Below are positions 1 to 64,000 of a DNA stretch of 64,000 nucleotides, piece after piece. How positions within the stretch are numbered: the first letter of the stretch is position 1; the number at the start of each line of letters is the position of its first letter. Origin of the DNA: Myxococcales bacterium (lineage in GTDB: Bacteria > Myxococcota > Myxococcia > Myxococcales > 40CM-4-68-19); NCBI GenBank assembly GCA_036518615.1, contig DATDMU010000273.1, positions 751 to 64,750 on the forward strand, read 5' to 3'. Made by a program: the position numbers and the translations under genes. The notes beneath the pieces are model-generated. The model searched no databases, had not been told where the DNA came from, and worked only from the letters and a program-made list of their open reading frames with translations.

Positions 1-2
1 AG

Positions 3-350
3 GTGATCGGCTCCGACCAGCTCAAGCGCGTGCAGATGAACATGCTGCGCGATCTGGAGCGGGGAAAGATCGTCGAGGCGGTGCAGGAGGGATTCGAGCG
101 CAACTCCGGGCCGCAGATGCCGCGGCTGCAGGCGCGGCTCGACCAGTTCCTCAAGGCGATTCCCGATCTCAAGAGCGGGCAGACCATCGTGATCACCTAC
201 GCCCCTGGCCGCGGCACCTTCATCAAGGCCGGCGGCGGCGAGGAGATCACCGTGCCGGGAAAGGACTTCGCCGACGCGCTCTTCTCCGTCTGGCTGGGAA
301 AGCAACCCGTCGACGACGAGCTGAAGCGCGAGATGCTGCTCAACCGCTGA
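3..350 (+). CDS. Chalcone isomerase-like family protein, 5'-truncated by the window edge
   Basis: The ORF runs from the window edge to a TGA at 348-350. The C-terminal pattern ITVPGKDFADALFSVWLGKQPVDDELKREML resembles bacterial chalcone-isomerase-like (Chalcone_3) proteins as I recall them. Third-position GC is high, consistent with coding. Confidence 0.55.
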   Translation: MIGSDQLKRVQMNMLRDLERGKIVEAVQEGFERNSGPQMPRLQARLDQFLKAIPDLKSGQTIVITYAPGRGTFIKAGGGEEITVPGKDFADALFSVWLGKQPVDDELKREMLLNR

Positions 351-455
351 ACGCGCCGCGCGTGGCGAGCGTGCGGGCGCCCCGTCGGCCCGCCCTCGCG
401 GCAAAGCTGGCAAACGGGCACGACCCTCCGCACCTTGCGCAGGAGGAGGCAGACA

Positions 456-947
456 ATGCCCGAAAAAGAGACGGTGGAGCGCGCCCGAAAGGACGCGAGG
501 GAAGGCAAGTCCGCGTCCACGCAGGCGGGCGAATTCGTCCGCCAGGAGATGCACCACATCCGCGAGGGGAAGCACGGCGCACGGTCCACGAAGCAAGCCA
601 TCGCCATCGGGCTCTCGGAGGCGAGACGCGCGGGCGTGAAGCTGCCGGCGCCGAAGCGCGGGGCCAGCTCGCGGACGCGAAAGCAGGCGAAGCGCGACCT
701 GTCCAAAGGACGGCGCGGCACGGGCAGGACTTCCGCGCGCAGGTCCCGCGCGGTGAAGCGCGCGCTCGCGCGCGAAGGGCGCTCGGCGGCGTCGAAGCGG
801 GCGCTCGCGAGGCAGGCGCGCACAGCGGCGCGGCGGAGGCCGGCGTCGAGCCGGCGCCGGGCGGCGCGCAAGGGCGCGGCCACCAAGGGGCGCGCGGGGC
901 GGAGCGCCGCTGCCCGCAAGGCGGCGCGGACGCGCAGGTCGCGGTAG
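456..947 (+). CDS. Small basic protein: a conserved N-terminal domain (DUF6496-like by recollection) with an Ala/Arg/Lys-rich histone-like tail
   Basis: Internal ATG at 456 (MPEKETVERARKDAREGKSASTQAGEFVRQEMHHIREGKHGARSTKQAIAIGLSEARRAGVKLP) followed by a long AKR-rich tail. It lies in a different frame from the overlapping 362..1720 ORF, whose N-terminal 200 aa look non-genic. Confidence 0.5.
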   Translation: MPEKETVERARKDAREGKSASTQAGEFVRQEMHHIREGKHGARSTKQAIAIGLSEARRAGVKLPAPKRGASSRTRKQAKRDLSKGRRGTGRTSARRSRAVKRALAREGRSAASKRALARQARTAARRRPASSRRRAARKGAATKGRAGRSAAARKAARTRRSR

Positions 948-979
948 CCGGTTTCGGGACGGGCGCGCGGCGGCGCGCT

Positions 980-1720
980 ATGGTCGAGGCAATGCCCGCC
1001 GCGTTCCAGGTCACCGGGGCCGTGAAGACGTATGCCGGCGCCCGCGCTCTCGGGCCGGTGGACCTGACGCTGGAGGCCGGCACCACCACCCTGCTCCTCG
1101 GCCCGAGCGGGAGCGGCAAGTCCACCCTGCTGCGGCTGCTCAACGGCCTTCTCCAGCCCGACGAAGGATCGGTCCTCTTCGACGGCGCGCCGCCCACCCT
1201 CGCCTCGCGCCTGCGCATCGGCTACGTCATCCAGGGCGGCGGCCTCTTTCCCCATCTCACCGCGGAGGGAAACGTCGCGCTGGTGGCGCGCTGGATCCGC
1301 TGGGACGAAGGGCGCATCGCGCGGCGGATGGCAGAGCTGTCGGAGCTGGTGCGGCTGCCGCCGCAGGCGCTGCGCCGTCTTCCCCGCCAGCTTTCCGGAG
1401 GGCAGGCGCAGCGCGTCGGGCTGATGCGCGCGCTGATGCTCGACCCTCCCGCGCTGCTCCTCGACGAGCCGCTCGGCGCGCTCGACCCGGTCACGCGCTT
1501 CGACCTGCAGCAGGATCTGCGCGAGGCCTTCGCGCGCCTGCGCAAGACGGTGGTGCTGGTCACGCACGATCTCGCCGAGGCCTCCTTCTTCGGCGGCACC
1601 GCGGTGCTGATGCGCGACGGCCGCCTGGTGCAGCGTGGACCCTTCTCCGATCTCCTGGACGCCCCCGCCGACGACTTCGTCGCCCGGTTCGTGCAGGCGC
1701 ACCGCATCGAGGCGCGGTGA
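980..1720 (+). CDS. ABC transporter ATP-binding protein, glycine betaine/osmoprotectant type
   Basis: Walker A GPSGSGKST, ABC signature LSGGQAQRV, Walker B LLLDEPLGALD and an H-loop THD. The start was trimmed to the ATG at 980 inside ORF 362..1720. The stop overlaps the next gene's start (GTGA). Confidence 0.9.
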   Translation: MVEAMPAAFQVTGAVKTYAGARALGPVDLTLEAGTTTLLLGPSGSGKSTLLRLLNGLLQPDEGSVLFDGAPPTLASRLRIGYVIQGGGLFPHLTAEGNVALVARWIRWDEGRIARRMAELSELVRLPPQALRRLPRQLSGGQAQRVGLMRALMLDPPALLLDEPLGALDPVTRFDLQQDLREAFARLRKTVVLVTHDLAEASFFGGTAVLMRDGRLVQRGPFSDLLDAPADDFVARFVQAHRIEAR

Positions 1721-3120
1721 TCCTGCTCGCGCTCCTGATCGCTGCCGCCCCGGTGCGCGTCGGCTCCAAGCAGTTCACCGAGTCGGTGATCCTCGGCGAG
1801 ATCGTGCGCCAGGCGCTGGAGCGCGACGGAGTTCCGGCCGTGCACGAGCGCGAGCTGGGCGGCACGCGCGTGGTCTTCGAGGCGCTGGCGAACGGGCAGA
1901 TCGACGTCTATCCGGAGTACACCGGAACCATCGCGCAGGAGCTCCTGCCGGGCCGCCCGCTGGAGGAGGGGCTGCGCGCGCGCGGGCTGCGCATGAGCGG
2001 GCCGCTCGGCTTCGAGGACACCTATGCCATCGGCGTGCGCCGCGCGGTGGCGGAGCGGCTCGGGCTGCGGACGCTCGCGGACCTGGCGCGGCATCCCGAG
2101 GTGCGTCTGGGCCTGAGCAACGAGTTCCTCCAGCGCGGCGACGGCTGGCCGCGGCTGCGCGCGGTCTACGGCTTCTCCGACGCGGGGGTGCGCGGGCTGC
2201 AGCACGATCTCGCCTACCGCGCGCTGCAAGACGGCTCGCTCGACGCGACCGATCTCTACTCCACCGACGCGGAGATCCGCGCCCTGGGGCTGACGGTGCT
2301 GGCCGACGACCGGCACGCCTTTCCCGACTACCGGGCGGTGCTCCTCTACCGCGCCGATCTGCCGGCGGAGGCGGTGCGCTCGCTCGACCGGCTCGCGGGC
2401 TCCATCTCCGGCGACGCGATGATCGCGATGAACGCCAGGGCGCGGCTCGACCGCGTGCCCGAGTCGCAGGTGGCGGCGGCCTTCCTCGGCGCTCCGGCGC
2501 AGGACCAGGAACGCTGGCCTTCGCGCGTGCTGCGCCGCACCGGCGAGCACCTCTTCCTCGTCGGCATCTCGCTCGGAGCCGCCGTCCTCGTCGCCATCCC
2601 CCTGGGCGTGCTCGCGGCGCGGCGGCGGCGGCTCGGCCAGGCGGTGCTGGGGGCCGCGGGGCTGCTCCAGACCATTCCCTCGCTCGCGCTCCTGGTCTTC
2701 ATGATCCCGCTCCTGGGCATCGGCGCGCGGCCCGCCATCGCGGCGCTGTTCCTCTACAGCCTGTTGCCCATCGTCCGCAGCACGCACGCCGGGCTCCTCG
2801 GCATCGCGCCGGAACTGCGCGAGTCGGCGGCTGCGCTGGGGCTCACGCCCCGGGCGCGGCTGCGCCTGGTGGAGCTGCCGATGGCCTCCCGCTCCATCCT
2901 CTCCGGCGTGCAGACCTCCGCGGTGATCAACGTGGGCACCGCCACCCTGGGCGCGCTGATCGGCGCGGGCGGATACGGCCAGCCCATCCTCACCGGCATC
3001 CGCCTCGCGGACACCGGCATCATCCTCGAGGGAGCCATACCCGCCGCGGTTCTGGCGCTGGTTGCGCAGGCCCTCTTCGCCGCGCTGGAGCGCGCGGTGG
3101 TGCCGAAGGGTCTGCGCTAG
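1717..3120 (+). CDS. Fused osmoprotectant-binding domain plus ABC permease (OpuBC/OpuCB-like fusion)
   Basis: The N-terminal half resembles betaine/choline substrate-binding proteins (VGSKQFTESVILGEI..., YPEYTGT). The C-terminal half is a BPD-type permease (SLALLVFMIPLLGIG, EAA-like loop ESAAALGLTPRARLRLVELP). The GTG start at 1717 overlaps the ATPase stop. Confidence 0.85.
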   Translation: MILLALLIAAAPVRVGSKQFTESVILGEIVRQALERDGVPAVHERELGGTRVVFEALANGQIDVYPEYTGTIAQELLPGRPLEEGLRARGLRMSGPLGFEDTYAIGVRRAVAERLGLRTLADLARHPEVRLGLSNEFLQRGDGWPRLRAVYGFSDAGVRGLQHDLAYRALQDGSLDATDLYSTDAEIRALGLTVLADDRHAFPDYRAVLLYRADLPAEAVRSLDRLAGSISGDAMIAMNARARLDRVPESQVAAAFLGAPAQDQERWPSRVLRRTGEHLFLVGISLGAAVLVAIPLGVLAARRRRLGQAVLGAAGLLQTIPSLALLVFMIPLLGIGARPAIAALFLYSLLPIVRSTHAGLLGIAPELRESAAALGLTPRARLRLVELPMASRSILSGVQTSAVINVGTATLGALIGAGGYGQPILTGIRLADTGIILEGAIPAAVLALVAQALFAALERAVVPKGLR

Positions 3121-4451
3121 CGCTCCCGTCCCAACGCGGGGCTCATCGGCAGCGGATGGCCCGCGGCCGATTCGTGGCGGGGTCGCGCGGCCACGTGCTC
3201 GCCCGCGGTGGCGCCGCCGAGCACGTACGCGTTCTCCGAATGGAGCGAGAGGTCCAGCCCGGTCAGCTCGTGCTCTTCCTCGACCCGCAGGCCCACCACC
3301 ACGTCCACGATCTTGAGGATCAGGAGCGTCATCGGCGCCGCCAGCGCAACCGTGGCGCCCACCGCGACGAGCTGGGTGAGCAGCTGGGACGGGTTGCCGT
3401 GGAAGAAGCCGTCGCCGCCCGCGCCGTTGACGGCCTTCCAGGCGAAGAGGCCGGTGGCGAGCGCTCCCCAGACGCCGCCCACCCCGTGCACGCCCACCAC
3501 GTCGAGCGCGTCGTCGTACCCGAGCCTGGCCTTGACGTGGCAGCCGGCGAAACAGAGCATGCCGCCGGCAGCGCCGATGGCGATGGCCGCCATGGGCCCC
3601 ACGAATCCGCATGCGGGCGTGATGGCGACGAGACCCGCCACCGCGCCGGAAGCCGTCCCCAGCGCGGTGGGCTTGCCGCGCAGCTTCCACTCCACCAGCA
3701 TCCAGGCCAGCGCCGCCGCCGCAGCCGCCGTGTTGGTGGCGAGGAAGGCGTTGGCGGCGACGCCCGACGCTTCCAGCGCGCTGCCGGCGTTGAACCCGAA
3801 CCACCCGAACCAGAGCAGCCCCGCCCCGATGAGCGTGAGCGGCAGGTTGTGCGGCGGCATGGGCGTGGCCGGATAACCCTTGCGGCGGCCGATGACCACC
3901 GCGCAGACCAGCGCCGAGACGCCGGAGGAGAGGTGCACCACCGTGCCGCCGGCGAAGTCGAGCGCGCCGAGCTTGTGCAAGAAGCCGCCCTCGCTCCACA
4001 CCCAGTGCGCCAGCGGATCGTAGACCAGGGTGGACCAGAGCAGGGTGAAGAGCAGGAAGGCGGAGAACTTCTTCCGCTCCGCGAACGCGCCGGCGATCAA
4101 GGCCGGGGTGATGGCCGCGAACATCATCTGGAAGAGCATGAACGCCTGGTGCGGGATGGTGGCGGCGTAGCCCGGGTACGGTGCGGGCCCCACGCCGCGC
4201 AGGCCGGCCCATTCGAGCCCGCCGATCAGCCCGCCGCGGTCGGGGCCGAAGGCGAGGCTGTACCCGAACACCACCCATTGCAGCGACACCACGCAGAGCA
4301 CCGCGAACGACTGCAAGAGCGTGGCGAGCACGTTCTTCTGCCGGACCATGCCGCCGTAGAAGAGGGCGAGGCCGGGAACCAGCATCAGGAGCACCAGCGC
4401 CGAGCAGACGAGCACCCACGCCGTGTCGCCCTTGTCGATGCCCATGGGCAT
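3117..4451 (-). CDS. amtB: Ammonium transporter (Amt family)
   Basis: 444 aa with typical Amt motifs: DTAWVLVCSALVLLMLVPGLALFYGG, DFAGGTVVHLSSG, FGWFGFNAGS, GVHGVGGVWG. It shares a 4-nt CTAG stop overlap with the convergent permease gene. Confidence 0.95.
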   Translation of the reverse strand: MPMGIDKGDTAWVLVCSALVLLMLVPGLALFYGGMVRQKNVLATLLQSFAVLCVVSLQWVVFGYSLAFGPDRGGLIGGLEWAGLRGVGPAPYPGYAATIPHQAFMLFQMMFAAITPALIAGAFAERKKFSAFLLFTLLWSTLVYDPLAHWVWSEGGFLHKLGALDFAGGTVVHLSSGVSALVCAVVIGRRKGYPATPMPPHNLPLTLIGAGLLWFGWFGFNAGSALEASGVAANAFLATNTAAAAAALAWMLVEWKLRGKPTALGTASGAVAGLVAITPACGFVGPMAAIAIGAAGGMLCFAGCHVKARLGYDDALDVVGVHGVGGVWGALATGLFAWKAVNGAGGDGFFHGNPSQLLTQLVAVGATVALAAPMTLLILKIVDVVVGLRVEEEHELTGLDLSLHSENAYVLGGATAGEHVAARPRHESAAGHPLPMSPALGRER

Positions 4452-4493
4452 GCAGTTCTCCCCTTCGCGGTAACGTCCGCGAACCTACGGAAA

Positions 4494-4509
4494 TGCAAGC
4501 CGGGGACCA
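4494..4509 (-). promoter_or_regulatory. Sigma-54 (-24/-12) promoter upstream of amtB
   Basis: The reverse complement reads TGGTCCCCGGCTTGCA. This matches TGGCAC-N5-TTGCW with exact GG-N10-GC spacing, and it ends 43 nt upstream of the amtB ATG (4451). Confidence 0.6.
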
Positions 4510-4757
4510 GCGCGCCCCACTCTGCGCGGCCCGCCGCCGGGCGCGCCTGCGCCGACAAGAATGTCCGAAAGTCCGGAACTGGCGACGTCCTTGTCGCCGC
4601 TGCGGCGCGGCCCGCGCTGCGCCCCGCCGGCTCCTGCCCTGCCCCGCCTGCGCCGAGGGAAGGCCGCGCCGTGACAAAAGTGTACGGATGACACAAGTCG
4701 CCTACATTTTTGTCCCTACGGTTGCGGCGGCCGCGGGGCTTTGCTACCCACCGATCC

Positions 4758-6353
<1,596 letters not shown>

Positions 6354-7178
6354 AGCGCCGCCGCGTCGAACTTCAGCGACCAGCCCACCTGCGCCCAGTG
6401 GTCCGCCTCGATCTCGCGCAGCACCCTGCCCCAGCGCTGCGAGGACGCGGGGACGAGGCCGTCGTTCGGTCCGCCGTACGCGGAGAGGTACGCGTGGGAG
6501 GGCCAGAGCAGCGGGTTGGTGTGGGCCAGATCGCTCGAGCCCACCACGCTGCAGTAGGCGATGCGCGGATCGTCGGGGACCTCGCGGTTGAACCGCGCCG
6601 CGGCGCGCGGAGTGAGGTCGGCGAAGGCCTTGATGGGCAGGATGCGGGAGAAGGGCAGGTTCGCGAGCGGCGTGCCGTGGTGGGGAGCGCCGATGGTGAC
6701 CAGCGAGGCGACCCGGTCGCCGAGGCCGAGGCGCGCGATGGCGAAGCGCGCATCCAAACCGCCCATGCTGTGGGCGATGACGTTGACGCGCGCGCCGGGC
6801 AGCTCGCGCACCAGCGCCACCAGCCGTCCGGCGCGGACCGAGACCGGCGCCGCCGGCGGCACCCGGGGAAAGTGGAACTCCGCCCCGAGCGGAGCGAGCT
6901 GCTCGGCGATGTTGCGGAAGTAGCGATGCTTGCGGCCGGCGACGGCGATCTCGTCGAACCCCAGCACGCCGTGCGCGAGCACCACCGGATGCCGCAGCCT
7001 GGGCGCGCGCCGCGCCGGCACCACCCGGCGCAGGCGCGCGCGGCGCCGCCAGGCGCGAACGCCCAGCGCGGCCGCAAGGATCAGCAGCGCGGCGAGAACG
7101 ACGATCCACCAACGCACCCGCGGAGACTACTTCACGCCGGCCGCCCGGCGCCGCCCATTCTGTCGCGGGCAACGGCGG

Positions 7179-8084
7179 CTAGGGAATGAGCAGGACCTTC
7201 CCCACCCCGCCCCGCTCGGCCAGCTTCTGCGCCTCCCGCGCCTGCGCGAGGGGAAGCCGCTTCTCCACCGGAATGGTCAGCTCTCCGCGGGATGCGGCTT
7301 CGGCCAGCGCGCGGAGCCGCGCCGGATCGGGGTGCGCCATGAAGCCGCGCACGCGCAGATCGCGTCCCTTCGCGGCGGCCGGCTCTCCCACCACCGTGCC
7401 CAGCGCACCGCCCTTGCGGATCTTCGGGATCAACTTCGCGATGGTGTCGCCGCCCACGGTGTCGGCGACGGCGTCCAGCTGCGGCAGCGCCGCGATCGCG
7501 GCGTCGTCGTCGATGGCGACCACCTGCCCGGCGCCGAGGCGCTCCGCCTCCGCCTTCTGCCGCGCGCGCACGCCGGCGATCACGCGCGCGCCCAGCTTCT
7601 TCGCGGCGTAGACGGCGGCGCGACCCACGCCGCCCACCGCGCCGGTGACGAGCACCGTCTCGCCCTTCGCGGGCTTCGTGGCTTCCTCGATGAGCTGGGC
7701 GCCGGTCAGGGACACGAGCGGCAGCGCCGCGGCATCGCGCAGGTCGAGCCCGCCGGGGAGCTGCGCGAAGGCCTGCTCCGGCGCGACCACCTGCTGCGCA
7801 TAGCCGCCGTTCACCAGGCCGATCACCTGGTCACCCGGCTTGAAGCGCGTCACGCCCTGCCCCACTTCGAGCACGGTGCCGGAGACGTCGCGGCCCAGCA
7901 CGGCGGGAAGCTGCAGCGGCATCATCGCCTTCAGCGCGCCGCTGCGCAGCTTCCAGTCCACGGGGTTGAGCCCCGCCGCAGCCACCTTGACCTTGACCTC
8001 GCCCGCGCCCGCCACCGGATCGGGGACGTCCCGCAGCTCCAGCTTGTCCACGTCGCCATATGCCGTCAGCACGATCGCTTTCAT
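7179..8084 (-). CDS. NADPH:quinone oxidoreductase / zinc-type alcohol dehydrogenase superfamily (MDR)
   Basis: MKAIVLTAYGDVDKLELRDVPDP..., a GAVGGVG nucleotide-binding motif and a C-terminal GKVLLIP. The start was trimmed to the ATG at 8084 inside ORF 7179..8237. Confidence 0.85.
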   Translation of the reverse strand: MKAIVLTAYGDVDKLELRDVPDPVAGAGEVKVKVAAAGLNPVDWKLRSGALKAMMPLQLPAVLGRDVSGTVLEVGQGVTRFKPGDQVIGLVNGGYAQQVVAPEQAFAQLPGGLDLRDAAALPLVSLTGAQLIEEATKPAKGETVLVTGAVGGVGRAAVYAAKKLGARVIAGVRARQKAEAERLGAGQVVAIDDDAAIAALPQLDAVADTVGGDTIAKLIPKIRKGGALGTVVGEPAAAKGRDLRVRGFMAHPDPARLRALAEAASRGELTIPVEKRLPLAQAREAQKLAERGGVGKVLLIP

Positions 8085-8212
8085 GTCCGCCTCCAGCCGC
8101 ATCACCCGGCCGCACCCGGGCGCACCTCGTCGCCGCAACCAAAGTAGCGAGGCCGGCAACAAAGTAGCGGGCGGTATAGAGTGTTCACCCTGTAACTTCA
8201 AGCACTTCGCTG

Positions 8213-8228
8213 TGGCCTTCCCTTTGCT
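8213..8228 (+). promoter_or_regulatory. Sigma-54 (-24/-12) type promoter upstream of the minor-pilin operon
   Basis: TGGCCTTCCCTTTGCT has exact GG-N10-GC spacing and a TTGCT -12 element. It ends 30 nt before the pilV ATG (8258), with a GAAGGAGG ribosome-binding site in between. Confidence 0.55.
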
Positions 8229-8257
8229 GATGTGCACTCGACGAAGGAGGCTGCCCG

Positions 8258-8743
8258 ATGGACAGCAAGGGTACGACGCTGCTCGAGACGATGGTCGCGC
8301 TGGTGCTCGTGGCCTTCGCCATGACCGGGCTGATCGTCGCCTTCGTCGGCAGCGGCCAGTTCGGCGTGCTCAGCCGCCGCCAGGCCAACGCCATGGCCCT
8401 GGCGCGGTCGATCGCGGGGCAACTGAATCACGTGCCGTTTTCCGACGCGCGCATCCAGAACAACAACACCGGCAACGACGCCACCTTCGCCGATCCGAAC
8501 GGGCTGTTCGCGCAGAGCGCGCTGCCCACCGGCGCCAACGCTCCCGACGTCACCCTTCCCACCCAGACCCTCGGCGGCGGCACCTACGAGGCCTACGTGA
8601 ACGTGGCGGCGGATGCGAACGGCCGCCTCTTCGCGGTGATCGTGCGCTACCACGTCGGCTCGAAATGGATGCGCGCCGTCGCCCTCGGCTACCACTACGA
8701 TCCGGCGGCAGTGGGCACCGGCGCGGTCCCCCTCCCCATATGA
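8258..8743 (+). CDS. pilV: Type IV pilus minor pilin, PilV-like (prepilin-type N-terminal cleavage/methylation domain)
   Basis: The N-terminus MDSKG/TTLLETMVALVLVAFAMTGLIV has the G|xxxxE prepilin peptidase motif followed by a hydrophobic helix. It is the first gene of a four-gene cluster ending in pilY1. Confidence 0.75.
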   Translation: MDSKGTTLLETMVALVLVAFAMTGLIVAFVGSGQFGVLSRRQANAMALARSIAGQLNHVPFSDARIQNNNTGNDATFADPNGLFAQSALPTGANAPDVTLPTQTLGGGTYEAYVNVAADANGRLFAVIVRYHVGSKWMRAVALGYHYDPAAVGTGAVPLPI

Positions 8744-9891
8744 CGCGACCCCAATCCCGCGGCTACACGCTCGTCGAGCTGATGGTCGCCCTGGCCATCA
8801 CCTCGGTGGTGATGGCCGGCATCTCGGCGGTGCTGATCAAGCAGACCCAGGCGTCGGCGGTGCAGAACTACCAGCGCGACCTCGAGGAGAGCGGCCGGCT
8901 CGCGCTGCTCGACCTGGCGAGCGCGGTGCGGACGGCGGGCTACGGCATTTCCCCGCCGGCCGCGTTCGACTTCGCCCGCTACGCCTGCACCACCCCGGAC
9001 ACGCCCACGAGCTGCAACGGCGGCGGGCGCGACCGCACCGACGCGCCGGACGAGTTGGTGGTGGCCTGGCGCAACCCCCTCTTCGCGCGGCAGCTCACCG
9101 GGATCACCGGCGCGGGCTCCGGTCCCTTCCTGCTCTCCTTCTCCGGCGCCCTGACCGCCCCGCTCCAGCCAGGCCGCCTGCTGCAGCTCGTCTGCAGCTC
9201 CGGGGGCACCATCACGCACCTCGCGGTCGGCACTGCGGCGGACGTGGGCGCGACCAGCATCTCCGCGCGGCTGCTCACCACCGCAGACGGGTTCTTCCGC
9301 GCCGATGCGCCGACCAGCGCCTGCTTCTCCACCGCCATGCTCGCGCTGGTGGAGCGCGTCAGGTACTACGTCGGGGCCGACACCGACGGCGTGCCGGCGC
9401 TCTTCCGCGATCGCGGGCGCGGACAGGAGCTGCTCTACCGCGGCATCGAAGACCTCCAGATCAGCTACGACATCGGCCAGCCGCAGCCGCCCTCGCCCTT
9501 CGCAGCGGGCGGGGCCACGCCGGCTGCGCCCCCCGGATGCACCGATCCGGTCTCCGGCGCCGCCACCTGGAGCTTCGGGAGCTGCGCCGGCGTCAGCGGG
9601 AGCCCGGTGCACAACCCCGTCTCGCCGGACTGGCGCGGGCTCCCCTACGACTCCGCCGGCCGCTACACGGCCCAACCCATGAACATCCGCAACGTGAACC
9701 TCACCGTGGTCGCGCGGGCCACGCACCCCTCCCCGGACGGGACGGGCGATGCGGTGCCCGCCATCTTCAACCGGCCGGCGCGCGCCCGCGACCGCTTCCA
9801 CCGCGCCGTGATGACCACCTCGGAGCAGCCCGCGAATCTGTTGAGCCGGGGCAGCTTCGTTCCCCGGCTCAACAACCTCGGAGGTGGATGA
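8740..9891 (+). CDS. pilW: Type IV pilus minor pilin/assembly protein, PilW-like
   Basis: MTRPQSRG/YTLVELMVALAITSVVMAG prepilin motif. The ATG at 8740 overlaps the pilV stop (ATGA). Size and position match PilW. Confidence 0.75.
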   Translation: MTRPQSRGYTLVELMVALAITSVVMAGISAVLIKQTQASAVQNYQRDLEESGRLALLDLASAVRTAGYGISPPAAFDFARYACTTPDTPTSCNGGGRDRTDAPDELVVAWRNPLFARQLTGITGAGSGPFLLSFSGALTAPLQPGRLLQLVCSSGGTITHLAVGTAADVGATSISARLLTTADGFFRADAPTSACFSTAMLALVERVRYYVGADTDGVPALFRDRGRGQELLYRGIEDLQISYDIGQPQPPSPFAAGGATPAAPPGCTDPVSGAATWSFGSCAGVSGSPVHNPVSPDWRGLPYDSAGRYTAQPMNIRNVNLTVVARATHPSPDGTGDAVPAIFNRPARARDRFHRAVMTTSEQPANLLSRGSFVPRLNNLGGG

Positions 9892-10388
9892 TGCGCCCTC
9901 ACCGCGGAAGCGTCCTCATCGCCGCGCTCGTCGTCATCGCCGTGCTGGCCCTGGTCACCGTCGCCACCCTGCGCCTTGCGGACATCAGCAAGGGCCAGTC
10001 CGCCAAGGACGCCCGCAAGCTGGGCCAGGCGGCCTGCATCGACGCCGCTCGGCAGTACCTGATCAGCCGCCTCAACGTCTTCAACATGGCGAGCAGCGTC
10101 ACCTTCGATCAGGTGATCTCCACCGAGGCCGGCGATCGCCACATCTATTCCGGCCACGTCCGCGGCCAGGACGCGATGGGCAAGTTCACCGGCCCCGTCA
10201 TCACCTCCCAGCCCCGTCCCGTCTACACCGGGGTGAGCGGCGGCGCCAGCAGCGACAATCTCGACATCACCAACACCCTGCGCGCCTCCAGCGGCAGGGT
10301 GGGGACGGCCTACCAGGTCATCGTCGCCTGCAGCGATCCGCTCGCCGGCGACATGGAGCTCGAGTTCTCGCTGCAATTCGGATTGTGA
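9888..10388 (+). CDS. pilX: Type IV pilus minor pilin PilX-like
   Basis: MMRPHRGSVLIAALVVIAVLALVTVATL resembles the PilX N-terminal domain. The start overlaps the pilW stop, and the gene sits between pilW and pilY1. Confidence 0.6.
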   Translation: MMRPHRGSVLIAALVVIAVLALVTVATLRLADISKGQSAKDARKLGQAACIDAARQYLISRLNVFNMASSVTFDQVISTEAGDRHIYSGHVRGQDAMGKFTGPVITSQPRPVYTGVSGGASSDNLDITNTLRASSGRVGTAYQVIVACSDPLAGDMELEFSLQFGL

Positions 10389-10396
10389 GGAGAAGC

Positions 10397-13300
10397 ATGC
10401 GACTGAGCAAACTTCGCCTTCCCGCGCTCTTCGCCGTCGCCGTCCTGCTGGACACGGCGGTCGACGCGCCGCGACCCGCCAGTGCAGACAGCCCGACCTG
10501 CAGCGCCGGCGCCTGTCTCGCCAACAGCGCCGTGGGCAACCGCGTGCAACCGACCTCGGTGACCGCCGACGACCGCGGCGACGTGACCTTCTTCGCCTCG
10601 CAGTCCGGCCAGCTCCCCAACATCGTCTTCGTGCTGGACAACTCCACCTCGATGTACGAGCTGCCCTACAACGTGGCCGCGTTCCCCAACTCTTCCTGGG
10701 TGACCCAGGCCACCCTCAATTCCTCGGGCACCGCCGCCTTCCCGGGCGGCTCGCCGGCCGGCGCCACGCCGAACGGCTGCGGCACCTACACCAACCCCGC
10801 CACCTGCACCAGCATCGCCTTCTCCGACACGGTCAAGAGCTGCGGCGGGAACGGCTTCCTCTCCACGCTGAAGGACGCGAGCGGCAACCCCTACAGCAAG
10901 TCCACCACCTATCCGGTGCCGGACTCGGCCTTCAGCACCTACTTCGCCAGCAACAACGTCTACAAGTTCGTGGAATGGAACACGACCAGCCCCGGCGGCG
11001 TGGCGAACGGCAATCCCATCACCTTCACGCCGAGCGGCAACGCCGCGCTCAAGGGCACCGTCAGCGCCGCGTCGGGCGCCTGCGCCAGGTTCCCCACCAC
11101 CACCACCGCCAGCGGCGGATCCTCGGTCGGCGGCAACGCCTGGAGCCTGAACCAGCAGCAGCGCTGCCAGATGTGCCTGGACGAGGTGGGCTACTACGTC
11201 GCGCCCGGCTCCAGCTCCACCGACCAGGCCACCGGCAACATCCTCTTCAAGGGCAACTTCCTCAATTTCTTCCCGCCCAAGTTCATCGTCGCCCGCAAGG
11301 TCCTGACCGACTTCATCAGCCGCCAGTCGACCACCGCCACGCCGGTGCGCATCGGCGTGGTGAGCTACGATCCCAGCAACGCCAGCTCCATCGACGTCCC
11401 CGCGGTCACCACCGGCTTCACCAACCGCCACGACGGCGGCTCCTTCATCTCCGCCGGGATGGTCCCGGACTGCAGCGTCACCACCTGGACGAGCGCCGCC
11501 ACCCAGACGCAGCAGAGCTCGCTCATCACCGCCGTGCGCGGCATCAGCTTCGGCAGCCTGTCCAATGGCATCGGCACGCCGCTGGCGGAGACCCTCTTCA
11601 ACGTGGGCCAGTTCTTCACCGGCGACGACAAGCTCTACAAGACGGCCTTTACCTCCTCTTCGAGCACCATCTGGCTGAAGCCGGGCTTCACCGCGCCGAC
11701 CGGGGCCAACAAGCCGCTCTGCGTCTCCTGCCAGGTCAACAGCATCGTGCTGATCACCGACGGCGAGCCGCTGGGCGACAACAACCTGCCCCAGCAGTTC
11801 CGCAACAACACCATCCAGTGCCCGCACACCACCGGCGCGGATCCCTGCGGCGTCGACCAGCAGAACGGCACCGCCAACACCCTCGACGACGTCACCAACT
11901 TCCTCGCCACCACCGACCTGAGCCCGGACGCGACCGGCGGCCTCACCGGAAAGCAGAACGTCGTCACCTACGTCATCGGCATGGGCCTCAAGGTGCCGCT
12001 GCTCGACAACGCCGCCAAGTACGGCAAGACCACCTCGGCCATGCGCGCCGACAACGCCCAGGATCTGCAGGACGAGATCAGCAGCGCCGTGGTCAACGTG
12101 GTGGCGCGCGCGACCGCGTTCTCCTCCACCGCCATCCAGACCCTCCAGGTCGGAACCGGCTCCACCGCCTTCGTTCCCCGCTTCATCCCGGGCTCGCCCC
12201 GCGACCCGATCTGGGAAGGCCACCTCTTCCGTTTCGACCTGTTCGTCGAATTCGCCAAGGGCGTGGACAAGAACGGCGACGGCAACCTCAACGGCGCGTT
12301 CCTGGTGGACAAGGACGGCGACATCGTCACCGAGGACGACCAGGGAGCGTTCCACAAGCTGATCGGCGGCCAGCCCGGCGCGCCTGCGATTCCGCTCTGG
12401 GATGCCGGCGACGACTGCGGCTCGGGCCCCAACTGCAAGCTGACTGCACAGCAGTCTGCGGGAATGCACCACCTCAACGAGCCAGGCTCGGCCGCCAATC
12501 GCACCATCTACACCGCCCTCTCCTCGAACGGCGGGTGGAGGACGCTGGCGCTGCCCAACTGGGACGGCACCGGCACGCCGCCGGCGGACTTCGTCAGCGT
12601 GGAGAACGCCCTCGCCACCGACGGGACCACCGCCTGCGCCGGCATCAAGGCGGCGATGGCGACGCCCATCCCCGCCGCCTACCTGAACTCCAGCGGCGTC
12701 TTCGACAAGGATCACTGCGCCAAGGCCATCCTCGACTACGTGCGCGGCTTCAACGTCATGAACGAGCTGACCACCACGACGTCGGTGACCGTCAACCGCC
12801 CTCGGGTTCTGGGCGACATCTTCCACTCCTCGCCGGTGGTGGTGGATCCGCCCGTCGACTACTTCCTCTGCAACCTCTCGCTGCACAACCAGTGCCTCTA
12901 CACGCTCTACGGGGACGACGTCTCGCAACATGTCCCCAGCAGCCTCGCGAATCCGACGCCCAGCGACAGTTACACGGTGGGGACGCGGACCATCACCGCG
13001 TACGAGAAGTACTGGGAGGACCACGAGACCCGGCAGCGCATCGTGCTGGTCGGCGCCAACGACGGGATGATCCACGCGCTGGACGCAGGGACCGCCAACC
13101 TTCCCCTGCCCGCGAACGTCCCCGGCACCTTCCGCCAGGTCTCGTACAACTCGGGCACCGGGAACGAGCTCTGGGCATTCATTCCGCCCGACCAGCTTCC
13201 CCGCCTCTGGCTGATGATGCGCGACGGCCACCAGATGTACATGGACGGCGACATCATGGTCCGCGACGTCTGGGTGGACGGCGCCCCCAACGACAAGGGC

Positions 13301-15106
13301 ACTGCCTCCTACGTCAACAAGCCGCTGGTGAAGCAGGACGCGGAGTTCCACACCGTCGCGGTGGCCGCCGAGCGCCAGGGCGGCAGCCACTTCGTCGCGC
13401 TGGACGTGACCGACACCACCACGCCCAAGATGCTCTGGCTCTACCCCCCGCCCTGCAGCAACGAGGAAGCCCTCTGGGGCCAGACCTGGGGCCAGTTCTC
13501 TCCCAAGCCGCCGCCCATCGGTCCGGTGCTGCTCGAGACCTCCAACACGGCAGGCCTGCCCAACCGCGGCGTGGCCCATACCGAAGAGCGCTGGGCGGTG
13601 TTCCTCAACGGCGGACACAGCCCGTACATGACCCGCGGGAGGATCGCCTCGCTCCTCGACGTCTGGACCGGCACCCCCCTCTTCGTCGCCAAATACAATC
13701 CCGCCGCGGCGGACCCCAACGACCCGGCCAAGGCGATGCGGTTCGGCTTCGCCGCCACCCCGGCGCTGGCGGACTACTCCACCAACCTGAACACGGATCC
13801 GCTGGACGGCATCTTCGACACCGGCGTGATCGGCGACGAAGGCGGGCAGCTCTGGACGTTCCGCCTCGACAAGCCCGGACACATCAACAGCACCACCAAC
13901 CTGGTCGACAACTGGAGCTTCGGGCGCGCCTACGAACCCAACAAGGCCAGCCCCGACGATCCCCGTTACCACCAGCCCATCTTCACGCTCGCCTCGCTGA
14001 TCTCCCAGTACGACAGCGCGAATTCGCTTCGCGCCTACGTCGGGACCGGCGACAGGTCGCACGTGCGCTCGCAGAACGGAGGCGATTGCCGCCCGGACGA
14101 TCCGATGTCCTGCATCGCGGCGGGCTGCACGGTCAGCAGCTCGCTGACGCTGGACAACGCGGCCAGCCATTACGTGAGCGTCTTCGGGAGCGCGGCCGGG
14201 AGCACCTCGGGATCGCCGGCGATCTCCTCGCCCACCTCGGCGCTGACCACCGTCTCCACGAACTCCTGCAACCAGTCGTCGGTGAGCCAGACGGTGACGG
14301 TCTCCGCCTGTCCCACGACCGCGATGAATTTCAACGACACGAGCCTCACCTTCTCGTGCGCGGGATCGCCGCTCGCCTGCACCGACGGCGCCTTCCCCCT
14401 GCCGACGCCCAGCACCAACCGGAACGCGCCCACGGCGCCGCCCAATTCGTTCTTCTCGGTCGAGATCATCTCTCCCGATCTCACCCCGGCGCGCCTGATG
14501 GATGCGCCCTCGCCCTGCACCCCGGCTTCGTCCTGCCACGACGCCTTCGCCTACGATCAGAATCGCCTGACCGCGAGCGATCTGCACGACGTCTCGAACG
14601 TCACCGCCGACGTGAACGGCACCGTCACCACCGGTACCGCCGCCGATCCGTTCGGGCCCGGCTGGATCGTCAAGTTCGCCACGCCGGACGAGAAGAACGT
14701 CACCAGCACCACCATCCTCAGCGGCTGCGCGCTCTTCAACACCCTGATCCCGAATGGAGGAACGGTCGGCTGCGCCTCCGCCGGAGCGAACAAGGCGAGG
14801 ACGTACCAGGCCAACATCTTCACCGGGGTTCCCAACTGCGCCTCGCAGTTCCTCCAGACCAACGGCTACGCGCAGTACCTGGAGCACGACGTCCTCTCGC
14901 CTCCGCCCGAACCCGCCGCCGCGGTCTCCATCGGCGCCGGCGGAACGTCCGTGCGCCTCTCCATGATGGAGATCCAGCCGGGCAAGAACGAGGTCACGCA
15001 GACCACGGTCACGACCAACAACGAGATGCTCAAGGTCATCTACTCGCTGCCGCTCACCGTCGACCAGCACGTCTGCAGGCACGTCGACCCGCTCAAGTGC
15101 CAGTAG
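10397..15106 (+). CDS. pilY1: PilY1-like type IV pilus tip adhesin with an N-terminal vWA domain (1569 aa)
   Basis: Signal peptide MRLSKLRLPALFAVAVLL, vWA MIDAS motif VFVLDNSTSM, EF-hand-like DKNGDGNLNG, and the PilY1 beta-propeller hallmark RIVLVGANDGMIHALDAGT. The start was trimmed to the ATG at 10397 inside ORF 9884..15106. Confidence 0.85.
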   Translation: MRLSKLRLPALFAVAVLLDTAVDAPRPASADSPTCSAGACLANSAVGNRVQPTSVTADDRGDVTFFASQSGQLPNIVFVLDNSTSMYELPYNVAAFPNSSWVTQATLNSSGTAAFPGGSPAGATPNGCGTYTNPATCTSIAFSDTVKSCGGNGFLSTLKDASGNPYSKSTTYPVPDSAFSTYFASNNVYKFVEWNTTSPGGVANGNPITFTPSGNAALKGTVSAASGACARFPTTTTASGGSSVGGNAWSLNQQQRCQMCLDEVGYYVAPGSSSTDQATGNILFKGNFLNFFPPKFIVARKVLTDFISRQSTTATPVRIGVVSYDPSNASSIDVPAVTTGFTNRHDGGSFISAGMVPDCSVTTWTSAATQTQQSSLITAVRGISFGSLSNGIGTPLAETLFNVGQFFTGDDKLYKTAFTSSSSTIWLKPGFTAPTGANKPLCVSCQVNSIVLITDGEPLGDNNLPQQFRNNTIQCPHTTGADPCGVDQQNGTANTLDDVTNFLATTDLSPDATGGLTGKQNVVTYVIGMGLKVPLLDNAAKYGKTTSAMRADNAQDLQDEISSAVVNVVARATAFSSTAIQTLQVGTGSTAFVPRFIPGSPRDPIWEGHLFRFDLFVEFAKGVDKNGDGNLNGAFLVDKDGDIVTEDDQGAFHKLIGGQPGAPAIPLWDAGDDCGSGPNCKLTAQQSAGMHHLNEPGSAANRTIYTALSSNGGWRTLALPNWDGTGTPPADFVSVENALATDGTTACAGIKAAMATPIPAAYLNSSGVFDKDHCAKAILDYVRGFNVMNELTTTTSVTVNRPRVLGDIFHSSPVVVDPPVDYFLCNLSLHNQCLYTLYGDDVSQHVPSSLANPTPSDSYTVGTRTITAYEKYWEDHETRQRIVLVGANDGMIHALDAGTANLPLPANVPGTFRQVSYNSGTGNELWAFIPPDQLPRLWLMMRDGHQMYMDGDIMVRDVWVDGAPNDKGTASYVNKPLVKQDAEFHTVAVAAERQGGSHFVALDVTDTTTPKMLWLYPPPCSNEEALWGQTWGQFSPKPPPIGPVLLETSNTAGLPNRGVAHTEERWAVFLNGGHSPYMTRGRIASLLDVWTGTPLFVAKYNPAAADPNDPAKAMRFGFAATPALADYSTNLNTDPLDGIFDTGVIGDEGGQLWTFRLDKPGHINSTTNLVDNWSFGRAYEPNKASPDDPRYHQPIFTLASLISQYDSANSLRAYVGTGDRSHVRSQNGGDCRPDDPMSCIAAGCTVSSSLTLDNAASHYVSVFGSAAGSTSGSPAISSPTSALTTVSTNSCNQSSVSQTVTVSACPTTAMNFNDTSLTFSCAGSPLACTDGAFPLPTPSTNRNAPTAPPNSFFSVEIISPDLTPARLMDAPSPCTPASSCHDAFAYDQNRLTASDLHDVSNVTADVNGTVTTGTAADPFGPGWIVKFATPDEKNVTSTTILSGCALFNTLIPNGGTVGCASAGANKARTYQANIFTGVPNCASQFLQTNGYAQYLEHDVLSPPPEPAAAVSIGAGGTSVRLSMMEIQPGKNEVTQTTVTTNNEMLKVIYSLPLTVDQHVCRHVDPLKCQ

Positions 15107-15108
15107 GC

Positions 15109-15216
15109 GCCGCGGCACCGCCGGCACAGCGCGCGCGACCCCGCGCGCAGCCAGGCCGACGCGGTGCGCGGACTGCCGCGGCACCGCCGGCACAGCGCGC
15201 GCGACCCCGCGCGCAG

Positions 15217-15217
<1 letters not shown>
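15109..15217. repeat. Two identical 43-bp direct repeats (15109-15151 and 15175-15217), each containing a GC hairpin
   Basis: GCCGCGGCACCGCCGGCACAGCGCGCGCGACCCCGCGCGCAGC occurs twice, 66 bp apart, between the convergent pilY1 and DUF1015 genes. Each copy holds a 7-bp stem (GCGCGCG/CGCGCGC) with an ACCC loop. The second copy runs up to and overlaps the first base of the stop codon (15217-15219) of the minus-strand gene. Confidence 0.9.
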
Positions 15218-16484
<1,267 letters not shown>

Positions 16485-16488
<4 letters not shown>

Positions 16489-17840
16489 GCGGAAACCTCC
16501 GGCAGGTTGGCCATGGACCGCTCCACCGCCTCGCGCGGGTACTCGAAGTCCTCCAGCCTGCCGGCGAAGTACTGGTCGTAGGCGGCGAGGTCGAAGTGGC
16601 CGTGCCCGGAGAGGTTGAAGAGGATGACCCGCGTCTTCCCCTCCTCGTCCGCCTTCTTCGCCTCGTCGATGGCGGCGCGGATGGCGTGCGAGCTCTCCGG
16701 CGCGGGGATGATGCCCTCGCTGCGGGCGAAGGTCACCGCCGCCTCGAAGCAGGCGCGCTGCGGCCACGCCGCCGCCTCGATCAGCCCGTCCTCGAGCAGC
16801 CGCGAGACCAGCGGCGCAGCGCCGTGGTAGCGCAGCCCGCCGGCGTGGATTCCCGGCGGCATGAAGTCGTGCCCGAGCGTGTGCATCTTCACGATGGGGG
16901 TCAGGCCCACCGTGTCGCCGTAGTCGAAGGCATAGGCGCCCTTGGTGAGCGACGGGCAGCTGGACGGCTCCGCCGCCAGCAGCCGCACCTCTTTGCCGTT
17001 GATCTTGTCGCGCGCGAAGGGCAGCGCGATGCCGGAGAAGTTGCTGCCCCCGCCGTGGCAGGCGATCACCACGTCGGGATATTCGCCGGCGAGCTTCATC
17101 TGCTCCTGCGCCTCGAGGCCGATGACGGTCTGGTGCATGCAGACGTGGTTCAGCACCGACCCGAGCGAATATTTGGTGTCGTCGTGGGTGGCGGCGTCCT
17201 CCACCGCCTCGGAGATGGCGATGCCCAGCGACCCGTTGCTGCGCGGGTCCTTCGCCAGGATGCTTCTCCCCGCGTTGGTCAGGTCGGTGGGCGAGGCGAA
17301 GACCTTCGCGCCCCAGGTCTGCATCATCGAGCGGCGGTACGGCTTCTGCTCGTAGCTGATGCGGACCATGTAGACGGTGACTTCCAGCCCGAAGAGCTGG
17401 CCGGCGAAGGCGAGCGAGCTGCCCCACTGCCCCGCCCCGGTCTCGGTGGCGAGCCGCTTCACCCCTTCTTTCGCGTTGTAGTACGCCTGCGCCACCGCCG
17501 TGTTCGGCTTGTGGCTGCCCGCGGGCGAGACGCCCTCGTACTTGTAGTAGACGTGCGAGCGGGTGCCGATGGCGCGCTCCAGCCGCTCGGCGCGGTAGAG
17601 CGGCGACGGGCGCCAGAGCAGCATCGCGCTGCGCACCTCGTCGGGAATGGGCACCTCGCGCCGGGTGCTCATCTCCTGCTCGATGATGGCCATGGGAAAG
17701 AGCGGCGCCAGATCCTGCGGCGTGACCGGCTTCTTCGTCTGCGGATGCAGCACCGGCGCGGGCGGCGACTTCAGATCGGCAAGGATGTTGTACCAGTGGC
17801 GGGGCAGCTGGTCCTCGCGGAGCAGGTACTTCGTCGGCAT
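16485..17840 (-). CDS. TrpB-like pyridoxal-phosphate-dependent enzyme (tryptophan synthase beta chain-like, TrpB2 type)
   Basis: [23 protein letters not shown]..., PLP-lysine region [24 protein letters not shown], and GGGSNFSG. The start was trimmed to the ATG at 17840. Confidence 0.9.
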
Positions 17841-17973
17841 GGCGAGCCTCCGGAAAGGAGGCGCCAATTAGTGCTCCGGCGCCGCGCGGGAATCAACCCC
17901 GATGCGGCGCGGCTGGAAACGGAGCGCCCGCTCGGTGTAAGCCTCGGGGCTCACATCCCGAGGGGGTTTCACC

Positions 17974-19443
17974 ATGAAGCTGATGCCGATGGTGCTTGCA
18001 GCAACCCTGGTCACGCCTGCGCTGGCGGCGCCGGTGGCGAAGGATCCGACCTGGTGGGACAAGTACCAGACCATCCTCAACAGCGGCGCCGATCCGCTGG
18101 TCACCGCGACGTCCTCTTCCACCGCCACCAACGTGGACGTCTCCAACGAGTGCGGTCCGCAGAGCGAGACCTTCATCGCCATCAACCCGTCCAGGCCCCG
18201 GCAGCTCGCCGCCGGCTCGAACGAGATCTTCCGCCTGCCCATGCGCGGCTACTTCTCCACCGACAACGGCGCCTCCTGGGGCGGCGTGGACCTGCCGCTT
18301 CCCGACGCCATCGGCGCCAACGGCATCCGCTTCGGCTCCGATCCCACGCTCGCCTTCGACAGCTCCGGCAACCTCTTCTACGGCTACATCGTGGTCTTCT
18401 TCGGCGCCGGCAACGGCATCAACGGCACCGAGATGGCGGTCGCGCGCTCCACCGACGGCGGCAAGACGTATCCGCAAGCAACCTTCTTCGCCTTCAACGG
18501 CGGCAGCGATCACTTCAACGACAAGCCGATGATCACCGCCGACACCAGCGCCGCCAGCCCCTTCAGGGACAGCGTCTACGTGGCCTGGGACGCGGCCAGC
18601 GGCGGCTCGGCCACCGGCGGCGGCATCCGCGTGGCGCGCTCCACCGACCACGGCAAGACCTTCAGCGTGACCCGCGCCGACGATCCGTCGGGACCGGGCC
18701 GGTCCATCGGCGCCACCGTCACCACCGGACCGCAAGGGCAGGTCTACGTCGCCTGGAACGACTTCGCGGCCAACGCCATCGTCTTCAACTCCTCGCTGGA
18801 CGGCGGCGCCACCTGGGGCACGCCGCACGCCATCGCGCAGAAGACGGTGGCTTTCGACATCGGCATTCCCGCGGAGTCGTTCCGGCGCGCGCTGGTCTAT
18901 CCCGCCTGCGCCGCGGACATCTCCTCGGGCGCCCACCGCGGCCGCATCTCCTGCTCGTGGACCGACGTGAACGCCGCCGGCAATCTCGACGTGCTGGGAA
19001 GCGTCTCCGACGACGGCGGCGGGACGTGGAGTCCGCCCGCGCCGGTCGCGGAGCGGCTGGGCAACGTGGACCGCTTCAACCAGTGGCTCGCGGCCGACCC
19101 GGTCACCGGCCAGGTGGCCGTCTCCTTCTACGACACGCGCAACGACACCACCGGCCAGCGCTTCATGACCGACGTCTACCTCTCCCGCGGCGACGGCCTG
19201 TCTTTTGGCCCCAGCGCGCGGGTCAGCGACGTCAGCTCCAACGAGCACGACTGCAACGGCCTCTTCCCCTGCCCGAGCATCAACTATGGCAACCAGCAGG
19301 GCGACTACGAAGGCGTCGCGGCGTACGGCGGCACCGTCCACGCCATCTGGACGGACAGCCGGCGCAACCAGGAGCAGCAGACCGCCTCGTGCGGCCGCGG
19401 CCGCGGCATCATGGAGGAGGTCTTCACCGCCACGGTGAAGTAG
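17974..19443 (+). CDS. Secreted BNR/Asp-box repeat beta-propeller protein (sialidase/glycosidase-like)
   Basis: Signal peptide MKLMPMVLAATLVTPALAAP and five Asp-box motifs (STDNGASW, STDGGKTY, STDHGKTF, SLDGGATW, SDDGGGTW). Confidence 0.85.
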   Translation: MKLMPMVLAATLVTPALAAPVAKDPTWWDKYQTILNSGADPLVTATSSSTATNVDVSNECGPQSETFIAINPSRPRQLAAGSNEIFRLPMRGYFSTDNGASWGGVDLPLPDAIGANGIRFGSDPTLAFDSSGNLFYGYIVVFFGAGNGINGTEMAVARSTDGGKTYPQATFFAFNGGSDHFNDKPMITADTSAASPFRDSVYVAWDAASGGSATGGGIRVARSTDHGKTFSVTRADDPSGPGRSIGATVTTGPQGQVYVAWNDFAANAIVFNSSLDGGATWGTPHAIAQKTVAFDIGIPAESFRRALVYPACAADISSGAHRGRISCSWTDVNAAGNLDVLGSVSDDGGGTWSPPAPVAERLGNVDRFNQWLAADPVTGQVAVSFYDTRNDTTGQRFMTDVYLSRGDGLSFGPSARVSDVSSNEHDCNGLFPCPSINYGNQQGDYEGVAAYGGTVHAIWTDSRRNQEQQTASCGRGRGIMEEVFTATVK

Positions 19444-19570
19444 CGGCTGCTTCGTCGGAGTCCGGCAGTTCAGGCGCCGACGCTCGCATGTCGTTCTTCG
19501 CTCGCGTCCGGAGGGTCCGCGGTGTAGATGCATGCTGCGCCGCGAGACCCCGGGCGCGAACGGAGACGAA

Positions 19571-20080
19571 ATGGCACAGCCGAACAGGCCGGTCTACCGC
19601 TTGCAGGTCGGCGAGGAAGCGCCCGACTTCGAGCTGGAGGCGACGGGCGACACCGCCGGCAAGGGCGGGCCGCGCAAGAAGATCCACCTCAGCGACTACC
19701 GCGGAAAGAAGAACGTGGTGGTCGCGTTCTACCCGGCGGCGTTCACGCCGGTTTGAACGGTGCAGATGCCCTCGTACGAGGAGGATCTCTCCGAGTTCGA
19801 GCGGCGCAATGCCCAGGTCCTGGGCATCTCGGTCGACCAGGTGTTCAGCAACGAGGCATGGGCCAAGTCCATGGGCGGGCTTTCGTATCCGCTCTGCAGC
19901 GACAACTGGCCCTACGGCTACGCCGCCACCCGCTACGGCGTGCTGCGCGGCGAAGGGCGCACGGAGCGCGCCATCTTCGTCGTCGACAAGGCCGGCATCG
20001 TCCGCTACATCGACATCCACGCCATCGGCGAGCAGCCGCCCACCGACAAGATCATGGAAGCGCTGGACAAGCTGAGGTGA
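19571..20080 (+). CDS. Peroxiredoxin (AhpC/TSA-BCP type) with an in-frame TGA (19754-19756) at the peroxidatic Cys position; predicted selenocysteine-containing peroxiredoxin
   Basis: ORFs 19532..19756 and 19760..20080 are in the same frame and separated only by TGA-ACG. Joined, they read ...KKNVVVAFYPAAFTPV-U-TVQMPSYEEDL..., so the TGA falls where peroxiredoxins have FTPxC. GGAGA lies upstream of the ATG at 19571. A hairpin follows the TGA. Confidence 0.75.
19765..19787 (+). promoter_or_regulatory. Candidate SECIS (selenocysteine insertion sequence)-like hairpin downstream of the peroxiredoxin TGA
   Basis: GATGCCCTCGTACGAGGAGGATC folds as a 3-bp lower stem, a G.G mismatch, a C-G pair, a bulged A and a 4-bp upper stem (CCTC/GAGG) with a GUAC tetraloop. 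The upper stem starts 13 nt after the UGA. Confidence 0.4.
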
Positions 20081-20085
20081 GCGGA

Positions 20086-20769
20086 GTGGAGAAGCCGCTG
20101 GAGCTGTCGCGGTACTGCGTCCCCTTCACGCCGTTCGGCAAGCGGCTGGAGGAGTCGCTCATCTGCCTCGTGAGCACTGCCGGAGTGCGGGCGAAGAGCG
20201 ACAAGCCGTTCGACGTGGAGGGCGACGCGAGCTTCCGCCGCATCGATTCCAGCCTGTCGGCGGCGGATCTGGCCGTGGACGACGTCCACTACGATCACGG
20301 CTGCATCGACAAGGACGTGAACTGCGTCTTTCCGGTGGACCGGCTTGCGGCGCTGGCCCGCGAAGGACGCATCGCAGGGACGGCGCCGGAGCACTTCGCC
20401 ATGGGCTTCTCGCAGGCCCTGCGCGATCTGCGCGAGACCACGATCCCGCAGATCGCGCGGGCGGTCTCCGCGGCGCGGCCCGACGCGGTGCTGCTCACCG
20501 GCGGCTGACGCCTCTGCCACCGCACCGTGGTCACGGTGCAGAGGGCCATCGAGATGCTGGGCATTCCCACCGTCCTCATCACGGTGGAGCCGGAGGAGAG
20601 CGCGCAGGCCCGCCCGCCGCGCGCGCTCTGCCCCACGGGCTTCGTCGCGGGCCACTCGCTCGGACGCCCCAACGACGAGGCGCTGCAGAAGTGGATCGTC
20701 TCCGACGCGCTCGGTCTCCTGCTTGCGCCGCCCCGGCCTGGCGAAGTGATCCGCCGCGACTTTGCGTGA
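20086..20769 (+). CDS. Selenoprotein B family (glycine/sarcosine/betaine/D-proline reductase GrdB/PrdB-like) protein with an in-frame TGA (20506-20508) in a U-x-x-C motif
   Basis: The tail of ORF 19528..20508 and ORF 20527..20769 share one frame. Joined, they read ...RPDAVLLTGG-U-RLC-HRTVVTVQRAIEMLGIPTVLITV. This parallels the GrdB motif as I recall it (..T-U-G-T-C-T-R-C......E..GIP.V). The N-terminal part (VPFTPFGK..., LVSTAGV..., GDASFRRI, VHYDHG, DVNCVFPVDRLAALAREGRI) also fits the family. The GTG start at 20086 lies 5 nt after the peroxiredoxin stop. Confidence 0.75.
20523..20538 (+). promoter_or_regulatory. Candidate SECIS-like hairpin downstream of the GrdB-like TGA
   Basis: CACCG-TGGTCA-CGGTG is a 5-bp stem with a 6-nt loop containing GGUC. 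It starts 14 nt after the UGA. This spacing and the G-U loop resemble bacterial SECIS elements. Confidence 0.5.
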
Positions 20770-20914
20770 AGAAAACGCTAGTTAATTCAGCATCTTGCCT
20801 GCTCGCCGGCGGGTCTTCCGCATCTGCGGCGGGGCGCGCGACGAAGCTTCCCTGCACTCCGTCGCCTACCGTACAATCGCGCCCGTGAATCCATCTTCGA
20901 TCGCGGGGTTGCGC

Positions 20915-21502
20915 ATGGTTCGGGGGGCCGGGCTCGTTCTGGTGATCATGGCGATGGGCTGCGCGAGCAGCGCTCCCTACGTCTGGGTGGATTCGCTGCC
21001 GCCGCCGCCCGCGGAAGCGCCGAAGAGCGAGTACGTCCTGGCGCCCGGCGACCTCGTCAACGTCCGCGTCTTCAACCAGGACAGCATCTCCGGCAGGACG
21101 CGCATCCGCCCGGACGGCCGCGTCACGGTGCCCTTCGTCAACGACGTGCCCGCAGCCGGCCATACCACCCATGAGCTGGCGAAGAGCCTGCAGACGCTCT
21201 TGCGCGACTACATCAACCAGCCGGTGGTGACCGTCTCGCTCGAGGAGACGGGCCCCACCCGCGTCTCGGTGCTGGGCGAGGTGGGCCGTCCCGGCGTGTA
21301 CCAGCTCGAGCGCGGGCAGGGGCTGCTGCGCGCCATCGCCGCCGCGGGCGGGCTCACCCAGTTCGCCCACAAGGACGGCATCTACCTCCTGCGCGACGGC
21401 TCGCAGGAGCGGATCCGCTTCACCCTCGAAGGCCTCTCCACCCCGGGCAGCCACGGCGCGCGATTCCGGCTGAAGGACGACGACGTCGTCCTGGTGCAGT
21501 AG
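20915..21502 (+). CDS. Short outer-membrane polysaccharide export (OPX/Wza-like) lipoprotein, Poly_export plus one SLBB domain
   Basis: Lipobox VLVIMAMGC, the Poly_export motif YVLAPGDLVNVRVF...RIRPDGRVTVPFVNDVPAAGHT, and SLBB-like VSVLGEVGRPGVYQLERGQGLLRAIAAAGG. At 195 aa it has no long C-terminal helix. The start was trimmed to the ATG at 20915. Confidence 0.85.
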   Translation: MVRGAGLVLVIMAMGCASSAPYVWVDSLPPPPAEAPKSEYVLAPGDLVNVRVFNQDSISGRTRIRPDGRVTVPFVNDVPAAGHTTHELAKSLQTLLRDYINQPVVTVSLEETGPTRVSVLGEVGRPGVYQLERGQGLLRAIAAAGGLTQFAHKDGIYLLRDGSQERIRFTLEGLSTPGSHGARFRLKDDDVVLVQ

Positions 21503-21512
21503 GGCCGCGGCG

Positions 21513-22655
21513 ATGGTCCTGCCGCTTCTGGCGCTGCTCGGCGCTGGCCTCGTCGCCGACGGCTCGCTGCGCCTCGAGGCGCGCGGGGGCACCACCGTGG
21601 CCGGCCAGGACCCGAGCGCCGGCTCGTTCTCCGCCGATCTGCGCAGCGCGCTGCTCGGGCCCGACGGAGCGCTGCGGCTGAACGTCGCGCCCACCGCCGT
21701 CTACTCCCAGGGCAGCCAGGTCTTCGTCCGCGGCGGCATCGAGGGCGAGCTGCGCCTGGGGCAGACCTCACTGCTCCGCGTACGCCAGCGCGGCGGCTAC
21801 GGTGCGGTGGATCTCTCGCCCGTCTCCGGCGCGCTGCCAGCGCCGTCGGCAGACGCCGCGCCGCGGCTTCCCCCGGGCTCCGGATTCGCCTTGCTGCAGG
21901 AGTCGAGCACCGCCGCCGAATTCGAGTCCGCGCTCTCCCAGCGGCTGCGGATCTCGGGCTCCGCGGCGTGGAGCGTCTCGGGAGGTGCGGATGCCGCGGC
22001 TCGCGCTGCCATGCCGCTCTCGCGCGGGCCCCAGGCACGGACAGCCCTGGAATGGGCAGCGACGCGGCTCGACCTCCTGCGCGCGCAGCTCGCGGCCCTG
22101 GAAACCCGCTACTCCAACGGGCGCAGCGCGGCGGTGGCCAGCCTGACCGGCGAATGGCGCTCGACGCTGTCGCGCAGCGCCGAGTTCTCCCTCTCGGGCG
22201 GACCCGCCGTGGGCCGCATTTCCGACGAAGGCCAGCCGGTGCGCACGCTCCCCTACGCGGTCGGCGCAGCGGATCTGCGCGCCGCCGTCGGCCGCGACAT
22301 GCAGACGTCTTTCGGGGTGTCGGTGGAGCCTTTGGGCGATCCGCTGACCGGCGAGCTGGTCGAGCGCGCCTCCGCCCACGTCTCCGCGGGATGGGAGCCC
22401 ACCGGCCGGCCCTCGGTGACCCTGCGGCTCTCCGGCAGCCTGGCCCTGACCGACGGCAACGGCGGGGCCGACAGCGCCGAACGGGGCGACCGGTTCCTGC
22501 AAGCGGAGCTGAGCGCGCGCGTGCCGGTTTCGCGGCGCACCGCGCTTTTCCTGGGCGCGCGTGGCGCCACCCTCAGCCGTCCCCTGCCGGGCCAGCCTGC
22601 GCGGCAATGGGTCGCATTCGTCGGCTATTCCGTGGAGCTCCCGCAGCTCCGGTGA
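21513..22655 (+). CDS. Hypothetical secreted protein, candidate outer-membrane beta-barrel partner of the OPX protein
   Basis: N-terminal hydrophobic segment MVLPLLALLGAGLVA. Amphipathic segments rich in G/S/A/R/L alternate throughout, and the C-terminus is WVAFVGYSVELPQLR. It lies 10 nt after the OPX gene. I recognised no catalytic motif. Confidence 0.5.
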   Translation: MVLPLLALLGAGLVADGSLRLEARGGTTVAGQDPSAGSFSADLRSALLGPDGALRLNVAPTAVYSQGSQVFVRGGIEGELRLGQTSLLRVRQRGGYGAVDLSPVSGALPAPSADAAPRLPPGSGFALLQESSTAAEFESALSQRLRISGSAAWSVSGGADAAARAAMPLSRGPQARTALEWAATRLDLLRAQLAALETRYSNGRSAAVASLTGEWRSTLSRSAEFSLSGGPAVGRISDEGQPVRTLPYAVGAADLRAAVGRDMQTSFGVSVEPLGDPLTGELVERASAHVSAGWEPTGRPSVTLRLSGSLALTDGNGGADSAERGDRFLQAELSARVPVSRRTALFLGARGATLSRPLPGQPARQWVAFVGYSVELPQLR

Positions 22656-22659
22656 CCGC

Positions 22660-22833
22660 ATGCAGAAGGTCGTTCTCATGTCGATCCTCGCGGTCACCAT
22701 CATCCTGCCGGCCCTGGCAGCGCGGGACCCCGATCCGCGGGTCGCGCTGCGCAAGGCCATCCGCTGGACCCTGGTGGGGATTTTTGCCTACGTTGCCGCT
22801 GTTCTGCTGGTGTACCCGCGGCTCGTCGGATGA
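22660..22833 (+). CDS. Small predicted two-TM membrane protein (57 aa), function unknown
   Basis: MQKVVLMSILAVTIILPALAA...WTLVGIFAYVAAVLLVYP. High GC3, and the ATG lies 5 nt after the previous stop. Support is positional only. Confidence 0.4.
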   Translation: MQKVVLMSILAVTIILPALAARDPDPRVALRKAIRWTLVGIFAYVAAVLLVYPRLVG

Positions 22834-22914
22834 GGGTCCGGGCAGGTCCTGCCGCGTGATCGGCCGCGGATCTCATGGTACCCTGCCCGGTCAATCCAGA
22901 CGCGCGCGCGGGCC

Positions 22915-24378
22915 GTGAATTCGAGGGAATGGGTGGGATCGAGCGGAGCACCTTACGAGATCCATCCCCGGCCGGTGGCCGGAGGACCCTACGTGGATCC
23001 TCCTCCCCACGAAGACCTGTTCGACTGGGTGCGGGCGCGGCGATTCGTCCTCTTCGCGCTGCGCTCGGTGCGCCGGCACCCCTGGCTCTTCACCGCCGTG
23101 GCCCTGGCGATGGTGCTGCTCGCCGCCGCGGCCATCGTGGTGCTGCCCAAGACGTACGAGGTCAACTGCCGCCTCCTGGCGCAGCGGAACGCGGTGCTGG
23201 CCGTGCGCTCCGACGCCAGCCCCGCCACCGAGCCCACCCGCGCTGCCGAGGAGACCATCGTCCGGCGCGACAACCTCCACGCGCTCATCCGCCAGACCGG
23301 GCTGATCGAGGAGTGGCCCAGGCGGCGCGCGCCCCTCCTGCGCTTCAAGGACGCGGTGATGCGCATGTTCACCAGGCCGCCGACGGAGAGCGATCTGTCG
23401 GACGGGCTCACCGGCCTCCTGGAGAAGAACCTCAACGTCTGGAGCACGCCGGACGGGGCGGTGACCATCCAGCTGCACTGGCCCGATCCGGTGATGGCCT
23501 ACCGGCTGGTGGACGCCGCGCAGCAGAACTTCCTCGAGACCCGTCACGTCATCGAGGTGTCCACCATCGCGGAGCACATCTCCATCCTCGAGGGCCACGC
23601 CGCCGATCTCAAGAAGGACATCGACCGCCAGGTGGCGGAGCTGCAGAAGCTTCGCGAGCGGTCGGGGCCGCGCGAGCAGCGGGCCGCTCCGCGCGTGGTG
23701 CTGCCGAGGAGCGCCGATGCCGAGGTGGTGAACCTCAAGGTGATGCTGGAGGCCAAGCGCCGCGCCATCACCGACCTCGAAGAGTACCGGCGCCGGCACC
23801 TCTCCGAGCTTCAGGTCAGGCTCGCCGAGCAGCGCGCCGTCTACTCCGAGCACCACCCCGCCATCGTCGATCTGGAGCAGAGCATCGCCTCGCTGCGCAA
23901 CGAGTCGCCCCAGCTCGCGTCGTTGCGCCAGGAGGAGGCGGACCTCAAGGCGCAGCTCGCGCGGCATGGCGAGGCGTCCGACGCGATGCCCTCTGCAGCG
24001 CTGACCATCCCGCCCGATCTGTTCCGCGAGCCGCTCGGCGAGGACTCCTCGGTCGAGTATGCCCGGTCGCAGCTCCGCTTCGTGGTCGGGCAGTACGCAG
24101 CGCTGCGCGAGCGAATCGACGCGAGCCGAATCGACCTGGACACCGCGCGCGCGGCGTTCAAGTACCGCTACGTCGTGGTCCAGCCGCCCGAGGTGCCGCG
24201 CGGCCCCATCAAGCCCAAGGCGCCTCTGGTGATGATCGCCGCCCTCTTCGCCGGCCTCTTCCTCGCGCTCTTCGCCACCACCGCGGTGGATCTGAGGACC
24301 GGAGCGGTGCTGGAGGCGTGGCAGCTGCACGATCTGCTCGGGCCCGGCCAGGCCATCGTCGAGGTGCGGTTCCCGTGA
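22915..24378 (+). CDS. Polysaccharide co-polymerase / chain-length determinant (PCP, Wzz/GumC-like) without a kinase domain
   Basis: N-terminal TM (WLFTAVALAMVLLAAAAIVVL), a long coiled-coil periplasmic region, and a C-terminal TM (LVMIAALFAGLFLALFATTAV). The context is OPX, PCP, Wzy. Confidence 0.8.
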   Translation: MNSREWVGSSGAPYEIHPRPVAGGPYVDPPPHEDLFDWVRARRFVLFALRSVRRHPWLFTAVALAMVLLAAAAIVVLPKTYEVNCRLLAQRNAVLAVRSDASPATEPTRAAEETIVRRDNLHALIRQTGLIEEWPRRRAPLLRFKDAVMRMFTRPPTESDLSDGLTGLLEKNLNVWSTPDGAVTIQLHWPDPVMAYRLVDAAQQNFLETRHVIEVSTIAEHISILEGHAADLKKDIDRQVAELQKLRERSGPREQRAAPRVVLPRSADAEVVNLKVMLEAKRRAITDLEEYRRRHLSELQVRLAEQRAVYSEHHPAIVDLEQSIASLRNESPQLASLRQEEADLKAQLARHGEASDAMPSAALTIPPDLFREPLGEDSSVEYARSQLRFVVGQYAALRERIDASRIDLDTARAAFKYRYVVVQPPEVPRGPIKPKAPLVMIAALFAGLFLALFATTAVDLRTGAVLEAWQLHDLLGPGQAIVEVRFP

Positions 24379-25934
24379 GCCTGGCCGTCGAGGCGCGCCA
24401 CCGCCGCCTCGCCCCGGCGGATCCTCTCGTCCTCTGCGCGGTCGTCGCGCTGGGCCTCCTCACGCTGTGGGTGATCCTCGCCGCCAACGGCAACGTCTGG
24501 CTGGGTCTGACGCCGCTCGCGCTGGTGGCGGTCGTCTTCGCGATGATCCGGCTGCCGCTGCGCTACTCGCTGGTGGGGCTGGCCTTCCTCTGCCTCATCC
24601 TGGAGAACCCCAGCGAAGGGTTCGCGATGCGGCTGTGGGCCTCGCCGCTGGCGCCTCTGGGCGCGGTGATGCTCCAGCACCTGAACCTGACCATCCCCAT
24701 CCCGGCGCTGTTCTTCTCCGGGCTCGACGTCGCTCTCGTCTTCATCATCGGCATCTGGGGGGTGCGCCGCCTCGCGGGCGTGGACGTCGACCTGCGCGGC
24801 AAGGTCGCCGCCGCCATGCCGCTGCGAAGGGCAGGCGTCATCTGCCTCGCCACCATCGGCGTGGTGTGGGCCTTCGGAATGGCCCGGGCGGGCTTCAGCT
24901 TCGGAAATTCCCTCTGGCAGATCTTCCGCGTGGTCTACCTGCCCTGCGTCTTCCTGCTCTTCTGCGCCGCCCTGCGCGGCCCCAGGGAGATCAGGCCGCT
25001 CGGCGTCGCGCTCATGGCCGCGGCGCTCTTCCGCGCGGTGGAGGCAGTCTGGGTGCGCCACCTCTTCCCCGACACCCTGATCATGCCGCACGCGACCACG
25101 CACGCGGACTCGATGCTCTTCGCCGACGCGTTCGTCATGGTGCTGGTGATCTTCTTCGAGCGTCCCACCCGCCGCACGCTGCTCCTCGCCGCGACGACGC
25201 TGCCCGTGCTCTGCGCCGGGATGATCGCCAACAACCGGCGTCTGGTCTGGGTGGAGCTGGGGGTCAGCCTGCTCGTCATCTACGCGATCACGCCGATGAC
25301 CCGCCTCAAGCGGCGCCTCGCCCAGGGCGTCGTCATCTCGATTCCCGTGGTGCTGCTCTACGTCGCCGCCGGCTGGAGCCACCACACCGGCATCTTCGCG
25401 CCGGTCGGGGTCATCCGCTCGGTCGTCGACTCCAAGGCCGACACCTCCACGCTCTGGCGCGACCTGGAGAACTACAACCTCTACTCCACCATCCGCTCCA
25501 ATCCGGTGCTGGGAACGGGGTTCGGTCACGAATACCTGGAGAAGATCCACCTGCCGGACATCTCGCGGTCGTATGCGCTCTACCGGTACGCGCCGCACAA
25601 TTCCATCCTCGGCCTGTTCGCCTACTGCGGAATCGCGGGGTTCGCGGGGATCTGGTTCATGCTCCCGCTGGGCATCTTCTTCGGCGTCCGCTCCTATCGC
25701 TTTGCCCGCTCTCCTCGCGACAGGATGGCCTCTTTGACCGCCATTGGTGTGCTGGTCGCCTACCTGGTGCACTGCTACGGCGACATGGGGCTCGGGACCT
25801 GGACCTCGGTGTTCTGCGTGGGGGCTGCGCTTGCGCTCGTCGGCAAGCAGGCCGTCGCGACGGGAGCGTGGCGGGGCCTGTCCGGCTTCGCTGAATCGCT
25901 GGACGCAAGGCCAGAGACCACTATACATCCCTGA
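24375..25934 (+). CDS. wzy: Wzy-type polymerase / O-antigen ligase family membrane protein
   Basis: A polytopic membrane protein of about 519 aa with roughly 10-12 hydrophobic segments. The GTG start at 24375 overlaps the PCP stop (GTGA). It is the only Wzy_C-like candidate in the locus. Confidence 0.75.
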   Translation: MSLAVEARHRRLAPADPLVLCAVVALGLLTLWVILAANGNVWLGLTPLALVAVVFAMIRLPLRYSLVGLAFLCLILENPSEGFAMRLWASPLAPLGAVMLQHLNLTIPIPALFFSGLDVALVFIIGIWGVRRLAGVDVDLRGKVAAAMPLRRAGVICLATIGVVWAFGMARAGFSFGNSLWQIFRVVYLPCVFLLFCAALRGPREIRPLGVALMAAALFRAVEAVWVRHLFPDTLIMPHATTHADSMLFADAFVMVLVIFFERPTRRTLLLAATTLPVLCAGMIANNRRLVWVELGVSLLVIYAITPMTRLKRRLAQGVVISIPVVLLYVAAGWSHHTGIFAPVGVIRSVVDSKADTSTLWRDLENYNLYSTIRSNPVLGTGFGHEYLEKIHLPDISRSYALYRYAPHNSILGLFAYCGIAGFAGIWFMLPLGIFFGVRSYRFARSPRDRMASLTAIGVLVAYLVHCYGDMGLGTWTSVFCVGAALALVGKQAVATGAWRGLSGFAESLDARPETTIHP

Positions 25935-25956
25935 GGGTCCGCCGCGTCCGGACCGG

Positions 25957-26592
25957 ATGCGCGGGCGAGGAGCTCTTCCGTCGATGGCGAGCCGTCGCGA
26001 CACTCCGGACAAGAAGCCGCGGGACGCAACGGGATCGGCCTTGATCGTCCCGTCGCCCTTCGCCGAAGGGCCGTCCGCGCGAGAGAGCATGGAAGAGCCG
26101 AGCTCTGCCTCGACGCGCGCCGCCGTCGCGGCACACCTCCATCGATTGAACCTGGTCTGGCTCCAGCTGCGCGGCGAATGGGCCTGGATCGCGGTGGTCC
26201 CCGCCGAGCCCGACTTCTCCACGGCCGAGCTTTCGCACACCTTGAGCCGGGTGGGCGCGCAGCTCTCGGGCACCTCGGTCCACTTCATCGAGGCGGTGAA
26301 CGTCGATCTCGACAGCAGCGCCTGGCTGATCGGGCGGCTGGGCAGCTCGGTCGGCGAATCGCAGGCCTGGCAGCGGCGGGATGCGTCCTCCCCCAACTGG
26401 ACCCAGCCCACCGCCCGCACCATCGTCGCGCTGGAGAGCCCGCTCGCGAACCCGCTGGCGTTGCCGGTGGCGCTCGCCGCCGACGGGGTCATCCTCTGCG
26501 TGCGGCGCGGGCGCTCGCGCGTCTCGTCGGTGCGCAACACCATCTCCGCCGTCGGCGCCGACCGGATCCGCTGCACCGTCCTGATGGACTGA
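25957..26592 (+). CDS. Degenerate BY-kinase (CpsD/CapB/Wze)-like protein lacking the Walker A motif and the Tyr cluster; start uncertain (25957 or 25984)
   Basis: The C-terminal half TIVALESPLANPLALPVALAADGVILCVRRGRSRVSSVRNTISAVGADRIRCTVL parallels the BY-kinase pattern vIiDsPP...D..llVvr.g.T......a...L...g..vlGvVlN. The P-loop position reads WIAVVPAEPDFSTAE instead of GEGKST. There is no C-terminal tyrosine cluster. Confidence 0.5.
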   Translation: MRGRGALPSMASRRDTPDKKPRDATGSALIVPSPFAEGPSARESMEEPSSASTRAAVAAHLHRLNLVWLQLRGEWAWIAVVPAEPDFSTAELSHTLSRVGAQLSGTSVHFIEAVNVDLDSSAWLIGRLGSSVGESQAWQRRDASSPNWTQPTARTIVALESPLANPLALPVALAADGVILCVRRGRSRVSSVRNTISAVGADRIRCTVLMD

Positions 26593-26602
26593 CGCCGCCG
26601 GC

Positions 26603-27802
26603 CTAGCTGGACAGCGAGGTCGTCCGGGCCGCCGCGGCTGGGCGGGGGCCAGGATCGGCGGCCTCGAAGAACCGCTTCAGCCGCAGGAACGGCTTTTCGA
26701 ACATCTCGTAGCTGGCCACCGCCACGGCGAGCGAGATGGCGACGCCGAGCAGCGCGCGCACGGCGATGGCCAGCGAATGGCCGGGCAAGAGCGCGTCGAG
26801 CCGCTCTTCGACGTGGAACTCGATGAACCACCAGGTCAGCATGCCGTGATAGACGTAGAGGCCGTAGCTGTACTTGCCGAAGAACCGCAGCACGCTTCCC
26901 TGGAAGAAACGCCCCACCGGGCCCGGCGCCGGCGAGACGCTGATGAGCGCGAGCGCGCCGAAGAGCAGCGCGTAGAGCGATCCGCGGACCTGGTGGAGGA
27001 GCGGCAGGCCCAGCCCGGTGAGCGCGCACCACGCGGAGACGGCGAAGACCGCGAAGGCGAGCACGGCCGCGGCCCGCGGCGCCTTGCGCACCAGCGCCTC
27101 TGCGCCTCCCTCGCGGCGCGCGACCAGCGCGAGCAGCGCTCCCACGCACAGGGTATCGACGCGGCAGGGCGTCAGCACGGAGATGGACAGCTCGCTCACG
27201 CCGTGGAAGGTCAGGTAGACTCGAAGGCCCAGCCCCGCCGCGATCACGCCCGCGCAGATGCGCTCCAGCGTCTCCCGCCGGAAGCTGAACACCACCAGCG
27301 GCCAGAGCAGGTAGAAGTGCTCCTCGATGGCCAGCGACCAGAAGTGGGTCACGTAGCTGAGCGCCCAGGCCGACTTCGCCGCGATGTAGAAGTTGGCCGT
27401 GTACGTCCAGAGGAAGACCTGGTGCCTGCGCGCTTCCTCGAGCAGCGGCGTCGGCTCGGCGATCCGCGGCAGCACCAGGAAGAGCAGCGCCAGCACGAGG
27501 TAGTAGAGGGGGAAGATGCGCAGCGTCCGCCGCGCGTAGAAGTTGCGGAAGTAGTTGGGCCGGTCCTTGGCGTCGACCAGCAGGCCGGTGATGAGGAAGC
27601 CGGAGAGGACGAAGAAGAGATCGACCCCGAGGACGCCGTAGGACGCGGCCTTGACGACCAGCCGCTGGAGCACGGTCTGCGGGCTGGCGTCGCCCACGAA
27701 GTGGACCGCCATCACCATCAGGATCGCCAGCCCGCGGACGCCGTCCAGCCCCGGCAGGTGGCCCGTCAGCCGGACCCGCGCTCCCCTCTCCACGGCGGAC
27801 AT
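26603..27802 (-). CDS. Acyltransferase family 3 membrane protein (polysaccharide O-acetyltransferase type)
   Basis: LPGLDGVRGLAILMVMAVHF, VDLFFVLSGFLIT and RRTLRIFPLYY are hallmark Acyl_transf_3 motifs. About 10 TM segments. Confidence 0.9.
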   Translation of the reverse strand: MSAVERGARVRLTGHLPGLDGVRGLAILMVMAVHFVGDASPQTVLQRLVVKAASYGVLGVDLFFVLSGFLITGLLVDAKDRPNYFRNFYARRTLRIFPLYYLVLALLFLVLPRIAEPTPLLEEARRHQVFLWTYTANFYIAAKSAWALSYVTHFWSLAIEEHFYLLWPLVVFSFRRETLERICAGVIAAGLGLRVYLTFHGVSELSISVLTPCRVDTLCVGALLALVARREGGAEALVRKAPRAAAVLAFAVFAVSAWCALTGLGLPLLHQVRGSLYALLFGALALISVSPAPGPVGRFFQGSVLRFFGKYSYGLYVYHGMLTWWFIEFHVEERLDALLPGHSLAIAVRALLGVAISLAVAVASYEMFEKPFLRLKRFFEAADPGPRPAAAARTTSLSS

Positions 27803-27826
27803 CCTATCGCCCGCTATGGGGTGGCC

Positions 27827-29737
27827 TCAACGAAGACCGCGCAAGGGGTGGCGATTTTCGCCGGACATCCAGCGGGCAAAATGGAGGGCGTAGAGCGCGG
27901 GCGCCTGCCAGTCGAGCGACACCTCGTTGGTGGACCAGCTGTCGTTGTCGGTGTAGCGGCCCTCGTAGGGGGTCTCTTCGCCGCGGGGAAAGGCGGGGTC
28001 GCCCCAGTACCCCCAGACCGGAATCGGCCGCGCCAGCGGATTGGACCTGTCCGCCGGATCCGGCGCCAGGTTGGGCCCTCCCGCGACCATGCCCGGGAAG
28101 AGGAAGGGCGCGGCGTTCAACGCCGCGAGCCAGTGGTGAAAGGCGTGCTGGCGTGCGTGCGTCGTGCCCGGCAGGCCGCTCACGTAGCAGAACTGGAGGT
28201 AGTTGCGGCCGAGCATCGCGTGCAGGTTGGCGAGCGCCTGGTCGCAGTCGTCGCGCGCGCCGTCCGGATCCTCGATGCAGGCGGCCGCCGACGATGCGTT
28301 GGTGCGGGTCAGGCTCGCGGCCACCGATCCCCAGTGCGTCGGGCCGGCGAGCTGGAACGGCTGGGCGCGGCCCTCCTCCAGGACCTGGGCCGCGCGGGCG
28401 CGGATGCGCTGCCGCAGGGCGGCCTTGCGCACAGGGTCTGCGGCGGAAGCGCGCAGGTAGAGCCGCGCCGCCAGCCCTCCGAAGCGGAGATAGGACGGGT
28501 CCGGATCGAGCGCGACCTGGAAGCGCGCGAACTCGTCGTCGAACCGGCGCTCGCCGGTGGCGAAGAGGAGCCCCGCCGCGGCGAACATGCGCGCCTGCCG
28601 CCCGGCCTGCGCGTCTCCGTCGGCGCGGTAGGCCGGGCAGGTGGGTCCGTCGGTCGCCGCGTCGCCCTGCTGCGCGAGGTAGTCGTATCCCCTGCGCGCG
28701 GCCAGGAGCGCCCGCCCGGAGAAGGCCGCGTCGAACGGCCGATAGAGGAGCGAGGCGTAGGCGAGGTTGCCCACCGCGCGCGCGGTGGCGAGGGTTCCCG
28801 GCTCGCCGGCGCGGTAGCGCGGCATGCGCTCGGGAAGGTTGGCGCCGTAGGGCCCATACTGCTCCTCGCAGACGGCATTGAGGAACGCGCCGGAGGCCTG
28901 CTGCACCGAGAGCAGGAAGTCCAGTCCCCACCTCGCCTCGTCGAGCAGGTCGGGGATGCCGTTGCCGGATTCGGGGATGTTGGTGTCGTCCTCCGCGGGC
29001 GAAAAATCGCGGAAGGCGTCGAGCATCCAGAACAGCGCGGAGTTGAGGGACGCGCTGTAGATGGAAAAGTCGCCCGCGTCGTGCCACCCGCGAACCACGC
29101 CCGGGGGCGCGCTGCCGGCGTCGCTCGCGTGCACCCAGGGGCCCTCTGCGTGAGCGGCGTCGATGGCGGTGAAGGCGCGCTGGAAATAGAAGCCGCGCTG
29201 GACGGCGCGGACCGCGGCGTCGAAGACGTGCGGGCCGACGTCGAACGGATGGCTCTCGCCCGCCGCGGTGACGATGCGGTAGCGGCCCTCGGCGCGCAGC
29301 GCGGAGAAGTCGCCCACGAAGACGCTGCCGCTGGTGCCGGGAAGCTTCGTAGCCAGCTCGCGCAGCGGCGCGCCGCCCTGGAGGACGACGGCCCCGTCGG
29401 CCTGCCGAACCACCTGGAAGGAGTCGAAGCGCCAGGGCGAAGTGAAGAGCTTGCGCATGCCCGGCGCGTACCCCACCTGCGAGGCGGCCAGGTGCGCGAA
29501 GGGAGGGAGGTCCGAGCGCATCCTGCCGCGCTGCCGGTTCACGTTCCAGGCGAGGACGCGCTTCACCAGGCTGCGCGGTCCCGCGGGGCTGAGCAGGGCC
29601 AGCGCGCCGGCGCCCGCGACCAGCGCGACGGCGGCGGCTTTCCAGGTCTTCAAGCATCTCCCCGTCGCGGCCGCTGGATCCTCGGCGCGGCCGCTGGCAT
29701 CCTCTCCCTTCGAGCCCGCCGATGCCAGCCGCTCCAC
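27827..29737 (-). CDS. Glycoside hydrolase family 9 endoglucanase-like enzyme with an N-terminal Ig-like (CelD_N) domain
   Basis: GH9 signature RGWHDAGDFSIY, with downstream IPDLLDEARWGLDFLLSVQ and YVSGLPG...HHW. N-terminal anchor AAAVALVAGAGALALL. The start at 29737 overlaps the divergent gene by 16 nt, so one of the two starts is uncertain. Confidence 0.8.
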   Translation of the reverse strand: MERLASAGSKGEDASGRAEDPAAATGRCLKTWKAAAVALVAGAGALALLSPAGPRSLVKRVLAWNVNRQRGRMRSDLPPFAHLAASQVGYAPGMRKLFTSPWRFDSFQVVRQADGAVVLQGGAPLRELATKLPGTSGSVFVGDFSALRAEGRYRIVTAAGESHPFDVGPHVFDAAVRAVQRGFYFQRAFTAIDAAHAEGPWVHASDAGSAPPGVVRGWHDAGDFSIYSASLNSALFWMLDAFRDFSPAEDDTNIPESGNGIPDLLDEARWGLDFLLSVQQASGAFLNAVCEEQYGPYGANLPERMPRYRAGEPGTLATARAVGNLAYASLLYRPFDAAFSGRALLAARRGYDYLAQQGDAATDGPTCPAYRADGDAQAGRQARMFAAAGLLFATGERRFDDEFARFQVALDPDPSYLRFGGLAARLYLRASAADPVRKAALRQRIRARAAQVLEEGRAQPFQLAGPTHWGSVAASLTRTNASSAAACIEDPDGARDDCDQALANLHAMLGRNYLQFCYVSGLPGTTHARQHAFHHWLAALNAAPFLFPGMVAGGPNLAPDPADRSNPLARPIPVWGYWGDPAFPRGEETPYEGRYTDNDSWSTNEVSLDWQAPALYALHFARWMSGENRHPLRGLR

Positions 29738-31677
29738 GCACCGGGTACAGCACCGCGCTTCCGGCTGCGCTCGCGGGGCTGCTTGCCGCCTGCCATCTCA
29801 CCGCCCACGCCGTGCCCCCGGGGCTCGTCTCCATCGAGGTGCGCGCGCCGTCGCCGGTCCGGGCAGTCGAGGCCGCCGCCCCCGGGGCCAGCTCGTTGCG
29901 GCTGGAGACGGCGGGCGACGGCAGGTTTCGCGGGACGCTCGCCGTAGCGCCCGGCCCGCACGCGATTTCACTGCGCGCGCTGGACGGTGCGGGGGCGGCC
30001 ATCGCGCGGACCACGGCGAGGGTGCAGGTCGCTGCGGGCGATCCTGCGCAGATCGCGGCTGCCCTCGGGGACGATGGCGGCGCGTTCCGGATCCTGATCG
30101 CTTCGCGCACCTCGCTGGTGGCGGGCGGCGCTGCACGGCTGGAAGCGGGGCCGCCCCCGATCTCCTGGTCCGCGGCGCCTCCGGGCTGCGGCAGGTTTGC
30201 CGGCGAGCGCGCTCCCGCGACCGATTTCGAGGCCCTCCTGCCGGGACCGTGCACCGTGACCGCCGCGGCCCCGGGGAGGGCGGCTGGCAGTCTCGAGCTC
30301 GTCGTGCGCGCCCGCGGGCGCAGCGACGATTTCCCGCTACGGCCCGCGCCGGATGGACGGTTCCTGCTCACCCGCCGGGGGACGCCGTTCCTCGTCAAGG
30401 GCGAGGCGGCGTGGCTCGCCATCGCCAATCTCACCGCGGCGGAGCAGGAGGCCTATCTCGCCGACCGCAGCGCCAGGGGCTTCAACCTGGTGGAGGTGAT
30501 GCTGGTCAACCACGACTATACGCAGAGCCCCAACCCGGTGCCGCCGGCGAATCGGCTCGGCCAGCAGCCGTTCCTCCGTGCGGGCGAGCTGTCCACGCCG
30601 AACGACGCCTACTTCGATTCCGCGGCCGCGTTCGTCGATCGCGCGGCGGCGCACGGCATCGCGGTGCTGCTCGCCCCGCTCTACCTGGGATTCGACGGCG
30701 GCGTCGAAGGGTGGTGGGAGGCGCTGACCCGGCCATCGAACACCGAGGCGGTGGCATTCGCCTACGGGCGCTATCTCGGGAGCAGGCTGAAGGAGAAGAA
30801 GAACCTGATCTGGCTCGCCGGCGGCGACTTCGCCCCTCCTGCCGGATCGGAGGGAGAGAGGAGACTGTTCGAGCTGGTCCGCGGCATCAAGGAAGGCGGC
30901 GCCGCGCAGCCGTGGACGGGCCACTGGAACCTCCGCCACCAGGGCGGCAACTCCACCGACGAGCTGCTCTTCGCTCCGCTGATGGACCTGAACGGCGTCT
31001 ACCAGTACGCGAACGCCTGGAAGTACGCCTCGCGCGCGTACGACGCGGTCCCTCCGCGGCCCGCCTTCCTGCTCGAGAGCACCTACGAGCGGGAGCACGC
31101 GAATACGGATCTGCACCCCTTCCGCAAGGCCTGGTGGTGGGCCATGCTCTCGGGCGGCTCCGGCGTCCTCTGGGGAAACACCTTCCTCTGGATGTGCGAG
31201 AGCGCGCGGGGAACCTACCGGGCGACCTACGGCGCGGCGGACGGCACCGAGTCCTCCTGGTCCGCCGAGCTCGCCTCGCCGGGCACCTTCGAGGTCCTGC
31301 ACCTGCACGCCTTCTTCGAGGCCATTCCCTGGCAGCGCCTGGTCCCCGCCGGCCCGGCGGCGGGACGCCCGGAGCTGGTCAGCGACGGGCAGCGGGGAGG
31401 CGATGGCCACATCTCCAGCGCGGCCACGCGCGAGGGCGACCTGGTCGTCGCCTACCTTCCGCCGACGGGGACGCGGCCGCGCAGGTTCCAGCTCGACCTG
31501 TCCGGGCTGCGGCGCCCGGGGCGGCTGCGCTGGTTCGACCCCAGCACCGGCGAGTTCGTCGCCGCTCCGGCCCGGCTGCCCGCCGCGCGCGGCGTGGAGC
31601 TGGAGTCGCCAGGCAAGAACGGCTCCGGGGTCAATGACTGGGCCCTCGTCATCGACACCCCGGAGCCGCCGCGCTGA
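29722..31677 (+). CDS. DUF4038 / GH140-like glycoside hydrolase with a C-terminal collagenase-type putative binding domain
   Basis: GTPFLVKGEAAWLAIANLTAAEQEAYLADRSARGFNLVEVML matches the DUF4038 opening motif (G.TAW....L...E...YL..R...GFN). The C-terminal RLRWFDPSTGEF matches the DUF4038-associated domain. The N-terminal roughly 200 aa are Ig-like/unknown. Confidence 0.75.
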   Translation: MPAAPRTGYSTALPAALAGLLAACHLTAHAVPPGLVSIEVRAPSPVRAVEAAAPGASSLRLETAGDGRFRGTLAVAPGPHAISLRALDGAGAAIARTTARVQVAAGDPAQIAAALGDDGGAFRILIASRTSLVAGGAARLEAGPPPISWSAAPPGCGRFAGERAPATDFEALLPGPCTVTAAAPGRAAGSLELVVRARGRSDDFPLRPAPDGRFLLTRRGTPFLVKGEAAWLAIANLTAAEQEAYLADRSARGFNLVEVMLVNHDYTQSPNPVPPANRLGQQPFLRAGELSTPNDAYFDSAAAFVDRAAAHGIAVLLAPLYLGFDGGVEGWWEALTRPSNTEAVAFAYGRYLGSRLKEKKNLIWLAGGDFAPPAGSEGERRLFELVRGIKEGGAAQPWTGHWNLRHQGGNSTDELLFAPLMDLNGVYQYANAWKYASRAYDAVPPRPAFLLESTYEREHANTDLHPFRKAWWWAMLSGGSGVLWGNTFLWMCESARGTYRATYGAADGTESSWSAELASPGTFEVLHLHAFFEAIPWQRLVPAGPAAGRPELVSDGQRGGDGHISSAATREGDLVVAYLPPTGTRPRRFQLDLSGLRRPGRLRWFDPSTGEFVAAPARLPAARGVELESPGKNGSGVNDWALVIDTPEPPR

Positions 31678-31680
31678 ACC

Positions 31681-34600
31681 TCAGGGTTGCGCCAATGGCG
31701 TCCCGGCTTCCCAGCGCGCCTTGGCCGGCAGCGAGGAGCAGGTCCCGCCGCAACCGGCCGGGCCGGCCTGGATCTGTGGCGAGCCCGTCGGCGTCACCCA
31801 TGGCCAGGGATAGCCGCTGCCGGCGCTGAAGAACGCCGGCGTGGCCGGCAGATAAAAGGAGTTGGGGAGTGTGTGGTTCGACGTACCGGGGTCCCACTTT
31901 ACCGCGCCGCCGACGTAATCGTAGTTGCCGTGACGGAAGATGTAGGACCCGCTGACGCCGTTCAGGAAGGGATCCTGGCCGCCGGGGCCGTCATTCCAGC
32001 CCAGCATGAACATGCGCTTGCCGTTCCAGTCGCCCTCATAGGACCAGCCGTTCGCCGCAGTGGTTTGTCCGGCCAGTCCCAGAACGTTGCCGACGAACGC
32101 GAACCAATAATTGTATGCCGTCGGTCCGGCGGCGCGCAGAGGGGCAGGAGCGTTCGGGTATGGCTGTCCGACGGCGAAGCCCAGCCCGCTCGCATCGTTC
32201 ACCGCCTTGCCGTTGCTCGGGTCGTTGAACGGCGTGCGCAGCCCCGTGCCCTGGTTGCGGAAGATGGTGATGTAGTCGGAATTCCCATGGGTGTGATCGC
32301 TGTCCAGGTTGTCGCCCCAGTTCCCCTCGAACAGGACATGGTGCGGACCCGAATAGTGGCTGGCGTTGACGCCCATATCGACCCAGTAGTCGCCGATGCC
32401 GGACTGGGCGTCGTACATGGTGTCGTCCACGTAGTTGTATGAAACGACCGAGCCCGCTCCGCCCGCCCGCGCCACCATGCCCTTTCCGGCGAAGTTGGTG
32501 ATGCTGTTGGTCACCAGGAGCTCGGTCGAGGCGTTGTCGATGGCGATGGGATATTCGCCACCGTTATTGACGGAATCCCAGCAGTGGTGGACGTAGACGT
32601 TGTTCAGCTCGCTGCGTGCGGAATATTCGATGGTGATGCCGCCGCCGTACCAATTGCCCACCTCGACGTTGTGGACCCAGCAGTTGGCGCAAAATTCCAT
32701 TGTCAGACCGCCATTGACGGCGCGGAGCAGCGAAACATTTTCCACGCCTGCGTTCTGGAGAAACGAAATGGGCGTCCCGATTCCTGCTTGATTGTCGAAC
32801 AGACGGGCGTAGACCTGGGCGTTGTGACTTCCGCTCTGCCGGAACCCGACGGTGAGCGGATCGTCGAACGTGACGGTACAATTGACTCCGGGGCAGGGCC
32901 CGGCGCCGATGGAAGAGACGAGGTGCAGCTCTGCGGTCGGCCGATCACAGTAGGAATGCCAGCAGCCGGTAGAATTGGCCTGAAACGGGAATTCGGAAGG
33001 TCCAAAATCCCAGGTCTTGTTTTGAGCCTTGGACCACAGGATCCGCCCGGTCGCCGGACCGCCGGAGGAGCTGAGCCAATCCGAGGATGCCCATAGAGAT
33101 CCGTTTCCCGTCACCGAATTCAACGGATCGGCCACCCAGCCGGCGCCCGACGCTTCATCGATCAGGACCCATTGGCCGACCGCAAAATTGCTCGTGCTAT
33201 GAACCTGGATCTTCGTTTGCCCCTGCAGGGCGTCGGCATCCAACGGGGTGGCGCCGCATCCGGTGCCGACCGCCCCGCCCACGTTGCCGCATTGCGACCA
33301 ACTGTAGTTATACCCGGGCGAGACAGGGGCTACCAGGACGACCGGGGGCCCGCCGTTCGGGCAGGTCACTTGATGAGCGGAATCGGTGCCGCACCTCCCG
33401 CCCGTATAGGCGAGAGCGCCGTCGGACACGGTGATCGAGGTCTGGCAGTACGGCGAAGCGGAGCCGCTGCAGTTGCCCGTTCCGCGCAACACGATCCCCG
33501 TTGGAATCCGGATCGGCAGGTCGGCGATCTTGACGGTAAAGGCGCCTGCTCCGAGTTGCACCACCTGCCCTGCCGGGCAGGCGTTGATCGCATTCTGGAT
33601 GTTCGTGAAATCGTCCAGCCCGCCGCCACGCGGATTGACGGTCGCGCAAACCGTCGTGCGGTTGGGGATGCCGCCCACCGAGAGCAGTCCGGCACGGCGC
33701 CAGTTTTCAAAAGCGTCGTTATACGCGGGAAGCACGCCGACCGTCGGGTCGGCCACGGCGGTCGCGGTCACGGTCACGGTGGCGGTTGCGCTCCTGGATG
33801 TATCCGCTACGCTCGTCGCCACCACGTGGAAGGTCCCGGCGATCTGCGGCGCGGTGTACGTTCCGTCCGCCGCGACGGTGCCGCCGCCGGCCTCCCGCAC
33901 CGACCAGGTGACGCGCGTATCGGTGGCGTTGGCCACGGTGGCGGTGAAGAGTTGCTGCGCTCCTGCCTGCAGCGCAGCCGACGCCGGCGCCACCGCGACG
34001 GACACCGGCTGCGTGACCGTCACCGTGGCCGTGGCGGTGGCGATATGTCCCGCGCCGTCGTTGACGCTGAGCGTATAGGTCGTGGTGGCGGCCGGCCTGA
34101 CGGTCGCCGTGGCGCCGCTGGCCAGCGCGCCCACTGCCTGGTCCACGGTGCCGGTGCCTCCGGTGTACGTCGCGGCGAGGGTGTCGCTGCCGCCGGCGAC
34201 GATGCTCGCGGGAGAGGCGGTGAAGCTCTGGATCGCGGGCAGCGGCACCACGGTCACCTTCACCGAGCTCGTGGCGACGTGGCCCGCGCCGTCCGCGACG
34301 GTGAGGGTATAGGTCGTCGTCGCCGCGGGCGTCACGCGCACGCTGGCGCCGCTGGCGATCGCGCCCACGCCGTTGTCGATGGTGCCCGTGCCGCCCGAGT
34401 AGAGCGCGCTGAGGGTGGAGCTGCCGCCCGCGCTGACCGAGGTGGGGCTCGCGCTGAACGACTGGATCGCCGGCAGCGAGGCCGCGCTCACCGCCACGGT
34501 GACGGAGGCCGCCGCCGTCCGGCCCGTGGAGCTCGTCACCGTCAGCGTATACGTGGTCGTCGCCGCCGGGCTGACCGCCACCGTGGCGCCGCTCGCGATG

Positions 34601-36021
34601 GGTCCGACGCCGTTGTCGATGCTGCCCGAGCCGCCGCTGTACGTCGCCGAGAGCGTCGAGCTGCCGCCTGCGGCGATGCTGGCGGGGCTCGCGGTGAATC
34701 CCTGGATCGCGGGCAGCGGCACGACGGTCACCGTCACCGAGCTGGTCGCGACGTGACCCGCGCCGTCGTTGACGCTGAGGGTGTACGTGGTGGTCGCGGC
34801 GGGCGAGACGCTGACGGTGGCGCCGCTGGCGATGGCGCCGACGCCGTTGTCGATGCTGCCGGCGCCGCCGCTGTACACCGCCGAAAGCGTCGAGCTGCCA
34901 CCCGCGTCGATGGTCGCCGGGCTGGCGGAGAAGGTCTGGATGGCGGGCGGCGGCGGCGGCGGCGCCGAAACCGTCACCGTCACGGAGCTCTTCGCCGTCT
35001 GGCCGTTGGGGCCCGTCACCGTCAGCGTGTACGTCGTGGTCGCGGCGGGAGAAACGCTGACGCTGCCGCCGCTGGCGATGGCGCCGACGCCGTTGTCGAT
35101 CGACCCGGCGCCTCCGCCGTAGCTGGCCGAGAGCGTGGCGCTGCCGCCGGCGGTGATGCTGGCCGGATTCGCCGCGAAGGCCTGGATGACCGGTGCGGCC
35201 GCCTCCGGCAGGATGACGATCTCGTCCACTTCCATCTTGGCGAGGGTCTTCCCCAGCGCCTCTTTCAAGGCGACGCGATCGAACGTCGTTCCGGCTGCCT
35301 GCAGCGCGGCGAGCGGAACGCTGCAGTGGGTGAAGGCGTTGGTCGGGATCACGCCGCCCGCGCAGAAGCGCGAGACGCCGACCTCCGGTCCCCACACGCC
35401 GGCGGTCTGGACGATGGCGTTGATCGACGGCGCCACGTTCGAACCGCCGTTGACGTCGAATTCGAGCGTGCCGGCGCCCATCCCGGCAACGCCGCCGGGC
35501 AGCTCGAACGAGAGGCCGGTGAACGGCCCGTAGAAGACGCCGATCGAGCGCGTTCCGGTGGCGACGGGGAAGGTGTTGGAGAGCGTGTCCCTGACCCAGG
35601 ACCAGTCCTGCCATCCGCCGCCGGGCGCGTCGTCGTAGACCAGCACCGCGCCGGCGGGAAGCGCGGGAGGAGGAAGCGTGACCTGCACGGTCGCGGTGGC
35701 GGAGGCGGTGCCGTCGGCAACGCTCGTCGCGATCGCGTGGAAGATGCCCGTCGAGGGCGGCGCCAGGTACGTGCCGTCGACCTGGATGGAGCCGCCGTTG
35801 CTCTCTTTCACCGACCAGGTGACGGCGGTGTTGGTGGTGTTCGTGACCGTGGCGTGGAAGACCTTCGAGGTGCCGACCACGACGGCTGTCCGCGACGGCG
35901 TGATCGACACCTTGATCGCGGACGTCGTCAGCGCGCCTGCGACGCTGCTGTCCGCGCTGGAGCCGCACGCGGCCGCGCCCACCAACGCTGCCAGAACGAC
36001 GGGATGGATCCGGAATGCCAT
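31681..36021 (-). CDS. Large secreted lipoprotein (1446 aa): two Big_2-like domains, a CBM-like region, five tandem Ig-like repeats and a C-terminal right-handed beta-helix (pectate-lyase-fold glycanase-like) domain
   Basis: Lipobox LVGAAAC; Big_2-like VTWSVKESNGGSIQVDGTYLAP and VTWSVREAGGGTVAADGTYTAP; five repeats of about 79 aa. The C-terminal half has a beta-helix-like periodicity (NVSLLRA.., NCWVHNVEV.., NNVYVHHC.., LLVTNSITN..). Confidence 0.85.
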   Translation of the reverse strand: MAFRIHPVVLAALVGAAACGSSADSSVAGALTTSAIKVSITPSRTAVVVGTSKVFHATVTNTTNTAVTWSVKESNGGSIQVDGTYLAPPSTGIFHAIATSVADGTASATATVQVTLPPPALPAGAVLVYDDAPGGGWQDWSWVRDTLSNTFPVATGTRSIGVFYGPFTGLSFELPGGVAGMGAGTLEFDVNGGSNVAPSINAIVQTAGVWGPEVGVSRFCAGGVIPTNAFTHCSVPLAALQAAGTTFDRVALKEALGKTLAKMEVDEIVILPEAAAPVIQAFAANPASITAGGSATLSASYGGGAGSIDNGVGAIASGGSVSVSPAATTTYTLTVTGPNGQTAKSSVTVTVSAPPPPPPAIQTFSASPATIDAGGSSTLSAVYSGGAGSIDNGVGAIASGATVSVSPAATTTYTLSVNDGAGHVATSSVTVTVVPLPAIQGFTASPASIAAGGSSTLSATYSGGSGSIDNGVGPIASGATVAVSPAATTTYTLTVTSSTGRTAAASVTVAVSAASLPAIQSFSASPTSVSAGGSSTLSALYSGGTGTIDNGVGAIASGASVRVTPAATTTYTLTVADGAGHVATSSVKVTVVPLPAIQSFTASPASIVAGGSDTLAATYTGGTGTVDQAVGALASGATATVRPAATTTYTLSVNDGAGHIATATATVTVTQPVSVAVAPASAALQAGAQQLFTATVANATDTRVTWSVREAGGGTVAADGTYTAPQIAGTFHVVATSVADTSRSATATVTVTATAVADPTVGVLPAYNDAFENWRRAGLLSVGGIPNRTTVCATVNPRGGGLDDFTNIQNAINACPAGQVVQLGAGAFTVKIADLPIRIPTGIVLRGTGNCSGSASPYCQTSITVSDGALAYTGGRCGTDSAHQVTCPNGGPPVVLVAPVSPGYNYSWSQCGNVGGAVGTGCGATPLDADALQGQTKIQVHSTSNFAVGQWVLIDEASGAGWVADPLNSVTGNGSLWASSDWLSSSGGPATGRILWSKAQNKTWDFGPSEFPFQANSTGCWHSYCDRPTAELHLVSSIGAGPCPGVNCTVTFDDPLTVGFRQSGSHNAQVYARLFDNQAGIGTPISFLQNAGVENVSLLRAVNGGLTMEFCANCWVHNVEVGNWYGGGITIEYSARSELNNVYVHHCWDSVNNGGEYPIAIDNASTELLVTNSITNFAGKGMVARAGGAGSVVSYNYVDDTMYDAQSGIGDYWVDMGVNASHYSGPHHVLFEGNWGDNLDSDHTHGNSDYITIFRNQGTGLRTPFNDPSNGKAVNDASGLGFAVGQPYPNAPAPLRAAGPTAYNYWFAFVGNVLGLAGQTTAANGWSYEGDWNGKRMFMLGWNDGPGGQDPFLNGVSGSYIFRHGNYDYVGGAVKWDPGTSNHTLPNSFYLPATPAFFSAGSGYPWPWVTPTGSPQIQAGPAGCGGTCSSLPAKARWEAGTPLAQP
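34009..35193 (-). repeat. Five tandem coding repeats of about 237-243 bp (about 79 aa Ig-like modules) inside the large lipoprotein gene
   Basis: Repeat consensus: AIQ.F.ASPASI.AGGSSTLSA.YSGG.GSIDNGVGAIASGATV.VSPAATTTYTLTV.DGAGHVATSSVTVTV.PLP, spanning residues about 277-671. Copies 2, 4 and 5 are the most similar to each other. Confidence 0.85.
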
Positions 36022-36328
36022 TCGAAAGCTCCTTGCCGCCGCGCGATCGCTCGAAGTGAGCGCCGGCGGGCAAGGGAAGCTGGGAGACGCGGATCACACC
36101 GACAACCGTGGGAAATTCGCTTCTGTGGTCGGAGGTGGGGCGCGGCCCCGCATGTGGACCTGGAAAATGCCAGGGCGGCACGAGTGCACGCTCCGCGCGC
36201 GGTCCGCGCCCGTTGAAAAACTCAGCAGGGACGCAGCTGCAAAATTCCGTCAGACCGCAATGAGACTTTAGTCGGATCTGGTTGATGATCTGACAGGAAA
36301 TCAGGAATGATACGCAGCGGGGGCGCGG

Positions 36329-37348
36329 TCACCCCTGGGCGCTCCTCAGCCCGGCGGCCGGAGCGGGCGGGGCCGCCGCGGCGAAAGTCCGGTCGAGGCA
36401 CGCGGCGAAGTCGAGGGGCGGCTTCCAGCCGAGCAGGTCGTGCGCGCGCTTGTACGAGTAGCGCAGCGGCTTGAGGCGCGACTCGAATCTGCAGGGCACC
36501 AGCAGGTGCGGCAGCTTGAGATTGCGCCGGAACACGGTGGCAAAGGCGGCGCTGATGATGCCGTACGCGAGGCGCCAGGGAATCGGGATCCGCACTCCGC
36601 GCTGCCCCGTGCGGCGCAGGTAGGTGCCGAGATAGCTCCAGACCCGCTCGCCCTCGTTGTCGACCACGTTGAAGGTCTCCCCCCGCGCCGCGGGGTGCTC
36701 GACCGCGAGCGCGAAGAGGTCGGCGCAGTTCTCCACGTGGGTGAAGGGAACGAGCAGCGTGGGGCCGAACACCAGGTGCACCTTTCCCACCTTCTGGCCC
36801 AGCGCCGCGACGTAGGCGTGATCGGTGCCCCAGATGAAACCGGGGCGCAGCACGGTGAGGTCCCAGCCGTGCTCCTTCGCGAACCTCCTCGTGATCTTCT
36901 CCTGCCAGGACTTGGCGATGGAGTAGCCGTCGCGCTCGTAGAGGTCGGGGGCCGCCTCCAGCGGCGAGCTCTCGTCGAGGGTGCCGTGGATGTTGCTCCA
37001 GTCGTACACCGAGAAGCTGCTCGCCAGCACCAGCCGGCGGCACTGCGTCCTCGCCATCGCCGAAAGGAGCCGCTCGGTGCCGGTGACGGTGGCGGCGAAC
37101 TGCGCGTCCTCGCCCCCGCTGACGGAGGCGGCCAGGTGCACGAGCACCTCGACGCCGTCGAAGAAGGAGGCGAGCTCGCGGGTGGACCTCAGGTCGGCGC
37201 GCACCACTTCCACCTCCGCCGGCCAGCGCAACTCCGCGATGCGCGCCGCGGGCCGCACCATGGCGCGCACGCGATGCCCGCGGGCGAGCAGCGCGCTCAC
37301 CACGTGACGTCCGAGGAAGCCGTTGGCACCGGTGACGAGCACGTTCAT
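36329..37348 (-). CDS. NAD-dependent epimerase/dehydratase family protein (extended SDR)
   Basis: MNVLVTGANGFLGRHVV Rossmann motif and a YSIAK catalytic YxxxK. The ATG at 37348 overlaps the upstream stop (ATGA). Confidence 0.85.
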   Translation of the reverse strand: MNVLVTGANGFLGRHVVSALLARGHRVRAMVRPAARIAELRWPAEVEVVRADLRSTRELASFFDGVEVLVHLAASVSGGEDAQFAATVTGTERLLSAMARTQCRRLVLASSFSVYDWSNIHGTLDESSPLEAAPDLYERDGYSIAKSWQEKITRRFAKEHGWDLTVLRPGFIWGTDHAYVAALGQKVGKVHLVFGPTLLVPFTHVENCADLFALAVEHPAARGETFNVVDNEGERVWSYLGTYLRRTGQRGVRIPIPWRLAYGIISAAFATVFRRNLKLPHLLVPCRFESRLKPLRYSYKRAHDLLGWKPPLDFAACLDRTFAAAAPPAPAAGLRSAQG

Positions 37349-38388
37349 GATGCGGCCTTTCGCGGCTTGAGGTCGTCGACCAGGCGGTTCACCTCCGCCA
37401 CCTGCTCTGCGGAGATGGGCAAAGGCGTCCCCTGGGAGAGGCCGCGGTAGGTGCGGCCGAGCAGCTCGAAGAGGCCCTCGTACGCGCCGGGGCCGCCGCG
37501 GAACTTGCGCATCAGGGTTCCGATGGCGGCGCGGCGGATGGCCTTGCCTTCCTCGAGCCCGTTGAAGAAGGGGCGCAGAGGCTTGGGTCCGGGGCGCGGA
37601 CCGTCGAAGGTGACCCGGGTCTCGAAGAGGTTGGCGGTGGCCTGCATCCGCTCCCCGTAGACGCGCAGCCAGAACGCGTCCGGCTGCGAGCTGGCGCTGA
37701 AGCCCAGCGCGGCGGTGCCGGTGGTGCCCTCCACCACCGCGCGGAACTCGTCGTAGGGCAGCACGGCGGTCTTCCGCCGCGTCCAGATCGAATGGGCCTG
37801 CTTGTGCGGGCCGACGAAGCGGTGCGCGAGCGAGGCGAGGTGCGGCAGGAAGTCGGCGATGGCGCCTCCCGCCAGGTTCAGGCAGGGGTGCGGCGAGTTG
37901 GGGTCGGAGAACCCTTCCGGCCCGAGGATATCGAGGCAGATGAGCACCTCGACGTGGACCACCGCGCCGAAGTCGCCCGATTCGATCCGGCGCAGGATCT
38001 CGGTGGTCGCAGAGTTGAAGAGGTAGTTGTAGTCCTCGACGAGCGCGCGCCCCCGCTCGCGCGCCTGGGTGGAGAGCTCGAGCAGCTCGGCGAGCGTGAC
38101 GGTGGCCGGCTTCTCCACCACCACGTGCGCCCCGGCGGCGAGCGCGTCGAGCGCGAGGCGATGGTGGGAGGTGGGCGGGGTGGTGACGTGCACCACGTCC
38201 GGCTTCACCTCGCGCAGCATCGCCGCGTGATCGGTGAACCAGGAGGTCACCCCGTAGCGCTCGGCAGCGCATTCGGCGACCGCCGCGGAGAGGTCGCAGA
38301 CGCCGGCGAGCTCCACCCCGGGAAGCTGCCGCAGGCAGGCGAGGTGCTGGCGCGCGATCTGCCCCGCCCCGATCAGCGCCGCCTTCAT
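37345..38388 (-). CDS. Gfo/Idh/MocA family oxidoreductase
   Basis: MKAALIGAGQIARQHLACL... and the VVVEKP motif. The ATG at 38388 overlaps the upstream glycosyltransferase stop (ATGA). Confidence 0.85.
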   Translation of the reverse strand: MKAALIGAGQIARQHLACLRQLPGVELAGVCDLSAAVAECAAERYGVTSWFTDHAAMLREVKPDVVHVTTPPTSHHRLALDALAAGAHVVVEKPATVTLAELLELSTQARERGRALVEDYNYLFNSATTEILRRIESGDFGAVVHVEVLICLDILGPEGFSDPNSPHPCLNLAGGAIADFLPHLASLAHRFVGPHKQAHSIWTRRKTAVLPYDEFRAVVEGTTGTAALGFSASSQPDAFWLRVYGERMQATANLFETRVTFDGPRPGPKPLRPFFNGLEEGKAIRRAAIGTLMRKFRGGPGAYEGLFELLGRTYRGLSQGTPLPISAEQVAEVNRLVDDLKPRKAAS

Positions 38389-39629
38389 GCGGCCCTCGCG
38401 GTCTGCATCAGGTCGCGGGCAAAGCGCTCCAGGGCGTCGGCCGCCCCGCTCCACGAGTAACGCTCCACCGCCAGCTTGCGGCCGGCCTGCCCCATCCGCG
38501 CCGCCAGCGCGGGATCGCCGAGCAACTTCAACACCGCGCCGGCGAAGGCCGCCGGCTGGTCCTCGATGAGGATGTCCCGGCCCGGAACCGCGTCGATGCC
38601 TTCCGCGCCCAGGCTGGTGGAAACGATCGCCTTCGACATCGCCATGCCCTCCACGATCTTGAGCCGCGTCCCGCCGCCGATGCGCAGCGGCACGACCAGC
38701 GCGGCCGCCGACGCGAGGTGGGGCCGCAGGTCCTCCACGAATCCGGTCATCTCCACCCGCGGCCCGGCATGCTGCAGCACCTCGCGCGGGGCGCGCCCGC
38801 CGATGACCTTGAGCCGCGCGTCGGGCCGGGCCGCCGCGATGGCCGGCCAGATCTCGCGCAGGAAGAAGAGGATGCCGTCGATGTTGGGCCAGGTGGAGAG
38901 CAGGCCGAAGAAGACCAGCGTCCTGCCGTCCGGGGGAGGATCGCCGGGGCGCGGCTTGTAGAACTCCACGTCGGCAGCGTTGGGGATGACCACGGTGCGC
39001 GCCGAAGGCACCTCCGCGCGGACGCGGTCGGCGTCGGCGGCGCTGCAAGTCAAGACGCCGTCCGCGGCGCCGTACGCGGCCAGCTCCTCGCGCCGGAGCT
39101 TGCGCCAGTCCAGCCCGGCGTAGAGGCGCCGCAGCGCGCCTCCGCTGCGCGAGAACTGGCGGACCATGTCGTAGGCGATCTCGTGGGAATCGACCACCAC
39201 CAGGGGCGGCCGCGTGCCGGGCGGCGACTGCCGGACGTTGCAGTGGCCCAGGTAGGGGAACTCGACGTCCACCAGGTCGAAGCGCTCGCGGCGCAAGAGC
39301 GAGTCGAGCGCCGGCTGCAGCGCGGCCACCGAGTAGAGGTGCCGCTCGAAGCTCCGGGTGGAGGCCACCGAGCGAAGCTGCAGGACGCGCTTGGCCATTC
39401 CCGCCGCGCCGCGCGGATTGCGCAGGAGCACCACCTCGCTGCAGTACGCCTGCATCGCCCGCCTGCAGTCCTCGAGATCGAAGCTGTCGTCCACCAGGGC
39501 GACGGCGGTCAGCTCGTTGTGCCGCGCGAGGTTGGTGTAGAGACCGTGCATGCGCGCCTGCGCCCCGAAGCGCGGCGGGCTGGGCGGCATCTGCGAGACG
39601 CAGAGGATCTTCAGGCGCTCTGCACTCAT
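38385..39629 (-). CDS. Glycosyltransferase family 4 (GT-B, Glycos_transf_1)
   Basis: LKILCVSQMPPSPPRFGAQARMHGL, and the C-terminal pattern VVPLRIGGGTRLKIVEGMAMSKAIVSTSLGAEGI (EX7E-type region). The start was trimmed to the ATG at 39629. Confidence 0.9.
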   Translation of the reverse strand: MSAERLKILCVSQMPPSPPRFGAQARMHGLYTNLARHNELTAVALVDDSFDLEDCRRAMQAYCSEVVLLRNPRGAAGMAKRVLQLRSVASTRSFERHLYSVAALQPALDSLLRRERFDLVDVEFPYLGHCNVRQSPPGTRPPLVVVDSHEIAYDMVRQFSRSGGALRRLYAGLDWRKLRREELAAYGAADGVLTCSAADADRVRAEVPSARTVVIPNAADVEFYKPRPGDPPPDGRTLVFFGLLSTWPNIDGILFFLREIWPAIAAARPDARLKVIGGRAPREVLQHAGPRVEMTGFVEDLRPHLASAAALVVPLRIGGGTRLKIVEGMAMSKAIVSTSLGAEGIDAVPGRDILIEDQPAAFAGAVLKLLGDPALAARMGQAGRKLAVERYSWSGAADALERFARDLMQTARAA

Positions 39630-39743
39630 CGGCGTTCCGCTGGGGGGCTCTTCTACCACAGGATCGCCCGCGCTCCGGCCGATCTGATCTTGCGTGACCC
39701 CGCCCGACCGGTGTGGTTTGTTGCCGCGGCTTGGGGGGAACTG

Positions 39744-41681
39744 ATGTGCGGCATCGCGGGCATCATCGGACGGCTCGACCAGACCAACGCCGCTGCGCTG
39801 CAGCGGATGAACCGGGCGCTGGTCCATCGCGGACCCGACGCCGAAGGATCCTGGCAGTCGCCACCCGACGCCGACGGCCGCGGCTTCCTGCTCACCCACC
39901 GCCGCCTCTCCATCCTCGATCTCTCGCCGCTCGGCGCGCAGCCGATGGCCGACGCGCTCACCGGCGACGTCATCGCCTACAACGGCGAGGTCTACAACTA
40001 CGTCGGGCTGCGGGACCGGCTCGCCGCCTCGGGGCATCATCTGGCGTCCACCGGCGACACCGCGGTGGTCCTGCGCGACCTGGCCCTGAACGGAGCTGCC
40101 GCCCTTGCCGGGCTGCGCGGGATGTTCGCGCTGGCCTTCTGGGACGCCGATGCGCACAGGCTTCGCCTCGCCCGCGACCCGCTGGGCATCAAGCCGCTCT
40201 ACGTGGCCCGCAACCGCGACGCGTCGGCGGGCTGGTCGGTCGCCTTCGCGTCCGAAGTGCGGGCGCTGCTCGCTTCCGGGCTGCTCGGCACGCCCAGGCT
40301 GGATCCGCAGGCGGTGGCCTCGATGGTGTGGAACGGCTTCGTCATGGCGCCCGGCACCGCGGTGGCCGGCGTGGAGCTCCTCGCCGGCGGCAGCACGGTG
40401 GAGTTCGACGCCCGCGGCCGCCAGACGCACGCCGCCACCTTCTGGAGCGTGGCCCCCGCGCCGCCCCGGGACCGGATCGACGAGCAGCAGCTCGCCGCGC
40501 TGCTCGAGGAGGACGTCCGCCTCCACCTCGCGAGCGACGTGCCGCTTGCCGTCTTCCTCTCCGGAGGCATCGACTCCTCCGCGATCGCGAATCTCGCCAC
40601 CCGGGCGCAGCGCGCGCCGGTGCACACCTTCACCCTCGCCTTCGAGGAGCGGGAGCTGAACGAAGGCCCGGCGGCGCGGCGGATCGCCGCAGCCATCGGC
40701 ACGCAGCACACCGAGGTGGTGCTCACCGAGCCGGAGTTCGTGGGCCACCTCGACGCCGCGCTCAACAGCCTCGATCAGCCCACCTTCGACGGCCTCAACG
40801 CGTACTACATGTCGCGTTCCATCCGCTCCGCCGGCTTCACCGTGGCCCTCTCGGGCACCGGCGGAGACGAGCTCTTCGGGGGCTACTCCTCCTTCCGCGA
40901 CCTGCCGGTGCTGCACCGGTGGTCGAGGCGCCTTCGCTTCGTGCCCCGCGGCCTCCTGACGGCGCTCTCCCAGCTGGGCACGGCCGGCCTGCGCAGGTCG
41001 GGCGCAGCGGTGCCGCCGCAGACCCGCTGGGCCAAGCTGCCGGAGATGGTGCGGCGGGGCGACGACCTGATCGCGCTCTACCAGCTCGCCTACGCGCTCT
41101 TCCTGCCCGACTTCCAGCGCGACCTGCTCGACCCCCGCGCGCCGCCCCTGCGCGACGGGCTGCCCGGGGCGATGCGCGACCGCCTGCTCGGCGAGACGGG
41201 CCGCCGCCCGGCGCTCTCCGCCATCAGCGTGCTGGAGCAGCGGCTCTTTCTCGGCGAGCGGCTCCTGCGCGACAACGACGCCGCCAGCATGGCCGTCTCG
41301 CTCGAGCAGCGCGTTCCGCTCGTCGACCAGGCGCTCTTCGAGGCGGTGGACCGGCTCGACCCGCGCCGGCGCTACAGCCCCATCGGCCGCAAGGCCGCGC
41401 TGCGGCGCATGGGCCTGCGCGGGCTGGACCCCGCGCTCTTCGAGCGGCCGAAGAGCGGCTTCGTCCTGCCCTTCGACCGCTGGATCCGGCAGGGGCTGCG
41501 AAAGACCATGGACGAGAGCTTCCGCGACGAGCGCCTGGTCAAGAGCGCCGGCCTCTCTCCTGCCGCGGTGGGCCGCCTGTGGCGCTCGTTCCTCGACGGC
41601 GCGCCGGGCATGTATTGGTCGCGCGTCTGGTCGCTGTACGTCCTCATGCGCTGGTGCCAGCAGAACGGCGTCTCCATGTGA
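39744..41681 (+). CDS. asnB: Asparagine synthase (glutamine-hydrolysing) family amidotransferase
   Basis: N-terminal nucleophile MCGIAG, the pattern HRGPD...YNGEVYN, and the PP-loop SGGIDSS. The start was trimmed to the ATG at 39744. Confidence 0.9.
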   Translation: MCGIAGIIGRLDQTNAAALQRMNRALVHRGPDAEGSWQSPPDADGRGFLLTHRRLSILDLSPLGAQPMADALTGDVIAYNGEVYNYVGLRDRLAASGHHLASTGDTAVVLRDLALNGAAALAGLRGMFALAFWDADAHRLRLARDPLGIKPLYVARNRDASAGWSVAFASEVRALLASGLLGTPRLDPQAVASMVWNGFVMAPGTAVAGVELLAGGSTVEFDARGRQTHAATFWSVAPAPPRDRIDEQQLAALLEEDVRLHLASDVPLAVFLSGGIDSSAIANLATRAQRAPVHTFTLAFEERELNEGPAARRIAAAIGTQHTEVVLTEPEFVGHLDAALNSLDQPTFDGLNAYYMSRSIRSAGFTVALSGTGGDELFGGYSSFRDLPVLHRWSRRLRFVPRGLLTALSQLGTAGLRRSGAAVPPQTRWAKLPEMVRRGDDLIALYQLAYALFLPDFQRDLLDPRAPPLRDGLPGAMRDRLLGETGRRPALSAISVLEQRLFLGERLLRDNDAASMAVSLEQRVPLVDQALFEAVDRLDPRRRYSPIGRKAALRRMGLRGLDPALFERPKSGFVLPFDRWIRQGLRKTMDESFRDERLVKSAGLSPAAVGRLWRSFLDGAPGMYWSRVWSLYVLMRWCQQNGVSM

Positions 41682-41793
41682 CCGCTCCTACATGTGCGCG
41701 CGCCGATGTCGCGTTGACTCGTCCAGCCGGCACATGCTGTATACGCACAGGGGGGAGCGGACGAGTTCGCCGCCGCGGATCGCCGCGCGGCAG

Positions 41794-42786
41794 ATGCGCC
41801 AGATGACTTCTCGACGACGCTATGTCCTGATCTCGCCGTGCCGCGATGAGGCCGCCTATCTGCGCCGGACGCTGGACAGCGTGGCGGGCCAGACGGTGCT
41901 GCCCTCGCGCTGGGTGGTGGTGGACGACGGCTCCACCGACGAGACGCCGAAGATCCTCGAGGAGTACGCGCGCAAGCTGCCCTGGCTCCAGGTCGTCCGC
42001 CGCACCGATCGCGGGCGGCGCGCGGTGGGCCCCGGCGTCATCGAGGCGTTCTACCAGGGCCTCGAGACGGTGGACCTCGACCAGTTCGACTACCTCTGCA
42101 AGCTGGACATGGATCTCGATCTGCCGCCCCGCTACTTCGAGGCGCTGATGGAGCGGATGGAGCGCAATCCGCGCCTCGGCACCAGCTCGGGCAAGCCGTG
42201 GTTCACGCATCCGCGCACCGGAGAGCGCCTGCCCGAAGTCTGCGGCGACGAGATGTCGGTGGGGATGACCAAGTTCTACCGCGTCGCCTGCTTCCGCGAG
42301 ATCGGCGGCTTCGTGCGGCAGGTGATGTGGGACGGCATCGACTGCCACCGCGCCCGCATGCTCGGGTGGATCGCCGAGAGCGTGGACGAGCCCGACCTGC
42401 GCTTCCTGCACCTGCGGCCCATGGGCGCGAGCCAGGGAAAAGGCATCTGGTCCGGCCGCGTCCGGGCCGGCTTCGGCCAGTACTTCATGGGAACCTCTCC
42501 GCTCTACTACCTCGCGGTCGCCCTCTACCGCCTGCCCATGCACCCCAGGGTTTCCGGCAGCGCCGCCATGCTCTGGGGCTACCTCTCCAGCGCGCTCAAG
42601 CGCGCGCCGCGCTACGACGAGCCGGGCTTCCGCAAGTTCCTCCGCCGCTACCAGCACCTCTGCCTGGTGATGGGCAAGTCGGCGGCGACCGCGCGGGTCA
42701 ATCGCGAGCAGGAACCGGTCTGGCAGCACAGTCACGGCAAGGAAGTCCCGGGAGGCTTCGCCAGTGCACTCGACTCCTCGCGCTGA
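41794..42786 (+). CDS. Glycosyltransferase family 2
   Basis: YVLISPCRDEAAYLRRTLDSVAGQT..WVVVDDGSTDET is a typical GT2 opening with a DxD-like DMDLD. The start is uncertain (ATG at 41794 or 41803). Confidence 0.8.
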   Translation: MRQMTSRRRYVLISPCRDEAAYLRRTLDSVAGQTVLPSRWVVVDDGSTDETPKILEEYARKLPWLQVVRRTDRGRRAVGPGVIEAFYQGLETVDLDQFDYLCKLDMDLDLPPRYFEALMERMERNPRLGTSSGKPWFTHPRTGERLPEVCGDEMSVGMTKFYRVACFREIGGFVRQVMWDGIDCHRARMLGWIAESVDEPDLRFLHLRPMGASQGKGIWSGRVRAGFGQYFMGTSPLYYLAVALYRLPMHPRVSGSAAMLWGYLSSALKRAPRYDEPGFRKFLRRYQHLCLVMGKSAATARVNREQEPVWQHSHGKEVPGGFASALDSSR

Positions 42787-43546
42787 GCTCCTGGGCCTCC
42801 CCTTCGACCGGGTCACGATGGGCGACGCCGTCGCCCGCTGCCTGTCGTGGTGCGAGGGCCCGCGGGCGCCCCACACGGTGATCACCGCGAACTCCGCCAT
42901 CCTCTGCATGATGCGGCGCGATCCGGAGCTGCGGAACGCCTGCCTTTCGGGCGACCTGATCGTGCCCGACGGGATGTCGGTGGTCTGGACCTCGCGGCTC
43001 GCGGGCGCGGCGTTTCCCGAGCGCGTCACCGGCGTGGATCTGATGACGCAGCTCCTCGCGGCCGGAGCGGCCCGCGGGCTGCGCGCGTACTTCCTCGGCG
43101 CCCGCAAGCAGGTGGTGGAAGACCTCGCGGCGGTCTGCGCGCGCGACTACCCGGGACTGCAGATTGCGGGGTATCGCGACGGGTACTTTTCCGCGGCGGA
43201 GCACGGCGCCATCGCCGACGAGATCCGCTCCCGGGCGCCCCACTTTCTCTTCGTGGGGATGCCGAGCCCCTTCAAGGAGACCTGGTGCGAGCGCAACCGG
43301 ACGCGGCTCGACGTGCCCGTGATCATGGGGGTGGGCGGCAGCTTCGACGTGATCTCCGGGAACGTCAAACGGGCGCCGCTCTGGCTGCAGTCGGCGGGGA
43401 TGGAGTGGTCGTGGCGGCTGCTCATGGAGCCCCGGAAGATGTGGAAGCGCTACCTCACCACCAACAGCGAGTTCGCCTGGCTGGCCGGGCGCGAGATCGT
43501 CGCGCGGCGCCTGGGCGGGCGCGCAGCGGTGGGGAGCGCGCCGTGA
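42764..43546 (+). CDS. WecB/TagA/CpsF family glycosyltransferase (GT26)
   Basis: LLGLPFDRVTMGDAV, IVPDGMSVVWTSRL, FLFVGMPSPFKETW and APLWLQSAGMEWSWRLLMEPRKMWKRY are hallmark GT26 motifs. Confidence 0.85.
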   Translation: MHSTPRAELLGLPFDRVTMGDAVARCLSWCEGPRAPHTVITANSAILCMMRRDPELRNACLSGDLIVPDGMSVVWTSRLAGAAFPERVTGVDLMTQLLAAGAARGLRAYFLGARKQVVEDLAAVCARDYPGLQIAGYRDGYFSAAEHGAIADEIRSRAPHFLFVGMPSPFKETWCERNRTRLDVPVIMGVGGSFDVISGNVKRAPLWLQSAGMEWSWRLLMEPRKMWKRYLTTNSEFAWLAGREIVARRLGGRAAVGSAP

Positions 43547-43559
43547 GCGCCGGCGAGGC

Positions 43560-44717
43560 ATGCGCGTGAGCGGGCGCAAGAACCTGCTCGTGTTCATGGG
43601 AACGCGACCCGAGGCCATCAAGCTGGCGCCGGTGGTCGCCGCGCTGCGCGCTTCCCCGGATTTCGAGTGCACGGTGGTCGCCACCGGCCAGCACAAGGAG
43701 ATGTTCAGCCAGGTGGCGGAGCAGTTCGGGTTCGGCGTGGAAGCGAACCTGGACGTCATGCGCGCCAACCAGACGCTCGCCGGCCTCACCGCGCGCCTGA
43801 TGGAGGGCATCGACCGCTGGCTGGAGAGCGCGCACCCGGACATGGCGCTGGTGCAGGGAGACACCACCACCGTGCTGGTGGCGGCGCTGGCCTGCTTCTA
43901 CCGGCGCATCCCCATCGGTCACGTGGAGGCGGGGCTGCGCACCGGCAACATCTGGTCGCCGTTTCCGGAGGAGGTGAACCGCCGGCTCGCCACCCCGCTC
44001 GTCTCGCTCCATTTCGCGCCCACCGAATCGGCGCGTCTGGCGCTGTTGCGGGAAGGCGTTCCCGACGACACCATCGCGGTGACCGGCAACACCGTCATCG
44101 ACGCGCTGCTCACGGCGGTGGCCGCGCAGGAGTCCGACGCGCGCCTGCGCGCCGCCATCGACGCGGAGATCGAGTCGCTGGTGGGAGCCGACTGGCTGCG
44201 CGTGCCCTTCGTGCTCATCACCGGCCATCGCCGCGAGAACTTCGGCCAGGGCTTCGAGGAGATCTGCCAGGCCATCGCCGCGCTCTCGCGCCGCTTCTCC
44301 GACCACCGCTTCATCTATCCCGTCCACCTGAACCCCAACGTGCAGGTGCACGTGACGAGGCTCCTCGGGAACCTGCGCAACGTGCGGCTCATCGCCCCGC
44401 AGGGATACCGGAACTTCGTCCGCCTGATGTCGAAGTGCCGCCTGGTGCTGACCGACTCCGGCGGCGTGCAGGAGGAGGCGCCGTCGCTGGGAAAGCCCGT
44501 GCTGGTGATGCGCGACACCACCGAGCGCCCCGAGGGCGTGGAGGCGGGCACCGCGCGGCTGACCGGCCCGCACGCGGGCGCCATCGTCGAGCACGCCACG
44601 CGCCTGTTGACCGACGCCGCCGCGTACCAGGCCATGGCCACGGCGAAGAACCCCTACGGAGATGGCCGCGCCGCCGGCCGCATCGTCGAGCGCATCCGCC
44701 GCCACCTGGCAGGATGA
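43560..44717 (+). CDS. wecB: UDP-N-acetylglucosamine 2-epimerase (non-hydrolysing)
   Basis: FMGTRPEAIKLAPV, VQGDTTT, HVEAGLRT, PFPEE.NRR and TDSGGVQEEAPSLGKPVLVMRDTTERPE match WecB/MnaA. Confidence 0.9.
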   Translation: MRVSGRKNLLVFMGTRPEAIKLAPVVAALRASPDFECTVVATGQHKEMFSQVAEQFGFGVEANLDVMRANQTLAGLTARLMEGIDRWLESAHPDMALVQGDTTTVLVAALACFYRRIPIGHVEAGLRTGNIWSPFPEEVNRRLATPLVSLHFAPTESARLALLREGVPDDTIAVTGNTVIDALLTAVAAQESDARLRAAIDAEIESLVGADWLRVPFVLITGHRRENFGQGFEEICQAIAALSRRFSDHRFIYPVHLNPNVQVHVTRLLGNLRNVRLIAPQGYRNFVRLMSKCRLVLTDSGGVQEEAPSLGKPVLVMRDTTERPEGVEAGTARLTGPHAGAIVEHATRLLTDAAAYQAMATAKNPYGDGRAAGRIVERIRRHLAG

Positions 44718-44839
44718 GGCGCCGCTGACCTGACCACCCTGCGCGGACGTCGCAGCGCGCAGGAATTGCGCGCAGAAAAGTCCATCGGGCAACACGGCTT
44801 TCGTGGTATTCAGTACGACGTTCATCGTACGAGGGGGAG

Positions 44840-45826
44840 ATGGAACACGAAGAGTTCCGGCGCGGCGACACGGCCGAGGTCAAGAGTCCCGCCGAGATCC
44901 TTGCCACCCTCGACGACCGGGGCACCCTGGAAGGGCTGCCCTTCATGCCGGAGATGATCGCCTGGTGCGGAAAGCGGGTCACCGTCGATCGCCGCGCCGA
45001 CAAGGTCTGCGACACGGTGAATTATTCGGGAAGCCGCAGGGTGCCCGACACGGTGCTGCTCGGCGACGTCCGCTGCGACGGCTCCGGCCACGACCGGTGC
45101 CAGGCGGAATGCCGCATCTTCTGGAAGGAAGCCTGGCTGCGCAAGGTCTCTCCCGATTCGCCGCCGCCGCGCCCGTTTCCGCCCGAAGACGCCGCCGCCC
45201 TGCTCGCGCGCGTGTCGCCTCCCACCCGCTCGACGGTGGCGGAGAACGGCAAGGAGTGGACCCGCTTCCGCTGCCAGAACACCGCCATCCCCGACTGCAG
45301 CGAGCTGCTCAGCGTCTGGGATCCGCGCCCCTACGTCCACGAGTACACCAGCGGCAACGTGTCCTTCGGGCATTTCCTCCGCGTGACCGCGCGCGCGGCG
45401 ACCTGGGAGCCGGCGCGCAAGCTCGGCCTGGTCCCGGAGATCCACGTGCCGGGCACGGCCAGCAAGGACCAGCCGCGCCCGCCGCCGCTGAACCTGAAAG
45501 TCGGCGAGTGGGTGCGGGTCAAGTCGAAGGAAGAGATCGCCACCATGCTCACGCCGGACGGCCGCGACCGCGGGCTCTGGTTCGATCGGGAGATGGTGCC
45601 GTACTGCGGCGGGACCTATCGCGTGCGCCAGCGCATCGGCCGCTTCATCGACGAGCGCAGCGGGAAGATGACCGTGCTCAAGAACGAGGCGATCACCCTG
45701 GACGGAGTGGTCTGCTCGGGAGATCGCAGCATCTGCCGCTGGCTGTGCCCGCGGGAGGTGTACCCGTACTGGCGCGAGGCGTGGCTGGAGCGCGTGCAGC
45801 CACAGGCGTCGGCCGCGGCGAATTGA
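44840..45826 (+). CDS. Hypothetical Cys-rich protein with two internally duplicated modules of about 100 aa; no family recognised
   Basis: A strong ribosome-binding site (GAGGGGGAG) precedes the ATG at 44840, and GC3 is high. Residues about 7-103 and 227-323 align to each other (G[DE]...VKS..EI...L...G...GL.F..EM...CG....V..R.......SG.......[ND]...L.[DG]V.C.G.....C...C......W.EAWL.[RK]V). Confidence 0.65.
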   Translation: MEHEEFRRGDTAEVKSPAEILATLDDRGTLEGLPFMPEMIAWCGKRVTVDRRADKVCDTVNYSGSRRVPDTVLLGDVRCDGSGHDRCQAECRIFWKEAWLRKVSPDSPPPRPFPPEDAAALLARVSPPTRSTVAENGKEWTRFRCQNTAIPDCSELLSVWDPRPYVHEYTSGNVSFGHFLRVTARAATWEPARKLGLVPEIHVPGTASKDQPRPPPLNLKVGEWVRVKSKEEIATMLTPDGRDRGLWFDREMVPYCGGTYRVRQRIGRFIDERSGKMTVLKNEAITLDGVVCSGDRSICRWLCPREVYPYWREAWLERVQPQASAAAN

Positions 45827-45937
45827 GCGATGGAACCGCGGGTTTGGAGTGGTCGTCGTGTGTTACAGTGAACTGAGCTGCCGGCCCGCTGCGGCGGCGA
45901 AGAGGAGCGGCCTCCGGCTGCCCTCGTGGGGGAAGAC

Positions 45938-46978
45938 ATGAAGATTCTGCTGACTGGAAGCCGCGGGTACATCGGCACCGTGATGGCGCCGTTCCTGCTC
46001 AAGGCCGGCCACGAGGTGGTGGGCATCGACACCGACCTCTACCGCCGCTGCAGTTTTGGTACCTGGCGCGAATCCATCCACACCATCGAGAAGGACGTCC
46101 GCGAGCTGCGCGTCTCCGACGTGCGCGGCTTCGACGCGGTCATCCACCTCGCCGCCCTCTCCAACGACCCGCTGGGTGACCTCAACCCGAACCTGACCTA
46201 CGACATCAACCACCTCGCCTCGGTCCGGCTGGCGGCGCTGGCGAAGGAGGCGGGCGTCCCCCGCTTCGCCTTCGCCTCCTCGTGCAGCAACTACGGCGCG
46301 GCGGGCGACGAGCCGGTCAACGAGGAGTCGCAGCTCAATCCGGTGACGCCCTATGGCGAGTCCAAGGTCCGCGTCGAGCGCGACGTGACGGCCATCGCGG
46401 ACGACTCGTTCTCGCCCACCTTCCTGCGCTGCGCCACCGCCTACGGCGCCTCGCCCAGGCTGCGCTTCGACATCGTGCTCAACAACCTGGTCGCCTGGGC
46501 GTTCACCTCCGGCAAGGTGCTGCTCAAGAGCGACGGCACCCCGTGGCGGCCCATCGTCCACATCGAGGACATCAGCCGCGCCTTCCTCGCGGTGCTCACC
46601 GCGCCGCGCGAGGCGGTGCACGCGCAGGCCTTCAACGTGGGCCGCAACGACCAGAACTACCGCATCCGCGAGATCGCGGAGATCGTGAAGGAGACGGTGC
46701 CCGGCTGCGAGATCGCCTTCGCCGAAGGCGCCGGCCCCGACAAGCGCAACTACCGCGCCGACTTCTCCAAGATCGCGCGGGTCCTCCCGGCCTTCCAGCC
46801 GCAGTGGGACGCGCGCAAGGGCGCAAGGCAGCTCTACGAGACGTACAAGGCCATCGGTCTGCGGCTCGAGGACTTCGAGGGGCCGCGCTACCGCCGCATC
46901 GACCAGATCAAGCGGCTGATGAGCAGCGGCAACCTGGGAGCGGACCTGCGCTGGCTGTCCGAGCCGGTCGCCGCCTGA
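45938..46978 (+). CDS. NAD-dependent epimerase/dehydratase family protein (extended SDR)
   Basis: [16 protein letters not shown] Rossmann motif, catalytic YGESK, and an SSCSNYG serine region. The start was trimmed to the ATG at 45938. Confidence 0.85.
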
Positions 46979-47010
46979 GAGGCGAGCAGCGGCGTGGAAA
47001 GGGGCAACCC

Positions 47011-47574
47011 ATGATCTTCACCGAGACCAGGCTGAAGGGCGCTTTCATCCTCGACCTGGAGAAGCGCAGCGACGACCGCGGGTTCTTCGCCCGCAGCTTC
47101 TGCCAGCGCGAGTTCCAGGAGCACGGGCTCAAGCCGGTCATCGCGCAGGCGAACCTCGCCTTCAACGCGCGCAAGGGAACGCTGCGCGGAATGCACTTCC
47201 AGTACCCTCCGCACCCGGAGACGAAGCTCGTCCGCGCCACCCGCGGCGCCATCCTCGACATCATCGTGGACCTGCGGCCGGAGAGCCCCACCTATCTGCA
47301 GTCGGTGGGCGTGGAGCTGACCGCCGACAACCACCGCGCCATCTACGTTCCCGAGCGCTTCGCGCACGGATACCAGGCGCTCGAGGACTCCACCGAGACC
47401 AGCTACCAGGTGGGCGAGTTCTACGCGCCCGCCACCGAGGGTGGCCTCTCGCCGTTCGATCCGCGGCTGAAGCTGCAGTGGCCGCTCCCGGTCAGCGTGA
47501 TCTCGCCAAAAGATGCCGCCTGGAAGCACCTCGACGAGGTCGAGGCCGAAGTGAAACGCAGAATGACGCTGTAG
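47011..47574 (+). CDS. dTDP-4-dehydrorhamnose 3,5-epimerase family (RmlC-like cupin) sugar epimerase
   Basis: FTETRLKGAFILDLEKRSDDRGFFARSF, the pattern GTLRGMHFQ..P..E.KLVR...G.I.D..VDLR, and AHGY. The start was trimmed to the ATG at 47011. Confidence 0.85.
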   Translation: MIFTETRLKGAFILDLEKRSDDRGFFARSFCQREFQEHGLKPVIAQANLAFNARKGTLRGMHFQYPPHPETKLVRATRGAILDIIVDLRPESPTYLQSVGVELTADNHRAIYVPERFAHGYQALEDSTETSYQVGEFYAPATEGGLSPFDPRLKLQWPLPVSVISPKDAAWKHLDEVEAEVKRRMTL

Positions 47575-47583
47575 GGGGCCGCA

Positions 47584-48954
47584 ATGATCATCGTGGACAG
47601 GGCGCTTTCGGCCCGCGAAGAGCAGGGAAAGCCCATTCGCGTCGGATTGATCGGCGCGGGCTTCATGGGCCAGGGGCTGACCAACCAGATCGTCCACAGC
47701 GTGCCCGGCATGCGGATGTCGGCCATCTACAACCGCAAGCCCGAGCGCGCGCTCGGCGTCTACAAGTACGCCGGCTGCGAGGACGTGAAGCTCGTCTCCA
47801 GCCAGGCCGCGCTCGACGAGAGGCTGCGCCGCGGGCTGCCCGCGGTGGCCGAGGATCCCTACACCATCTGCCGCTCTCCGGAGATCGACGTGATCGTCGA
47901 CGTGACCGGCTCGGTGGAGTTCGGCGCCCGGATCATCCTCGAGGCCTTCGAGCACCAGAAGCCGGTGGTGCTGATGAACGCCGAGGTGGACGCCACCATC
48001 GGCCCCATCCTCCGCGTCTACGGCAAGAAGCACGGGCAGATCCTCTCCGCCTGCGACGGCGACGAGCCGGGCGTGGAGATGAACCTGGTGCGCTGGGTGA
48101 AGGGCCTCGGCCTCACCCCGCGCGTGATCGGCAACGTGAAGGGCCTGCAGGATCCCTATCGCAACCCCACCACCCAGAAAGGCTGGGCGGAGCGCTGGGG
48201 CCAGAACGCGGCCATGGTCACCTCCTTCGCCGACGGCTCGAAGATCAGCTTCGAGCAGACCATCGTGGCCAACGCCACCGGCTTCAAGGTGAAGCAGCGC
48301 GGGATGTCGCGAGGGGTGAAGTACGACGGCTCGATCATGGACATCCACAAGCTCTACGACGGCGACCTGGATCGCATCCGCGAGATGGGCGGCCTGATCG
48401 ACTACACGGTGGGTCCTCCGCTGATCAAGGTGTTCGTCCTCGCCGAGCACGACGACCCCAAGCAGCGCCACTACCTGCAGCTCTACAAGATGGGCGACGG
48501 GCCGCTCTACCCGTTCTGGATTCCCTACCACCTGGTGCACTTCGAGACGCCGTTCTCGATCGCGCGGGTGGTGCTCTTCGGCGACGAGCTGGCGCCGCCG
48601 CTGGGCGGGCCGGTGGTCGAAGTCTGCGCGGTGGCCAAGCGCGACCTCAAGGCGGGCGAGGTGCTCGACGAGTACGGCATGTACATGACCTACGGCGAGG
48701 CCTGCAACGCCGAGGAGATGTGCGCCAACCGCTACCTCCCCGAGGGGCTGGTGGAGGGCTGCAAGCTCAAGCGCGACATCGGCAAGGACCAGGTGCTGAC
48801 CTACGCCGACGTCGAGCTGCCCGAAGGCCGCATCGCCGACCGGCTGCGCGCCGAGCAGTACCGCCATTTCCGCAACGAGACCTGGCTCGAGGAACATCTG
48901 CAGCGCGGCGCCGGTCGCGGCACGGCGCCGAAGGCGGGAGAGCTGCGCATCTGA
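47584..48954 (+). CDS. NAD(P)-binding oxidoreductase with a C-terminal SAF domain (homoserine-dehydrogenase-like, COG4091-type)
   Basis: VGLIGAGFMGQG Rossmann motif. The C-terminal VCAVAKRDLKAGEVLD resembles a SAF domain. This architecture is typical of sugar-modification cassettes, by recollection. Confidence 0.75.
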   Translation: MIIVDRALSAREEQGKPIRVGLIGAGFMGQGLTNQIVHSVPGMRMSAIYNRKPERALGVYKYAGCEDVKLVSSQAALDERLRRGLPAVAEDPYTICRSPEIDVIVDVTGSVEFGARIILEAFEHQKPVVLMNAEVDATIGPILRVYGKKHGQILSACDGDEPGVEMNLVRWVKGLGLTPRVIGNVKGLQDPYRNPTTQKGWAERWGQNAAMVTSFADGSKISFEQTIVANATGFKVKQRGMSRGVKYDGSIMDIHKLYDGDLDRIREMGGLIDYTVGPPLIKVFVLAEHDDPKQRHYLQLYKMGDGPLYPFWIPYHLVHFETPFSIARVVLFGDELAPPLGGPVVEVCAVAKRDLKAGEVLDEYGMYMTYGEACNAEEMCANRYLPEGLVEGCKLKRDIGKDQVLTYADVELPEGRIADRLRAEQYRHFRNETWLEEHLQRGAGRGTAPKAGELRI

Positions 48955-48999
48955 GGCGTCGGGATTCACGGACCGGAAGACGAGACGGGGGGTGATCGA

Positions 49000-49800
49000 A
49001 TGAAGGTCGTGATCTTCTGCGGTGGACTGGGAATGCGGCTGCGGGAGTACTCGGAGTCGGTGCCCAAGCCGATGGTGCCGGTGGGCTACCGCCCGATCCT
49101 CTGGCACGTGATGCGCTACTACGCGCACTTCGGCCACAAGGAGTTCATCCTCTGCCTCGGCTACAAGGGCGACTCCATCAAGCGGTACTTCATGGAGTAC
49201 GACGAGACGGTGTCCAACGACTTCGTCTTCAGCGAAGGCGGCAAGAAGGTGAACCTGCTCGCCAGCGACATCGACGACTGGAAGATCACCTTCGTCGACA
49301 CCGGGCTCAGCTCGAACATCGGCATGCGCCTCAAGGCGGTGCAGCCGTACCTGAGCGGCGACGAGATGTTCCTCGCCAACTACAGCGACGGCGTCTCCGA
49401 CCTGCCGCTGCCGAAGACGATCGACTTCATGACCGCGCGGCCCGAGGCGGTGGCCTGCTTCGCCGGCGTGGCCCCCTACGCGAGCTATCACCTCGTCTCG
49501 GTCGAAGACGACGGACGGGTCAAGAGCATCCGCCACGTGAAGGACTGCGGCATGCGCATCAACGGCGGCTACTTCGTGCTGCGGCCGGAGATCTTCGAGT
49601 GGATGCGGCCCGGCGAGGAGCTGGTGCAGGAGCCCTTCCAGCGCCTGGCGGCGGCGGGCAAGCTCCTCTCCTATTCGTACGACGGCTTCTGGGCCTGCAT
49701 GGACACCTTCAAGGACAAGCAGATGCTCGAAGACCTCTACGCGCGCGGCCACGTGCCGTGGGAAGTCTGGAAGAACGGCGGCGCGGCGGCGGCCCGCTGA
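49000..49800 (+). CDS. rfbF: Glucose-1-phosphate cytidylyltransferase
   Basis: MKVVIFCGGLGMRLREYSESVPKPMVPVGYRPILWHVMRYYAHFGHKEFILCLGYKG and the C-terminal FWACMDTFKDKQMLEDLY are near-canonical RfbF motifs. Confidence 0.9.
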   Translation: MKVVIFCGGLGMRLREYSESVPKPMVPVGYRPILWHVMRYYAHFGHKEFILCLGYKGDSIKRYFMEYDETVSNDFVFSEGGKKVNLLASDIDDWKITFVDTGLSSNIGMRLKAVQPYLSGDEMFLANYSDGVSDLPLPKTIDFMTARPEAVACFAGVAPYASYHLVSVEDDGRVKSIRHVKDCGMRINGGYFVLRPEIFEWMRPGEELVQEPFQRLAAAGKLLSYSYDGFWACMDTFKDKQMLEDLYARGHVPWEVWKNGGAAAAR

Positions 49801-49802
49801 GC

Positions 49803-50453
49803 ATGGAGCGGGTGTCGCTCCTCGGCGGAAGCGCGCCGCGGCGCGTGCTCGCGCTCGGGGCGCACTGCGACGACATCGAGATCGGCTGCGGAGGCACCCT
49901 GCTGCGGATGATCGCCGAGCGGCCGCAGCTCGAGGTGCGCTGGGTGGCATTCGCTTCCACTCCGGCGCGGGCGGAGGAGGCGCGCGCTTCCGCCGCAGCC
50001 TTCCTCTCCGGGGCGGCGAAGTCCGAGGTGATCATCCACCAATTCCGCGACGGCTACCTGCCCCACGCCGGCGCGGCGGTGAAGGACGAGTTCGAGGCGC
50101 ACAAGCGCGCCTTCTCGCCCGACCTGATCTTCACGCACTATCGCAACGACCTGCACCAGGACCACCGGCTCGTCTGCGAGCTCACCTGGAACACCTGGCG
50201 CAACCACATGATCCTCGAGTACGAGATCCCCAAGTACGACGGCGATCTCGGGGTCCCCAACTTCTTCTCCCCGCTGCCCGCGCGGACGCTGGAAGAGAAG
50301 ATCGCGCTCGTCCTGAAGCACTTTCCGACGCAAGCCGGCAAGCCCTGGTTCACCGCCGACCTCTTCCGCGCCATCGCCCGGATCCGCGGCATGGAGTGCG
50401 TGGCGCCCGAAGGACTGGCAGAGGCCTTCTACTGCCGCAAGGCCGTGTTCTAG
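49803..50453 (+). CDS. PIG-L (LmbE) family deacetylase
   Basis: VLALGAHCDDIEIGCGGTL and the HQDH motif match the PIG-L family. The ATG at 49803 lies 2 nt after the rfbF stop. Confidence 0.85.
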   Translation: MERVSLLGGSAPRRVLALGAHCDDIEIGCGGTLLRMIAERPQLEVRWVAFASTPARAEEARASAAAFLSGAAKSEVIIHQFRDGYLPHAGAAVKDEFEAHKRAFSPDLIFTHYRNDLHQDHRLVCELTWNTWRNHMILEYEIPKYDGDLGVPNFFSPLPARTLEEKIALVLKHFPTQAGKPWFTADLFRAIARIRGMECVAPEGLAEAFYCRKAVF

Positions 50454-50568
50454 CCCGGCCGCGCGGGCCCTGTAGGTGTTTTCAGGATATCCGACCTCCG
50501 TCGACCAACGGCGGAGGGCGCCTACCCCGGCAAGTGCTGTAACCTTCTAGCTGGGGAAGACAAGGACC

Positions 50569-51912
50569 ATGCGTCTTGCGGGACAGGCAGCGGCGCGTGC
50601 CGCGCAGATCGTTTCGCCGGCGGCGGGAGTGATCCCGCTGGAGAGAGCGACCATCCGCGCCGCGAAGGCGCCGCCCCGGCGCGTTGCCTTCTTCGGGAAC
50701 TTCGGCGCGCAGAACCTGGGCAACGAATACACGCTCAAGGCCATCCTCGCCCACGCGCGAAGGCGCTTGCCCGACGCCGAGCTGCTCTGCATCTGCACCG
50801 ACCCGGAGGACGTGGCTGCGCGCCACGGCGTGAGCGCGATTGCGATGTCCTACCGCTACACGAGGGGCTTCCGCGCGGCCACGGAGGGAAGGTCCCCGGG
50901 GCGGATCTTGCGCATGCTGCGGCGCCTCTTCGTCCGGCTGCCGCGGGAGCTCGCCGAGGTGGTGCGCGCCTTCCGTTCGCTGAAGGACGTCCGCATGCTG
51001 GTGATGACGGGCACCGGAATGCTCAGCGACGTCGGCATCGGCCCCTTCGACCTCCACTGGGAGATCCTCAAGTGGTCGGCGGTGGCGAAGCTCCGCGGGG
51101 CGCGGGTGACGTTCGCGAGCGTCGGCATGGGACCCATCGCCAGCGCCGCGAGCCGGCGGATCGTCAGATGGGCGCTCTCCCTGGCCGACTACCGTTCCTT
51201 CCGCGACGGGTGGTCGCGGTCGTACCTCGAGAGCCTGGGCTTCGACGCGAGCCGGGACCGCGTCTATCCCGACCTGGCCTTCAGCCTTCCCCCGGAGGTC
51301 CGGGCCGGTGCGAGGAGCGCTGGCCGGCGCGTGGTGGGCGTGGGCCTGATGGACTACTACGGCACGCACGTGAGCCCGCGCGTCGGAGAGGACGCCTACC
51401 GCGCCTACGTCGCCAAGATGACGCGGTTCGTCCGCTGGCTGCTGGAGCGCGGATACGACGTGCGCCTGCTCATCGGCGACATCTCGTACGACACGCGCTC
51501 GAAGCACGACGTGCTCCGCGGCCTCTCCGAATCCGGGGCGCCCGTGGCCTCGGGGCGCGTCGTCACGGCGCGCATCGCTTCGGTCGACGACCTCGTGCAG
51601 GAGCTCGGCCGGACCGATCTGGTGGTGGCGATGCGCTTCCACACCACGCTGCTCGCGCTGATGCTGAAGAAGCCCGTGCTCGCGCTCTCGTACCACCAGA
51701 AGTGCGTTTGCCTGATGGACGCGGTCGGGCTGCCGCAATACGCGCACGACATCGACCGATCCGACGCGGAGCAGCTGATCCGCCAGTTCGAGGATCTGGA
51801 GACGAACAGCGAAAGCTTCGCGCCCTCGATCGCGGGAAAGCTGGACGAGTCCCGCCGCGCGCTCGACGAGCAGTACGCCGAGCTCTTCGCCTCGCCGCCC
51901 CACGATGACTGA
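50569..51912 (+). CDS. Polysaccharide pyruvyl transferase family protein
   Basis: FFGNFGAQNLGNEYTLKAIL and the C-terminal VVAMRFHTTLLALMLKKPVLALSYHQK match the PS_pyruv_trans pattern (WcaK/CsaB-like). Confidence 0.8.
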   Translation: MRLAGQAAARAAQIVSPAAGVIPLERATIRAAKAPPRRVAFFGNFGAQNLGNEYTLKAILAHARRRLPDAELLCICTDPEDVAARHGVSAIAMSYRYTRGFRAATEGRSPGRILRMLRRLFVRLPRELAEVVRAFRSLKDVRMLVMTGTGMLSDVGIGPFDLHWEILKWSAVAKLRGARVTFASVGMGPIASAASRRIVRWALSLADYRSFRDGWSRSYLESLGFDASRDRVYPDLAFSLPPEVRAGARSAGRRVVGVGLMDYYGTHVSPRVGEDAYRAYVAKMTRFVRWLLERGYDVRLLIGDISYDTRSKHDVLRGLSESGAPVASGRVVTARIASVDDLVQELGRTDLVVAMRFHTTLLALMLKKPVLALSYHQKCVCLMDAVGLPQYAHDIDRSDAEQLIRQFEDLETNSESFAPSIAGKLDESRRALDEQYAELFASPPHDD

Positions 51913-52000
51913 ACGCCCAACCCGTGCTATTCGTCGGAGCGGGGCAAGGAAAGGCGCGTTGACGTAGCCTCAGGGGCGGAGGCTGAAGCAATTGAAATCG

Positions 52001-53182
52001 ATGCTCTTTTCGGGGCCGTCCGGCGCGGGCGGCATCGCGCAGGTCGAGCGCGGCGGCGGCGACGTCCTGCAGCTCTCGATGCGCAGGGTGCACGACCTCG
52101 TCGCCTTCTGCACTCCGTACGAGTTCGAGGACGTGGTGACCGCGGCCACCGGCGCCGATCGGGTGGAGCCGGAGGACTTCGCCGCCATCGAGAGGGTGCG
52201 GCGCTTCTACAAGCTGGGGCGGCTGGCCACCCGCTCGCGCCGCATGGCCCGCGCGGTGACCCCGCCGCTCGGCGTCCCGCCGCTGACGCGCGACTACGAG
52301 CTCTTCTTTCCCGTCTTCAACCATCCCTTCGAGCTGTTCGCGCTGGCCGCGGTGCCCGACTGGCGCCTGCGCTGCCGGGTGGCGGCGTGCTTCGTGAGCG
52401 AGATCTGGGTCCAGGAGATCCCCGAGTACCTCCTCGAGCTGCTCGCCGACTTCGACCACATCTTCATCGGCATCAGCCACCCCGCGCAGGAGGTGGCGCG
52501 CATCGTGGGCCGGCCCTGCACCTACCTGCCGCTCGCCACCGACGTGCTGCGCTTCGCGCCCTGGCCGCAGCCTCCGGCGCGCGCCATCGACGTCTGCAAC
52601 ATCGGAAGGCGGTCGGCGGTGACCCACGCCGCGCTGGTGCGGATGGCGGAGGAGCGGCGCATCTTCTACTACTACGACACGGTGCGCCCGAGCGGCGAGC
52701 GCGGCAAGCAGATGACCTTCAGCGTGGGCAACGCCAGCGAGCACCGGCTCCTGCTCGCGAATCTGCTCAAGCGAAGCCGCTACTACGTGGCCAACCGGGC
52801 GCGGGTGAACGAGCCCGAGGTGACCGAGGGCCGCGAGGAGATCTCCGCCCGCTTCTACGAGGGCGTCGCCGCGGGCGCCGCGCTCATCGGCGTGCCGCCG
52901 CGCTCGCCCGGATTCCAGCGGCAGTTCGACTGGCCGGACGCGGTCATCGAGATGCCCTTCGACTGTCCCGACATCGCCGAGCGGCTGCGCGCCATGGACG
53001 CCGACACGGCGCGCATGCAGCGCATCACGCGCGAGAACGTCCGCCAGGCTGCCCTTCGCCACGACTGGATCCACCGGCTGCGCACGGTCTTCGAGGTGCT
53101 CGGGTTGCGCCCCACCGAAGGGATGCTGGCCCGCGAGGAGCGGCTGCGCGCCCTGGCCGCGATGGCTTCGCAGGGCGGGTAG
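52001..53182 (+). CDS. Putative glycosyltransferase (CgeB-like / Glyco_trans_1_2-type), weakly assigned
   Basis: High GC3. The C-terminal ARFYEGVAAGAALIG...MQRITRENVRQAALRHDWIHRL resembles CgeB-type glycosyltransferase C-termini. The start is ambiguous (TTG 51992, ATG 52001 or ATG 52079). Confidence 0.6.
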   Translation: MLFSGPSGAGGIAQVERGGGDVLQLSMRRVHDLVAFCTPYEFEDVVTAATGADRVEPEDFAAIERVRRFYKLGRLATRSRRMARAVTPPLGVPPLTRDYELFFPVFNHPFELFALAAVPDWRLRCRVAACFVSEIWVQEIPEYLLELLADFDHIFIGISHPAQEVARIVGRPCTYLPLATDVLRFAPWPQPPARAIDVCNIGRRSAVTHAALVRMAEERRIFYYYDTVRPSGERGKQMTFSVGNASEHRLLLANLLKRSRYYVANRARVNEPEVTEGREEISARFYEGVAAGAALIGVPPRSPGFQRQFDWPDAVIEMPFDCPDIAERLRAMDADTARMQRITRENVRQAALRHDWIHRLRTVFEVLGLRPTEGMLAREERLRALAAMASQGG

Positions 53183-53365
53183 GTCCCTGCCGGTCAGTCA
53201 GGGGCACATCGCTTCCACGTTGGCATGAGGGTCGAAGTACGGTGGTGCCATGACGGCTCGGCGATCAGCGGCTCGGCCGAGTCGGCGGCCGCCCACAAGT
53301 TCCCGGGCGAAGGCGCATCGATCCTGCGCGCATCCGCCGCCGCTGGCGCGCTTTCGGCGCCAGCC

Positions 53366-53492
53366 AGTTCAACCGGTTGAACTGGCGGTTGCTGCGAGTC
53401 GGTTCAACCGTTTTAACTGCTGGTGAAGGCGGTTGCTGCGAGTCGGTTCAACCGGTTGAACTGCGGCGAGTCGGTTCAACCGGTTGAACTGC
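53366..53492. repeat. Array of four copies of the palindrome (A/G)GTTCAACCGGTTGAACT (three perfect, one degenerate) embedded in a nested 27-44 bp repeat
   Basis: The copies lie at 53366-53383, 53401-53418 (degenerate: GGTTCAACCGTTTTAACT), 53445-53462 and 53473-53490. The core GTTCAACCGGTTGAAC is a perfect 16-bp palindrome. The flanking GCGAGTC...TGC is shared by copies 2-4. The array sits in a 533-bp gap between convergent genes. Confidence 0.9.
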
Positions 53493-53681
53493 TGCGGCGA
53501 CCCGGTGACGGACCTCGACGCCGACTCGCGGAGCGAGGCCGAGGGTTGCAGCGCCGCCGCCAGCGTCATCGTCGTCATCCCCGGCAGTATCGCGCGGGCA
53601 TCTGACATGAGGCGGCGCGGGCGACCGCGACACCTCCCCTTTGCCGCCCGGCGCACCGCGACCAGGCTGGTATGCGCCAAA

Positions 53682-53711
53682 GTGACCGGGACCGGCGTCC
53701 AGGCCGGTCAC
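53682..53711 (-). terminator. Possible intrinsic terminator after the FAD-oxidoreductase gene
   Basis: An 8-bp stem GTGACCGG/CCGGTCAC starts 4 nt after the stop codon (minus-strand sense) and is followed by TTTGG. The loop is long (14 nt), so this is a weak call. Confidence 0.3.
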
Positions 53712-53714
53712 GCC

Positions 53715-54821
53715 TCAGCAGCCGGCCACGCGCCGCACGTGTTCGGCGATGGCGAGCACGGAGGTGAGCCCCGGCGACTCGATGCCGAACAGGTTCACCA
53801 GCCCGGGTACCCCGTGCTGCTCCGGCCCGTCGATGCGGAAATCGGGCGCCGCGCTGGTTTGCGGAGCGATCTTCGGGCGGACTCCGGTGAAGCCGGGGAC
53901 CAGAGCCCCGTCGGGGAGCGTCGGGTAGTAGCGCCGGATGGAGGCATAGAAGCTGGCGGCGCGCGACTCGTCGAAGGCGTAATCGACGCCCTCGCACCAC
54001 TGCACGTCCGGGCCGAAGCGCGCCTGCCCTCCGAGGTCGAGGGTGAGGTGCGTGCCCAGCCCGCCCGGCACCGGCACCGGATAGACCAGATGGCGGAAGC
54101 GGTGCCTGCCGGGCATGACGAAGTAGTGGCCCTTGGCGAAATACTGCGGCGGAATGGCCGCCGCCGGCACGCCCTCGATGCGACGGGCGACCTCTGGCGC
54201 CCAGGGGCCGGCGCAATTCACCACCAGCTGGAAGCGCACCGCCACCGCGTCCTCGCCGCCCGCGTCCAGCTCGATGCCGCCGTCGCAGACGCGGCCCGAG
54301 CGCACCGGCGTGCCGAGCGCCACCTGGGCGCCTCTGGCCTCCGCATCGCGCCGGAGCGCGGCCATCAGCGCGTGGCTGTCGATCAGCCCGGTGGAGGGTG
54401 AGAAGATCCCGCGCACGCAGGAGACGTCGGGCTCCATCTCCTGGACCTCGGCCTGGCTGAGGGTGACCAGGTCCATGACGCCGTTCGCTTCCGCCGCCGC
54501 CTTGAGCTTGCCGAGGGTCGCGATCTCCTCCTCCGAGGTGGCGACGATCAACTTGCCGATCCGCGCGTGCGGGATGCCGCGCTCGGCGCAGTAGGCATAG
54601 AGCGCCTTTCGCCCTTCGACGCAGAAGCGCGCCTTGAGCGAGCCCTTCGGATAGTAGATGCCCGCGTGGATCACCTCGGAGTTGCGCGAGCTGGTGTGCA
54701 TGCCCACCTGGTGCTCGGCCTCGAGGACGATCACCTCGCGCCCCGCCTCGGCCAGCGCGCGCGCGACGCCGAGGCCGATGACCCCGGCGCCGATGATCGC
54801 GACGTCTGCGGACTCGGTCAT
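53715..54821 (-). CDS. FAD-dependent oxidoreductase, L-2-hydroxyglutarate oxidase/dehydrogenase (LhgO)-like
   Basis: DVAIIGAGVIGLGVARAL dinucleotide motif, SSRNSEVIHAGIYYP, and the C-terminal NLFGIESPGLTS, matching the DAO/LhgO-type pattern. Confidence 0.85.
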   Translation of the reverse strand: MTESADVAIIGAGVIGLGVARALAEAGREVIVLEAEHQVGMHTSSRNSEVIHAGIYYPKGSLKARFCVEGRKALYAYCAERGIPHARIGKLIVATSEEEIATLGKLKAAAEANGVMDLVTLSQAEVQEMEPDVSCVRGIFSPSTGLIDSHALMAALRRDAEARGAQVALGTPVRSGRVCDGGIELDAGGEDAVAVRFQLVVNCAGPWAPEVARRIEGVPAAAIPPQYFAKGHYFVMPGRHRFRHLVYPVPVPGGLGTHLTLDLGGQARFGPDVQWCEGVDYAFDESRAASFYASIRRYYPTLPDGALVPGFTGVRPKIAPQTSAAPDFRIDGPEQHGVPGLVNLFGIESPGLTSVLAIAEHVRRVAGC

Positions 54822-54840
54822 CGCCTGCGCACCCCGGGAT

Positions 54841-56385
54841 CTACGTGGCGGAAGAGGTTTCCGCCCCGTCGGCGAGGGCGGAGGCAGGCGCCGCGACGTC
54901 CGGGCGGCGCTTGCGCAGGAGCGACGCGAGCTGTTCCAGATCGCGGCGCCGCAGGAGGCCCACCGCCAGCGCGCAGAGGCTGAAGCAGGCGACGCAGACG
55001 GGGATGCCGGCGAAGAGCGGAAGCGGAGGCAGGGCCTCGAAGAGCAGCGCGGTGGCGCCGACCGAGACGATCGCCCTGCCCGTATCCACGAGGATGCCGG
55101 TGCCCAGGCTTCCGCGCGGCATCAGGAAGACCGCGCCGCCGAAGACCACGAACTCGCTGAGGATGAAGGCGGCCACCGCGCCGATGCCGCCGTTGCCCTG
55201 CCGGTGCTGGAAGAAGGGGATGAGGATGAGATCGAGCCCGGTGCTGACCACGATGCTCGCCACCTTCACCACCGAGAACGCGCCGGCGCGGCCCATGGCG
55301 GTGAGCGCGTTGCCGAAGAGCACGTCGATGAAGAGGAGGAAGAGGCCCGGGCCGAAGACCTTGAGCACGATGCCCGCGGCGGCGAAATTGCGATGCCCGT
55401 AGACCAGCGCGATGGCGCCGTCGGCGAAGAGGAAGGTGCCGAGCCCGCCCAGCGCTCCGAGGAGCAGGATGGGCCGCAGCGACGCCTGGAACTCGCTCTT
55501 GAAGACGGAGATGGAAGACGAGCTGCGCGAGAGCCTGGGGTACGCCGCCGCCGCGATGATGAGGGCGGGCGCGATCAGCGTGCCCATGATGCTCTTGGCG
55601 GCGCCGAACCAGCCCATCACTTCGGCGGGAACCATCTTCGAGATGATGATGGCGTCGAGGTAGGGCTGGATCTGGACCGCGATCATCATGCTCACGATGC
55701 CGGTGCCGCCCGCCAGCACCTCGCGCGCGGTCTCGCGGGTGAAGCGGACGGGCCCCACCGCCACCCGCCGGTAGAGCCGCGCGGCAACCCACAGCGCCGC
55801 GCAGCCGGCCAGACCCTGGGCCACCACCACTCCGCCGAGGCCGGTGCCCAGGGCCAGCGCGCCGAGCGCGAGAGCGAGGCCGGTGGCCCGGTTCACCACC
55901 GAGGTGATGGCGTCCAGCTCCATGCGGTCGCGGCCGCGGAAGACGAACGAGCAGGCCTGGCTGAGGAAGAACGGGAGCATGACCAGCATGAACGCGACGG
56001 TGAACCAGCAGGTCCGCGCGTCGTAGCCGAGCAGCCAGCTCACCAGCCCCGCGGGAATGGCGGCGAGGACGCCTCCCAGGGTCCGCAGCACGAGCGCGCT
56101 GCCGAGCAGGTCGCCGCCCCTGCGCGGAGTGCGCGCCACCTCGCGGATCACGTAGAACTGCTGCCCCCAGTCGACCACCACGTACGCGAAGGTGGCGAAC
56201 GAGCTGATCAGGAAGTAGAGGCCGAAGTCGCCCGGCCCCAGCGTCCTTCCCAGCGCGGCGCTGAAGACGATGGCGAGGCCGGTGGTCGCGACCTGTCCCA
56301 GCACCAGGTGGAATGCATTGCGCGCCATCGAAGCGCGCGGCGCCGCTTGCGGCGTCTCGAAGGCCGGTGCGTTCGTTTCCCCCAT
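54841..56385 (-). CDS. wzx: Wzx-type oligosaccharide flippase (polysaccharide biosynthesis protein, MOP superfamily)
   Basis: About 14 hydrophobic segments. The N-terminal ARNAFHLVLGQVATTGLAIVFSAALGRTLGPGDFGLYFLISS is typical of Polysacc_synt flippases. An alternative start lies at 56328. Confidence 0.85.
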   Translation of the reverse strand: MGETNAPAFETPQAAPRASMARNAFHLVLGQVATTGLAIVFSAALGRTLGPGDFGLYFLISSFATFAYVVVDWGQQFYVIREVARTPRRGGDLLGSALVLRTLGGVLAAIPAGLVSWLLGYDARTCWFTVAFMLVMLPFFLSQACSFVFRGRDRMELDAITSVVNRATGLALALGALALGTGLGGVVVAQGLAGCAALWVAARLYRRVAVGPVRFTRETAREVLAGGTGIVSMMIAVQIQPYLDAIIISKMVPAEVMGWFGAAKSIMGTLIAPALIIAAAAYPRLSRSSSSISVFKSEFQASLRPILLLGALGGLGTFLFADGAIALVYGHRNFAAAGIVLKVFGPGLFLLFIDVLFGNALTAMGRAGAFSVVKVASIVVSTGLDLILIPFFQHRQGNGGIGAVAAFILSEFVVFGGAVFLMPRGSLGTGILVDTGRAIVSVGATALLFEALPPLPLFAGIPVCVACFSLCALAVGLLRRRDLEQLASLLRKRRPDVAAPASALADGAETSSAT

Positions 56386-56451
56386 CCCGTCTGTTTTCTA
56401 ACACGGGACCGGGGCCGTCCCCGCGCGAATTCGCGCCGTGGCGCGCCCGCC

Positions 56452-57537
56452 TCAGGCGATGGTGGGAGCGTGCCGCTGCGGGCCGCGCACCAGCCTGAGA
56501 ATGCGGGTGACGAGCCAGGGCCGCGAGGCCGGCGCCATCCGCCAGACCACCGCCGCCTTCGACACCCGCCGCGGAAGAAGCCCGGCGCAGAGGAACCACG
56601 CCACCAGCATGGCGCGCCGCTTCCGCGAGAGGCGCCTGTCGCCCACGCTCGCGCGAACGCCGCGCCAGCCGAGGCGCGACCTTTTGTCGCCGGACACCGG
56701 GTGGCGCGCGGGCTCGATGCAGAGGGAGCACATGCGTTTTTCCAGGTGCAGCCAGTCGTTCATGCCGGGCTCCACCGGCCTGGGCAGCCCGAGCTCCGCG
56801 GCCTTGCGCGCCAGCGCGCGATAGCGCGCGGCGTCGAGATCGATGGCGCGCCGGAAGCGCTCGCCGTCGGCGGTGGCGCGGGTGGCCCAGGCGTTCTGGT
56901 CGTGCATCCTGTACGTGCCGAGCGGCTCGTCGAGGGAGAGGACCGCGCCGAACAAGGGCGCGAGCGTGACCAGGTAGCCGTCCGCCGAGATGCGGAATTC
57001 CGCCTCGGGAATGGGGAGGATCCGCGCCAGCACCTCGCGGGCGAAGGCGTTGCCGCTGGTCACCGCGGTCGAATAGCGCCCGCTGCGGAGCAGGAGCGGA
57101 ACCACGTCGCCGCTGTCGAAGGGAATGTCCCGGTGCGGGAAGAGATCGAGGCCGTCGGCGCCGGCGCCGGTGATGGTCAGCCGGTACTGGATCTTCGCCA
57201 CTCCGGGCCGCCATCCGCGCACGATCCTCTCCACCGCGTGCGGCTCGAGGGAATCGTCGGAATCGAGGAAGACGACGATGCTCCCGCGGCTGCGGAGAAA
57301 ACCGGCATTGAGCGCGGCGGCCTGCCCGCCGTTCACGGGCCTGAGGACCGGGATGGCCGCGGGATAGCGGGCGATGACCTCCTGCGACCCGTCCGTGGAA
57401 GCGTCGTCGACGACCAGCACCTCCGTGTGCGGCCAGGTCTGGGAGAGCGCCGTCTCGATGCAGTGAGGGAGGAACCGGGCGTAGTTGTAGTTGTCGATGA
57501 CGATGGAGACGAGAGGGCCGCCCACGCCCCGAAGCAT
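56452..57537 (-). CDS. Glycosyltransferase family 2
   Basis: VSIVIDNYNYARFLPHCIETALSQTWPHTEVLVVDDASTDGS and the DSDD (DxD) motif. The start was trimmed to the ATG at 57537. Confidence 0.85.
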   Translation of the reverse strand: MLRGVGGPLVSIVIDNYNYARFLPHCIETALSQTWPHTEVLVVDDASTDGSQEVIARYPAAIPVLRPVNGGQAAALNAGFLRSRGSIVVFLDSDDSLEPHAVERIVRGWRPGVAKIQYRLTITGAGADGLDLFPHRDIPFDSGDVVPLLLRSGRYSTAVTSGNAFAREVLARILPIPEAEFRISADGYLVTLAPLFGAVLSLDEPLGTYRMHDQNAWATRATADGERFRRAIDLDAARYRALARKAAELGLPRPVEPGMNDWLHLEKRMCSLCIEPARHPVSGDKRSRLGWRGVRASVGDRRLSRKRRAMLVAWFLCAGLLPRRVSKAAVVWRMAPASRPWLVTRILRLVRGPQRHAPTIA

Positions 57538-57757
57538 GGCCCGGACGGGCGAGACGCCGCAACGGCCCTTGCGGTATTTTCGGCCAGGACGGAAAAATCG
57601 TTCCAGCCCGCCTGTACCGGCAAACGTCGAAAAATCAATGATTGCGCAGGCTTCACGACGCACCGCGATGGAGCCCTTGACGCGAGTCCGCATAGCTACC
57701 TACAAGGGGCGTTCGGGGGGGCCGCCCGGGCTGCAGCGCCGGCGGCATTGAACGGCT

Positions 57758-59209
57758 ATGGCGGATACGACCTCAGCATCCGGCAGCATGCTGGCAGGAC
57801 GGTTGTCGCCGGGGTTTACGTCGAAAGTGAACCTCTTCGTCGACGTCGCGCTCGTCTTCATCCTGACGTTTGCCGCCGCGTCGTCGAACGCGGACGCCGA
57901 CCTCGAGGACATGCGGGGGCTCTTCTGGATCGCGACCGCCGGGATGGCGGCCTGGGTGATCACCGCAGCCGCGCTGCGGCACTACAGCGTGCTCGCCTAC
58001 GACCGCGCCGCGCTCGACGACGCCGCCATGATCAGCGTGCACGTCGCCGCCATGGTGACGGTGCTCGCCATCGTCGAGCTGTTCGTCGGCGGCCGCGCGC
58101 CGACGCCCAACATCCCGCAGCTTCTGGTGCTCGTCTGGTGCTCGGTTGCCCTGGCGCGCTGGTTCTTCCGCCGGCTCGCCAGCGGGGAGCCGCCGCTGGA
58201 CGACGTGCTCATCGTCGGCATCGGCCCCATCGGCCGCCTCACCGCGAGCGACCTGCGCCAGCGGAGGCGACACAACGTGATCGGACACCTCAAGCTCGCC
58301 ACCGAAAACGGCCGGGAGACCGCACTGCTGGAGCGCAGCTACGCAACCGACGGCGCCATCTGCCGGATCCTCGGCGGCGCCTCGCAGCTCGAGCAGGTGC
58401 TGCGAACCGTGGCGGTGGACGAGGTGTACGTCGCCGGCAAGGTCCGCACCCACGGCGAGGAGATGCAGGAGGTGATCCGCGTCTGCGAGAGGTTCGGCAT
58501 CCCCTTCGCGGTGCCTGCCTACGCCTTCCGCCTCGACCGCGCGCATGCCGTCGAGGCCAACGCGGTGCAGGACGGCTACCTGCACTACGAGACCCACAAG
58601 CCGATGGTGCAGCAGCAGGCGATGAAGCGGCTCTTCGACATCATCGCCTCGGCGGTGGCGCTCTGGCTCTTGTTGCCGCTGTTCGTGGTGGTGGTGGCGC
58701 TGATCAAGCTGACCTCGCGCGGACCGGTCTTCTTCCGGCAGACGCGGGTCGGCCTGCACGGGCGCACCTTCAACATGCTCAAGTTCCGTTCCATGGTGGT
58801 GAACGCGGAGAGCCTCAAGGCCTCGCTCGCCACCTTGAACGAGCAGTCCGGCCCCGTCTTCAAGATGCGCCGCGACCCGCGCGTGACCCGGATCGGCCGC
58901 TTCATCCGCAAGTACTCCATCGACGAGCTGCCCCAGCTCATCAACGTGCTGCGCGGCGACATGAGCGTGGTCGGCCCGAGGCCGCCGGTGCCGGACGAGC
59001 TGCTCAAGTACGAGGCCTGGCAGCGCAGGCGGCTGTCGGTGCGCCCCGGCCTGACCTGCATCTGGCAGGTCTCGGGCCGCAACCAGATCTCCTTCGAGGA
59101 CTGGATGCTGCTGGACATGCAGTACATCGACCACTGGTCGCTGGCGCGCGATTTCCAGTTGATTTTCCGCACCATTCCGGTCGTGATCACCGGACGTGGC
59201 GCAAGCTAG
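57758..59209 (+). CDS. Polyprenyl-phosphate sugar-1-phosphate transferase, the priming enzyme (WbaP/EpsZ-like)
   Basis: N-terminal TM bundle, a central Rossmann-like region, and the C-terminal Bac_transf motifs KRLFDIIASAVALWLLLP, FRQTRVG..GR.F...KFRSM, DPRVTRIGRFIRKYSIDELPQLINVLRGDMSVVGPRP. Confidence 0.9.
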   Translation: MADTTSASGSMLAGRLSPGFTSKVNLFVDVALVFILTFAAASSNADADLEDMRGLFWIATAGMAAWVITAAALRHYSVLAYDRAALDDAAMISVHVAAMVTVLAIVELFVGGRAPTPNIPQLLVLVWCSVALARWFFRRLASGEPPLDDVLIVGIGPIGRLTASDLRQRRRHNVIGHLKLATENGRETALLERSYATDGAICRILGGASQLEQVLRTVAVDEVYVAGKVRTHGEEMQEVIRVCERFGIPFAVPAYAFRLDRAHAVEANAVQDGYLHYETHKPMVQQQAMKRLFDIIASAVALWLLLPLFVVVVALIKLTSRGPVFFRQTRVGLHGRTFNMLKFRSMVVNAESLKASLATLNEQSGPVFKMRRDPRVTRIGRFIRKYSIDELPQLINVLRGDMSVVGPRPPVPDELLKYEAWQRRRLSVRPGLTCIWQVSGRNQISFEDWMLLDMQYIDHWSLARDFQLIFRTIPVVITGRGAS

Positions 59210-59216
59210 GGAGACG

Positions 59217-59621
59217 ATGGCGGAACGGCGCAGCCTGGTGCTGGTGGTCGAGGACGAGCCCGACACGCGCAAGCTGCTGCGCAAGTACCTGGAGAAGCTC
59301 GGGCTCGAGGTGCTGGAGGCCGCGAGCGGCAAGGCGGCGCTGGCGCTGCTCGAGACGCAGCTGCCGGATCTGGTGTGCCTCGATCTGATGCTGCCGGAGA
59401 TCAGCGGCTACGACGTGTGCGAGCGCATCCGCGCCACCCCGCGGCTGCAGCGCATGCCCGTCCTGGTCATCTCCGCCCGCTCGCAGCCGCCCGATCGCGC
59501 GCTGGCGGAGGAGGTGGGGGCGACGGCCTACCTGATCAAGCCCATCCGCTGGAGCACGTTCTCCGAAACCGTCCACCGGCTGCTCGGCACGGATCCGGGC
59601 GCCGGAACCGGACCCGCCTGA
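59217..59621 (+). CDS. Single-domain response regulator (CheY-like receiver)
   Basis: LVVEDEPD acidic pocket, phospho-acceptor context DLVCLDLMLPEISG, VLVISAR, and a conserved K in YLIKP. A ribosome-binding site (GGGAGACG) precedes the ATG at 59217. Confidence 0.85.
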   Translation: MAERRSLVLVVEDEPDTRKLLRKYLEKLGLEVLEAASGKAALALLETQLPDLVCLDLMLPEISGYDVCERIRATPRLQRMPVLVISARSQPPDRALAEEVGATAYLIKPIRWSTFSETVHRLLGTDPGAGTGPA

Positions 59622-59624
59622 TCC

Positions 59625-61433
59625 ATGCCAACGCGTGGAACGGCGGCGCACGCGCTCATCGTCGAGCCCGATGCGGCACGGGCGGCGCAATACAGCGATC
59701 TGATGGAGCGCCGCGGCCTCGTGCCCACGGTGGTCCAGAGCGGAGAGGAGGCTCTCTTCGCCCTCTCCCACCTGGGCGCCCTGGCCATCATCCTCCTCGA
59801 GGCGGTTCTCCCCGACGGAGACGGGCTCTCCTTCCTCGAGGAGATCCGCGGCTCGCTGCGCGAGGAGACCGCGCCGGCCATCCTCATCGTCGGCACCCGC
59901 AACGCGCACGAGAAGGCTGCGCGCGCGATGATCCGCCTCGGCGTGGCCGCGCTGCTGCCGCCCTCCCATACCCTGGGCAGCCTGGAGAAGGCGGTGGAGC
60001 GCGCGGTCAGCCGCGAGGCGGAGCCCGAGGCCGGCGTCGCGGCCGCCCCCGGGGAGCTGCTCCCGGAGACGGAGCCGCCGCCACCTTCCGTGGTCGGCTC
60101 CCACCCGCTGGTGCGCGAGCTGGCGCTCCTTCCCGGCCTGCGCTTCGACAGCGACGAGGATCTGCGCGCCGTCGCCACCTCGACCGCCCGGACCTTCGGC
60201 GCGGCGGTGGGGATGATCTGGGTGGAGGCGGGGCAGCGGTCGCGCTTCGCGCTCCACCTCGAGGACGCGGTTCCGCAGCGATCGCCCCTGCGCGAGATCG
60301 AGCGCTGGACGCCGGTGCGATCGGCGATCGGCGGCGCGCCCCTCTTCGTCGCCGACGTGATGCAGCACGAGATCCTGCGGCGCACCCCGCTGCTTCCGGA
60401 CCGCTCGTCGGCCACGCTCCTCGGCGCGCCGCTGATGGTGGAGGGAAAGGCGGTGGGCGCGGTGGCCATCCTCCAGCCGCAGGTGGTGGGCAGGCTCGGG
60501 AGGGACCTGATGCGGCCGCTCTCGTTCTGGGCGCAGCGGCTCTCCGGCGATCTGCAGCTCCGGCGCCGCTCCGCTGCCCGGACGGCCGCGACGCCCGCGC
60601 CCGCCCCGCCCGGGGGCGTCGCCGCGACCGTCGCCGACATGCTGGCGGTGGGGCTCCTGGTCAGCGATCAGGCGGGGATCGTCTGCTTCGCCAACGCTGC
60701 GGTGGGCCGCTTCCTCGGCGCGGCCCTTCCCCGCTGGATCGGCGAGACGCGGGCGGTGGTGCTGCGCAACCTGGGAACCGCGGCGGGCGCGGACGACGGC
60801 GTGGTCAGCGCGGTGGTCGGAGCCCACGACGGCTTGCCCCAGGAGATGGAGTTCGAGGTCCAGCACCCGCAGCGGCGAATCCTGCAGTGGCGGGCGAGGT
60901 TCATCGAGCTGCCCTCCGGAACCGGCATCCTCGACGAGCTCGCCGACGTGACCGTGGAAGCGGAGCGGGCCCGCGCCAAGGACGCGCTGGTCCGCGTCGA
61001 CGAGAGCACCGGCCTGCCCAACAAGGAGGGCGCGGAGGACGCGCTCGGCCGCGAGGTGGCCCGCTCGCTGCGCTCCGGGGTTCCCTTCTCGGTGGCGCTC
61101 TTCGCGCTCGACGGCGCGCAGACCGGCCCGAGCCGCGAGGAGGCGTTCAAGCAGGTGGCCTGGCTGCTCCGCTCCACCGCGCGGCGGTACGACTACGTCG
61201 CGCGCCTGGACGCGCTGCGGCTCGTGGCGGTGCTGGCGGAGACGCCCGCGGACCCAGCCCGCGCATTTGCCCGGCGGTTCCTCTCCCAGGTGCGCGGCCC
61301 CGCCGGCCTGGTCGCGACGGTCTCTGCGGGCATCGCGCAGTTCGACGCAGGCAGGAACATCCAGGAGATCCTGCGCGACGCGAGCCTCAAGCTGTCGGAG
61401 GCGAAGCGGCTGGGCGGCAACCGCGTGGCATGA
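59625..61433 (+). CDS. Atypical signalling protein: receiver-like domain (Asp replaced by Glu), GAF, PAS-like region and a degenerate GGDEF domain that retains an RxxD I-site
   Basis: The receiver context AIILLEAVLPDGDG has Glu at the phospho-acceptor position. The GGDEF-domain start is DESTGLPNKEG. The active-site region reads ARRYDYVARLDALRLVAVL, where canonical proteins read RxxD....R.GG[DE]EF. Confidence 0.75.
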   Translation: MPTRGTAAHALIVEPDAARAAQYSDLMERRGLVPTVVQSGEEALFALSHLGALAIILLEAVLPDGDGLSFLEEIRGSLREETAPAILIVGTRNAHEKAARAMIRLGVAALLPPSHTLGSLEKAVERAVSREAEPEAGVAAAPGELLPETEPPPPSVVGSHPLVRELALLPGLRFDSDEDLRAVATSTARTFGAAVGMIWVEAGQRSRFALHLEDAVPQRSPLREIERWTPVRSAIGGAPLFVADVMQHEILRRTPLLPDRSSATLLGAPLMVEGKAVGAVAILQPQVVGRLGRDLMRPLSFWAQRLSGDLQLRRRSAARTAATPAPAPPGGVAATVADMLAVGLLVSDQAGIVCFANAAVGRFLGAALPRWIGETRAVVLRNLGTAAGADDGVVSAVVGAHDGLPQEMEFEVQHPQRRILQWRARFIELPSGTGILDELADVTVEAERARAKDALVRVDESTGLPNKEGAEDALGREVARSLRSGVPFSVALFALDGAQTGPSREEAFKQVAWLLRSTARRYDYVARLDALRLVAVLAETPADPARAFARRFLSQVRGPAGLVATVSAGIAQFDAGRNIQEILRDASLKLSEAKRLGGNRVA

Positions 61434-61505
61434 CGCCGCAGGCCGGCCCCGGGAGGCATGGAGCCCTTCCTCCTACCCCTCGGGGTGTATGTAGAATTTT
61501 GCCTC

Positions 61506-62222
61506 ATGAACGGATTCGACCTCGCCGCCATCCAACTGGTGAACAGCGTCGCGGGCCGCTGGCCGGAATTCGACCGGTTCGTCGCCTTCCTCACCTGGCA
61601 GAACCTGCTCAAGGGCGGCGTCTTCGCCACCCTGATCTTCTGGGCCTGGTTCTCGCACCGGCCGCGGGCGAAGGAGGTGGTCGTGGCCGCGCTCTACGGC
61701 AGCGTCGGCGCGGTGGCGATCGCCCGCGTCCTCGCCGCCGCCCTGCCCTTTCGCACCCGGCCGATCTTCAACGCGGCCGTCCAGGTGCATCACATCGACG
61801 GCCTCAACACCGGGACCTTGATCGATTGGAGCTCCTTTCCCAGCGACCACGCCGCGCTCTTCCTCGGGCTGGCCACGGGCCTCGGCTTCATCTCCGTTCC
61901 CCTCGGCGTGGCAAGCGGGCTCTATGCGACGGCCATCATCCTCTTCCCGCGCTTCTACGCGGGGATCCACCACGCCACCGACATCATCGCCGGAGGCGTG
62001 CTCGGGGTGTGCCTGGGCCTCTTCTCCTGCTGGCAACCGTTGCGCGAGAAGCTGGCGCGGCCGCTGCTCGCGCTGGAGAGATGGAAGCCCGCGCTCTTCT
62101 ACGCCGCCATGTTCGTCGTCTGCTTCGAGATCGCGGAGCTGTTCGAAGGCGTTCGCAACTCGGCCGAATCGGCCTGGCGGATCCTCGCCCGCCATCACGC
62201 CATTCCCCTGCACCACGGCTGA
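61506..62222 (+). CDS. PAP2 superfamily phosphatase (membrane-bound; undecaprenyl/lipid phosphate phosphatase type)
   Basis: PAP2 motifs PSDH and RFYAGIHHATD, with about 6 TM segments. The start is either 61458 or the ATG at 61506. Confidence 0.8.
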   Translation: MNGFDLAAIQLVNSVAGRWPEFDRFVAFLTWQNLLKGGVFATLIFWAWFSHRPRAKEVVVAALYGSVGAVAIARVLAAALPFRTRPIFNAAVQVHHIDGLNTGTLIDWSSFPSDHAALFLGLATGLGFISVPLGVASGLYATAIILFPRFYAGIHHATDIIAGGVLGVCLGLFSCWQPLREKLARPLLALERWKPALFYAAMFVVCFEIAELFEGVRNSAESAWRILARHHAIPLHHG

Positions 62223-62523
62223 GCTCTTTCGCTGCATTGTGAACGCCGCATCCGGGCAGGATCGACGGCCGCAGGGGATTGTGCTTTAGTTGCGAATGAG
62301 CATGTTCTTCGTCTCTTGATGGGCTGCGGGTGCCGGCCTCTGCCCGGGAGGCGTCGCGTGTCGGAGACAGCTTCGGTTCGCGAGATGGTCATGGTCTGGA
62401 CCCTGCTCGTCGCCGCTTCCGCAACGGCCTGGTTGCTGCTCCTGCTCGCGCACCGCTGACCGCATGGTCGAGAACGGACGCAAGCCGCCCTTGTCGCAGA
62501 AGGCAGCGCGCGTCTGACCTCGA

Positions 62524-64000
62524 ATGGTCTTCCGCGCACCGTCGCCGCGCCGCCGCATTTACTGGAGCGCGCTGAGGCGCTTCTTCTTGCCGGTGGCGCC
62601 CGGCGTGCAGGGCCACCCGCCCCCGAAGACGAAGCCCTGGCACCAGGTGCTCTGGCTCACCGGCGTCGATTACTTTTCCACCCTCGGGTATCAGCCGGGT
62701 ATCGCCTTCCTCGCCGCGGGGGCGCTCTCGCCGCTGGCGACGCTGGTGCTGATCGCGGTCACGCTCGGCGGAGTGCTGCCGGTCTACGCGGAGGTGGCGC
62801 ACCGGTCCTACGCGGGCCAGGGTTCCATCGCCATGTTGGAGCGGTTGATCCCCGGCTGGCCCGGAAAGCTCTTCGTCCTCGCCTTGCTCGGGTTCGCCAC
62901 CACCGATTTCGTCATCACCATGACCCTCTCCGCGGCGGACGCGGCGCAGCACGCGGTGGAGAACCCGCTCCTCGGCGCGTTCCTGCACGACCGGCTCCTG
63001 GTCACCTGCGCGCTCCTGCTCGCGCTCGCCATCGTGTTCCTGCGCGGGTACGGCGAGGCGATCGCGGTGGCGATGGCGGTGGCGATCCCGTACCTGCTGC
63101 TCAACGCGGCGGTGATCGCGCGCGGCCTCTGGGAGATCGTCCGGCACCCGCAGACCATCGCCTCCTGGCGGCAGGCGCTGGAGGGCCACGGCGATGCGTC
63201 CGCGCTCCTGATCGCGGCGCTGCTGGTCTTTCCCCGCCTCGCCCTCGGGCTGAGCGGGTTCGAGACCGGCGTGTCGGTGATGCCGCTCGTGCGCGATCGG
63301 TCTGGCGAGCAGCCCGGCCCGCCCCGCGGACGCATCCGCGACACCCGGCGCCTGCTCTTCACCGCGGCGCTGATCATGAGCGCGCTCCTGCTGGGATCGA
63401 GCCTCGTCACCACTCTCCTGATCCCGCCGGAGTCGTTCGGAAGGGGCGGCAAGGCGTCGGGGCGCGCGCTCTCCTGGCTCGCGCATGCGCTCCTCGGCGA
63501 GGGATTCGGCGGGCTCTACGACCTGACCACCATCGTCATCCTCTGGTTCGCCGGCGCCTCGGCGATGGCCGGGCTGCTCAACCTCTTGCCCCGCTACCTT
63601 CCCCGCTTCGGAATGGCGCCGCAGTGGGCGCAGCACGCGCGCCCGCTGGTGGTGGTGCTGCTCGCCGTCGACCTCACCGTCACCTGGCTCTTCGGCGCCG
63701 ACGTCGAGGCGCAGGGCGGAGCCTACGCGACCGGCGTTCTCGCCCTGTTGCTCTCCGCCGCCATCGCGGTGGTGATCGCGTTCGCCCGCGAACGCAACTG
63801 GGCGCGCTGCGCGGCCTTCGCCTTCGTCGCCGCGATGCTCGCTTACACCTTCGTCGACAACGTGATCGCCCGCCCGGAGGGCGTGGCCATCTCCGCGGTG
63901 TTCATCCTCGCCATGGTGGCGCTGAGCGCGCTGAGCCGCTTCTTGCGCGCCACCGAGTTGCGGGTGGAGAAGGTGGAGTTCGACGACGGCGTCTCGCAGC
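62524..64000 (+). CDS. APC-superfamily (amino acid/polyamine-type) permease-like membrane protein, 3'-truncated by the window edge
   Basis: This gene is not in the ORF track because it has no stop inside the window. I translated it manually from the ATG at 62524: MVFRAPSPRRRIYWSALRRFFLPVAPGVQGHPPPKTKPWHQVLWLTGVDYFSTLGYQPGIAFLAAG... The frame stays open to position 64000, with many hydrophobic segments and high GC3. Confidence 0.65.
   Translation, partial: MVFRAPSPRRRIYWSALRRFFLPVAPGVQGHPPPKTKPWHQVLWLTGVDYFSTLGYQPGIAFLAAGALSPLATLVLIAVTLGGVLPVYAEVAHRSYAGQGSIAMLERLIPGWPGKLFVLALLGFATTDFVITMTLSAADAAQHAVENPLLGAFLHDRLLVTCALLLALAIVFLRGYGEAIAVAMAVAIPYLLLNAAVIARGLWEIVRHPQTIASWRQALEGHGDASALLIAALLVFPRLALGLSGFETGVSVMPLVRDRSGEQPGPPRGRIRDTRRLLFTAALIMSALLLGSSLVTTLLIPPESFGRGGKASGRALSWLAHALLGEGFGGLYDLTTIVILWFAGASAMAGLLNLLPRYLPRFGMAPQWAQHARPLVVVLLAVDLTVTWLFGADVEAQGGAYATGVLALLLSAAIAVVIAFARERNWARCAAFAFVAAMLAYTFVDNVIARPEGVAISAVFILAMVALSALSRFLRATELRVEKVEFDDGVSQ

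Follow-up and report, generated by a model that had tools for sequence, protein, structure and literature searches.

Positions 19571-20080 of the window, the 64,000-nucleotide stretch of Myxococcales DNA that was analysed (70% G+C), very probably encode one genuine peroxiredoxin with selenocysteine (Sec) at its catalytic position. On the comparative evidence presented below, the probability of this reading is roughly 0.93. The gene had been recognized in a sequence-only reading as two open reading frames, 19532..19756 and 19760..20080, interrupted by a TGA. These two frames are indeed one frame, with only the TGA at 19754-19756 and the codon ACG between them, and the joined translation is AFYPAAFTPV-U-TVQM, as read directly from the DNA. 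Across 75 genome loci, the catalytic codon is TGA in 71, TGC in three and TGT in one. The features on which the argument depends are the following.

19562..19565, plus strand: Shine-Dalgarno sequence GGAG, 5 nt before the ATG at 19571, by direct reading of the sequence.
19571..20080, plus strand: predicted Sec-peroxiredoxin gene of the AhpC/TSA family, 169 codons plus a TGA stop; its sole internal stop is the TGA at 19754-19756.
19754..19756, plus strand: UGA predicted to specify selenocysteine (U62), the peroxidatic residue, from alignment to Cys homologues and from conservation.
19765..19787, plus strand: GUAC-loop hairpin, seen in the single-sequence fold and not a conserved element.
19768..19805, plus strand: H1, a 38-nt hairpin between the UGA and H2, variable in sequence with pairing kept; a proposed spacer.
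19809..19827, plus strand: H2, the GGUNC-loop hairpin AAUGCCCA-GGUCC-UGGGCAUC, proposed to be the portion of the SECIS that SelB binds.
20086..20769, plus strand: gene for a PrdB-like UxxC selenoprotein, with a GTG start and 227 codons, 5 nt after the peroxiredoxin stop.
20506..20508, plus strand: predicted second selenocysteine codon (LLTGG-U-RLCH), a TGA kept in 12 of 12 orthologous loci.
20522..20539, plus strand: predicted SECIS hairpin GCACCGU-GGUC-ACGGUGC, belonging to the PrdB-like gene; the loop is at +23, a canonical spacing.

The peroxiredoxin starts at the ATG at 19571, and all of its orthologues begin at the same methionine, with MAQP or MAKP. Across the Sec position the joined product reads FTPV-U-TVQMPSYEEDLSEFER, and it matches the AhpC/TSA profile PF00578 over the full profile (positions 1-124) at 6e-34, scoring 117 bits against a 26-bit cut-off. 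The proposal that the TGA occupies the place of the catalytic Cys is borne out by alignment, in which it falls on the peroxidatic Cys of Mycobacterium tuberculosis AhpE and of the Cys-containing homologues; likewise, the coding-like GC3 attributed to both sides of the TGA amounts to 0.93 on each. An alignment of 34 diverse homologues shows no variation at P55, T59 and R133, and at position 62 all of them carry U or C; these residues constitute the PxxxTxxC plus Arg catalytic set of peroxiredoxins, and a second conserved Cys that could act as a resolving Cys is absent. None of the NCBIfam models reaches its own cut-off with the joined product, and the PrxU equivalog NF040737 misses its threshold with 66 bits against 270.

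The solved structures closest in sequence are those of plant 2-Cys Prx and M. tuberculosis AhpE. An AlphaFold2 model of the peroxiredoxin (pLDDT 89.6, pTM 0.87) places residue 62 at the N-terminal end of a helix spanning residues 60-71, and a fold search with this model matched many solved peroxiredoxins at E ~1e-17. The best mutual match was AhpE (TMq 0.86, TMt 0.94, rmsd 1.3 Å, 35% identity). Chains of the Prx1/AhpC type cover the model equally well, but their C-termini extend past it. Chain length, the lack of a resolving Cys and the closest fold form the basis for assigning the protein, as modeled, to a short AhpE-like 1-Cys type, with neither a C-terminal extension nor a resolving Cys.

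The gene that follows encodes a protein whose orthologues start with MEKPLEL at the position of the GTG at 20086. It matches the PrdB model TIGR04483 with 154 bits (3e-45), missing the 300-bit equivalog cut-off. An orthologue of this PrdB-like gene is found in exactly the 12 relatives that have the TGA peroxiredoxin pair (Fisher p = 1.6e-9), and the association extends beyond these close relatives. Viewed from the PrdB-like side, a peroxiredoxin lies directly upstream on the same strand in 64 of 71 informative metagenome loci; viewed from the peroxiredoxin side, a PrdB-like gene is nearby in 45 of 80 genome loci, none of them in Chloroflexota. No shared partner gene was seen beside the chloroflexotan peroxiredoxins, and one relative, G039, carries the Sec-peroxiredoxin alone, without a PrdB-like gene; the PrdB-like partner therefore cannot be obligatory. 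The PrdB-like protein was modeled with a pLDDT of 92. A sequence search of the PDB with it returned nothing, and a fold search found no solved structure like it (best E 6e-3, TM at most 0.38).

Several further observations concern the distribution and variety of these genes. The module is patchy within its own genus, being present in the window's genome and in 7 of 18 other genomes of that genus, although nearly all of them have selA, and in this respect it resembles an accessory module or one that is frequently lost. Three relatives (G003, G019 and G023) contain only a distant PrdB-like paralogue, 35-38% identical and with a TGA. At Pyrinomonadaceae loci such as L080, L083 and L087, the PrdB-like motif is GG-U-PxVCH, in which Sec and Cys are one residue farther apart than in the GG-U-xLCH of Myxococcota, and some acidobacterial members have Cys instead (GGCPNVCH). 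Upstream of the pair, positions 17974-19443 encode a secreted protein of 489 residues with BNR/sialidase-like repeats (PF13088, PF02012); 128 nt separate the end of this gene from the start of the peroxiredoxin, and nothing was seen that ties it to the selenoprotein pair.

These properties suggest how the two proteins might work together. By analogy with peroxiredoxin chemistry, Sec in the PxxxTxxU site would attack peroxide and be converted to a selenenic acid. Because the peroxiredoxin has no conserved second Cys, recycling would need an outside reductant, for which the likeliest candidate, judging from co-occurrence and adjacency, would be the PrdB-like UxxC selenoprotein. That this protein is the redox partner of the peroxiredoxin has, on the genomic evidence, slightly less than an even chance of being correct. 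If the two do constitute a two-selenoprotein peroxidase, this would explain why 'PrdB' is found in metagenomes in numbers near those of Prx, with respective counts of 43 and 42 in the Sargasso Sea and 253 and 235 in the GOS data (PMC1088965, PMC2398784). A two-selenoprotein peroxidase would also fit a genome in which prdA (TIGR04480) was not found, a result that is weak evidence in that the control of the search was silent.

The pair can be read differently, with the peroxiredoxin as a true selenoprotein that mainly serves a purpose other than removing peroxide: together with the PrdB-like protein it would reduce another substrate (for instance a disulfide, or a compound derived from selenium or from an amino acid), and the peroxiredoxin would serve as a redox relay. 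Relatives of PrdB and GrdB are substrate reductases, the two genes are strictly coupled, and the PrdB-like fold has no solved relative that would fix its chemistry; the prdA result points the same way, with the weakness just described. All four catalytic residues of a peroxiredoxin are nevertheless invariant, the fold is that of AhpE, a bona fide peroxidase, and in Chloroflexota the same Sec-peroxiredoxin stands alone. This alternative is considered unlikely, and a peroxidase function is preferred for the Sec-peroxiredoxin.

Sec insertion depends on dedicated machinery, and the suggestion that the genome be searched for it was followed with a positive result for all four genes, selA, selB, selC and selD. 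The window's genome is a metagenome-assembled genome (MAG) of 547 contigs, 80.6% complete with 6% contamination. Profile searches identified selB (303 bits), selA (494 bits) and selD (362 bits), each above its curated cut-off, along with a tRNA-Sec (74 bits) that ARAGORN calls SeC with anticodon TCA. These sel genes are on contigs of the MAG other than that of the window, and selD itself has an in-frame TGA. The gene selA is present in all 13 genomes with the TGA form (the window's genome included), and the TGA-form peroxiredoxin occurs in none of the eight relatives that lack selA. A global reassignment of TGA was considered and rejected: the peroxiredoxin gene, the one after it and the gene at 21513..22655 all use TGA as their normal stop, and therefore the code is not reassigned. 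Additional selenoprotein genes, each with one in-frame TGA, were noted elsewhere in the genome, at G000:C463:3535-4467 (+), G000:C75:12918-13220 (-), G000:C229:16209-16586 (-) and on G000:C296, C123, C100 and C186; these comprise selD, two thioredoxin-fold/Prx-like genes and three or four of the FdhA type.

The RNA downstream of the UGA was analysed by scoring candidate hairpins on a gapless alignment of the 71 Sec forms, against 500 shuffles. The hairpin with a GUAC tetraloop that the sequence-only reading had put forward at a SECIS-compatible distance is present and belongs to the minimum-energy fold (z = -2.2), but it is not a conserved element of the family. It is 70% paired, its covariation is 0.076 compared with 0.062 in shuffles, and 29 of 500 shuffles equal it; with no covariation beyond shuffles, it was rejected as a family-wide SECIS. 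Comparison of the Sec forms instead shows two predicted RNA elements, H1 and H2, that are conserved 3' of the UGA. H1 has 77.5% of its cells paired, with both sides changing in 10 of 14 pairs (e.g., C-G 34 / A-U 26), and it is seen in most single-sequence folds despite a sequence that differs between phyla. H2 has 97.5% of cells paired among the 71 Sec forms, and its loop residues G67 and U68 are invariant; its third pair is G-C in 49 and A-U in 18, and two sequences replace C-G with G-C. Scored jointly, H1 and H2 reach a covariation of 0.220 versus 0.108 for shuffles, none of the 500 attaining this value, and controls slid along the alignment give 0.046-0.082.

An independent metagenome set gave a similar result for H2, which is 95% paired and has the GGUNC loop in 42 of 48 sequences. 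With a fixed register, H1 is 77.7% paired in this set, which is no better than the 77.3% of the GUAC hairpin; how the RNA folds from the UGA up to H2 is therefore known with less certainty than H2 itself. A crude count of self-contained H1 among the minimum-energy folds, 14 of 48, was uninformative. Constraint on the nucleotide sequence is also apparent at synonymous sites. Pairwise dS averages 0.87 ahead of the TGA, drops about fourfold to 0.18 in the next 25 codons and is 0.62 in the distal part, with almost no synonymous variation in codons 66-86. Relative to synonymous-codon shuffles, the 78 nt after the UGA have a mean z of -2.0 in the 71 Sec forms, whereas the same test on eight Cys forms gave about -0.6 (range -2.0 to +0.4), with only one below -1.2. 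A scan of 19500-20800 against Rfam at E up to 10 returned chance matches only and no fitting family, and RNAalifold on the close relatives gave a covariation term of -0.02, these sequences being too alike.

Since H2 lies within coding sequence, it might have been a by-product of the AQVLG peptide and G+C-rich codons. This explanation was rejected, because seven of the eight Cys forms have lost H2, several of them while still encoding AQVLG, mostly breaking the stem at synonymous sites, and because high-GC genomes that change GCC...GGC to ACC...GGT in H2 switch both sides together.

The position of H2 is unusual. Its loop lies at +62 from the U of the UGA, and the apex of H1, which has no conserved loop, lies at about +31. 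The bSECISearch model expects a SECIS apical loop about 16-37 nt after the UGA. In E. coli, the minimal SECIS hairpin follows the rule of 11 nt from the UGA (PMC8659212), and H2 is some 40 nt farther away than this spacing permits; a 2022 review mentions known selenoprotein genes that depart from the SECIS model (PMC9312934). Other selenoprotein genes of the same genome provide a useful comparison. Its FdhA genes have a stem of 6-7 bp with a (G/A)GUCU loop starting at +21 after the U of the UGA, and both this element and the hairpin of the PrdB-like gene are similar to the SECIS of E. coli and Moorella. In selD, a hairpin of 19 nt precedes a CAGGUCCUG hairpin whose loop is at +35. The +62 layout recurs in a second Sec-peroxiredoxin-like gene (contig C75), with a first hairpin and then a CAGGUCCUG hairpin. 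The resemblance of the H2 loop to the FdhA SECIS loops of this genome makes H2 a putative SelB-binding site, an assignment by analogy that is somewhat favored.

A mechanism for recoding can be proposed from these elements. The UGA at 19754-19756 would be decoded as Sec by the SelA, SelB, SelD and tRNA-Sec of the genome, under the direction of mRNA structure within the coding sequence, consisting of H1 and then H2. SelB would bind H2, and H1 may act as a spacer by which H2 stays close to the ribosome while the UGA occupies the A site. This bipartite SECIS, in which H1 would bring an H2 at +62 into range, and the two-selenoprotein peroxidase are offered jointly as a tentative model, with odds somewhat against the two holding together. 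The genome displays graded layouts, from +21 in FdhA through +23 in the PrdB-like gene to +35 in selD, and the layout of the peroxiredoxin falls outside the spacing limits of SECIS predictors.

The possibility that selenium is not involved has been weighed against the same evidence. Read-through of the UGA might insert Trp, Cys or Gly, as ordinary amino acids, through near-cognate decoding, or two polypeptides might be made and assemble, the second starting at the in-frame ATG (M66) four codons past the TGA that gene callers use as the start of a 104-residue fragment. This M66 is not preceded by a Shine-Dalgarno sequence, however, and a fragment beginning there would, according to the AlphaFold2 model, comprise only half of the thioredoxin fold and have no catalytic residue. 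The confinement of the TGA form to selA-bearing genomes, and the conserved hairpin with a SelB-type loop that accompanies the TGA and is lost from seven of eight Cys forms, also argue against decoding without selenium, which appears very improbable from these comparisons.

The Sec reading of the UGA is further supported by the conservation of the codon and by selection on the gene. Orthologues with 63-93% identity were found in 12 of 40 related genomes, each with exactly one TGA, at the same codon, such that TGA occupies the catalytic codon in 13 of 13 orthologues in related genomes. When one genome per species was scanned, 80 loci were obtained in Myxococcota, Acidobacteriota, Chloroflexota, Dormiibacterota and others, including the cultured Anaeromyxobacter terrae SG22, and 50 further TGA forms were retrieved from metagenome contigs by way of the neighboring PrdB-like gene. 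Cys orthologues (61-67% identity) and Cys paralogues (42-44%) carry Cys in the TGA column. Chance is excluded as the cause of a TGA at this codon. The 13 close orthologues give dN/dS values of 0.23 for the part preceding the TGA and 0.28 for the part beyond the SECIS zone, which indicate that both halves of the gene are translated and under purifying selection. The relatives, in which decay of the gene was to be looked for, keep TGA or Cys at the codon and exhibit none. One Cys orthologue, L126:411-911, is 67% identical, has TGT at the catalytic codon and retains both SECIS-like hairpins, with a codon-shuffle z of -2.0; this suggests that Sec was recently converted to Cys there and that the SECIS persists as a fossil.

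The reading of the gene as a dead or truncated peroxiredoxin, in which the TGA arose by nonsense mutation or faulty assembly, as might be supposed from the two ORFs of standard gene calling and from the 104-residue 'peroxiredoxin' fragments that make up more than 100 clusters in databases, has a negligible probability in view of the same TGA in more than 130 independent assemblies from several phyla, the purifying selection on both halves, a frame that is never broken elsewhere in orthologues, Cys as the only alternative at the codon and, against an origin from a single contaminant, orthologues on contigs of up to 4.8 Mb from different taxa.

The Sec-peroxiredoxin has implications for annotation. 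The database clusters mentioned above (P0015-P0124) are 3' halves starting from M66 that have been named peroxiredoxin, AhpC or redoxin-domain protein, and a dedicated profile model would fix many such records of split selenoproteins. One of these clusters, P0050, runs on into the frame of the neighboring gene.

Much of the biology is already known. A Sec-peroxiredoxin, PrxU, was purified from Eubacterium acidaminophilum in 2001, according to the account in a later review (Sohling et al., cited in PMC13188914). The selenoproteome of Anaeromyxobacter dehalogenans, reported in 2006, includes three peroxiredoxins and one proline reductase (PMC1794560); thus Sec-peroxiredoxins and 'proline reductase' selenoproteins have been known in Anaeromyxobacter since that year. 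In ocean metagenomes, the TxxU 'Prx' and UxxC 'PrdB' proteins are among the most abundant selenoprotein families (PMC1088965, PMC2398784), and the description of Sec-peroxiredoxins as rare in the sequence-only reading was overstated, given the standing of TxxU peroxiredoxins among the most abundant catalogued bacterial selenoprotein families. The modestly new parts are the pairing of the peroxiredoxin with the PrdB-like protein and the displaced hairpin. The selenoprotein operons given in a 2026 review combine Prx with a SelW-like protein and a Prx-like with an AhpD-like protein, and its list does not include Prx with PrdB (PMC13188914); a literature search for a paper naming a Prx-PrdB operon found none. 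The pairing gives a testable function for the large family of 'proline reductase' selenoproteins, and the displaced SelB-type hairpin suggests that the E. coli spacing rules miss a class of bacterial SECIS elements.

Comparison with known systems places the gene pair among familiar proteins and identifies where it departs from them. PrxU and the TxxU Prx proteins share with the window's peroxiredoxin the AhpC/TSA fold and a Sec at the peroxidatic position of PxxxTxxU, and the Sec-peroxiredoxins of A. dehalogenans come from the same lineage. The window protein is not an orthologue of PrxU, however, being shorter (169 residues versus 233 profile positions) and without the C-terminal extension. 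AhpE (Rv2238c) of M. tuberculosis is alike in length, in an SDFWPHG-type motif and in the lack of a resolving Cys, but has Cys in place of Sec and belongs to an actinobacterial rather than a myxococcotal host; since Actinobacteria have mycothiol and mycoredoxin and the Myxococcota host differs, the reductant must differ from that of AhpE. PrdB of the clostridial D-proline reductase (TIGR04483) resembles the neighboring protein in its family-level match, UxxC motif and length, whereas the neighbor scores below the equivalog cut-off and is coupled to a peroxiredoxin instead of to prd genes. Finally, H2 shares with the SECIS elements of E. coli fdhF and Moorella fdhA a short G+C-rich stem and a GGUC-type loop. 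Its invariant loop G and U are like G23 and U24 of fdhF, and the loop G and U of the E. coli and Moorella elements contact SelB (PMC8659212). In those two elements the loop lies ~21 nt from the UGA, whereas that of H2 lies 62 nt away, with a 38-nt hairpin in between.
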